Origin: Anthoceros angustus
Lineage: Eukaryota > Plantae > Anthocerotophyta
Assembly: GCA_010909165.1 (NCBI GenBank)
Contig: MU008187.1
Span: 190,247-254,246 of the forward strand
DNA: 64,000 bases
Direction of reading: 5' to 3'
The translations under genes and the position numbers were made by a program. Positions within the stretch are counted from its first letter, which is position 1. Every line of letters begins with the position of its first letter. Of this stretch, positions 1 to 64,000 are shown piece after piece. The notes beneath the pieces are model-generated. The model was not told the origin of the DNA and ran no database searches. It saw only the letters and a list, made by a program, of their open reading frames with translations.

Positions 1-199
1 GCCGCCGGCGCCTGGCCCCATCCACCTTCAAAACTCGCCAACCATAATATATGACCTAGAAGGTGGACGTTTGTAGATTTTAGATTGGGGAAGATGGTAA
101 ATGTATGTGTGAAGAGGTGATAGTCCACGACATCGGTTTGTTGTATGCAATGGGTTTCATGGATTCTCCTTCGCTGGTGTGGAAGAAGCGTGTTTGTAT

Positions 200-1760
200 G
201 TGTGAAATTGGGAACGTGAAAACTTGGAAGGATGTGACACTTGGAACGTGTTTGGTTGTGGGCGTAAAAAAATCAGTCGCGTTAGAGGCACACCGCGGCA
301 TGCAGAGGAGCGGGAAAAATGGCAAACACCGTGAAAAGAGTTACAGGAACCGGATAAGTACATGCTCCTCGCTATAGACTAATGGACCAAGAAGACGAGA
401 TTCCACACTTCGTTGGCCAAAGAATCTTGATGAGGAGCCGTATCTGTGGTAATGGTGGGTTGCATGATCCACAATTATACGACGCAGAAGAGTGTTTTTG
501 CACTATGCCAATTTGAGGAACGATGCGAATCGACAATCGTGATTATTCAAGATGTTATTCTTAATTATAAAGGAGTGCTACCCAAAGTGCTCTATTTGCA
601 GCTTGACAACACTTGCCGGAAAACAAGAACCAGTTGTTGATTTGAACATGCTAGTTGATATGGGAACTTTTCAAGGTGAAGGTTGGGTTCCTCCTTGTTG
701 GGCACACTCACGACCAAATCGACCAAATGTTCTCTTGCTTTTCCAAAAGCTTGAAGCACAAGGAGGCACACACTCTTCCGCGTTGGCCGACCTTGGTTCA
801 TGCATACACGCCTACACCGGAGATCAAAGTTTTGCAGGAGGTCCGGACTTCCATCATATGTATGGCCGATTAGACAAGGCGATGGTCGCCAGCATATTCA
901 TCGGCGTGAGAAAATTGAACAACTTATCTTTCCAGACCGCTTTAAAATCACCAGAAGACAAACCGCACTGTGCGATGAATTAGGAGCAAGCAATATTCGA
1001 CATCGATGTATTGGGAAACCGCCGGGTTGGAGTTTTTGAAATTTGTCCCTCCAACGACATAACGCAGACGCCGCCGGTCCGGCTCGAGACAAGAAAGGGA
1101 CGCCGGTTATCTCGACAAGGAGTGGCACATTTGAGAGCGGTCCGCTGAGCCGCCATATGTGACCGGGAAATATGGATGGTGGGAAGCATTGGTGGACCAA
1201 GAAGAAATCGCAATAATCGTGGAGAACAACATTGGGCTCGCACTAGAAGTGCCGTGGAAATGGTTCTCGCGAATCGGAAGAAACAACAACCACTCCAAGT
1301 TCCCGATGAAGCTATCCTAGAGGACGTTGCTAAGAGAACTCCCCAACGGATATGTACTTACCGGCTTGGGAAGGCAGCAGAGGAAATGGCACGCTTGCAT
1401 GGAGATGTAAAAGACATAAAGGAAGGGATGTTCATCGCAGATTTGTACCGATACGCATAATCGGCCTCGGATTGGGAAAGTTAATCGTGAGGTTGGATGT
1501 GGAAGAGCCTCATTTCCGGTTCACTGCAGATCGAGCACGATGCATATGAAGGCGATACGTGGAAGAATATGTGATTCACTTCCACCGAGACAAATTGGGA
1601 TTGGAAGGAAAAAGGGTGGGAAGGCAAATTTCAAGAATGTTCAAGAAGTCTTCATCAATAAAACCGTCATCTTGTATTATGGGTTCGGTTTGAATTCCGT
1701 AAACATCTCTATTCCATTGACAAAAAGCGATCGTGGATAAGTTGAATGAATTGCGGGGCT
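200..1760 (+). mobile_element. Degenerate DDE-like transposase-related ORF (DUF7869-like family), broken by frameshifts and stops
   Basis: Motifs in order across frames: ID*MDQ..IPHF (~375-415), PKVLYLQLDN (~580-610), FLLVGHTHDQIDQMFS (~690-735), then a downstream charged segment (1176-1460). The pattern matches recalled DUF7869-type TE proteins. Boundaries are approximate. Confidence 0.6.
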
Positions 1761-3314
1761 TCATCCACCAAAGTGCACCAAGATAGTGACGAAGACGGTG
1801 AGGACATCGGCCCTTGGACATGGAAGGTGTCAATTCGGGAGATGAGTGAAAAGATGTATGAAGTGGAGGCAAACATCGGTGGACATCGAGACAAGAGGGT
1901 TTACTCGACCGTCAAGTGTCGACCGCCAAGTTAGGCTCAAAGTGGGAGCTCGCGTTAGTGATAGGGAATCTGGTGCTATCATTCGGTGATGGAAGTTGAA
2001 GAAGTTGGAGTCACTTCCGGCCGTAGGTTGCGAGTGGCGACAGGAAATGCCGGTGGGCCGGCGCCGCCATTTTTCACCATCCTTAGTAGCATGGAAACCG
2101 CTTTTCCGCACCGCCCGCGTATTGTACATTTTGTTCGCAAATCAGATATAACCCATCCGTGACGCATGCCTAAATCCTAAATCGTGGAAACTGATAGCTG
2201 TGGCGCGCCCACCGGCGCCCCTTCTTGCCAAAACAAAAGACTATGGGTTCGACGGACGGTTCGGAAAGAAGCACCATTCTTTACCAATGATGACTGTGAA
2301 GATTGCCGCAATGTCTTCAAAAGACCTTGTTTATTTAGATCGTGCCTCAACAACCGCCTTTTAGTCCTTCCGGTACTTATGGTAAGCAAGCATGGGTCGA
2401 TATGCCAAATTCGATGGCCGAACCACGCCTAACCCTTTGTGTGATGGAGACACCGCCCGGACGTCAATTTCATCCCTTATCGACCCTTATTTTCGGCCTT
2501 CGACCGATGTTGCCCAAAGCAGAATGCGACCCATCCCAAACCCCCTTCCGACGATATTTGGTTGAAAACCTCATCAGATATTAACCCCTTCCAAGATTAG
2601 TATGTTGGGCCGTTGTCAGATTCCGTCGTAAAGTTATCAAGGTGATCGACTCTGGTCTTAATTTCTTCCTGATTCGACAGCACTTCAGATAAGGATCTCT
2701 CGACCCTAGTGACGCTTGCAAGTAATCTGACTACGGCGTCTTGATCACTCTTGTGCGTGACAATCACATGGTGGTTCGGACGGAGGAGCCGTGAGGATTT
2801 GTTGATCGGCTATGAAACAAATCGTGGTTTTGACCTCCGGCGATCTTTCTCAGAGTAGATTGTCAACCATGTGATTCCTCAGAGTGGACGGATCTCGGCC
2901 CCGTCCCCGAGTCACAACAAGTCCTTCACCATGTAGGGTAATCCTGCTCATGCTGTCTAGAATAGTTTCTAGACGGCGCCATGTGCTTGTGGGGAGAGAT
3001 TCTCCACGGCGAGCGGGCCGCACGGGCTTCCGCGACCGGCATCATTCAGTGAAGATAGAATCCAAATGCTCGATACCATGTTTATTTTATAGGAGCGAAA
3101 AATGTACTTTGTAAAATGATAAAACAAAAGTGTGTATCCAAAAAGTACATATGGCCTCACTATATATGTAACTCAAAAACGGTTCACATGACCAACCCTA
3201 ACTAGCCGCACCCTTTTATATTTAACAAGCGGAGTATCGTGGCATAATTTCCAACCACGAAGCGCCAAGGAGCGCACCGGTACCTCTACCCCTACCCGCG
3301 AGAAAAGTATAGAG

Positions 3315-6300
3315 ATGGGGCCCAAGAAGGCAGCGGAGGTATGGGAGCCCTGGCGGTTGGTGGAGCGCATCATCGTCACCAAAAGATACCCCGACTTCGG
3401 GCCCTGGCTGGAGGAAGCGGAAGAACTGGTGGGGCAATGGCACTTGGACATCTTCAGTGCGGTTTGGACGTTTGACAGCGTCGCGCTCGTCCGAGAGTAC
3501 GCCAGGAAGATGCTGGCAGTCGCCAACAAGGAGGTTTGCTCCAAGAGCTCGAAGGAGGACCCCAGGAGGTGGACCGTGGAGGTCCTGAGGGCGGTTTACA
3601 ACCGCCCGGTGGAGGAAATTGGGGGCGTAGTCCCGGAGCCCCTCAAGGTGAGGGGGAAGGTGGAAGCGGCGAAGGCGGCCATGCTGAGGCCGGGGATGCA
3701 ACGGTCGTCCAACAGCTGGTTAATGTCGGATCTGCTAGATAGGCGGGTGAGGGCGGTGGCCAAGGTCATTGTCCATTGGAACATGCTCACCAAGGTGCAT
3801 CACCTTGGTGACAATCTTCTGGTGTTTCTATACGCCCTACAGCGAGGGAAGAGGGCCGACTGGGGGCATATCATCTTCGCCCGGATCAACCAGGAGGCCA
3901 GGAAGCTGCGGAGTGAGAAGCCTCCTCCGTCAGCACTGTTACCCTTCCTCATCCATGTATGGGGACATCTCAACCTCCTGAAGGAGGGAGAAGAGGAGCG
4001 AGCGCTCCGGAAAGGGCTGGCGGCCCTACCAGAGGCGGAGCGGGAAGGAGCGAAGGCGCCAGAGGAGAGGTCCGACCTCCTAAGGCCAAACGGGCCCGGG
4101 AGGAGGACGATTGGGAAGGGGTCCCGGATTCCATTCGACTGGAACGGACCCCCTCGCCACCCCGGGAGGTGTGGGAGCCTTGCTCCTTCTGGTTCCGGAA
4201 GCGGAGGTCCCCGCGTCGGACGGAGCACTTACGGGGAGGGAGCTGGCACTGGCGACGCCCACTAGCCAGCAACCCACCACGGCCCCAGCAGCGGAGCCAC
4301 GACGGACAAAGAAAGTCGTCAAGAGGCGGAAAACGGCCCCCAAGGTGCAGGGGGCACGCGCACCATCCGAGCGCCCGCCCCGACAGGAAGAGGGAAACGC
4401 GCTCCCGACCTCACCACCGCCGAGCCCCAAACGAAGGCGGGCGGAGAAGGAGTTAGCGGCCAAACGGGCCAAGGAGGTGGAAGGACCGGACCAGGGCACT
4501 CAGGACCTGAGGGTCCTGATCAGGTCCGGAGAGCCAAATCCGGACTCGCTCTGGACTGCAATATGGCGGTCCCTGACGGACCGGGAGATGCCGGCAACCA
4601 CGCCGGACTTCTTGGGGGCCTCACCCGCAGCAGCCGTGGAAGAGACACGGCGAGTTTTGGCAACCGCCATGGACGGTATGCTTTGGGGTCTCGGGACTAG
4701 AAGACCTGTGAAGTGGAGGCCACTGTGAGACGATGGTGCCTCCAGAGCAGTGGAGGTGGCCTAAGCGCCAAGAAGAAGGCGGAGTCCTCGCCCAATCGAG
4801 GAGGGAAGGCCGAGAAGCGGAGCGGGAGGTCCGGCCTCGAAGACCGGACTAAGGTCCTTCACCGTATCAGTGGCGCAGGAGGCCCAAGCGGCAGAGGACC
4901 TCTCCAGCAATGAGAAGCGCAAGGGGAGCCGGAGGAAGCCCAAGATAAGCGGAGCTCGAGACTGGCCGAGGCGGCTGACGAAGCAACACCAAGCCCGGGA
5001 GGCCTGTGAAGGGGCGGAAGGCGGAAGCTGCTAAGACCGATCGGGACCATTACCTAGATCGGAACCGGTGGAGGGAGTTTCAGGACGGCCAACTCAAGGC
5101 GGAGTAGGTGGCAGCGGAGGCACTTGCCAGGGCAAAGGAGAGGAGGCCAAGAACTGTGAGATGGAGGATCTCCGAGTCCAGTTGCGTGGGGTGGAAGAAC
5201 GGCGGCAAGAGACGGAGGACCGCAAGGAGACCTTGGAGCTATAGCTCCAAGACACAATTGAGCGGAACGGGGCTCTCCGGGGCGTGATCGCCGATCACGA
5301 ACGTGAGATAGAGCAACTCCAGCTCTGTTGGAGGGCGGACGAAGTGCGGCGACGGAATAAGGAGCAGGACGTTGCGGAGATGGAGAAGGACCTAAATGAA
5401 GCAAGGGACCGGGCGGAGTTGCCGGACCGCCTAGGAAGAGAGATGGCGGAGCTTCAGGATAGGATGAACGGAGGAGCACGGGCCCTGGAGGCGGAGAAGA
5501 AGCTGCTAGTCCAGCTGAGGAAGGCGGAGGGGGAACGGTGCGCCCTCGCAAGGAAGTTGGCAGAGACGCAGAAGCGAAGGGAGATGGAGCAGGAGGAGCA
5601 GCAGCGGCGGCTGCAGGAAGTGACGGAGGCCTCCCTGGCGGCCTCACGAGATTCTCGCCTTGCCCAATCGCGAACCCGGCTGAACGGGCAAAGAAGTCGG
5701 CAAAGACGCCACCGCCGGAGCACCTATGGCGAAGGGAATATCGGGTGCTCCAGGCACATGTGGAAGAGGCTATCCAGCAAGTCGACTCGGATTTTGCCTA
5801 CTACCACGCCGAGCTTCTCAAGGCCCTGAAGGTTCTGCGTCACCCACGACAACTAGACGGACCTCCGGAAGGATCAGAAGGCGGGGGAGGTGAAGAAGGG
5901 CCTGGGGACAGTACCGGAACCCTGGGGGCCTTGTTCGGTGACGACGGCAGTGGTGGAGAGGAGCCCCAGGAGGAGCAGAACGCGGCCAACGTAACAGGAC
6001 CTGAGGTAAGTCCGCCGCAACCAACCGGGGGGAATAGAAACGAGAGCCCCGAAAGGAGTGGTGAAGGAGGAGACCAGCCGGACCCAAGCCATGAAGAGGG
6101 TCCGGCGAGTGAGGATGGACCCCTAGCAGTCGAGGGTCAAGGGGTCGTGGGTCCGGGACTTGAGGTCCGGACCCTGGTAATAAGGCCGGACCCCGAGGTC
6201 CGGACCCCAGAGGCGAGACCAGACCCTGAGGTCCGGACTCCGGGAATAAGGCTGCCTCCTAAAGATCGGACCCCGGAATCGAGACCGGACCCCGAGGTCC

Positions 6301-6542
6301 GGACTCAGGAGGAGAGGGAGAGACACCACCGGCCTACTCAGGCGGAGCAGTCATCAGGTGGTCCCACAGGTCAGGGACCCACCCGGAGGTCAGGGGAGGA
6401 GGATGTGGTGGTTACCGTGGTTGTCGACCGCCAGAGCCCACCGGCTGTGGTCTCGAAGGAAGGGCCCGCCTCGCGGATCATCCGATTGGGTGCGCCGCAA
6501 CTGCCAAGGCTGGGAATTAGGACATCGCCGAGGCAGAGCTAA
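3315..6542 (+). mobile_element. Frameshifted long accessory ORF of probable Ty3/gypsy (Tat/Athila-like) retroelement type; no RT, integrase or gag motifs seen
   Basis: Overlapping + ORFs (3315-4265, 4111-4728, 5284-5829, 5538-6542). They give an N-terminal domain ending GKRADWGHIIF...LLPFLIHVW, a Pro/Arg-rich linker, an E/R-rich coiled coil and a low-complexity tail. It is intronless and GC-rich. Confidence 0.45.
6161..6306 (+). repeat. Short coding repeats GACCCCGAGGTCCGGAC (PDPEVRT)
   Basis: Three full and one partial copy in ORF 5538-6542. Confidence 0.8.
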
Positions 6543-7269
6543 GGGCACCCTGTGCCCACCGACGGAGATAGGCGGAGGGGGAAGATAGGCGGTCGATTAG
6601 GATACACCGAAATGGGCCGCCAGCAATTAGGAGTGTAATAAAGACGCCGACCTTGGGCGTAGTATAAGAGGGCCGAAGTTGCTCTAGTAAAGCATCTTTC
6701 TCTTGGGGTGGATACCGCATTTCGCTGTAGACCCTTGCGCCTTTGCTAACGTGAGTCCCGAGTCATGCAGCACAGCCCGGAGAGACCGATCAAGGTCCCG
6801 TGGCGGACCCTAACGTGGTGGTGTGTGCAGGAGTGGACGATCCGGACCCTTGCTCGTCAGAAAGCACCGCCCGACTCGGACGACCGGAACGCGTGAGCCG
6901 GGAACCCGAGGGCGGCAGAGCCCTGACGAGAGGCCCCATGAACGACGCGAGGTCCGAACCACGCAGCCCACCCGCTTTTCCAAGAAGTGACAAGAGTGTT
7001 GAGAGAGGTAAGGAGAGTGGACTAGACGGACGAAGAATGATCGATTGGCTACGGACGCGAACGGTCTCAAACGCTTTGGCTACACCGGCTCCCGGGTGAA
7101 CGTTAAGGGTGGTTAGTCGAGAATGGTGCACGCGCCTAAGTCCGAAACGCCATTACGCATTTGATGAGAATTGGTTGAAAACGTGTCAAACGAGCCCATC
7201 ATTCTCTTGGGAACGGACCCTTGCTACAACGACATGATATTGTGCGCGCCGGCAGTTATCGAAAGTCCC

Positions 7270-8010
7270 GCCACAAGCCGCCTCGGCCCGCCTGCTGTCA
7301 AGGAGCCCCGCCTCGGCCCGCCTGCCGCCTCGGCCCGCCTGCTGCCGCCCGCCCGCCTGCCGCCTGCCGCCCGCCGCTGCCGCCCGGCCCGCCCAGCCGC
7401 CGCCCGCCTGCCGCCTGCCCGCCCAAGCCGCCGCCCGCGCCTTGTCCTCGGAAGGAGCCCCGGCCTCGGCCCGCCCCGCCCGCCGCCTCGGCCTCGCCTG
7501 CCGCCTGCCCGCGAGACCGCTGCTCGCTGGCGAGACCGCTGCCCGCGAGACCGCCCGCCTGCTGCCCGCCTGCCCGCGAGACCACGGCTCGCCCGCGAGA
7601 CCGCTGCCGCCCGCCTGCTGCCCGCCTGCCGCCGCCGCCCGCCCGCCCCGCCGCCGCCGGCCCGCCCGCCCGCCTGCCCGCGAGACCGCTGCTCGCCCGC
7701 CCGCCCGGCCCGCCTGCCAGACCGCTGCCCGCCCGAGACCGCTGCCCGCCAGACCGCTGCTCGCCCGCCCGCCCGCCTGCCCGCGAGACCGCTGCCCGCC
7801 TGCCGCCGCCCGCCTGCCGCCCGCGCCTCCCTCCCCGCCCACGCGCCTCCTCCCGTGGCCCGGGCCTCCCTCCCTGCTCGCGCCTCCTCCCGCCCCGCGC
7901 CTCCTCCCGCCCCGCGCCCTCCTCCCGTGCTCGCGCCCTCCCGCGCCTCCTCCCGCCCCGCGCCCGCGCCTCCCGCCCGCTCACGGCGGCATCGCCCCGC
8001 CTTCCGCCTT
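7270..8010. repeat. Extremely GC-rich, C-skewed low-complexity tract (copy 1)
   Basis: Recurrent CCCGCCTGCC and CGCGAGACCGCTG motifs. The ORFs in all frames are P/A/R-only artefacts. Confidence 0.9.
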
Positions 8011-8999
8011 TAGTTTGAAACACCCCGCGCCGCTCATACTCGCACGACTCTAAAATCAAGCATGGTTGGTTTACATCTCAACCTCGTTGTGGTGGGTGCG
8101 ATCGGGTTGTGCCGTGGCCGGGCAAAATACGGCAGGATATCCTGTATGGACCGTACATAGTGTTGCGCGAAGTATACCATGATGAGAGAGAATCGTGATG
8201 GGCGAGGCATGGCATGCCACGCCAGATTTCACACGCGCGAAGCATTGATTGCTTCGGAGATTGAGACTCAGGCATAGACCCAGCATGGTCACTTAAGTGG
8301 GTGCTAGACTGGGTGAAAGTCATACTGGAGATGCTTCTCCATTCTTCAAGACTTATTTTAAAATTGAGATGGGCCAGACTGCGTGAACATGGTGCCAGAT
8401 TGTGAGTAGAAAGGTGAAGAAATAGAAAAGCTAAGGAAGAAGTTGGAAAAGCTGAGTATGACAGCTGGAGCAGTGCCTTGAGAATCAAGATGTTATTTTG
8501 CGTGAGGCTTGAGGTTTTATAGCAGCAAGTCACAGAGTAAGTGAGCACTGGCTGACTGGTGTGTGCAGGAGTGGACGATCCGACCCTTGCTCGGAGAGCG
8601 ACGACGGACCGGAACGCGTGGGAGTCGGGCGTCGGACGGAGAGGCCCCATGAACGACGAAGGAGGTCCGAACCACGCAGCCCACCCGCTCTTTTCCAAGA
8701 AGTGACAAGAGTGTTGAGAGAGGTAAGGAGAGTGGACTAGACGGACGAAGAACAGACTGATTGGCTACGGACGCGAACGAGTCCTTAAACGTTTGGCTAC
8801 ACCGGGCCTGTTCGGTGAACGTTAAGGGTGGTTAGTCGTAGAATGGTGCACGCGCGCGCCTAAGTCCGAAACGGTCATTACGTACGGATGAGAATTGGTT
8901 GAAAACGTGTCAAACGGAGCCCATCATTCTCTTGGGAACGGACCCCTTGCTACAACGACATGATATTGTGCGCGCCCGGCAGGCCATCAGCGAAAGTCC

Positions 9000-9670
9000 C
9001 GCCACAAGCTGCCTCGCCTGCTTTCGAGCCGCCTCGGCCCTCGCTCGCCTGCCGCCGCCCGCCCGCCTGCCGCCGGCCCGCCCAGCCGCCGGCCTCGCCC
9101 CGCCTGCCTCGGCCCGCCCCGCGCCTCGGCCTCGCCTTGTCCTCGGAAGGAGCCCCCGTCCTCGGCCCGCCCGCCCGCCTGCCTCGGCCCGCCTGCCCGC
9201 GAGACCGCTGCCGCCCGCCCGCCCGCCTGCCAGACCGCTGCCGCCCGCCCGCCCGCCTGCCGCCGCCCGCCGCCCGCCGCCGCCCGCCCGCCTGCCGCCG
9301 CTGCCCGCCCGCCCGCTGCCGCCCGCCTGCCGCCCGCCCGCTGCCGCCCAGACTGCGGCCGCCGCGCCCGCCCGCCTGCTGCCCGCCTGCCGCCCCGCGA
9401 GACCGCTGCCCGCCCGCCGCCCGCCCGCCGCTGCCGCCCGCCTGCCGCCTCGGCCCGCCTGCCGCCTCGGCCTCGCCTGCCGCCGCCCGCCCGCCCGCCC
9501 CGCGCCTCCTCCCGTGGCCCGCCTCCCTCCCGTGCTCGCACTCCTCCTCCCTGCTCGCGCCTCCCTCCCTCCCGCGCCCTCCTCCCTCGCGCCTCCTCCC
9601 GCGCCCTCCCTCCCGCCTCGCGCCCGCGCCTCCCGCCGCTCACGGCGGCATCGCCCCGCCTTCCGCCTTT
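9000..9670. repeat. GC-rich low-complexity tract (copy 2)
   Basis: Same motifs and flanks as 7270-8010. Confidence 0.9.
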
Positions 9671-10204
9671 AGTTTGAAACACCCCGCGCTCATACTCGCA
9701 CGACTCTAAAATCAAGCATGGTTGGTTTACATCTCAACCTCGTTGTGGTGGGTGCGACATCGGCCAGCCGGGCAAAATACGGCGATGACATCCTGTATGG
9801 ACCGTACATAGTGTTGCGCGAAGTATACCATGATGAGAGAGAATCGTGATGGGCGAGGCATGGCATGCCACGCCAGATTTCACGCACAAGCATTGATTGC
9901 TTCGAGATTGAGACTGCATAGACCAAAGATGGTCACTAAGTGGTGCTAGATCGTGAAAGTCATCGAGATGCTTCTCCATTCTTCAAGACTTATTTTAAAA
10001 TTGAGATGGGCCAGACTGCGTGAACATGGTGCCAGATTGTGAGTAGAAAGGTGAAGAAATAGAAAAGCTAAGGAAGAAGTTGGAAAAGCTGAGTATGACA
10101 GCTGGAGCAGTGCCTTGAGAATCAAGATGTTATTTTGCGTGAGGCTTGAGGTTTTATAGCAGCAAGTCACAGAGTAAGTGAGCACTGGCTGACCGGTGTG
10201 TGCA

Positions 10205-10545
10205 CTGACCTGCTGTTCCAATGACGGTCTGAAAATCCTTGTCTGGTTGCATAGCCAACAAGGCCTAAAGTAACCAAGTTTAGGAACGAAGTTGGCATCC
10301 AGCATCACGGGACTAGGCTTGATACCCCTGTGGACCTCTGACTGTTTGGAGCCTCCATGCAGACACCCAAGAGCATCTGCCACTTCCCGTATGATGCTAA
10401 ACCGAGTCAGCCAGTCCAGCCCTAGTGGAGCAGCTGCAGCGGGATGGGGGATAGAGGTGGCCCGCCAGGCTGCCTTTGACATATACTCGCACACGATCAG
10501 TAACTCGTTATGCTCATAGCACCATCCTTTCACAGTTTCATGCTT
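10205..10545 (-). pseudogene. Receptor-like kinase fragment (L-type LecRK-like, subdomains IV-VII)
   Basis: VKGWCYEHNELLIVCEYM...LDWLTRFSIIREVADALGCLH...VHRGIKPSPVMLDANFVPKLGYF. The HRD and DFG motifs are degenerate (HRG, GYF) and both ends are truncated. Confidence 0.75.
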
Positions 10546-10690
10546 GCAAGAAGAGAGCATCATGCTCGCTGTCAGAGTGACTCATCAGCCTTTGCATGAT
10601 GGTTATGGTTCTGGTGATGGACACCATGTTGAGGAGACAGCTCAGGGAGATGGCCCCAGACTCCCCTGGAAAGATGTTGGATCCAAAAGT
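10540..10690 (-). pseudogene. Orphan exon-end plus intron fragment paralogous to the CCD gene at 13.40-13.53 kb
   Basis: 10597-10690 aligns by eye to 13438-13530 (TSFQGSLGAISLSCLLNM versus TSFQGDSGAIALSYLLNM). The similarity includes the donor site and the following intron. Confidence 0.7.
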
Positions 10691-11243
10691 GCTGTTGAGG
10701 AACCTAGTTGAACACACTCGTACTGCTGCTTACGTATGCCGATGAGGAGGCTGAACGCATGAAAGGTCTGTTAATGGATGGCCATCTCTACATACAGCAC
10801 AAACTTGTTCATGATACTCTACTGAAACGTTTAAAGGGCTTTTCCGCGTTCTTTCTTCCTTTCAAGTCTATGGATCTGGAACCTAGTTCTGCATGTGTCC
10901 GCCTTCGTGGTCTATTTTACTGGTCTGTCTCCACAAACAAGAACCTTTTTTTTCTTTTTCTGGGAGAAGATTGGGTGAGATTCTCACATTCAGCATGCAC
11001 TAGAGCACAAATGTGTTAGTCTATGTGAAACACCTGTTGCTTTCATCGATCTAGCCCTGGAAGTTGTGAGCATGTCGAAGTGCCTCATCCAAGTGCCCAG
11101 TCATGCCTTCTCACATGTGTGGCAGCATGTGGTCCAGGGTACGAGCAAGACTGGGTGACTGTACAGGTTGACAGCTCTTTTAGCCAATGCACTTTGAAAC
11201 CCTACTTGCACTCTGCGTTGTAGGCATGGTCCTCCATAGTCCA

Positions 11244-14200
11244 TCAAGCAGCGTTGCTCAGTGGGAAGACTTGGTTCTGGAGCACGTGCTCCGGCTCGTC
11301 CTCATAAAAATACGAGCCGTGATAACCATATGGAACTCGCTGCGGAAGTTGCAGCTTTGCCACAGGCTCTCCGCTGAAGTTCTGTGCATCTATGATGTAC
11401 AACTGCAACACCTCAACGCCCCGTATCTTGTGAGGATTAAATTGACACGAACACCACATGCCATTGTGCTGACTACCAATTTCAAAGCACAAGGTTGGGT
11501 GGCGATGGGATGGAGCAAAAGGTCGGTCTTACGTAGGAGATCCCTGCTTCCTCGTTGTGCACATAGGCAACCACCCATCCGTCATCCTCGGCCTGGGGAT
11601 TGGGTCTTGCCACAAAGGATGGTTCTGAGACTCCCCAGCCGGTTCCCAGGTCGTGAAACTCTGCATTCAACTCCTGCAGGCAACAAGACTAGTGCTCAGC
11701 AGACTAACAGCTTAAATGGAGCATCACTGCTACTACAGCTGGCTGTTGTGCGGAACTTCGAAATGCAGAGAACCTCCTTTTCAGATTGCGGGATTGCCAG
11801 CTTGGCCCAACCTCCCAAAGAAACAATACCTACAAGATCCCGCACACACAGCTTTAACACTTGCCAGAGACAAGAACTGTGTGAGAGTAATTGTGGCCAG
11901 TGCATACCAGTTTCCCTCGCCTTTTCTGGATTGGACAGAGTCATGTAACCGTATTTGTTCTTCACACCGGTGTAAGAACGGTTTATGGTCGGATATTCCC
12001 CAGAGAAGCTGTATCCCGAGAGATCACGCTCTGAAACATCCCCTGTGCCCAGAAAAGGGTTGCAATTAAACGATATCTTCTTCCTCTGATCACATGCAAA
12101 CGCTCTCACAAAGGTCTGCTGTGCCTGGCTTCGTGTTGTGATGTTCAGGAACGGTACCTGTAACCATATTAAAGCGCCACTCGTGAACATAACCGGCCAG
12201 GGCTCCATCATTGGCAGGATCTGGTGCATGTTTTGGATCCACATTCTGCAGACCCCGAGCCCACCACTGCTTTCGATCTGCTTCCTTTGGCAACGGGATA
12301 ATGGATCTCCTTGCCCGAACCCCAATCACTACAACCTACCCCATGGTTCACATGAGTATGGCATCTATCAGCTCAGTGTGAAGAGAATCCAAAATGCGTG
12401 TCCAGAATGGAATCGAGTCTTCCAGGCTCGTGAAGCTAGTACTCACCTCGTCACCATCCTCGAAGGAATTCACCTTGTGCCACGAGAAGCCTGTCTCTAC
12501 AGGGAACCACTTCGTAGACTTGCTGTCTCCATACCGGGGGAGTATCCCAACTCGGGATGTGTCATTCGCTTGGAATTCCACCAGGCTGTGATCCAGCAGC
12601 AGAGCATGTTTAATAGAGCAGGCAGAGGGATTGAGTAGGCGGCTGCTGTAGATGCTCACCTTCCTCCTCTCATGAGGCGATCCACGTTGATGCCAAGAGG
12701 AAAGTCGAAGAAGATAGTATAGCTGCAAGAGCAAACACCACCATTGTCACCCCGCATTGAGCAACTTTCGGTATCATCCCGCACCAACGCAATGAGCAGA
12801 CCGTCTTGTGATGGCGAGCTCGTGGCAGAAGACGCAGTGGTCCAGCTCCAAGTCGATCTTATGAACCAACCTTTCACCATCAGCTGCACGTCCCAGACTG
12901 ATGGTTTTCAAGTCTTTCTGTAATTGTGCGTTTGTGACAAGAAGAGCGGGAGCATGTCAAACACGTCGTTCTCACCAGACCATATTGCAATCTCATCATA
13001 CGGCTTGAAGGGGCTGAAGCCAAAGATGACCATCTCGTTCGTTTCTGGGTCACGCTGAAGACGTTCACCACTATCAGTAACTACATATTTTCTGACATCT
13101 CCAGAGAAGAGGGCTCTGTGTGGAATTCATGACTGGGAGGCAGATGCCTTACCAGAGGGTGAGAACTGAAGGGACGGTTCCATTGGCCGTTACAGCCATC
13201 CCAGGCAGCGATGGTGGTCAGGTCTGACGGATTGAACTCATGGGGAATGTCGCCTTCAGCAACGGCGAAGTACCTTCCAGCGTGCTGGAACACATTAGTA
13301 TTGGATGTCTCCTTGTTCACCTTCCCAAACCGCAGCTACAGGCAGACAAAATTCACGACAGCAGCCTCAGGAGTTAGGACAGTTGCCCGCTTGCAAGCGA
13401 GCATCATGCGATCTGCGGAGTGACTCTGTCTGTGCATGATGGTGATGGTGCATGTGATGGATACCATGTTGAGGAGATAGCTCAGGGCGATAGCCCCAGA
13501 ATCCCCCTGGAAGGACGTCAACCAAACAGGCCTTCCTCTCTCCTTTTCAAGCTTGTGGCCTTCTGTGCTCACATATCTGTTGAGGTACGCAGCCTTTCCT
13601 CCCTTCTCGAAGTAGATTGCGTGAAGCATTCCATCAGCCTCAAATGCGTGGTACTCCACTAATCCGAAGGGACTTCTCATGCACTTTCCTCCAAACTGGG
13701 GATTGGGACCTGCACAGCCAGCTCCTCTCTGCTCCATTCAAAACTCTCCAACCTCCGACAGACCCTCTTGAAACTCCTCATCGGGTTCTGGCAAATTACA
13801 AATCACTGGTGAACTCGGCTCTCAGGCCACTCACCATTCCTGATGTACACTCCAGGTGGGAAGTCACTCGGAATGGCCCCTGACACCACCCGCACCGCCG
13901 TCTTCTCCCCAATCTCCTCCACAGGAGCGGAATTCCCCTGAAGACAGGCATTTCAGTGTTGTTTTCTACACTTCAGAAACGTGAGCCTGCAACTGTCGAA
14001 GAATGGGCACGGATTCCCGATCTGAACAGACTTGTCACGCTACTACCACCCACCGCGAAGTGATTGTAAGCGAATTGGTCTGTTTCTCTGAACAGCAAGT
14101 GCGCCACTTGAGTCAGAATCCGCTCCTTGACGCCGTTGGCGAGACCTCCAATCCTCTGCAACAAAGTGACCTCTTTCTGAACACCCTTCACAAAGCTGGG

Positions 14201-14510
14201 CCTGAAAGCTTCCTCAGCAACAGGGCGCGAGTCAGCAGCTGGATCCGCTTTCTCAAGTACTCGACATCGTACACCCGCTCCTCGCGCTTCCTGCAGTGAG
14301 ATGTCCAGGCGTGAACAAAACTTGGTTGCAAGACTGCGCGCATCAGAAATGAAATCCGTGCTGATCCAATCGCGAGCCAAATCGACAAACCGTTTTGAGA
14401 GGCGGACGCCAGGACTGCCCGCTGAAGCCGGGCAGTCTGGAGTCGATTAGAGTAATTGGACATGTCCGAGCGCCGGGAAGCATCCGTGCAAGGTCTGGAG
14501 CCCAAGCCAT
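11244..14510 (-). CDS. CCD: Carotenoid cleavage dioxygenase family protein (CCD-like clade), multi-exon
   Basis: Exons encode GNSAPVEEIG..IPSDFPPGVYIRNG, FEADGMLHAIYF, NTNVFQHAGR, RPFSSHP, FCHELAIT, RVGILPRYGD, FSWHKVNSFEDGDE, SEPSFVARP..EDDGWVV and PQRVPYGYHG. All four Fe-binding His positions are present. The start ATG at 14510 is inferred. Confidence 0.9.
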
Positions 14511-15188
14511 GCCCGACTCCGCCTCAAGCCTTCTCCGCACGGCCGGCAAACCAACACGTTCAGTTAGGCCATGGCATTTTGTGGCCTGTGTATGTAGTTG
14601 TCCCATATCAGGAAAATTCCGTCCTGGTGGACTATTATAGATGTCTTCTTCTGTTCTTTCCCGCAACGCTGATTCCCGTCCCCGCACTCCTCTGCCCTCG
14701 CCCCACATATGTACATGAATCGACTCACGACTCACTTGTTCGGCTGTCGGCCCGCATGCTGTGCTAAATTCCGTCCAAGTGAGTATAGCAGCCGACTTCT
14801 TCTTCTATGTATGGACATACCATGCTCTCTCCTCCGTGCTGTCTTTCCGGCTACTGGGTACCGGGTACATGATGCTCTCAGGTCCTTGCTCGCAAAGAGT
14901 ACATAAAATGCGGGAGAGTGTGGACGAAGGAATATGGAAGATGCCATACCAAGGCAGACACTTCCGCTCCTGACTAAAGACGTGCTTGAATGAATTTGCA
15001 ACAAGCGACAAATGGTTTACTTAGGCGCCCTGGAATATCTGGGTGGAATCTGTTCCTTTTCGAGACCTACTTTCGGTATTCAATATTCAGGATTCAGTCG
15101 TGCACGTTACAGCACGGTGTAGAGTTTTGCATTCCCTGTGGACATGTTACCTATATGCCAACATAGCAGAGACCGGATCGGCCCTTCA

Positions 15189-15259
15189 TAATTTGCAAGC
15201 GGGGCTACAGCTAGCTACCTATTTGCAAGCGGGGCTATAGCTAGCTACCTATTTACAAG
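15189..15259. repeat. 31-bp tandem repeat, about 2.3 copies
   Basis: ATTTGCAAGCGGGGCTA(C/T)AGCTAGCTACCT repeated. Confidence 0.7.
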
Positions 15260-15689
15260 TGAAAAGTATGCACAACCTTACAAAGTTGCAATTGACATGG
15301 AGTGACGAGGTTCGGTCAAGTTCCTTGAAATGTTCTTCCTCTCACCTTCGTTCGACAGTGCTTGTGGAATTTGCAAGACCTGACTCAAGCTCTTGATGCA
15401 CTAAAGACCTCTTTGAAGGACAGCAGGACATCAAACAATTCAGCTCCTTTGAGAAGTAAATGCCGGATTCGAAGTGCTTTCAGGAAGCCTGGACTGGACT
15501 CCCAAGCACAAGGGTTCTTTGCAGTTGTCCGGGTCTTGAGGAAGCAAGCTGAAGTCACTGTCCAGTATCTGGCGTCCTAAGATCCATCTGTCTGTGTCTC
15601 ATATGTGCAGTGATTCTGGACGCTCGGGAGCGAGCGGGTGTAAAACTCTAAACCCCGTATAGACGTGGCGCAGCGACACTGGTGTAGAG

Positions 15690-16960
15690 CGCCTACTTTA
15701 TCTCCTGCACGATGCGCAAACGAAACTGACCTCTTCGATCGATGCATGTATGAGCTCGCGATTGGGAGTCCAGAGGCCTGGCTGACGCTCTTCACCGATC
15801 TCCACGACTCGGGCCCGTGGTGGGCTATAGCTGGGCTATGGCGGCTCTGGGAGCTGCTGCTGCAGCAGCGCAGCTCTGGGCGGTTCCGCCCTCCATCTCT
15901 GATTCCGGTTGCGGCACCAGCGATTCTTTCTCCCCCGCCAAGCCGCTGCTGCTGAAGAGATGTCCTTTGGGAAAATGCGGGTTGAGCTCTCTCACCTCCT
16001 GGAATGGCCATATGCATCTGGGACCCAAACTAATTCATTCCTTTTTCAAAGGTTCGGCTTCGGGCTTCGCCTTGCATCATCTTCCTGTTGCTGGAGTGGG
16101 GGGTGGTGGGCTGGAGTTCTCATACAGGGTTGTGTGATTCCTGGTTGCCCGGACATTTGGCAAGTCTCTTCGGCTTTCCACAAACCATCAAGGACCTCCA
16201 GGTAGTGCTTCACGCTGGCCTGCATGTCTGGGATCCGTGTGTTGTAGTTTAGTTTGTTGTGGGAAGGTTGTGCGCCGTTGCCTGGATATGTTTTGCATGA
16301 CAAGTGATTTGTTTGGAGTCGAATCCAGGCTCTCGGAATCAAGGGTAAACTGTTTGCAAAGAACCGGTACCTGGAGAAGGCCACCATTGAAAAAACGTAC
16401 TTGTTGGGGAGCACTTCCCTCACATGTTCTCTTGTTCTCTGTAGAGCTTTCTGCTGATGTGTATTGGTTCGGTTTCCCAGGCTGGCAGCGAGAGGGTAAG
16501 TAGGCACCGAGCTGATTATGACGTCCAGAACGGGGCAATTCCAGCATACCTTATCGACCGTGAACAAACTGCACGGGCCAAAGTATCTATTTGCTTGAAT
16601 TTCATGTCAGTCAGGTATCTATTTGCTTCAATTTCAGGTCAGTAAGGTATCTATTTGCTTTAATCCCCTGACCTGAAAGCTGGTAGCGACGGTGGAGACG
16701 TCTGATATGTCTCAACTCTACTCCACGTACTTAGCAACACAATCAAGCAGACGCGAAAAAAAAAACTGGCAAGCGATCCGGATGTTCCTCTTCCCAAGGT
16801 ATATGTTGTCCACGCGTTGCCCATAATGGGGCAAACAGGCGCCGTCTTTTATTTGCGTGTAGAATGTTACGCTTTTTGTTTCTTGGACAGTTTTTAAGTG
16901 TCCAATTGCCCCTGAAGTGTGAGTTGCAACTTGCTTTCTCTGGTGGATCTGTCTGCAAAT
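15690..16960 (-). other. Possible spliced gene or pseudogene of unknown identity
   Basis: Several CAG acceptors and GTATGC/GTACGT/GTCAGT donors on the minus strand bracket short open segments (e.g. ASVKHYLEVLDGLWKAEETC). No family recognised. Confidence 0.25.
16584..16660. repeat. 32-bp tandem repeat, about 2.5 copies
   Basis: GTATCTATTTGCTT.AATTTCA.GTCAGT.AG repeated. Confidence 0.7.
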
Positions 16961-17974
16961 CAGTGGAATTGCAGCATTCCAACGAGTCTTACAAGCGCTA
17001 ACAGGCAATAGGCAACAGGTGAAATAGAAGAGCAGTTTTTCAACACACTCAAGGTGATTAATCTGCGGGTTCAGACTTCCTCCATCCTGTACTCCCAACA
17101 TCATCTCCACTTCTGCCTTCAAAGTGACCACCGCACTCAAATCGAGTCTTTTGGGTATTGGAGACCACATACGAAAATGAAAACTGTGGCATCAATTCAC
17201 GCGAGCCCTGGGATTTTGTTCTGGATACCCATATTAAACATTATGGCGCATAAAAGTACCGAATTTTTCCAAGAATTGAACACCATAGCCTGACAGTGGA
17301 CAAGCCTTCTTAAACCACCAGAGCCTCCTCTAAGTCACCTCGGACCGGGCTGTGAAAGTAGGGTCGCGTTCTGTGAAAGTGGGTTAGCGTTCTCCTCTCC
17401 CGTCCTCGCAGTAGGTCCTGTTCTCCTCTCCAGTCCTCGCTCCTCATCGTGAGCCTTCAAGGCCTGGGGACTGATTGCAACCGGTGGGAGTCCTTGCCAC
17501 GCGAGGCAGTCGGTGGGAGTCCTTGTCACGCGAGGACATGTCAGGCAGCACAGTGCCGTGGCAGAACTGATGAGCACACGGAAGGTAGGGTGCAGGACGT
17601 AGCCGTTCGCATCTTGGTTTGGGTCGTCCGAAGCAATCAGAGTTTCTGCTAGGCTCAATCGCCTCAATTGCCGGTTTTGATGAGATTTGATCTGGTTTGG
17701 ACATGAGTGTGACCGCGAAAGAACGCAATCCGTGGAGAATCCATCCCTAACCAGATCGATGTGTGCAGTCCAGCACCTCCTCGTGAGAAGTAGCGGATCG
17801 CTTCCTCCCTCGACTCTGCTGATCTGCACTGCGCGAGTGCTCGAACAAATAAGCTCACAACAACCCGCCAGCTTGCAACGTCGCTACCGGCGTTTACGCA
17901 GCTCCGCTCTAGATCTGATTTGAAAGCCTTCTTCTTGACAAAATTGGTTAGGCCTCCAGCTCATCATAGCTTCC

Positions 17975-18125
17975 TACGGCTCGCATGGTGTACACATGTG
18001 TACACTCCATATATGAACACCGTCAAACCTCCCGCCACAATGAAGTTCCTTGTCCTCACCGAGAGCCTCCCGCCACAATGAAGTTCCTTGTCCTCACCGA
18101 GAACCTCCTGAATGCCCACCTTATA
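17975..18125 (-). pseudogene. Disrupted copy of the COA3-like small gene
   Basis: RTRNFIVAGGLT..F..GVY matches 45073-45261. The start ATG is mutated, there is an internal duplication of about 38 bp and a further small indel. Confidence 0.7.
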
Positions 18126-18902
18126 GTATATATGCTTTCCTGTGAGAGTGGGGAGTTCGCAGGGGGAGAAAATACAAGTCGAAGCAATTATTGATAAAAA
18201 GAAAAGCGCATACAAGTCGACCACGATTATGGAGAGTGAGAGATCGGGCTCGAGCATATAACTCGCACACTTGCACAAGGGAGTCCTTGCGCTTCGTGCT
18301 CAGGGACGACATTTACGAGTTCAAAACTTAGGGCAAACCTCTCTCTAGGGTTGGTGGCTCCCGGGGTGCTACTTGGTAGCCAACGGGCCTCATGGGCGAA
18401 CAGAGTGAAATAGGCGCAATGTTTAAGGATGATGATTTTGCGTCGTGAGGAGCCTCAGCTGCCTCTGCTGCACCACATTGCGCCAAGGCCTAATGAATCA
18501 TAACTCTTTGTGCTTCTTCTACTTGATGGCGCATTTCCTCCATTCAGTCTCTGACCCACCTTCCCTACCAGTTTGTAACCACTGTGAAAGCGCTGAGGAT
18601 TATTTCATATTTCCAAACGCCTCCTGGTGCTGGGCAGATTGATAAGGAGTTGGAGGAAAGGAGGGGACCTGAGGGAAGGAAGGGAGACAAAACCAATTGC
18701 GGACTCAGACGAAAGGCGTGGAACATGCTGGTAACTTTGTAAGTTATGAGGTCGGTTATGATCTCGCGGCTGTTATGATTTTTTGAACGTGGACAAGACG
18801 AGGGAAAGATATGAGGCCTGGATAATATTGGATGGGAAACGTTGGTGTTGGATGGTAAAGCTTGGAAAGAGTGGTGGCTAGTTTTTTCCGGATTGAAAGG
18901 TT

Positions 18903-21428
18903 ATGGTCACACCGTCTCTTCCGCCCTCGGGGCGGAAGCGAGAGAGGGAGCTTATTGGGTGGGCTCGGGCTGAGGAGTGGCTGCAAACCTTGCCCTCGGA
19001 GCAAGTTGTAACTCGTAAGCAAATTGAGCAATGGTTGGGGACTAGTGCACCTGATCTAGCCCCAGAAATTATTGAAGCTACATTAGAGCATGTGGTTGGG
19101 TATTTGCAATCTCAGCATAGGTTCATCATTTTGGCTGCAGCTACTGCGTCGACCAGGGATGAGCATGGTGAGCATGGTGAGCATGGTGAGTATGGTGAGC
19201 ATGGTGAGCATGGCGAGCATGGTGAGCATGGTGAGCATGGTGAGCATGGTGATGGGTTGTGGGTCGGGAGTTCTAGCAAAACTAGAAGATCCAAACCCAT
19301 CTCTCTGAAATGGAGGCCTGTGTACGATTGGTTGAATACCCTCGGTAAGCGGGATGTGGTGAAGTCCAAGGAAATATTGGAGTGGCTGGATGAGCATCCG
19401 GAGACAGCTGCTGCTGTAGATGTGGCAAAGAAACAGACGCTTGTTGTGAGCTATATTCAGAGGATCCACCATCGTGTATTGGGCACGAAGTCAAACGAGC
19501 GAAGGCTTGGCCCCATTTCCCGAGACCGGGAAGCATCTCCAATGCCGGGTGCAATGGATGATGCAAGTGTTGGGAGGGCAATCTTACCGACCTACTCTCT
19601 TCGTGGAAATGTGAAAGGGAGAAGAGGTGTTTCAGCTTCTCGGGAGCATGAAAGAAATCAGGAAGGGAATGGTGTTGTTGTGGACACTAGAGCAATTGCT
19701 GCCCGCAAATTGGAGCTCCTGAATGAACTCCAAACGAGGCTTCGACCTATCATCAGGAGACTGAAAGCTGAGGATTCTGGTTCGGAGGCTTCCGATGGAG
19801 AAGAGGGTAGGATAGGAATGACTCCGATGGGCGCAGCAGGGAAGCCTGTCCGCGCTTGGGGATCCAGTGAGGCCAACCCTGTCCTGCCCAACAAGAAAGG
19901 GTCGAATGCGATGGAGCGGGCCAACATCTTACAATGTGTTCAGGCCCGAGAAATGGGCTCCAATTCCACTGGTGCCCACTACCCGGTGCGAACTGGGAGG
20001 GTCGGATGGAATTGGAAATCCTTCGTCCAGGGATGGGACTCCCGGCTCTGCCGAAGGGCGGGCGTGGGCGCCTTCCTGAGGCAAAGAGATTTCTCTTCCT
20101 GGTGCGCAACCTGGTGCGCTTACACCTCCAGCGGGGCTATGGTTCTGCCGTCGCAGAGAGTGGAGCAAGTCCAGAAGGTGCTGGACGTGAGGTTCCATCC
20201 GGCCGGCCGCCCTCAGCTTGTTTGCAGCTGCAACGAACCTCCTCACGAGCTTCTTCTCTACGACCTGAACACTGGGCGGGCGACGGAGCTGGAAGGCCAT
20301 AATAGCCAGATCCAAACTGTGGAGTTCGCCTTGGGGGGAGAAAGGATAGTCTCCTGCGCAACCAATTTGGTGAAGGTTTGGGACCCGCACACAGGGAAGT
20401 GTCTGCATACCATGGGGCCCCGACCTGGGGACGCCACCAGCCCTGAACACCATGACAAAATTCTTGCCCTCGCCGTTGCACCGGAGAACTCGTGCATTGT
20501 TGCCACCAGCGGCGGGCCTGGCGATGACAAGCTGCTGCTCTGGAATGTGATCTCAGGGGACCTGGTGGCCCACCTGAATGCAGCAGAGCTTGTACTTCCC
20601 CGACAGGCTGAACCGTCCATAGAGGCTATCGGATTTTGCGGCCAAAACACTTTGATTTGCGGGAGTGACAACAGGAAAGATGAGCCCGCTTTAGTGCAAG
20701 TTTGGGACGTTACTGCCCTTGAACGAGTCCTCTCATTTCCTGCGCATGATGCCTTCATCACCACGATGGGAACGAGCCCTGACGGAAGAACCATCATCTC
20801 TGGCTCGGGAGACGGCACTGTGGGTTTGTTTGACATGAGGACTGGAGGTGGAGTAGCCCGGCTAAGTGTAGGGGATGAGGTCACTTCTGCTTCTTTCTGC
20901 TCCTCGGGTACATTCTTTCAAGCTTCATGCAGAGGGAACACATCTACGGTGTGGGATACAAGGTTCATGCCATTTAGCCCTGGGCCTAGACCCACTGGTA
21001 AGCCACTTCCAGCAGTGCAACCCAGTTTTCGGAACTCCAGGGCTTTGCACCGGTTGAGTCATGGCAAGCCCATGCCCTCTATACATAATGCTGGTCAATA
21101 CTATGGATATGTTGATGTTGGGGATGAGGGTGTGAATGATACCAAATGGTTTCACAATGACGATGTGCTGGTTACGGCCAGCGGAAGTGGAAATATTAGC
21201 GTTTGGGATATATCTCTTGGGAAGCCATGTGTTAGACAGGTCAAAGATCATTCCAGGAGTATCAACACTCTAGCTATTTCCAAAGATGATAAATATATGT
21301 GCAGCGGTGGGGATGATCAAAAGATTGTATTATATGAGGATGCAAAAGATCCAACGCTGTGTAAGTGGAGGCTGACACGACCACTATGTGAAGATGTTGA
21401 GCTTGCTTGGAAAGCTGAACAACACTAG
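18903..21428 (+). CDS. Intronless 841-aa WD40 repeat protein with an N-terminal duplicated Trp-rich domain and an (HGE)n insertion
   Basis: Single ORF with WD repeats ([56 protein letters not shown]). Confidence 0.9.
19161..19250 (+). repeat. In-frame 9-bp repeat GAGCATGGT x10 encoding (EHG)n
   Basis: Read directly; absent from the paralog at 41968-44409. Confidence 0.95.
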
Positions 21429-21784
21429 TGTATGTCATTATTTATTATGCGTTTTGGAATAGTGTTTTTTCGAGTGAACAGTACTTTTTGAATTTGGGAA
21501 GTCAACAACAATAACAACTTTATTTATGTTCACTAAGGATGGAAGTCGATCTTCTAAACACCTTAGACAAATTGGAGCTGACGTAAGATTCATTGGAATA
21601 TGAGATCCTTGTTTGCAAGAGATATATAAAAAGAGATCTCCCTAATATATTGTATCTACTTTTTTAATCTTGTATCAAACATGTTTGGAAGACGAGATTC
21701 ATGACATAGTTTGATGTGACGACTTAACGTTAAGTAGAACATAGCATATTCTCAGCAATCTCACTCCTGTGTTGTCACGGATGT

Positions 21785-21985
21785 TCCCAATCCTCGTGTC
21801 CCCAATTTCCCCTACCTCTCCCAATCCGCTTATCCTCAATCTCTCCCAATCCGCTTGTCCCCAATTTCTCCCAATCCGGTTGTCCCCAATCTCTCCCAAT
21901 CTGCTTGTCCCCAATGTCCCCAATCTCTCCCAATCCGCTTGTCCCCAATGTCCCCAATCTCTCCCAATCCGCTTGTCCCAATCTC
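21785..21985. repeat. CCCAAT-rich minisatellite (CTCTCCCAATCCGCTTGTCCCCAAT-like units), repeated in four modules
   Basis: Also present at about 28840-28990, 30295-30490 and 34450-34650. Confidence 0.9.
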
Positions 21986-22908
21986 ACTCTTGTCAAACAC
22001 AGATCGGCAGAAGATGGGCTGCAATTCGAGTGGGCCTGCAATTCTAGCAACACAATGAATGAAACTGTGATATACTGATTCGATAGTTAGGATACAGTGA
22101 CGAGCATGACGGGATCCCATAACAAATTTCAGTCCACGGGCTCTCCTAATCATCGTCCAAGTGAGCTTGCACAATCGGTCTCCTTCGTAGTCGGTAGGAC
22201 TCCTCATAACAACTAGCTGTCCTTGTGAGTTCCACAAATCGATCTCTCTTAATAATAGGTGGGACTACTCGTCACAATTTCTGTCCAAGTGAGCTTGGAA
22301 AAATCGGGGTGGGACTCTGGATGGAAAGTCTGAACACTAGGTAGGACTCCTCATATGGGAGTTTTTATAGTAGGGCGGAAGAGGAGAAGAAGAAGATTAT
22401 TATAGTCCACTTGGAAGAACCTGTCTTCTTCTTCTATGGTAGTCTCCCGGCTCTTGAATTTTCCTTTACTGCGTGAGTTGCGTGAGACGTATAATAATAG
22501 ACTTGAAACATGAAACTTGACAAGCGAACATTTCTCACGTATGGTTCTGAGAAGAAAACATGCTGACTACAAAATTTCTCACGTATGTGCTTAACAACGA
22601 GGCATGGATGGTGCAACTTGCCCGTCCCCATTTGCTTTTCCGTCCGTTTGCTATGGGAAAAGCAAAGCCGTGCATGGACCTAATAACGACGGGGGTTCCA
22701 ATGCCATCCCGGTACGCGGATCGAAGGGGGTGGTGCATTGTAGGCCAAAGCCAAGCTTATGTTCAGCCTCCAGCTCCGTGGTTACCTTTGGTGGTCAGAC
22801 TGAAGAAGAAGACAAGGAGGAGGAGGAGAAGAGTGAAGAGTGGAGTGCGTTCAGCTTTTTAAACTGGTGTAGCTAAAATATTTTTTGTCTCCACTTTACT
22901 GCCAACAA

Positions 22909-22979
22909 GTCGTTGTAGTATAGTGGTAAGTATTCCCGCCTGTCACGCGGGTGACCTGGTTCGATCCCCGGCAACGGCG
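22909..22979 (+). tRNA. trnD: tRNA-Asp(GTC) copy 1, non-canonical T-arm (71 nt)
   Basis: Identical to the plant cytosolic tRNA-Asp except GACCTGGTTCG in place of GACCCGGGTTCG. Confidence 0.75.
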
Positions 22980-35630: not shown

Positions 35631-37548
35631 ATAGACATTTGAGCCGATTGCCTTGAAGGCTCAGATAGTTTTGCGAGTGCTAAACCCTAAACTCTTTAAA
35701 TCTAAACCATATAATTCCTTGATATTTAACGTGTTTACAGGTTATGGCAAAATGAAGTGCTTCAGCCTATGGCTTAGGCCAAATGAAGTGCTTCAGCCTA
35801 CAACTTAGGCCAAATGGACATTTATAAGAACGCCAGGATTAAGCATCATGAGCTTGGATCGGTACTTAGATGGGGTGCCTAAAGGGAGTGGATGCCCTTG
35901 GTTCAAGTAGCTTAGGCACACCATGGTACAAGTTGTTAAGTACCAAGTCCCATGACGAAATCATTAGTGGACTTAAATAAAATTCTTCTTCTTCTTCTTC
36001 TATGCACTCTCAATAAAATTCTTCTTCTTCTTCTTCTATGCACTCTCCTGACACGACAATGAATGGGATTCGTACAAGTTGTTAAGTACCAATTCCCATG
36101 ACGGAAATCCGTCCTTAGTGGACTTAAATAAAATTCTTCTTCTTCTTCTTCTTCTATGCACTCTTCCGACACGACAATGACAAGATTACGTAAATTTTTG
36201 ACGCCCAATCTATGGCCTGCTACTTATTCAAGCATGTGGACGCTAGCAAATATTAGCCAGTTTCTTTGGTCGGAGTGGGAGTGTTCACTTACAATGGCAT
36301 GCCATGTTCCATATTCGACTTGACACTAGGAAGAAGTTTGCAACTTGCCAGCAAAACGTTGGATGACTTTGGTTTTGCTCTTGTAGCTTTAATCTTTCTT
36401 CTACTCCACGGAAGCATTGTTGGATGCTTCCGAAGCTCAGCAGAAAACGAGGTATGAATGTTGCGAGTGCTACTTATTCAGAGTGACTCCTTGCTGTAAA
36501 AGCTCACGCCTCACGCCGCATAATGTCACTGTGGACTCGTGACTGCTCTCGCCATGTTCATTGTGCAAATATTTCTCAATGCAGCTAGACTCGTTTTCAT
36601 GGAAGTTTTAGACAACAGCTCGGTTTCCTGCAAGAGTGTTTAGGACTCCAGACTTGCATTCAACTAGAGAGGCCACGCTGGCTTCTCAAGGCACTGAGAA
36701 CCAAGTGTGGCCTCCTCAGCTTTTTTTCTCTCTTGAGTGTGAGTGAAGGCATCATGTCATGCTCACTACACCATGCTAATTACTTGTCTGCACTCAATCA
36801 ATTTTAGACTCGGGGTTGGAGATGTATCTACGGCCCCCTGGTCTGTAGAAGAGTACTCCTCCTACTTTTATTGGACCCTGTTAGCCAATAGGGCCGTTAG
36901 GGCCACACAACCCTTCACGAGGAGTCGCACCTCCTCATCAACAGACATCAGACATCACCGTAAGCTTTTCCTTGGGCTTTGGACCCAAGAGACTCTACCG
37001 ATGGACCCAAGAGACTCTACCGAAGCCCGTAAGCTCTTCCTTGGGCTTTGTATTTTTTTTTTTTTTTTCATAAAGCCCTACTTACATTATAAATAACATG
37101 AGGTTATTCATTGAGCATATATTATTTTTGAAAAAATATTATCTTTTTACTACATCTTCTTTCATTATATTGCAACCACCACCAAGTAAACTTAGCAGGT
37201 TCATGTGGTCCATGTGGTCCATGTGGTCCATGTGGTCCATGTGGTCCATGTGGTCCATGTGGTCCATGTGAGCCGTGATACCTACATACGCCTTTTATAT
37301 ATCGTGAACATGAAATACATGCATGACAAGGCTCCTTCTGAGAGAGGATGAACTTCTTGGCAATGTGATGACCTTTCTACTTGGAGAATTTGGAGGTGCA
37401 AAACCTCCATACATATGACAACACTCCTTTCGAGGGGGAGAGGATCCTTTACGATGATGTTTCCGATTGGAGCGAGTTTATAGTGCAAAACCTACATAAG
37501 GATGACATTACCTCCTAACCCGAGACGACTCCTTGGGACGATGTTTGG

Positions 37549-38299
37549 GATTGGAGAAAGATGAATGTTTTACCTCCTATTTGTCATAGGGAGATTGTGG
37601 CACATGCTTCCTCTTTGCAAGCTTAGCTGTCGTTAATGCTAGAATTGCTATAAGATATGGGACATCTCCATTACAACTTTCAGTGCAAGATTACATCGAC
37701 AATTGGCAACCTAGGACTTCCAACGAGCAAGACTTGGCTGCTGGACACAAAAAATTGGCAACTCTCAACAAGGAGCTCCGCGAACATGTTTGCATACCAT
37801 GCACATATGGTGGACATAACCTAGATGTAATGAAGTATGTGAAAAAACATGGCGTAATTTGGGAAGAAAATTGTCCATACCATTCGGATGGTTGTCACCA
37901 AAATCCGAGCCATGGCCAACGCAATGCTTTAACATATAAGAGATTTGAAGTACTTCCGAGACTTGAGCATCCCAATGATGAAAGATTTTGTGAATTACAC
38001 AACAGTCGTAGTATCCATTAACTATGAGGAGGACGAGTTTGACGATCATCCCGACCACCAAGCTCGAAAAGCTTATTCTGGTAGGTGCGGTGCAAATGAT
38101 AAAGATCCATATGATATGGAGCATCAAGTGTTAATAGTAGGGTTCGATAACGAGAACAAAGTGTGGATCTTATAGAGAACAACGTGTGGATCTTATAGAA
38201 CTACTGGATGAAAAGTGGGGTGATAATGGGTGTTTTGAAATCAACTTCACAAATAGCGCATCTGGAATCTATAACGACGCCTGCATACCTATCCTTTAA
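37549..38299 (+). pseudogene. Papain-like cysteine protease pseudogene, copy 2
   Basis: Same motifs as copy 1, with the same frameshift before GDCGTC and the same TAG before NYW. Confidence 0.8.
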
Positions 38300-38859
38300 G
38301 ATTATACTTACAACAAATATGAAATCTACTTTATGAATCTCCCAAAAGCTCAAGGCTTTAGTACTTAAGCTTTAACCTAGTCCAGATAATTCTTATAATA
38401 TCCTATGAACTTATCCCCTATTTTAGTCCAGTGATTGTGAGGATAAAAAGAAATAATTTTATTATTATTATAAACTATTCATTTTATTATAATCAAACTC
38501 AAAATTTTATCTCGTGAATATATATACAGTCCTGGTGGCTCTCCTTCCGGGTCGAGCTCTCCAATAAGCCTGAAGCTGGCAGGCGTGCAAGGATCGGAAA
38601 TGGGCGTCGTAACTGCTGGAACCGTGAGCAAGTCATGTCAGCAGGGAAAGCTTTCTGAGGCTGTTGGAGCCCTGGAATCTCTGACGAAGACATTTTCTTC
38701 TATTTCTCAGTCTCTGTTTGCACCGGGCCAGAATTCTCTGCAAAAACGAAGGATCTGGTTTTGTGGCAACGAGTTCTTGACCTCACTGTCAAACTTGGGT
38801 ACGACGTAGTTGGGGAACCCTATCTTGCGAATGTATGCATGCGGAGGTAGGCTGCAGGA

Positions 38860-39410
38860 GGCCATGGATGTGTCCACCAGGGTAGGCAAACCAAATGTCT
38901 TCATGCGATCTCTGCACTGCTGAGCGCGGAAAACCTACTGAGGCATACAACTGTACCATGAGATGTGCAGGTCATAAGGGAAGGCTGATGTCACGGCTTT
39001 GTAGCTGCTCTTCAAGCTTGTGTATTTGCCGGCGAATGGGAATCTGGCAGAAGAGGTCACTTTGATGTGTTGCACAGTGGCATTCCTCTTAACTTGTCTG
39101 TTGGCACCTCCGTGGTGGACATGTTTGCAAAATGTGGGGGAACTGGAAGATGCACGCAGGGTTTTTGACACCTTGGCCACAGAAAATGTGTTGATATGGA
39201 CGGTGCTGATTGCCGGGTATTTACAGCAAGAGCTTGGACATAAGGCACTAGTTGTGTATGTACGAATGGAGAAGGATGATTTAGCTAACCCTGTTACTTT
39301 TGCAAGCCATGGTGCCTTACAGAGGGGCAGGCTGTTGCGCTCACACATGGTTCAACGGGGACTGCTGGATGAAGTAGTGGTGGGCAACTGCCTCGTGGAC
39401 ATCTTAACGG
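38860..39410 (+). pseudogene. PLS-class PPR fragment (copy 3)
   Basis: GELEDARRVFDTLATENVLIWTVLIAGYLQQELGHKAL...NPVTF...VVVGNCLVDI. Confidence 0.8.
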
Positions 39411-39870
39411 AGGTACGCCCTTTGAACAATCCAGGCAGACAGGTCGAAGTTGGGGTAGGTCAGGGTCAGATCTGCATCGTCCTCTGTGGGCAGAAATGAA
39501 GGGACAGTTACGGAGATGCTGACGTTGATCTCGGGCATCAGCGCAGAGTAGTCGATCCAAACTCCAACGCTGCTGCCGTTGCCACAATGCCTGAGGGTTT
39601 GCTCGGTACTGTGTCTGTTTCTATTGCCACCAGATTGGTAGTTCCATCCACTGGCCTTCCTGTATCACTGTTAGAGTCAAAGAGCCCCAATCCTGCCCCC
39701 ACCCATTCCGGAGGGCTGGCCTCCAGAGTTTGTGCAATGAAGGAGGCAAGTCCGTCCGCAATCACAGGCGCCGTGCTTGAAGCTGAAAGAGATGGTGAAC
39801 ACAAACGAGGGCCGGAAGGACGCAACTGTTCAACAATGTAACCACTGAGCTGGAGCCTGCACATCAGCTT
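39410..39870 (-). pseudogene. Legume (L-type) lectin domain fragment (further copies at ~26690-27075 minus and ~27430-27880 plus)
   Basis: IADGLASFIA...GAGLGLFDSN...NLVAIETDT resembles the GADGLAF/GxLGLF/VAVEFDT signature. Confidence 0.6.
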
Positions 39871-41709
39871 GGTTTTGGCCTACAATGCATCATCCATTGC
39901 ATGAAATGGCTGAAAAGTGGCCTCTTCGATCCGCGTACCCGGCGGCGCGTACCGGGACTGGACTAAACTTCGATCGCTACTGGGTAACTAACAGATCCGG
40001 CTTTTCCTTTTCCCACCGCAAACGGGAACGGAGGGGAAAAGCACATGGGGACTTGCAAATTGCAACATCCATACCTTGTTTTCCGGAGAATGCTATGCAG
40101 GTTGATTTTTCCCTGCGTTACCACACACGACCTGTCCTGTGGATGGGATTTGCTCGTTCTTTTCCCTTCAAATCTTTTACATGAAAATGTACCTACACAT
40201 GTAGTAATAAGCCGATTGCTTTGTTGCAGGGCCCGAGTTCACCATCCCACTCACTCTTCACGCTCCTCCATCAAGAAGTTTACAAGCGGAGACGACTTGA
40301 TGTGAAGACAATGTGGGCTCGGAGCCAGCACCATCGCTGCAAGAGTGGGGGCAACGTTTGCTGAATGCTCACCGGCGTCCTGAACAGTTCCTGTCACGTA
40401 AGTGATGCAAGGGTTTAAGACTACATACTTGCACGCTTGAAGTTCTTCTGCTCAATTGCTGGGACTGCAGGAGAAAGTCCTTTTTCATTGCTGGCTCTCA
40501 GCTGAATCTGTTTGTTAGTGGTAAGGGTTTTTAATCCTGACATGGCATGCTTGAAGGCTGCATGCTCAGACAGGATATTGAGGTGTGGGGGACAAGAAAG
40601 ATCAGCTTGATCGTGCCCTCTCTCTGCTGCCTTGGGTTTGAGACGTGGTATGTTTTATCTCGTCTGCAGAGTATGCTACCATGTGTAGCTTATCGTGACC
40701 TGCAGTTTGCTCCATCCAAGTCGGTGGTATGACATTTGCTTATAGTGCTCTATCACGATTTCTACATTTAGTTATGTCAGTGACTGCTGAGTATACCTCC
40801 TTCGTTGTAAAGCTAGCAGGGCAATGGCATATGGAGCTCTAAAGTCAAGAATGTTCACTGAGCTAAAAATTCACTACCAACTCCCAGCAGTGGTCCTGAT
40901 GGATATAGGAGGATAGCAATGTTCAAGCTTCAAAGAAGAATCCGTGAGTCTCCCTGATCCTAGCAGTAGCCTTCCCTATACTCTTGAGATTCCCAAATCC
41001 TAGTAATCCACTTTCACTGAAGATTACTCCTTTCAAGAGTCGTACCTACTCTAAAGACTCCCCCATCCCTCTAGTTCTACCAACTGTAAAGAATCCCTCG
41101 TCCCTCTGGTAGGTAGGTTCTACCCTACTGCTAAGACTCCCCCATACCAGTTGTCCTACCTACTATCTGGACTTCCCCATCCAGGAGTCGCTGCCCGATT
41201 TTTCCAAGCTCACTTGGAAAGATAATTGTGACGAGTAGTCCTACCTATTACTAAGGGAGACCGAGTTGTGCAAGCTCACTTTTGTTATGAGTAGTGCTAC
41301 CTACCATAAGGGAAATCGATTTGTGCAAGCTCAATTTTGTCATGAGTAGTGCTACTACCATAAGGGAGACCGATTTGTGCAAGCTCACTTGGACTGATAC
41401 TTGTTATGAGAGCTCGTGGACTGATACTTTGTTATGGAGCCCATTAGTTGTTACTCATGCTGATGAATCAGCAGGGAGGAAACAACTTCAAAGACTTGTG
41501 TTAGAAGAATAGCAGGCCCTTGAGCTGGGTTGGACAGGAGAGGGATTAGGAATGGTAAGAAATCTTTCTTCTAGAATCTTTGTGTTCTACTTAGTTCATC
41601 TCTAAGAAGTTCTACTCTTAAGTCATATCATTGAATATATAATGGATTTCATTGCACATACATGTTTAATATAAGATTAAACAAGTGGATGAGCAGATCC
41701 CTTTTTCCA

Positions 41710-41860
41710 TGTCTTGTTTCATGGAACAAGGGTCTCACAGCCCAATAAGGATCTCACAGCCCAACAAGGATCTCACAGCCCAACCGGGATCTTACAGCCC
41801 AACAGGGATCTCACGGCCCAACAGGGCTCTCCCGGCCCAACAGGGATCTCACAGCCCAAT
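41710..41860. repeat. 19-bp minisatellite AACAGGGATCTCACAGCCC, about 7 copies
   Basis: Read directly. Confidence 0.9.
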
Positions 41861-41967
41861 AAATCATACTTGAGCTCCTATCCTTCTTCTTGCATGTGTG
41901 GTCCTCATTTCAATAACTTATCATAGAAAAATAATATTTTATAACTCATAATAAATAATGACATACA

Positions 41968-44409
41968 CTAGTGTTGTTCAGCTTTCCAAGCAAGCTCAAC
42001 ATCTTCACATAGTGGTCGTGTCAGCCTCCACTTACAAAGCCTTGGATTTCTTGCATCTTCATACAACACAACCTTTTGATCATCCCCACCACTGCATATG
42101 TATTTATCATCCTTTGATATAGCTACAGTGTTAATACATCTGGAATGATCCTTAAACTGTTTAATACATGGCTTCCCAAGAGATATATCCCAGACGCTAA
42201 TAGTTCCATTTCCGCTGGCCGTAACCAGCACATCCTCATTGTGAAACCATTTGGTATCATTCACTCCCTGATCCCCAACATCAACATATCCATAGTATTG
42301 ACCAGCATTGTCTATGGAGGGCATGGGCTTGCCATGACTCAACCGATGCAAAGCCCTGGAGTTCCGAGAACTGGGTTGCACTGCGGGAAGTGGCCTACCA
42401 ATGGGTATAGGCCCAGGGATAAATGGCATGAACCTTGTATCCCACACCGTAGATGTGTTCCCTGTACATGAAGCTTGAAAGAATGTACCCGAGGAGCAGA
42501 AAGAGGCAGAAGTGACCTCATCCCCTACACTTAGTCGGGCTATTCCACCTCCAGTCCTCATGTCAAACAAACCCACAGTGCCGTCTCCCGAGCCCGAGAT
42601 GATGGTTCTCCCATCAGAGCTCGTCCCCACCGTGGTGATGAAGGCATCATGCGCAGGAAACGAGAGGACTCGTTCAAGGGCAGTAACGTCCCAAACTTGC
42701 ACTATAGCGGGCTTTTCTTTTTTCTTGTTGTCACTGCCGCAAACCAAAGTGTTTTGGCCGCAAAATCCAATAGCGTCCATGGACGGTGCATCCTGTCGGG
42801 GAAGTACAAGCTCTGATGCGTTCAGGTGGGCTACGAGGTCCCCTGAAAGTACATTCCAGAGCAGCAGCTTGTCATCACCAGGCCCGCCGCTGGTGGCAAC
42901 AATGCAAGAGTTCTCCGGTGCCACAGCGAGGGCAAGAATTTTGTCATGGTGTTCAGGGCTGGCGGCGTCCCCAGGTCGGGGCCCCATGGTATGCAGACAC
43001 TTCCCTGTGTGCGGGTCCCAAACCTTCACCAAATTGGTTGCGCAGGAGACTATCCTTTCTCCGCCGAAGGCGAACTCCACAGTTTGGATCTGGCTGTTAT
43101 GGCCTTCCAGCTCCGTCGCCCGCCCAGTGTTCAGGTCGTAGAGAAGAAGCTCGTGGGGAGCTTCGTTGCAGCTGCAAACAAGCTGAGGGCGGCCGCGCGG
43201 ATGGAACCTCACGTCCAGCACCTTCTGGACAGCTTGCTCCACTCTCTGCAACGGCAGAACCACGGCCCCGCTGGAAGTGTAAGCGCACCAGGTTGCGCAC
43301 CAGGAAGAGAAATCTCTTTGCCTCAGGAAGGCGCCCACGCTCGCCCTTCGGCAGAGCCGGGAGTCCCATCCCTGGACGAAGGATTTCCAATTCCATCCGA
43401 CTCTCCCAGTTCGCACCGGGTAGTGGGCACCCGTGGAATTGGAGCCCATTTCCCGGGCTTGGACACATCGTAAGACGTTGCCCCACTCCATCGCATTCGA
43501 CCCTTTCTTGTTGGGCAGGACAGGGTTGGCCTCACTGGATCCCCAAGCGCGGACAGGCTTCCCTGCTGCGCCCATCGGGGTCATTCCTATCCTACCCTCT
43601 TCTCCATCGGAGGCCTCCGACCCAGAATCCTCAGCTTTCAGTCTCCTGATGATAGCTCGAAGCCTCGTTTGGAGCTCATCCAGGAGCTCCAATTTGCGGG
43701 CAGCAATCGCTCTAGTGTCCACAACAACACCATTCCCTTCCTGATTCCTTTCATGCTCCTGAGAAGCTGAAACACCTCTTCTCCCTTTCACATTCCCACG
43801 AAGAGAGTAGGTCTTTAACATTGCCCTTCCAACACTTCCATCATCCATTGCACCCGGTATTGGAGATGCTTCCCGGTCTACGGAAATGGAGCCAAGCCTT
43901 CGCTCGTTTGACTTTGTGCCCAATAGGCGATGGTGGGTCTTCTGAATATAGCTCACAACAAACGCCCGTTTCTTTTCCACATCCACTGCAGCAGCTGTCT
44001 CTGGATGCTTACCCAACCACTCGAATATTTCCTTGGACCTCACCACATCCCGCTTACCCAGGCTCTTCAACCAATCGTACACCGGCTTCCATTTTGGAGA
44101 AATGGGCTTGGATCCTGTACCTTTGCTACAACTCCCTACCCACAACCTACCACCATCCTCATGCCTCTTTGTAGCTCCAGCCAATATGAGCCTATGCTGC
44201 GATTGCAAATACCCAACCACATGATCTGTTGTAGCTTCAATAATCTCCGGGGCAAGATCAGCTGCACTAATCTCCAACCATCGCTCAATCTGCTCACGTC
44301 TCACAACTTCCTCCGAAGAAATGGTTTGCAGCCACTCCTCAGCACGAGCCCACCCAATAAGCTCCCTCCCTCGCTTCCGCCCCAAGGGCGAGGGAGACGA
44401 TCTGACCAT
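41968..44409 (-). CDS. Intronless WD40 repeat protein, inverted paralog of 18903-21428
   Basis: Open ORF, near-identical in the WD40 half and more diverged at the N-terminus. The ATG at 44409 aligns with 18903. Confidence 0.9.
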   Translation of the reverse strand: MVRSSPSPLGRKRGRELIGWARAEEWLQTISSEEVVRREQIERWLEISAADLAPEIIEATTDHVVGYLQSQHRLILAGATKRHEDGGRLWVGSCSKGTGSKPISPKWKPVYDWLKSLGKRDVVRSKEIFEWLGKHPETAAAVDVEKKRAFVVSYIQKTHHRLLGTKSNERRLGSISVDREASPIPGAMDDGSVGRAMLKTYSLRGNVKGRRGVSASQEHERNQEGNGVVVDTRAIAARKLELLDELQTRLRAIIRRLKAEDSGSEASDGEEGRIGMTPMGAAGKPVRAWGSSEANPVLPNKKGSNAMEWGNVLRCVQAREMGSNSTGAHYPVRTGRVGWNWKSFVQGWDSRLCRRASVGAFLRQRDFSSWCATWCAYTSSGAVVLPLQRVEQAVQKVLDVRFHPRGRPQLVCSCNEAPHELLLYDLNTGRATELEGHNSQIQTVEFAFGGERIVSCATNLVKVWDPHTGKCLHTMGPRPGDAASPEHHDKILALAVAPENSCIVATSGGPGDDKLLLWNVLSGDLVAHLNASELVLPRQDAPSMDAIGFCGQNTLVCGSDNKKKEKPAIVQVWDVTALERVLSFPAHDAFITTVGTSSDGRTIISGSGDGTVGLFDMRTGGGIARLSVGDEVTSASFCSSGTFFQASCTGNTSTVWDTRFMPFIPGPIPIGRPLPAVQPSSRNSRALHRLSHGKPMPSIDNAGQYYGYVDVGDQGVNDTKWFHNEDVLVTASGNGTISVWDISLGKPCIKQFKDHSRCINTVAISKDDKYICSGGDDQKVVLYEDARNPRLCKWRLTRPLCEDVELAWKAEQH

Positions 44410-45072
44410 AACCTTGTTCAATGCCGGAAAAAACTAGCTCCCACTCCTCCCAAGGCATTACCATCCAACACCAACTTTTCCCATCCAATATTATCCAGCT
44501 CTCATATCGTTCCCTCCTCTTGTCCACATTCAAAAATCATAACAGCCTTCGAATTCATAACCGACCTCATAACTTACAAAGTTACCAGTATGTTCCACTC
44601 CCTTCCGGCATGTTCCACTCCTTTCGTCCGAGTCCCCAATTCGTTTCGTCTCCCCTCCTTCCCTCAAGTCCCCTCCTTTCCTCCAACTCCTTATCAGTCT
44701 AGCCAGCACCAGAAGGCGTTTGGAAATATAAACTAATCCTCAGCGCCTTCACATTTGTTACAAACTGCGAGGGAAGATGGGACAGAGATGGAATGGGGGA
44801 AATGCGCCATCAAGTACAGGAAGATGCACAAAGAGTCATGAGTCATTCTGCCTTAGCGGAATGTGGTGCAGCGGAGGCAGCTGAGAGCTACTCACTACGC
44901 AACATCATCATCCTTGCATGCAGCACCTATCCCATTTTTTTTCGGCCATGAGGCCCGTTGGCTAATAAGTAGCCCCCTCGGGAGCCACCAACCCTAGGGA
45001 GAGGTTTGCCCTAAGTTTTCGACTTCGTATCTTCTCCCCCTTCGCCCTCTCCACCCCTCACAGGAGTGAAGC

Positions 45073-45261
45073 ATGGCGTGGGCATTCAGAAGGCTCCCGC
45101 TGAGGACAAGGAACTTCATCGTGGCGGGAGGCTTGACGATGTTCATATCTGGAGTATATGTGTACACCATGCGAGCTGTAGGAGGCCATGACGAGCTGGA
45201 CGTGGCCATAACCAATTTTGACAAGGAGAAGGCTCTCAAATCGGAGAGCGGAGCTTCATAA
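45073..45261 (+). CDS. COA3: Small mitochondrial cytochrome c oxidase assembly factor 3-like protein (62 aa)
   Basis: RTRNFIVAGGLTMFISGVYVYTMRAVGGHDELDVAI matches the recalled plant COA3-like motif KNxxVAGGLxxFVxGVYxYTMRAVGGxDEL. Confidence 0.7.
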   Translation: MAWAFRRLPLRTRNFIVAGGLTMFISGVYVYTMRAVGGHDELDVAITNFDKEKALKSESGAS

Positions 45262-45384
45262 GCGCCGTTGCGATGTTGCAATCTGATGTGTTGTTTGCTT
45301 GAGGGAAAGAACCCCGGTTTGTAAGCAGGAATTTCAAGATGGCTTGGAAGGATATGGAGCTGTTGGAACACTATGTCCACTAGA

Positions 45385-45515
45385 TGGCTTGCTGGCTTGA
45401 GGAACATGGAACTTGTTGGCTTGAGGAACACGGAGCTTGTTGGCTTTGAGGAACGTGCAGCTTGTTGGCTTGGAGGAACGTGCAGCTTGTTGGCCTTTGA
45501 GGAACATGGAGTTGT
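45385..45515. repeat. ~24-bp minisatellite GCTTGTTGGCTTGAGGAAC...
   Basis: About 5 copies read directly. Confidence 0.8.
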
Positions 45516-45974
45516 AGATTCTGGATGGTCTCTTAGAATGCACAACATGAGGTGCGGATCATAGCCAATTTAGGACATGCTGCAATTGATGCCGTCTGCC
45601 ACCATCTTGGAAAAATGACAGATGTATTCAAATTGACATATGTATTCAAAATTGTAGCATGTGCAATGCAGATCCATCTGTTCTAAATGGCAGATGTGTT
45701 CACATGTCCTTTTAGAGAGTGGACACCTCAATGGTTCCCCTTCAATGTCTTGCAAAAGATGATTCAAAGGTTTATGGGAAACGTTTTTTTCCTTCCATAT
45801 ATTTGTACAAAGTATATCTACGTCTTTCAATGCTCCCGCAAACCTTTTGGGTCTTCAAATAGTGGATGAAGATGGATGGCACGGTCCAGACAAACACAAC
45901 TATGTATGTACATGTTTCTGTGTGGTTTTGAAACCCATGAATGAACCAATCACAATCACCTAGATTTTATCCGT

Positions 45975-47497
45975 CTACTTCAGCAGCTGGAGAATGATGC
46001 AACATGAAGTCCAAACGGCCATCAAGGCAGCCCTTACGACGAAGGGGTTCCGATAAATTCTGCATAGCCATCAGCATTGGTATCAATCATTTAGCAACAA
46101 TGACATAGAGAAAACAGTTTAACAGTACAAGCTAAAGGTCAAGGGATCTCACCCCACAGCTGTAGCGCCCCAAGAAGCAGCTGTATACATGAACTTGCCA
46201 TAGTCCCACAGCTTTCGCAACTTTCCCTTCTTTTCAAGATCTGTGAAAGCTGCGCTAATCGCTGCCACATAAAATTGCATCACAAAACAACTAAAGACCA
46301 CAAACACGTCTCTTGCTGTTAGCACACCAGCTCTGCAAACAAGGAGACGTACCTTCCTGCAGCTCCTTAGGTGCCATTTTCTGTGAACAAAATGCAGTTT
46401 GGTAAGCACATTGAGAGCCAAGATAAACCTGTGCGAAGCAGTGAAGAGGTAAAAGCGGCCCCATGTCCAATGCCTGAGTCAATCACACACCTTGGCCTGC
46501 GGTATTGTAGATATATATTTTGCCATGAAGCATGCAATAGCCTCCACAATGTCTTCTTGAGAGACCACAACATAGCCATCAGACCCAAGCTCATCCCTTT
46601 CTTCCCTCACCTCAATCTTTGAAAAGTCATTTTCCGTGATCATAAACCAGGAGCCTGCATCTCCTGCACGTATGTCTCTATCAGCATCCATGAAGAACAT
46701 CCATGCTGCAGAGGAAAACTCAAAAAAGCAGCATTCTTCATGAAGGTGAAACTCTGTAATACCAGTTAAAGCTCCCCACCTTCAGACTTGCCCACCGCCT
46801 TCTGATCTGATGAGTCAGTTTGGCCTGCCGCATCTGTGGGTGTGAGAGAGCCTCCAAGCTTCTCGAGAAAAAGAGGAGATTCCAACTTCCTCTTCAATGC
46901 GTCATAGAACTACGAACGAGAAAAAATTGCTTCAGAAACCAAACCTAATCACACTAACCAGATTGCCCGTGCAATTCTCCAGCCTAATGATACCCACCGC
47001 TTTGCCACCTTCTGCTGCAACCACTGACTTGGAAGAGCTGCCTGATGAGCCCACCGACACCTACAAGAATGCCCAACGATCATGCCCTGCAAAATGCTTC
47101 ACAATGACAAAAACTTCAAACTGCCCCAAACCCGTGCGCACATGACAGCGCAACTCCAAAACACCATTCCCGACCCCCCAGACCCAGAACCCCCATGAAG
47201 AATCGGCCGGCTTTACACCCGCAAAACAAAATTCACCTGCTCCGTATCCAGCACCTCCTCCTTCCCATCTCGAACCTGCAGAGTCTCCAAAGCCTTCTGA
47301 TACTTCTCAATTGTAGCCTTGAGCCTCTCGTTCTCCAGCCTGGTCTGAGCCAAAGCCCCCTCGGCAGCCACGCACTCCTGCTCCCGGGCAACTACAGCTG
47401 CAGAATGGTCATGATGGCGCTCCAAGGCGGCCCAAGCGTGATCGGCCACCTCCGCCACGGCCACGGCCACATGAAGGCCGCCGTGCGGCACCACCAT
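45975..47497 (-). CDS. Conserved land-plant protein of unknown function (N-terminal coiled coil), multi-exon
   Basis: Exons encode LENERLKATIEKY, GYVVVSQEDIVEAIACFMAKYI, KKGKLRKLWDYGKFMYTAASWGATAVG and IYRNPFVVRAALMAVWTSC*. GT-AG boundaries are consistent. The start is inferred. Confidence 0.75.
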
Positions 47498-48012
47498 GGC
47501 TTTCAAATCTCCTGCGACCCAGAATTCCACACAGCTTTTCAATCACGGTGTCCTCAAGCACCAATCCCCGACATTCCCCACCACCCATCAGGACCGACAG
47601 CTCGGACGAGTCGGGAACAGGACCTCAACAACCGTGGGGTAATTTCATGCGGACTGCAGCTTTGCTCCACAAATCTTCAAACGTAGGCGCCCACTTGTTT
47701 GGCTTACGACGAAGAGGTGGCAAGGCAGACCAGATTCTGCCTTAGCTTCGGTCGGCCTTTTCGTGACGGTTGCTTCAATCAGCAGGAAGGCACCGTACGT
47801 AACTTTTGTTTCCATATACGGAAGGCTACGGCTTGTCAGCCCGACGGCTCCAAGGTATAACCTGTAGACTAGGTCTGTACTACCTTAGTGACGAGGGAGA
47901 GAACTTTTCTCGTAAACATGCCATGTTCGCTAGGTTACAATATATGTTGTGATCAAGGATTCGATTATCTTTTTCTCAGTGTCATGGCAGCAGGAGATCA
48001 TGGTTTCTGTTA

Positions 48013-50348
48013 ATGCTTGCGGAGCCAAGAGCTGACGCGGAATCGGGAGTTACGATGACGAGAGAGGGAGCCATTGAGCTCAATGAGCATGTCATGTCGA
48101 GTATGTGTATGGGCCAAGTCTTCAAAGATTACGTAAGTTCTCATCCTGGCCTCGTGTCTGATGTTTGTGGTGCTGTTTGGTTTGGGCCAAGTCTTCAATG
48201 ATACGTAAATTCTCATCCTGGCCTCGTGTCTGATGTTTGTGGTGCTGTTGGGTCTGGTAATTTGGACGCGGCTGTCACAGTGTGCCTTGACGTAGGGGCA
48301 TTTGGTGGCCTGGGTTGGTTTAGGTCAATTAGCCTAAACCATTCACACACTTGAGAGTGTGTGAGTGTGCTGCAGATACACTCACGGTTGCATCCGTGCT
48401 GCTTTGTGCTTGAAAGAATTTGGTTGACGGGTTTTCGTTTGCAGGAAGGCAAAATTAACTCGCTGGATTTTCACCGGACTGAAGACCTTCTGGTCACAGG
48501 TAGCGAGGACGAGTCTATAAGGCTGTACAGCACCACAACTGCCACGTGAGTTTGTGATTTCAAGTCCATTGCCCGTATGATATGTCGCTTACCTTGCAGG
48601 TTCTCCTTTGTTTAGCATCTTTTCATTATTATGTGGGATTCCACAGGCTTCTAAAGACAATACATAGCAAAAAGTATGGAGTTGACCAAATTGTGTTCAC
48701 GCATCATAAGGATGCTGTAATCTATTCCTCAAAGAATTCTTGGGATGGTAGGCACGGGACTAGGGTGAAAATGACGCACCTCGTGAGCATGTGTCTTCCA
48801 GGTTCTCAAATGACTGTGACTAGATTGGTGTTGCTTTTCTACTTGCAGAATCTCTGCGATACCTGTCCTTGTTTGACAACCGTTATCTGCGCTACTTCAA
48901 AGGACATCGAGATAGGTCAGTGACATCCTCATTTCCTCATTTTTTTCTATGTAGCATCTGGTTTCTTGAGCTGCCAGCCGGCCAATCTTGATGGGCTGTA
49001 TGTTGACAAGGTTCAATCTTGTAGCATTCTCACACACTCTTCATCTTTCAGGGTTGTGTCCTTGGCAATGTCCCCAAAGAACGATGCTTTCATGTCTGGT
49101 TCATTAGATCACACAGTTAGGATCTGGGATGCTCGAGTTTCGCTGTGCCAGGTAGATCTCCACTCCCCTTGCTAACTCCAAGTTTAAGCTTCAAGCAACT
49201 GCTGCTTGGCCACTCAGTTCCAGTCTAGGTCATAGATTTGTTATGTATGCATGTATTTGTGTCAACACTGACGGAATGGCGGACATGCCTCCGGCTGTGC
49301 AGGGCCTCATACGTGTCCGTGGCAGACCATCTGTGGCATATGACCAACAAGGTCTTGTGTTTTCAGTTGCCATGGAGGGTGGCGCTATCAAACTTTTTGA
49401 TGTACGGTCATTTGAGAAGGTATTCTGACGGTGTTCTATGCAGCAGCAGTCAGCTATGTTTTACAAGGAATACGTTCAGCTCTGATGCTTTGTGCTTCCT
49501 TACCTTGCAGGGCCCTTTCGACTCATTCTTCGTGGGCGGTGACACTGCTGAGATTTTTAGCATGAAGTTTAGCAACGATGGAAAGCTCATGCTTCTGTCA
49601 ACAAGTGGCGGCCATGTGTATCTGCTTGATGCATACACAGGCAGGAAGGTATGCTCCTTTTACTTGTAAAGCATACTGTGATACAGTTCTGTTTTTCTGC
49701 AAGTGCATCTGGAAAGGGGCCAGCCCATTCTTCTTAATCTGGCAGACATTCTGTTGTGGAACAAGTTTATGTTCATGTTTAATGTGAAATTCCGTTTTGC
49801 TTGCTTTCTGTAGCTGCATGGCTTCACCCTGGAGCCCAATCGTGAGGGAGAACCGTTAGAAGCTTCCTTCAGTCCCGATGCGCAGTTTGTGTTGTCTGGT
49901 ACGAATCCTTGTCGTCGCCAAACAGTTTAGAGCTTCGTTCATTCGACATGAGTAGTCTGTGTTGTCACTGGCAAATCTTTCTTGGCATCGGTATTTGGGT
50001 GGTGATTTGGTGTCAGAACTTACTAGAGCTGGTGTGATGCAGGCTCTGGCGACGGTAGCCTCCGTGTTTGGAGTACGTCCACTGGGGAGCAGGTAGCAGC
50101 ACTTCTCCATGTCCCATCTCCATGTCTCCCCTCCATTGAAGAAGCATGTTGATAAATTACAGTGGTCCCCTCGATGTGCGCAGGTGGAATGCTGGACTAA
50201 TCTAGGGGGAGTGCCAGCGGCAGTGAAATGGTCACCACGACGGTTGATGTTTGCTACAGCATCCAGTGTTCTTGCCTTCTGGATTCCGGACGGGGATAAA
50301 TTCAACGCACATGCGCAAAGTAATGGCATGCTGACAGCCGGACACTAA
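48013..50348 (+). CDS. WDR82: WD repeat-containing protein 82 (COMPASS/PNUTS subunit, Swd2-like), multi-exon
   Basis: ELNEHVMSSMCMGQVFKDY, GKINSLDFHRTEDLLVTGSED, SKKYGVDQIVFTHH, LRYLSLFDNRYLRYFKGHRD, VVSLAMSPKNDAFMSGSLD, RPSVAYDQQGLVF, GPFDSF, FSNDGK, EASFSPDAQFV and KWSPRRLMFATASSVLAFW. The ATG is at 48013 or 48055. Confidence 0.93.
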
Positions 50349-50656
50349 GTTGGCGACTCGTACGGGATAAGGTCTTACCTTACGAGTTTTGTGTCTGAGT
50401 ATTCGGATGTTATCAGTTGTAAGATAGAAATTCCATTTTTTTTCCATAGGGAGGGTGGGTAGACGTCCATACATCGATGAGTAATTTTCAGGTGGAGGAA
50501 AAATGACTATCGATAGACAACGGAAAAATGTGGACTACGTTCTCAAATATACAGGTTTGCTGACCAAGTAGGATCGTTGCCTCCCAACTGAAACTAAACT
50601 TACGGACTTTTGTTCCAAGAGGAGATCAAAACTTGCTTCTCGACATTAGAACCTTC

Positions 50657-51933
50657 TCAAAGCCCGTACCCAAAAACAGCGCGAATCTTGTGGAAAATCA
50701 GGTCCTTCCAACCTCTGGTGGTGTTCTCAACAACAGTTTCGTTGCCGTACCTGCAACACCCCACCCTTTACTTAGTACAGAGCAATACGTAGCCACTACA
50801 GTGGCGACCTCAGCAAAATGCTGACAACAGGAAGCCTGGACTCACTTGTCCTCCTCGGGCACATCAGTTTGCGTCAGTTTCACAACAGTCACGCCAGTCT
50901 CCGGCTCCTCGATTGTCAGACACACCTGCACAGTCATACGCAGCTGGTTAGAGCCAGACACAAAACCAGACACATGATTGCAACGAACTTAAGGCTGCGC
51001 AAAGGCAGTACACATTGCCAAGTTGTGAAGCGCAAAAAGAGAAGGAGAATTGACGCTGCTTACATTGGAGTAAAGACCATCCCGCCAGTTGGCAAACCGC
51101 CACTTCTGCATGATCAACTTATTTAATTCAAGCTTGACATAAATGCCTTCCACAGCACCGTCAAAGAGCAGAAACCTGCCACCGACTTCAGGGCTGATTT
51201 GAGCCCTGCTTTGGGTAAAAGCCTTCCATCTCTTCTCATCCAGCAGAATGTCGTAGATATCACTAGCACGGCAGTGAAACCTTTCTGTCAGCAAAATAGT
51301 TCTGAACCCCTCCCTCCCCTTTGGCTTAGGGGCAGGAGTGACCTTGGCTTCATAGGAGGTCTTCATGGAGTTAGTCCGACCATCAGACTGCGACTTAGCA
51401 CCTCCTTTCTGTTCCAACTCCTCTTTACAAGGACCACCTACCTTCATATGCTTCACATACTCCGCAACTCTGGCAAAAATGATCGGCTTGCCTTTCGCCA
51501 CAAACGCCTCCTTCAGGCGCTTCCCCACCGGCGTCTCATCAGCAACTGTCACTTTCAGCTCAGGATCTTCATCAGCATTCTCGTCAGCAATGTAGGGCAT
51601 TTCGACCTTTCCCGCAACCTTCGCAAGACTGTTTCCAGTACCATCTTTCGCTTCCCCCTCCCAGTTCAGCCTCACCTTCAACTCGTAACCTGGAATGATC
51701 TTCCCCTTCCGGATGTTCACGTAGGATTCCCCCGTGACGCTCTCTAATTTTGCTGTCTTAATCCAAAGGCCACCTTCGCCAGTGAGCACTTCAATGTTCT
51801 CCAGTAGTTCACCAAAACGCTTGCGAGACCATTCGAGGCAGTCTTTCTCGGCCCAGTGCCAGTTGTGCACATTGGTGCCGTCTGCTCTCTCCTGGACAAT
51901 CCAACGCTTATCCCCTTCACCGTACTTTGCCAT
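50657..51933 (-). CDS. AHA1: Activator of Hsp90 ATPase 1
   Basis: MAKYGEGDKRWIVQERADGTNVHNWHWAEKDC, RKGKIIPGYEL, EMPYIADENADEDPE, QKWRF..W.DG, then exons KLTQTDVPEED and YGNETVVENTTRGW..IF.KIRAVFGYGL*. Confidence 0.95.
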
Positions 51934-52883
51934 TGATATCCGAGTGCAGAGCGAACTCCACACGCACTACTCCAAGCACGTATCGCTCGGAAGCGCACCT
52001 GGCACAAAGACGTCGCAAAGCAACTCAACCAGAGATCTTGGGAAATGCGACACGACCAGATAACAACACGACCAGCATAACTGAAGGCGCGTCCCGTTAG
52101 GGCTTCGACGCCTCGCGCACTCACCAAAACGCTGCGCTTCGACCGTGTCTTCGAATGTCTCTCCCTGAAAAACCAAGATACTCAGCGTTCCGGAACCTGC
52201 AGACTTCCTCACTGAGTTCTCCGCAAAACCAACACGACTCTGAGACTTCCATCTCAAGCGAAAAACGGATCGACCCAGTCCGGGTGACTCGCACACTGAC
52301 CAAAACCTAAACAGAAGACCGCACGTTCCGGTTCCGACTAGAGCAATGACTTATCGAAGCACCAAAGCAGACATTGTGAACGCAACCCGGCAGCCAATGC
52401 ACGAGGTAACCGAGAAAATCGAGACTAGCAGGGAGCCGGAAAGCAACCAACCTAGCCGTCAGCTACTACCGCAGCAGCAGCAGACAGAACTAGACAAGAG
52501 CAACATTATCCTGCGGTTACATTCACTGCGGGCGCTGGCCAGACATACCTCCAATCTCGTCATGCCACCCAATCGCCAGGATGCGGATATCTCACGAAGC
52601 CGGCGCGGAGCCGATCACTGAACATCTACGCTTGTAAGGGCGACCAAGAGAATTAATCTGCCGAAACGGGATGCTCCTGGACGTTCTGGAAGGTTCAAAG
52701 GCCGCTTCCTAAAACACGACCGACTCTTGGTCTCCCGCTAAATGCTCGAGTTTTTACTGCGCCTTGAAAACGCGAGCCTTCTTTGTGGACCACAAATTTT
52801 CCAAACACAAAATTGACTTTTTCATAGGGGACCCATCCTCAAAAAGGAAAATACAAAACAATATAATAATGTATACAAGACTA

Positions 52884-52888
52884 TGACG

Positions 52889-52920
<32 letters not shown>

Positions 52921-52963
52921 TGGAGCCTAAATCCAGCGCCTTAGACCACTCGGCCAAACCGTC
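52884..52963 (-). tRNA. trnL: tRNA-Leu(TAG), 80 nt
   Basis: GACGGTTTGGCCGAGTGGTCTAAGGCGCTGGATTTAGGCTCCAGTCCGAAAGGGCGTGGGTTCAAATCCCACAGCCGTCA. Confidence 0.95.
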
Positions 52964-53039
52964 ATAAGATGTGCATCAATACTTCTACATAAAGATTTAT
53001 TTTAGTCTTCACGGTTTCCCCGATTTCCCGTTATTCTAA

Positions 53040-54230
53040 ATTTCATCTAGTATGTGAAGCATATAAAATATCTAGTAGGTTGAAAATTTGGATATACTTT
53101 GTTCTGAAATCCGACATTTGTTTCAAGCATATACCTGTAAGAATAGGGTGAGGAAAAGAGAAGAAGCTTAGGAGCAAGACTGAGTTGCTGTGAATATTCT
53201 GAAATCCGACATTTGTTTCAAGCATACACCTGTAAGAATAGGGTGAGGAAAAGAGAAGAAGCTTCGGACCAAGACTGAGTTGCTGTGAATAAGTTGGCAA
53301 AAGCATTTCTAATATCTTCATAGACGGGGCAGAAGAAAAGAAAGTGTTCCTCAGTCTCAACATCCCTGATGCATAATCTGTATATTTTGGTTTCCTTAGG
53401 TGGCCTTCGATGTAACCATCTATAAGTCCCAATCCTGAGACAGTGAGACCCCACACGAAAATGACCTATAATCATCCTAAGGTTAAAGGACACATGGTTG
53501 CGAAGATAGAGTGGAAGCAGGGTCTCCCAGACTTGGAGAGGATACGGAAAAAATTATTTGAAAGTCTAGAGTTTAGTGGGTAAGGATCTAGAGAATGGAG
53601 AACAAAGGTAGGAGAGATGGGTGGATTGTAGAGTGGAAAGTTCTAAAGAACGTAGAGATTGCAATTCATTACAAATGAATCTATTGGAAGGAAGAGGCAA
53701 ACATTGGAAGAGGGGGTGGGGTGGGAGACTTTTAGACAGAACCCAAGCAAAAGATTGGGCATATTAGCAAGTCTTGCTACCTGAAGATGCTAACTTCCGC
53801 GGACACTAAAAAGCAAGGAGAAGGTATGAGGGAGTGAAGGTGGGGTTAGTGGATTGATCAGCTTCCTCTACAACATAGAGGCCATACATGAAGCTGGTTA
53901 GACGAAACAAACCCTCAAGCTCAAGTAGGAAAGTGGCAAATCTGGAAAAAAGATAGCCAAGGGGACAAACTTCTTACAGATGATATGCGTCCACATAAAG
54001 GATGTTTGAACCCGTTAGACCTTGCTCAAGTCATCCTGCGAAAGGGGCCCCAAAACTCCGTAGCAAACATAACGGAGGGAACAACAACTGTGTTGAACAC
54101 CCACTGCTAAGTGGGGATATCGTCCCTGATGTGCATCCTAGAGCATTGCCTCCAAACCCCACATGCTGATGCCACACCCTTGACAATGCGAGTGGTAGCA
54201 TAGAGCTTCCACTGAAGTCTCATGTTGTAA
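53040..54230 (-). mobile_element. 5'-truncated, decayed non-LTR retrotransposon (LINE) ORF2 3' end
   Basis: FNTVVVPSVMFATEFWGP, then IGHFRVGSHCLRIGTYRW...RLC..DVETEEHFLFFCPVYEDIR (CCHC-like C-terminal motif). There is a ~105-bp tandem duplication near the 3' end. Confidence 0.75.
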
Positions 54231-54899
54231 GCATCTTGTGCTTCGATCGATACTTAGATAGGGTGCTTAAAGGGAGTGGATGCCCTTGGTGCTAGTAGCT
54301 TAGGCACACCATTGTTAAGTACAAGTCCTATGATAGGATCATCCAAGTCAACTGTAACACACTTCTTTTTCTTCTTCTTCACCCTCAAGCTCCTGGTGAT
54401 TTTGGGTATAATTTGAGCCCATCAAAATTTAGGACCTACTTTTACATCGTTCACATGATTTGTTCTAGAAAGGAATGCAACACTTTTGCATGACATATTT
54501 AACTTGGTATTAAAGGGGGTGAAACTTGTGAAGTGAGCTGACTCAACTGTTGTAGCATCTCATTCGTCAGCCATAGCTTGAGCATAACAATTGCGCTCAT
54601 GTTGTTGTAGCGAGAGAGACCAACCTAGACAAAGATACACTGATAGCTCTAATAGTTTGCGGTCATTTCTTCATCTACACGGTGATAGGAGCCACCAAAT
54701 CAAAGCTCCGCCAATTGAGATTTGTATTTCTCTCTACAATATGATGGGCTCTAGTGGTCTTCAAAATATGTTTTAGAAAAATAAAAGAATTGGCAGTGGA
54801 GAACTAACAAAATCTAGATTTGCTTAGTTGCTTCTATCTAGGTATTTACCAAACAAAGAGGATATATTTGAAGAGTCTAATGGGCTATCATTATCCTAG

Positions 54900-55140
54900 A
54901 AGTAGGGCTGTTTTACAAAAGGCGAGGTAGGGCTATTTTACAACAGGCGATACAGGTAGGACTGTTTTACAACAGGTGGTAGAGGTAGGGTTGTTTTGTA
55001 ACAGGTGGTAGAGGTAAGACTATTTTACAATAGGACTATTTTACAACAGGTGGTAGAGGTTGGGTTGTTTTGCAACAGGTGATAGATATAGGGCTGTTTT
55101 ACAATAGGTGGCCCTGTGTAGGGCTGCTCTACAATAGGCG
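54900..55140. repeat. ~29-bp minisatellite GGGCTGTTTTACAACAGGTGGTAGAGGTA
   Basis: About 7 degenerate copies. Confidence 0.8.
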
Positions 55141-55634
55141 GCCCAATAGAGCTTTTTAACAACAAGCGACTCCGCAGGCCTTTTTCACAACGGAGGATTT
55201 AAAGAAATTAAGCTTGGCTAGATGTTGCATATCCATGATGATAAGTCTTGGAAACGGACTCCTTTGGTATCATCCGCTCAATTGACATAAGAATAGAACA
55301 AGTTTTGTTTTACTTGTTGAGCGGCGAAAGACACATCTGCTTTTCTCTTTTGGATGATAAACTAAGCGATCCCTGACCTTATCCTATAAAATCCCCCGTT
55401 CTTGCCAATTTTGTTGAAATTCCCAATTCTTCCGCCAATAATTTTGAAATTCGCCCATTGTGCTGTTTACAACTGTGTTCGCTGGTTTCCACACTATCTC
55501 GAATCCGTCGTGCTAATAAATATCGACGGGCAAGTCTCCACCTTCCCAAATCACAGCGCGTTACACGAGCAGCTTTCGCGTTCCAAGAAATGGTATCCAC
55601 TGGTTTGGTGCTCCTTGCAACGATTGAAGGCAAA

Positions 55635-57456
55635 TCATGCACCTCTACCAGCAGGCAGTATGTTCAATGCGACCTCCTTCAGAGAAGGCATTGCAGATTG
55701 CTCGTGCACTACTACATAGTCGTCATCCACTCTTCGCAGAACCTGCCACGGACCGGGATAGGCCCTGCACGGGAATCAAACACCAACCATGATTCCTTTT
55801 CAACCGCCAACATCCATCCAATAAAGGCGATGGCAAAGGAGGTTAACCTGAATAATGCTCCTCCCTGGGTGCCTTTGAAGTTGTGGATGTAGTATGCAGT
55901 CTCAAACCTAGGTAGGAAGCTTGTCGCCAGGGCTGCAAGCTTCGGGTAGAAGAAGGACGGGTAGTCTGGCCCAGCTGTTGTTAAGAAGGACACAACCCAC
56001 AACGTCCAACCATGTGTTATGCCACGACGGGTTGTCTGCAAGCTGTCATCCCAACAAAGTTTTCCAATACCTAGGTGCGTTTACAGAAGGATACAGCCGC
56101 TTCTTATTCTATCCAGCTCCCCGTTGAAGACTATAATAGGGCGACCTGAGGACACTGCGGAGTCCTGAAAGAGCTCCTCCACAGCCAGCATTTCTGGAAA
56201 ACACAATAGCCCTAACATCTCAGCAGGAAAACAAGAGGGATTTCCAGCTCGAAGCATGTTACAAGTAGAACTTTACCGTTCACGTTGAACGAGGGGTAAG
56301 CCACAACAAACATCTCATCACTAGGTTTTGCACGGTCAGCCATCCTCAACTTCTTGCCAAATCCACCGAGGCCAAAATCCTCCAATCCAGAGGGCCTGGT
56401 TAAGAAGTCCAGTTGAAACCTGGTTCCCTCAAACTCACCAGCTCTAGCCACATCAACCTCGTTTGCATCTGGCAAAAACTGCACAGCCAAGGCCTCAATG
56501 ATGCTCTACATGAGCGAGAGAGCAGCAGGAGCACGTTCCAAACTCACTACTCTCGTCGCCGCTGCTTTCTGGCTTGGCACCAGAGCTTCGCAAAAATTCC
56601 GGATGAAACCGATATTCTTTGACATTTCAATTCCTCCCTCAGCATCACCTGCCAAGCGTTCTCATGAAATCTTCCATCCTCCGTCGGATGATCTGATCTT
56701 ACATCCAGACAATCATATAGCAACAAGGTGACTCACTCACCTGGAACGGAGCTAAGGCCAGCAGTAGGGAACTCGATTTCCTGTGATCAAGCGCACGAAA
56801 CGGCTTGTTTCGCTGAAATGGTGAAATGAAGGGGCACAAAGCAGAAGGTGGACGAGCAGGCACAGGCGGAGAAGACCAGTAATTTCTTGGAGTCTGCAAG
56901 CGCGGCTTTGGAGGCGTTTGTGACCTGGGATGGACGATGAATTCAGTATGGCAAGGAAGAGTACACCAGAGACAAAAGGCCAGCATTGTCGTCACCACAT
57001 ACCAAGGTGAACTCACCTGTCGCATGAGCTGGTCATAATCGGCAGGAAACTGCACAGCCGCGCGTGGCGGCAATGGCAAGCGCGAGCAGTCATACCTCCG
57101 TGGTGGTAAGTGCAGCTTGCAGTTACTCCCATGGCTCAGCTGGGGGAGTGGCACAGGCATTCAGTCTGTGAGATGCATGAAGGAAAACAATGTAGAAAAA
57201 GCATCCCGCTGTTGAGGCAAACGTACCGAAGACGGGAAGGGCGAGGATAAGGTACCCATCGTCAGGTGTCGGAAACAGTGTTGTTTGGTTGCATACTACA
57301 TACATACAGCAACTGGGCATGAATTTGTGGGCAGCGGGATTTGGTCCTGGTTCCCCCTACAGTACGTGCATCACTTGTGTAGACAAACCCGGTCAAGGAA
57401 GAAGCCGAGGTCGATAACTTCTTGACAGATCTAATGAGTGCAGATGAAGAAGGCAT
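55635..57456 (-). CDS. LPA3: LOW PSII ACCUMULATION 3 (DUF1995 family), chloroplastic, multi-exon
   Basis: Exons encode FPADYDQLMRQ, GDAEGGIEMSKNIGFIRNFC, FLPDANEV..F.GTRFQLDFLTRPS..EDFG..MADRAKP.DEMFVVAYPSFNVN, YPSFFYPKLAAL..FLPRFETAYYIHNFKGTQGGALFR and AYPGPWQVLRR..MPSLKEVALNILP*. The start is inferred. Confidence 0.88.
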
Positions 57457-57600
57457 TGTGGCCAGAGTTTGACCTACTTCCGGACTCTGCTGCCAGGTCG
57501 TGTTACACCCTGCTGTCAACCATTCGGAAGATGCACTAGACTTCTCTCTGTGCAGATAAGCTGCATGCTCTTGCTACATCGTGTGATTGGACATTATAAG

Positions 57601-57730
57601 CTTGGAGAAAGTCTCGTGATGCGATAACAAGACATGGCTTGCTTGTGGGCTTGTGTGAGGGGATGCTGTGAGACTTGGAGAATGTCTCGTGATGCGATAA
57701 CCAGACATGGCTTGCTTGTGGGCTTGTGTG
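57601..57730. repeat. ~57-bp direct repeat x2 upstream of LPA3
   Basis: CTTGGAGAA.GTCTCGTGATGCGATAAC.AGACATGGCTTGCTTGTGGGCTTGTGTG at 57601 and 57674. Confidence 0.8.
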
Positions 57731-58157
57731 TGGGCATCCTCTGTGACATGCCGGACGTAATAGAGGAGAACTCATGGAGCAATATCCTTCCGACCTACCC
57801 ACCTTGTGTTTGCAGACAGCTGCTTCTTCCAGCTCCCCTTCGAGGCACGGATGTAGCCCATGCCACCAACAGACCGCCTGTACCTGTTTCTCTATCCGTC
57901 ACAAAGCAGGGCCTCCACAGCTGAGAAGATTTCTCTCTTCGGTCCACCTCGCATGCGCAACTCACTGCCATGACGGAGATACATCACAAAGCATGAGACC
58001 AGACAACGAAGGAGAGGGCCATGCAAGACACAAAGACTGTTTCGAAACAGCCCTTGCATTGGGCACACATCAGCTCACCTACTCTCTTAGTGAAGCACGG
58101 CTCAAGGATTAGGCTGCCCGAGGAACAAACACTGACCGAACTCAGCCCACAACCTCT

Positions 58158-60013
58158 TCACTGTGCTCTGGACCTCACGGATCTCCGCTTCTTGTAGAGC
58201 TTCGCCAGTCTCGCATGCTCCCGGGCAGCCGAGACAAGCTCGAGGGGAAAGATGGTTTCACTCGTCGACTTCAGAGCCTTGTAGCCAAGAAGCGACGATA
58301 TCCGGTTTAGGCAAGCAGACTTGTCCACACCCCCGTCCTGCACCCTTCTCGGCGTGTAGGCAGGATCAAACACCAGCAGTGGAGGCAACCCCGACAAATG
58401 ACTAGCCAGGAAGTTGATGGCAATGTCATCACATCCCTGCACCTCGTCCACGTAGTCTCTCAACTCCTGCAAACAAAAAAAACACAACCACCATCTCAAC
58501 ACCCACTTCTCACTCAAAACCAAACTTACTCCCCACAAACAAAACACCCAACAAGCGCAGCACCTGGGGAGCATCGCAGGTATACGCTCTAAAGTAGTCC
58601 GCATGCATAACCATGCCCCCATTCGACGTGACCAAGGAATATCTCCTCCCGGGCTTCCCATACACCAACACCCCAGACCCAACATCCCTCGAATACGCAG
58701 CCGCAGAGAACCCCACAATCCGGTACGGGTCCTTCTTCCACGCACGAAAAGCAGCCATGACCGCGGCCTTACCAACCTTCACCACCGAATCCACAACCAA
58801 AACACAAGCCGTCCCGAGGTTCGGAATGGGCCTGAACTTATCATTCAAGCTGCTCCTCCCGGAATACCTCACATCCACAGAGCTCCGCAACCCAAAATCC
58901 TTGGGATCCTCAGGCACGGTCTTGGGCGACCCCCAAACCACAAACATCCTCTCCACCACATCCATACTGTCATAATGCTCCAGCACCTCCTTCAACCTCA
59001 CCATCCCCTCCTCCCCGCCCTCCCCAAAGAAGACCACCACCGAGAGCTGCTCCAACCCCGCCCCCGCCTGCCTATACGCCATGAAATCCCCCAAACACAC
59101 AGCACTATGCCTCAACATCGGCCGGGACAACCCACCACCACCTTCCGTCCCATTTGCAGCCTCCCACCGCAGCATCATCCGAAACGCATCCCACCACATC
59201 CCATCATACCTCCTCGTGCTCGGCTGCCTCGGATCCTGCACCAGGTTCCAGGGCTTCCCAAGCCCCGAGAAATGCAGCACCAGGAGCTTGGGCTCCACCC
59301 ATGCGTCCCAGGTGGAGAACTGCGACACCCGCACCAGCGCATTGTACCCGTAGTGCAGCTTCCCTCCCTCCCGATACCAGTCGTGGAAGTACTCGTTCAG
59401 GAATCCCTGGTCCCCCACGTTGGGCGACGGGAGCAAAGAAACCTTCCCCAGCATGTCCTCAAAGACGCTCGCATTGGGGTGGAGAACCATGAGCCCGCTG
59501 TTGAAGCGGTCCGGGGGCAGGCTGTCAGGCACCGCGGTGAGCTGGGGGCGGGGGCCCAGGAAGAGGTGGTCCAGGCTCCGCAGCACCAGCATGTCCGCGT
59601 CCAAGTAGACGATGCGGCGGTAGTCCGTCATCCCCCACAGCGTGAGCTTGGAGTACCTGCAGGGCTTGGCGATGGCGGCTCGGGCCTCCGTCACCTGCCA
59701 CGGATACTCCACCGGGTTCCCCACCCGGTGCACTGTCCCCCCGAGCGCCCGCAGCCTGGCCCCCACCCGCTCCGAGACCTCCGGCATGGCCAACACCACG
59801 ATCTCTTTCGCCGTGCCCGTCTGCCGCAAGGAAAACACCAGCACAGCCGCCGCCTCCTCCATCGCGTCGTTGCACAGCAGCGTCGCGTACGCCTCCTTCC
59901 CCGGCCCCTCCTTCCCGCCGCCTCCGCCGGCGGCGCCGCCCACAGGAAGAATGCGTACCCGCCGCCGTGATCTGCAGCAGCAGCGCCAGACCCACCACCC
60001 GCCGAGCCTCCAT
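58158..60013 (-). CDS. Two-domain glycosyltransferase: GT8 (glycogenin/PGSIP-like) fused to GT64 (EXTL/EPC1-like); one intron, apparent frameshift near the N-terminus
   Basis: GT8: AYATLL, YSKLTLWGMTDYRRIVYLDAD, FNSGLMVLHP, GDQGFLNEYF, HFSG..KPW. GT64: SSLNDKFRPIP.L.T..VLVVD, AF.AWKKDPYRIVGF, YSLV, HADYFRAY, CDDIAINFL, KSACLN. The hydrophobic leader MEARRVVGLALLLQITAAG lies in another frame. Confidence 0.85.
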
Positions 60014-60219
60014 CGCACCTGCGTCACCCTCTCCCCCTTCTCCTCCTCCTCCTTCCTCTTCTTCCTCTTCTTCCTCTTCTTCCGCTTCTCTCGACTTCAC
60101 TTGCATGCCATGCGGGCTTTTATACCTCCTCTTCCTCCTCCCGTGCTCCTTCCACTCCCGGCTTCTTGTGCTTGCTTTGAGGCCTGAATTGCTCTCGGGT
60201 ACCGGGCCTTCTTGGCACG

Positions 60220-61929
60220 ATGTTTGTCGCGACCTGCTGCGCCGCCTGCTGCGCTTCCTGCGCCTGCGCGGGGATCCGGGGCGTAGCCGAGGGGATCTCG
60301 AGGCGGTCGGCCCGCCTTGCCTACTGCGGGCTCTTCACGCTCTCGCTGATCCTGGCGTGGCTGGTTCGGGACTTTGCAGGGCCGCTGCTGCACAAGATTC
60401 CATGTGGGTGTGTGAATTTCGCTGCTGTTCGTGCTTTGCAAGCGCAATTCTTGAAGGAACGGTTTGTGGGTGGTGCAGGGATCAATGTCTTCACCGACAC
60501 GCCCAGCGACGAGTGGTTTGCGACGCAGGCGGTGCTGCGCGTGAGCTTGGGAAACTGCCTCTTCTTCTTGACTTTCGGTGTGTTGATGATCGGCGTGCAC
60601 TTCCAGAATGACTTCAGAGATCCGATCCACCACGGGGGTTGGATGTTTAAATTCGTCGTCTGGTTTCTCACGATGCTGCTCATGTTCTTCCTGCCCAATG
60701 GCGTTGTGGACGCATACGGTATGCAGAATGCGGCAGCTTTGTTGTTTTGGGCGCTGTGTTTAGGAGCTCGCTTAAGAGGTTGATGAATAAAAGGTGAACT
60801 TTTTGCAGGAACGGTGTCGAGATTCGGATCTGGGTTGTTCCTCTTAGTGCAAGTGCTCATCCTGCTGGACTTCACCTACAATTGGAACGCGGCGTGGGTC
60901 GCAGAGGATGAGCGATTATGGTAACTGTGTTTAGCCTTTGAGTACATACATACTGTGGGTTTCCGGATTTGTGGCAAGCATGTATGTAAGCTGGAATTTG
61001 TGCTTCTGCATTCAGGTATGGTGCGCTGCTGGCAGTGTCTCTGCTGTGCTACGCTGCCAGTTTTGTGCTGTCGGGTTTCCTGTTCTTCTGGTTCAATCCC
61101 GCTGGCCAGGACTGCCAGCTGAACATCTTTTTCATCGTTTGCACTCTTGTGTTTGGGCTGGCCTTTTGTGTGGTCTCTCAGTTACCCATGGTATCTCCAC
61201 CACTCTGGCAGTGTATGGTGCTGACTGCTGCTCACCACATGGCTGATGCATTTCTGATGATCACATTTCTGTGCCCTGAAACTGTAACAGGTGAATGGCA
61301 GCCTTCTGCCAGCTTCCGTGATTGGTCTCTACTGCACCTATCTCTGTTACAGTGCCCTGTCCAGCGAGCCTCAGGACTATGCCTGCAATGGGCTCCATAA
61401 GCATGTGGGAGCAGTGTCTACAGGAACTCTGGTGATGGGGATGATCACCACTCTCCTTTCACTTGTCTACTCTGCTGTGCGGGCGGGATCTTCCACCACC
61501 TTTCTGTCTCCACCTTCGTCACCAAGGGGTTAGTCACCTTCGCACATGTGCGTATTCGAGCTGCCTGCCAACGTTCAGGAATGGGTCTTACCTCTGAGCT
61601 GTGAATGGTGTGTGGCTGTTTCAGCTCCCCGCAAGCCATTGCTGTTCTCAAAGGAGGAGGACGACGATGTGGAGGAGGGGAAAAGAAGCGAGGAGGCACG
61701 TCCTGTCACCTACAATTACTCCTTCTTCTACCTCATCTTTGCACTGGCAAGCATGTACTCAGCCATGCTTCTCACCGGCTGGGGCAATGCTGCCGCATCA
61801 GAGGAGGACATCATCGACGTAGGATGGCCATCAGTCTGGGTGCGAATCTGCACAATATGGATCACCGCTGGGCTCTACGTCTGGTCCCTGGTCGCTCCAG
61901 CCATCTTCCCAGACAGAGATTTCTCCTGA
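60220..61929 (+). CDS. SERINC: Serine incorporator (SERINC/TMS membrane protein), multi-exon
   Basis: Cys-rich N-terminus, SRRSARLAYCGLF, QAVLRVSLGNCLFF, DFRDPIHHGGW..KF, GSLLPASVIGLYCTYLCYSALSSEP, YNYSFFYLIFALASMYSAMLLTGW, GWPSVWVRI and LYVWSLVAPAIFPDRDFS*. Confidence 0.95.
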
Positions 61930-62454
61930 AGGCCTCTCCCTCTCTCTTGCTGCACATGGACATACAGTACCCAGGGAAGAGCCCACGCAGTTTTGGGATA
62001 GCCACTGCGGGTGAAGAGTGTACATATCTGACTGCCCTCTTCTGTGTAGATTTCAGCGAACAAACTCTCCTGTAAAAGCGAGTCTGTCGTTTTGCACTGT
62101 TCCCAGTTTCACCCCAAGACATCACAACTGCTCCCATGAATAATACCTTTCATAGCTGGCCCCCGGGATGACATCACAACCTTCCACCGCAGAGTACTCC
62201 ACACAGAATCCGATCCCCCGTCGCTTAAACCTCATCAGAAAATTAAAGCGCCTGCTCACCGTAACGCGCGTGTGGTTGCAAACCCCGAGGCGCCATGCGG
62301 CCGGCAGGCCGCTCTCCTTTCCCGGCGACCAACTCGCCGGCAGCTGGTTCAACTTACCTTTCATAGTTCTCAATGGTAATGTCCTGCTCAACGGCTACGG
62401 GTTGGGGGTCTAGGGTTTTCGCTCCGTCGACTTATCAATACGCACGCAAGGGGT

Positions 62455-62590
62455 GTATGAGGGAAAGCACATAAGGGAAAGCACACAAGGGAAAGCACAT
62501 AAGGGAAAGCGCATATAATACAACAAGGGAAAGTGCACATAATACAGCAAAGGGAAGCGCACACGATACGCATAGAAGGGAAAAGCACAC
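62455..62590. repeat. ~14-bp minisatellite AAGGGAAAGCACA(C/T)
   Basis: About 7 degenerate copies. Confidence 0.75.
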
Positions 62591-62992
62591 ACTCCCTCGT
62601 CCGGGCACACTAAGGGAAACCGTTGGAAACAAAACCCAGCACTTGGGTAAGGCATTCGATTAAGCAGCAATCTTCAAACCTCTTAGGTCTACACCAAACA
62701 TTGTTAGCATCTCTCAAGCATGTGGGCTCTCACCTTGTCGTGTTTCCATTTTCCTTCAGGCTCCCAAAAAGTTCGATTTGCTTACTTGACTTATCTCCCA
62801 TAAAGTTCATTTTTGCTTAGTAGAGTTATCTCCTACAACCTCGTTCATCGAAAGTGGGTTCTAACCAAGCCTTTTCTAGAGCTTCCATCCCATCCAATCT
62901 TAAAAGAACACCGTCTGCAAGACCTTGTGTATGCGAGAGAAGCCATGGAACCCTCTGTCCCCAGTAGGGATTGAACATTTCCATGCTACGAG

Positions 62993-63184
62993 TGAACAGA
63001 GTCACATCTCGTTCACCAAACTCATGTCCTCAGCAGCCAATTTAATAACACCACTCTGAACAGAGTCACATCTCGTTCACCAAACTCATGTCCTCAGCAG
63101 CCAATTTAATAACACCACTCTGAACAGAGTCACATCTCGTTCACCAAACTCATGTCCTCAGCAGCCAATTTAATAACACCACTC
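62993..63184. repeat. 64-bp tandem repeat x3, essentially identical copies
   Basis: Units start at 62993, 63057 and 63121. Confidence 0.95.
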
Positions 63185-63189
63185 TTGTT

Positions 63190-64000
63190 CATGATTGTCG
63201 TGACCAGCCAAATTGTGGCATCCCACTTGTTGCAGAACTTGACGTGTTCCTTTGTTTTGTGATGGCTCATAAGACTTACTATGCCTCATGACAAGCTTGT
63301 AAAGTGACATGAGCACCTTCACTTTGGTGCTTGCATGTATGCCCTTGGGTTGCTCAAGAGCATGTACAAGATGCCCAGCTGCCGTCGATATTAGAAACAG
63401 CATAAACGCATCTTTGATTATTCTTGCCTGCAAGAACATAAGCATTTTTATGTGTTGCAGTTAGGAGAGCCAAAGACATGTCTGGGATTCTTCGTAGCCT
63501 TGGCCACCGCATGCTCCACCATGCGTTCATGTTTGTTGTTCCAAACCAAGCCATGTTCCTTAGTACACTGCTGTTGATACCAAAAGTGGACATATGTGAT
63601 GTCCACTTTTGGTATCAACCACACCCAAAACTATTTTGTGAACGAAGCTCGATTATGAGATGAAGGTGGTAGGCTTCAATAGAGCTGTTGCAGTCTTGGC
63701 TTGCATGAGGCACTGTGCACATGGTTTTGAGCCGCGTATGGATGATGTGTCTCCACTGCTGTTTAAAGTACCTGATGAAAGTGAGAAAGATAGGCGTATG
63801 TTGGGCATTCAAAGCTTTAAATTTGATCCATGTCGCTTCCTCTTGAAAATATGTGATGACTCTCTTATAGGACATGATGTTACCAAGGTTTTGCATGAGG
63901 TCAGCTCTTGCATGTCCATTCTTGACTTTTTGCAGCAAGTTCCGTAACCAGGCATACCTTACATGCCATAAACATAAGCCCAACTTATTCTCACCAAATA
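63190..64000 (-). mobile_element. Degenerate MULE/Mutator-type transposase with SWIM zinc finger, truncated by the window end
   Basis: LCLWHVRYAW, YFKQQW, NSSIEAYH and ASCTC...G.TCKH, with stops and frameshifts. Confidence 0.7.

What the first reader, a model, noticed from the sequence alone, without database searches (positions are those of the whole stretch)
58158..60013. GT8 + GT64 glycosyltransferase fusion: candidate two-step glycan or GIPC head-group enzyme
Seen: one reading frame carries a complete glycogenin/PGSIP-type GT8 domain (DAD motif, GDQGFLN) directly followed by an EXTL/EPC1-type GT64 domain. Established: in angiosperm GIPC sphingolipid synthesis, the GT8 enzyme IPUT1 adds GlcA and the GT64 enzymes GMT1/GINT1 add the next sugar, as separate proteins. 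Known bifunctional GTs pair other families (EXT GT47-GT64, LARGE GT8-GT49). Inference: this could be a natural fusion of consecutive steps. The GT64 DDD position reads VLVVDSVV, so that half may instead be an inactive acceptor-binding module. I do not recall this architecture from seed plants but cannot exclude that it is catalogued.
Basis: partly seen in the sequence, partly recalled or inferred. Interest (0 to 1): 0.78.

Follow-up and report, generated by a model that had tools for sequence, protein, structure and literature searches.

The report
Two-domain plant glycosyltransferase, one half degenerate

Summary
A minus-strand gene (ATG 60013, stop 58158) encodes Pfam GT8 followed by Pfam GT64. 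It is not one reading frame: a 97-nt intron (58467-58563) splits the GT64 domain, and the window has two 1-nt gaps in G-runs near the start. These are probably assembly errors, because transcript contigs carry the missing letters.

Contigs from four runs are spliced, and two of them span both domains, so this is one transcript.

The architecture is not rare. An exhaustive profile search found about 80 collinear GT8-GT64 clusters, including Cyanidioschyzon, Cyanidium, Rhodotorula, Jimgerdemannia, Mesotaenium and Closterium. About 10 more clusters have the reverse order.

The window protein groups with the Zygnematophyceae copies. That whole clade has lost the GT64 UDP/Mn-binding residues (DDD is now DSV; the Tyr, Arg and Asn are gone). 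The domain is still under purifying selection (dN/dS about 0.15).

The GT8 motifs are intact. In ML trees GT8 falls outside the IPUT1, GUX and glycogenin clades, and GT64 falls outside the GMT1 clade. AU tests cannot reject a sister position for either.

Best reading: a type-II membrane GT8 alpha-glycosyltransferase with an old pseudo-GT64 module. The GIPC idea is unsupported but not excluded.

The parts
58564..60013 (-). Coding exon 1: signal anchor, GT8 domain, linker and the first two thirds of the GT64-like domain
   Evidence: ORF and Pfam hits; transcript contigs cover it without a break
59890..60013 (-). N-terminal signal-anchor coding stretch. It is broken in the window by two apparent 1-nt gaps in G-runs (at 59957/59958 and 59894/59895).
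   Evidence: Three-frame reading; extra letters in contigs of X1, X2, X6 and X8 (table 4); intact ORF in P0001/L001; hydrophobic segment 5-25 in P0001
59158..59913 (-). GT8 (glycogenin-like, retaining GT-A) domain with intact DAD, FNSG, GDQGF and HFSGxxKPW motifs. The Pfam envelope is 59245-59844.
   Evidence: fold matches glycogenin and Gat1, TM 0.75-0.80
59056..59157 (-). Inter-domain linker; low-confidence loop in the model. Relatives carry a 9-nt in-frame insertion after 59132.
   Evidence: pLDDT below 50 at model residues 258-269; insertion, table 4
58564..59055 (-). GT64-like domain, N-terminal part (nucleotide-binding half) with degenerate donor-site residues
   Evidence: Pfam E 4e-23; alignment to EXTL3 and EXTL2; motif table
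58783..58791 (-). Codons D-S-V at the position of the GT64 DDD (DxD) metal/ribose-binding motif
   Evidence: Aligned to EXTL3 'siDDDa' and EXTL2 'mvDDDt'; 111 of the 120 intact-type GT64 domains compared read DDD
58467..58563 (-). Intron 1 (97 nt, GT..AG, phase 0) inside the GT64 domain
   Evidence: Joint that skips 97 nt in contigs of all four runs (table 5); same position in L001
58158..58466 (-). Coding exon 2: C-terminal third of the GT64-like domain (GCDDIA motif kept, GIS loop deleted, Arg replaced by Lys) and stop codon 58160-58158
   Evidence: Pfam GT64 positions 158-237, E 3e-8; alignments
57965..58078 (-). Intron 2 (114 nt) in the 3' UTR
   Evidence: Joint in contigs of all four runs (table 5)

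Best explanation
The gene encodes a type-II (N-terminal signal-anchor) secretory-pathway membrane protein. Its luminal part is a catalytically competent GT8 retaining alpha-glycosyltransferase, followed by a GT64-fold domain that no longer binds UDP-sugar and Mn2+ in the canonical way. It is the streptophyte branch (Zygnematophyceae plus this plant lineage) of an old, widespread eukaryotic family of collinear GT8-GT64 enzymes. Most members of that family keep both active sites and probably add two consecutive alpha-linked sugars.

In this branch only the GT8 step is likely to be catalysed. The GT64-like half is kept by selection as a non-catalytic module, for dimerisation, scaffolding or acceptor-glycan binding.

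Shown here: gene structure, transcription, domain identity, motif states, family membership and purifying selection.
Inferred: membrane topology, loss of GT64 activity, and the role of the dead domain.
Unknown: the donor sugar and the acceptor.
For: Gene and transcript:
- Pfam finds both domains.
- Spliced contigs come from four runs, and two of them span both domains.

GT8 half:
- It is 105-117 bits to glycogenin and Gat1.
- All catalytic motifs are intact.
- The model has pLDDT 87.5, and the fold matches glycogenin at E 1e-20.

GT64 half:
- The EXTL3 UDP/Mn contacts Tyr670, Arg672, Asn697 and Asp745/746 (PMC9178029) correspond to G, G, G, S and V in the window.
- FPRxH has become SAAAY, and LTK has become TSN.
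- The same decay is seen in P0001, Mesotaenium, Closterium and P0108. These form a starred clade with the window in the whole-length tree (97*). The GT64-only tree recovers the same grouping at 94.

Selection:
- dN/dS against L001 is 0.11 for GT8 and 0.13-0.17 for GT64.
- 12 of 19 listed differences from close relatives fall at third codon positions.

Family and topology:
- About 80 collinear fusion clusters exist, most with DDD intact.
- Most family members checked have a single N-terminal hydrophobic segment.
Against: - Some GT-A enzymes work without a DxD motif, so loss of activity is inferred, not shown.
- The CDD acceptor-side motif is retained.
- dS is saturated, so the dN/dS values are rough.
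- The window's N-terminus is out of frame as assembled. If that is real, this copy would lack its anchor.
- Topology and Golgi location were not tested.
- No substrate evidence of any kind.
Confidence: 0.6

Rival explanations
1. Bifunctional two-step enzyme. Both halves are active, and the GT64 half uses a non-canonical (metal-independent or different-nucleotide) donor site to add a second alpha-linked sugar to the GT8 product.
For: - Most family members keep both active sites.
- The domain is under purifying selection.
- The CDD motif and the fold are retained.
Against: Five separate donor-contact positions are replaced at once. The loss is shared with Zygnematophyceae, so it is old.
Confidence: 0.15
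2. GIPC head-group enzyme. GT8 adds GlcA to inositol-phosphoceramide as IPUT1 does. The GT64 half adds, or only recognises, the next sugar, as GMT1 and GINT1 do.
For: - In plants a GT8 (IPUT1) and then GT64 enzymes (GMT1, GINT) act consecutively on GIPC (PMC7980081, PMC9113257).
- GT8 and GT64 have been fused at least twice, in both orders.
- AU tests do not reject a sister position to IPUT1 (p 0.086) or to the GMT1 clade (p 0.275).
- A Serinc gene sits head-to-head with it. This is weak evidence.
Against: - The ML trees place neither domain with IPUT1 or GMT1.
- It lacks IPUT1's C-terminal membrane segments.
- It has the family-specific CRYSKL motif where IPUT1 has GVYTKL.
- The GT64 donor site is decayed.
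Confidence: 0.1
3. Glycogenin-type self-glucosylating primer of alpha-glucan. This is how the probable C. merolae member (CmGLG2) has been read.
For: - The best solved relatives are glycogenins and Gat1.
- CmGLG2 overexpression doubled starch (PMC8232737, PMC12901461).
- P0054 is probably CMG174C, but that identification is my inference.
Against: - An N-terminal signal anchor implies a luminal enzyme.
- The Tyr195 position of glycogenin aligns to Ser.
- The GT8 domain is outside the clade that holds yeast glycogenin.
Confidence: 0.05
4. This copy is a decaying pseudogene: the two frame-breaking gaps near the start are real.
For: As assembled, the ATG at 60013 is out of frame with GT8.
Against: - A same-species contig (X1) and three relatives carry the missing letters.
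- The rest of the ORF is open and under purifying selection.
- It is spliced and expressed.
- Another note from this scan reports frame-breaking gaps 'as assembled' elsewhere in this genome.
Confidence: 0.07

Closest known systems
Collinear GT8-GT64 proteins in databases: Mesotaenium ME000090S10179, Closterium CAI5486826, C. merolae BAM79674, Cyanidium KAK4537557, Rhodotorula KPV73292, Jimgerdemannia RUP48306
   Same: - Same domain order.
- Homology across both domains and the linker.
- N-terminal anchor and the CRYSKL motif.
- The Zygnematophyceae copies share the decayed GT64 site.
   Different: - The red-algal and fungal copies keep DDD and the other donor contacts.
- The Zygnematophyceae copies are about 1000 aa, with a C-terminal extension that is absent here.
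- I found no biochemical characterisation of any of them.
Exostosins (GT47-GT64), especially EXTL3, and EXTL2
   Same: - The GT64 fold and motifs align.
- It is a tandem Golgi glycosyltransferase in which one domain can be inactive. In EXTL3 that is the GT47 domain (PMC9178029).
- GT64 domains mediate dimerisation there.
   Different: - The partner domain here is GT8, not GT47.
- Here the GT64 half is the decayed one.
- No heparan-type acceptor is known in plants.
LARGE1/2 (GT8-GT49)
   Same: A type-II protein with an N-terminal GT8 domain followed by a second GT-A domain. LARGE1 appears among the fold hits.
   Different: The second domain is GT49 and active. LARGE builds an alternating polymer, and both of its sites are intact.
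Plant GIPC pathway enzymes IPUT1 (GT8) and GMT1/GINT1 (GT64)
   Same: The same two CAZy families act in consecutive steps (PMC7980081, PMC9113257).
   Different: - They are separate proteins.
- IPUT1 has C-terminal membrane segments.
- Neither domain of the window protein falls in their clades in ML trees.
Glycogenin and Gat1 (Skp1 alpha-galactosyltransferase, 6mw5)
   Same: These are the best sequence and fold matches for the GT8 half, and all catalytic motifs are shared.
   Different: They are cytoplasmic single-domain enzymes. The window protein has an anchor and a GT64-like domain, and the self-glucosylated Tyr is not conserved.

Membership tests
CAZy GT8, glycogenin-like (Pfam PF01501) | Profile match above the gathering score | tested here: met
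   42.6 bits against a cutoff of 24.3; 117 bits to Gat1 and 105 bits to glycogenin-1
CAZy GT8, glycogenin-like (Pfam PF01501) | DxD, FNSG, GDQG and HxxGxxKPW catalytic motifs; GT-A fold | tested here: met
   YLDADM, FNSGLM, VGDQGF and LHFSGLGKPW; Foldseek E 1e-20, TM 0.75-0.80 to glycogenin
IPUT1 (GIPC glucuronosyltransferase) | GT8 domain falls inside the IPUT1 clade | tested here: inconclusive
   Outside the clade in the ML tree. The constrained tree is 34 lnL units worse, but AU p is 0.086.
IPUT1 (GIPC glucuronosyltransferase) | Several membrane segments C-terminal to the GT8 domain | tested here: not met
   IPUT1 examples P0013 and P0019 show 4-5 C-terminal hydrophobic segments. The fusion family has a GT64 domain there instead.
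IPUT1 (GIPC glucuronosyltransferase) | Transfers GlcA from UDP-GlcA to inositol-phosphoceramide | not testable with these tools
   Needs an enzyme assay or complementation
CAZy GT64 (Pfam PF09258) | Profile match above the gathering score | tested here: met
   82.3 bits (exon 1) and 33.5 bits (exon 2) against a cutoff of 21.3
CAZy GT64 (Pfam PF09258) | DxD (DDD/DED) that binds Mn2+ and ribose | tested here: not met
   DSV in the window and DSN in P0001, aligned to the DDD of EXTL3 and EXTL2
CAZy GT64 (Pfam PF09258) | UDP contacts equivalent to EXTL3 Tyr670, Arg672 and Asn697 | tested here: not met
   Gly, Gly and Gly at the aligned positions (FFGGEEG, VVWGSP). Intact members have xTYxR and VWH/N (residues from PMC9178029).
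GMT1/GINT1 (GIPC GT64 enzymes) | GT64 domain falls inside the GMT1-containing Viridiplantae clade | tested here: inconclusive
   Outside the 16-row clade (100*) that holds P0182, which is 89% identical to Lolium GMT1. AU p is 0.275 for a forced union. GINT1 itself was not in the tree.
Collinear GT8-GT64 fusion family | Same domain order, with homology through the linker and both domains | tested here: met
   Single profile stretch covering about positions 30-580 in roughly 60 proteins; alignments A1 and A2
Collinear GT8-GT64 fusion family | Monophyly with named members in whole-length and per-domain trees | tested here: met
   Groups with Mesotaenium, Closterium and P0108 at 97* in the whole-length tree. 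The grouping is recovered in the GT8-only tree, unstarred there (forks at 81 and 91), and in the GT64-only tree at 94.
Glycogenin proper | Cytosolic protein with the self-glucosylated Tyr (Tyr195) | tested here: not met
   Tyr195 of human glycogenin-1 aligns to Ser; N-terminal hydrophobic anchor

The most novel reading that the evidence does not exclude
The pan-eukaryotic GT8-GT64 family is a fused form of the two core steps of glycosyl-inositol-phosphoceramide head-group synthesis: alpha-GlcA or hexose on inositol, then an alpha-hexose or hexosamine on it. In streptophytes, once stand-alone IPUT1 and GMT1/GINT1 did that job, the GT64 half of the fusion became a non-catalytic module that recognises the GlcA-containing head group and directs the still-active GT8 to it. 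This lineage and the Zygnematophyceae would then keep a relic that reports on how plant GIPC glycosylation arose.
Probability: 0.1. Interest if true: 0.8.

Novelty: new variant of a known kind. Interest (0 to 1): 0.45.

Why it matters
Tandem Golgi glycosyltransferases (EXT, LARGE, chondroitin synthases) are the textbook makers of two-sugar repeats. The review text I read lists GT47-GT64, GT31-GT7 and GT8-GT49, but not GT8-GT64 (PMC9178029).

This work shows three things. First, a GT8-GT64 pairing is widespread in eukaryotes, and I found no biochemical study of it. Second, it arose in both domain orders. Third, one branch has kept a donor-site-dead GT64 domain under selection since before the split of Zygnematophyceae and land plants.

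That gives a natural test case for what a pseudo-glycosyltransferase domain does. It also adds a gene shared by Zygnematophyceae and this plant lineage that I did not find in other land plants. For GIPC biology it is only a lead.

Tried and rejected
- A word search with the GT64 part alone found only P0001, so the exhaustive profile search was needed.
- The ESM-Atlas feature search gave only generic GT-A look-alikes, mostly viral. It was not informative.
- Two papers that might describe the C. merolae glycogenin-like proteins (PMC6546146, PMC5740636) are not held. The identification of P0054 as CMG174C/CmGLG2 therefore rests on three points: its 584-kb chromosome, residue 613 being Met rather than the Ser613 of CmGLG1, and my memory that chromosomes are numbered by size.
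- AU tests of 'GT8 with IPUT1' and 'GT64 with GMT1' were not decisive.
- ML dN/dS estimates were unstable because dS is saturated. Only the NG86 values are used.
- ORFs downstream of the stop (56702-57802, minus strand) have no Pfam hit. There is therefore no hidden third domain like the C-terminal extension of the Zygnematophyceae proteins.
- The two exons were never joined. All searches, trees and the fold used exon 1 (and exon 2 separately), so the model lacks the last third of the GT64 domain.
- No complex-prediction job was run, because no binding claim is made.
- The list of differences is truncated (119 substitutions and 13 indels are not shown). The codon-position count and the sum of inserted letters therefore rest on the listed rows only.

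Full report
**What is there**

The feature is a minus-strand gene. An ORF at 60027..58510 carries Pfam Glyco_transf_8 (aa 62-261) and the first two thirds of Glyco_transf_64 (profile positions 14-161). A second ORF piece at 58466..58161 carries GT64 profile positions 158-237 and ends at the stop codon 58160-58158.

The quoted motifs (DAD, GDQGFLN, VLVVDSVV) are present.

**Gene model and expression**

I laid contigs of four public runs on 57800-60400. Run X1 is the same species: three of its four contigs are at least 99% alike. Runs X2, X6 and X8 are close relatives at 90-95%.

- All four runs carry a joint that skips 97 nt at 58467-58563, with GT..AG ends on the minus strand. The runs are therefore RNA-derived and the intron is real.
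- A second joint skips 57965-58078, in the 3' UTR.
- Single contigs of X2 and X6 run from 58563 to beyond 60400. Since GT8 and the first part of GT64 also share one uninterrupted ORF, the fusion is one transcript.
- The 68%-identical relative P0001 (Logan run SRR33208241, locus L001) has its second exon at the same place.

**The N-terminus**

In the window the ATG at 60013 is not in the GT8 frame. Three frame pieces read in turn MEARRVVGLALLLQITAA, YAFFLWAAPPAEAAG and KEGPGKEAYATLLC. P0001 has the matching MRVRKLLWLALLLQVSAAAYAFFL... as one ORF.

The contigs carry extra letters relative to the window:
- after 59957 in X2, X6 and X8;
- after 59894 in X1, X2 and X6;
- further in-frame extras in X1 and X6.

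The listed extras sum to 2 in X2 and to 8 in X6. Both are 2 mod 3, which is what is needed to join the ATG frame to the GT8 frame. Both positions lie in G-runs. Another note from this scan reports frame-breaking gaps 'as assembled' in this genome. I take the two gaps to be assembly errors (about 85%), with the caveat that one search lists only part of the indels.

**How common the architecture is**

A word search returned five more proteins with both Pfam domains. An exhaustive profile search of 1.84 billion cluster representatives gave 12,919 hits. I re-scanned the best 150 with per-domain HMMs:
- about 80 are collinear GT8-GT64;
- about 10 have the reverse order, GT64-GT8(-GT8).

Named members:
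- Cyanidioschyzon merolae BAM79674 ('similar to glycogenin glucosyltransferase');
- Cyanidium caldarium;
- several Rhodotorula species ('glycosyltransferase family 64 protein');
- Jimgerdemannia flammicorona;
- Mesotaenium endlicherianum ME000090S10179;
- Closterium CAI5486826.

Homology runs through both domains and the linker. The GT8 halves share a CRYSKL motif where IPUT1 has GVYTKL, GUX has YNYTKL and yeast glycogenin has DTLTKC. The fusion is therefore old and catalogued, but only under generic names. I found no paper that describes a GT8-GT64 pairing.

**Where this copy belongs**

- In the whole-length tree the window and P0001 are sister to Mesotaenium, Closterium and P0108 (97*). That group sits inside a 10-row clade (100*) with intact-site members P0063, P0077, P0088, P0096 and P0123.
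- The GT8-only and GT64-only trees recover the same grouping. In the GT8-only tree it is unstarred (forks at 81 and 91) and P0108 stands apart.
- The nearest named relatives are thus the Zygnematophyceae, the algal sisters of land plants. This points to vertical descent.
- Apart from P0001, no other land-plant protein with both domains appeared in either search. The best other plant hits are GT8-only IPUT1 proteins at about 95 bits.

**The GT64 half is degenerate**

The EXTL3 structure paper names the UDP/Mn contacts: Leu668, Tyr670, Arg672, Asn697, Asn723, Asp745 and Asp746 (PMC9178029).

| Site in intact members | Window | Other streptophyte copies |
|---|---|---|
| xTYxR stretch (Tyr670, Arg672) | FFGGEEG | decayed |
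| VWN/VWH (Asn697) | VWG | decayed |
| DDD (DxD motif) | DSV | DSN in P0001; RAS, EDT, DDT in the Zygnematophyceae-clade copies |
| GFFPRxH | GFSAAAY | decayed |
| LTK | TSN | decayed |
| GIS loop | deleted | - |
| Arg before the conserved Cys | Lys | Arg kept in P0001 |
| CED/CDD motif | kept | - |

Of the other GT64 domains compared, 111 read DDD. A second, unrelated clade of fusions shows a similar decay.

**The dead-looking half is still under selection**

Against L001, NG86 dN/dS values are as follows (dS is saturated, so they are rough):

| Region | dN/dS |
|---|---|
| GT8 | 0.11 |
| GT64, exon-1 part | 0.13 |
| Exon 2 | 0.17 |

Among the 19 listed differences from the close relatives in the GT64 half, 12 are at third codon positions (p = 0.007) and 11 are synonymous. 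The AlphaFold model of exon 1 is confident in both halves (mean pLDDT 87.5, pTM 0.79).

**The GT8 half looks active**

DAD, FNSG, GDQGF and HFSGxxKPW are all present. The best solved relatives are Gat1 (117 bits) and glycogenin-1 (105 bits). The fold matches them at TM 0.75-0.80. The Tyr that glycogenin glucosylates on itself aligns to Ser.

**The GIPC idea**

Plants do use a GT8 (IPUT1) and then GT64 enzymes (GMT1, GINT) on GIPC (PMC7980081, PMC9113257). GT8 and GT64 have also been fused in both orders. These are fair hints that the two families work together.

The evidence against is as follows:
- In the ML trees the GT8 domain is outside the IPUT1, GUX and glycogenin clades.
- The GT64 domain is outside the Viridiplantae single-domain clade (100*), which contains P0182. 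P0182 is 89% identical to Lolium GMT1.
- IPUT1's C-terminal membrane segments are absent.
- The GT64 donor site is decayed.

The AU tests do not reject a forced union with IPUT1 (p 0.086) or with the GMT1 clade (p 0.275). The idea is therefore unsupported rather than refuted.

**Mechanism proposed**

The protein is a signal-anchored luminal GT8 that adds one alpha-linked sugar from a UDP-sugar with Mn2+. It is tethered to a GT64-fold module that no longer binds donor. By analogy with the GT64 dimer interface of EXTL2 and EXTL3 (PMC9178029), and given the retained acceptor-side CDD motif, that module may dimerise the enzyme or hold the acceptor glycan. The donor and the acceptor are unknown.

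**Limits**

- The identity of the genome as hornwort-like comes from earlier scan notes, not from my own test.
- The organism of P0001 is unknown.
- GINT1 was not in the GT64 tree.
- The identification of the C. merolae member as CmGLG2 is an inference.

**Verdict**

This is a real, expressed gene and a member of a widespread but functionally unstudied bi-domain family. It lies in a streptophyte branch whose GT64 half is an old pseudo-enzyme domain. It is of moderate interest.

Noticed in passing
window 60220-61926 (+): A multi-exon Serinc (serine incorporator, PF03348) gene lies head-to-head with the glycosyltransferase gene, about 200 nt from its ATG. Contigs of X1, X2 and X6 run across both genes. 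Serinc proteins are linked to serine-lipid synthesis, but adjacency alone proves nothing.
   Followed up: partly
window 57965-58078 and downstream to below 57800 (-): There is an intron in the 3' UTR and a long 3' UTR: the X1 contig extends 745 nt beyond 57800. The ORFs there have no Pfam hit.
   Followed up: partly
window 60022-60090: A GA/GAA-rich simple repeat sits just upstream of the ATG. Read laying skipped it as a repeat.
   Followed up: no
window 59132: Relatives X2, X6 and X8 carry a 9-nt in-frame insertion here, in the Gly-rich inter-domain linker.
   Followed up: no
P0073 (Mesotaenium), P0086 (Closterium), P0108: The nearest algal relatives are about 1000 aa, with a roughly 400-aa C-terminal extension that is absent from the window gene. 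P0073 has a weak, sub-threshold GT61 hit at 884-952.
   Followed up: partly
P0007, P0080, P0090, P0093, P0102, P0109, P0112, P0120: A separate family has the reverse order, GT64-GT8(-GT8), with an intact GT64 DDD and often a decayed GT8 domain. Scan note s1-305937 reports such a gene elsewhere in this same genome.
   Followed up: partly
P0066, P0068, P0070, P0071, P0074, P0081, P0085, P0121, P0144, P0147: A second, unrelated clade of collinear fusions has also lost the GT64 DxD and LTK motifs. The GT64 half has therefore decayed at least twice.
   Followed up: partly
P0054 (C. merolae BAM79674): This fusion protein lies on a 584-kb chromosome and is not CmGLG1, because residue 613 is Met. It is probably CMG174C (CmGLG2), which has been treated in the literature as a glycogenin. 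The reviews I read do not mention a GT64 domain or a membrane anchor for it.
   Followed up: partly
window 4001-10000: A block of unusually high G+C content (0.63-0.70, against about 0.45-0.50 elsewhere).
   Followed up: no
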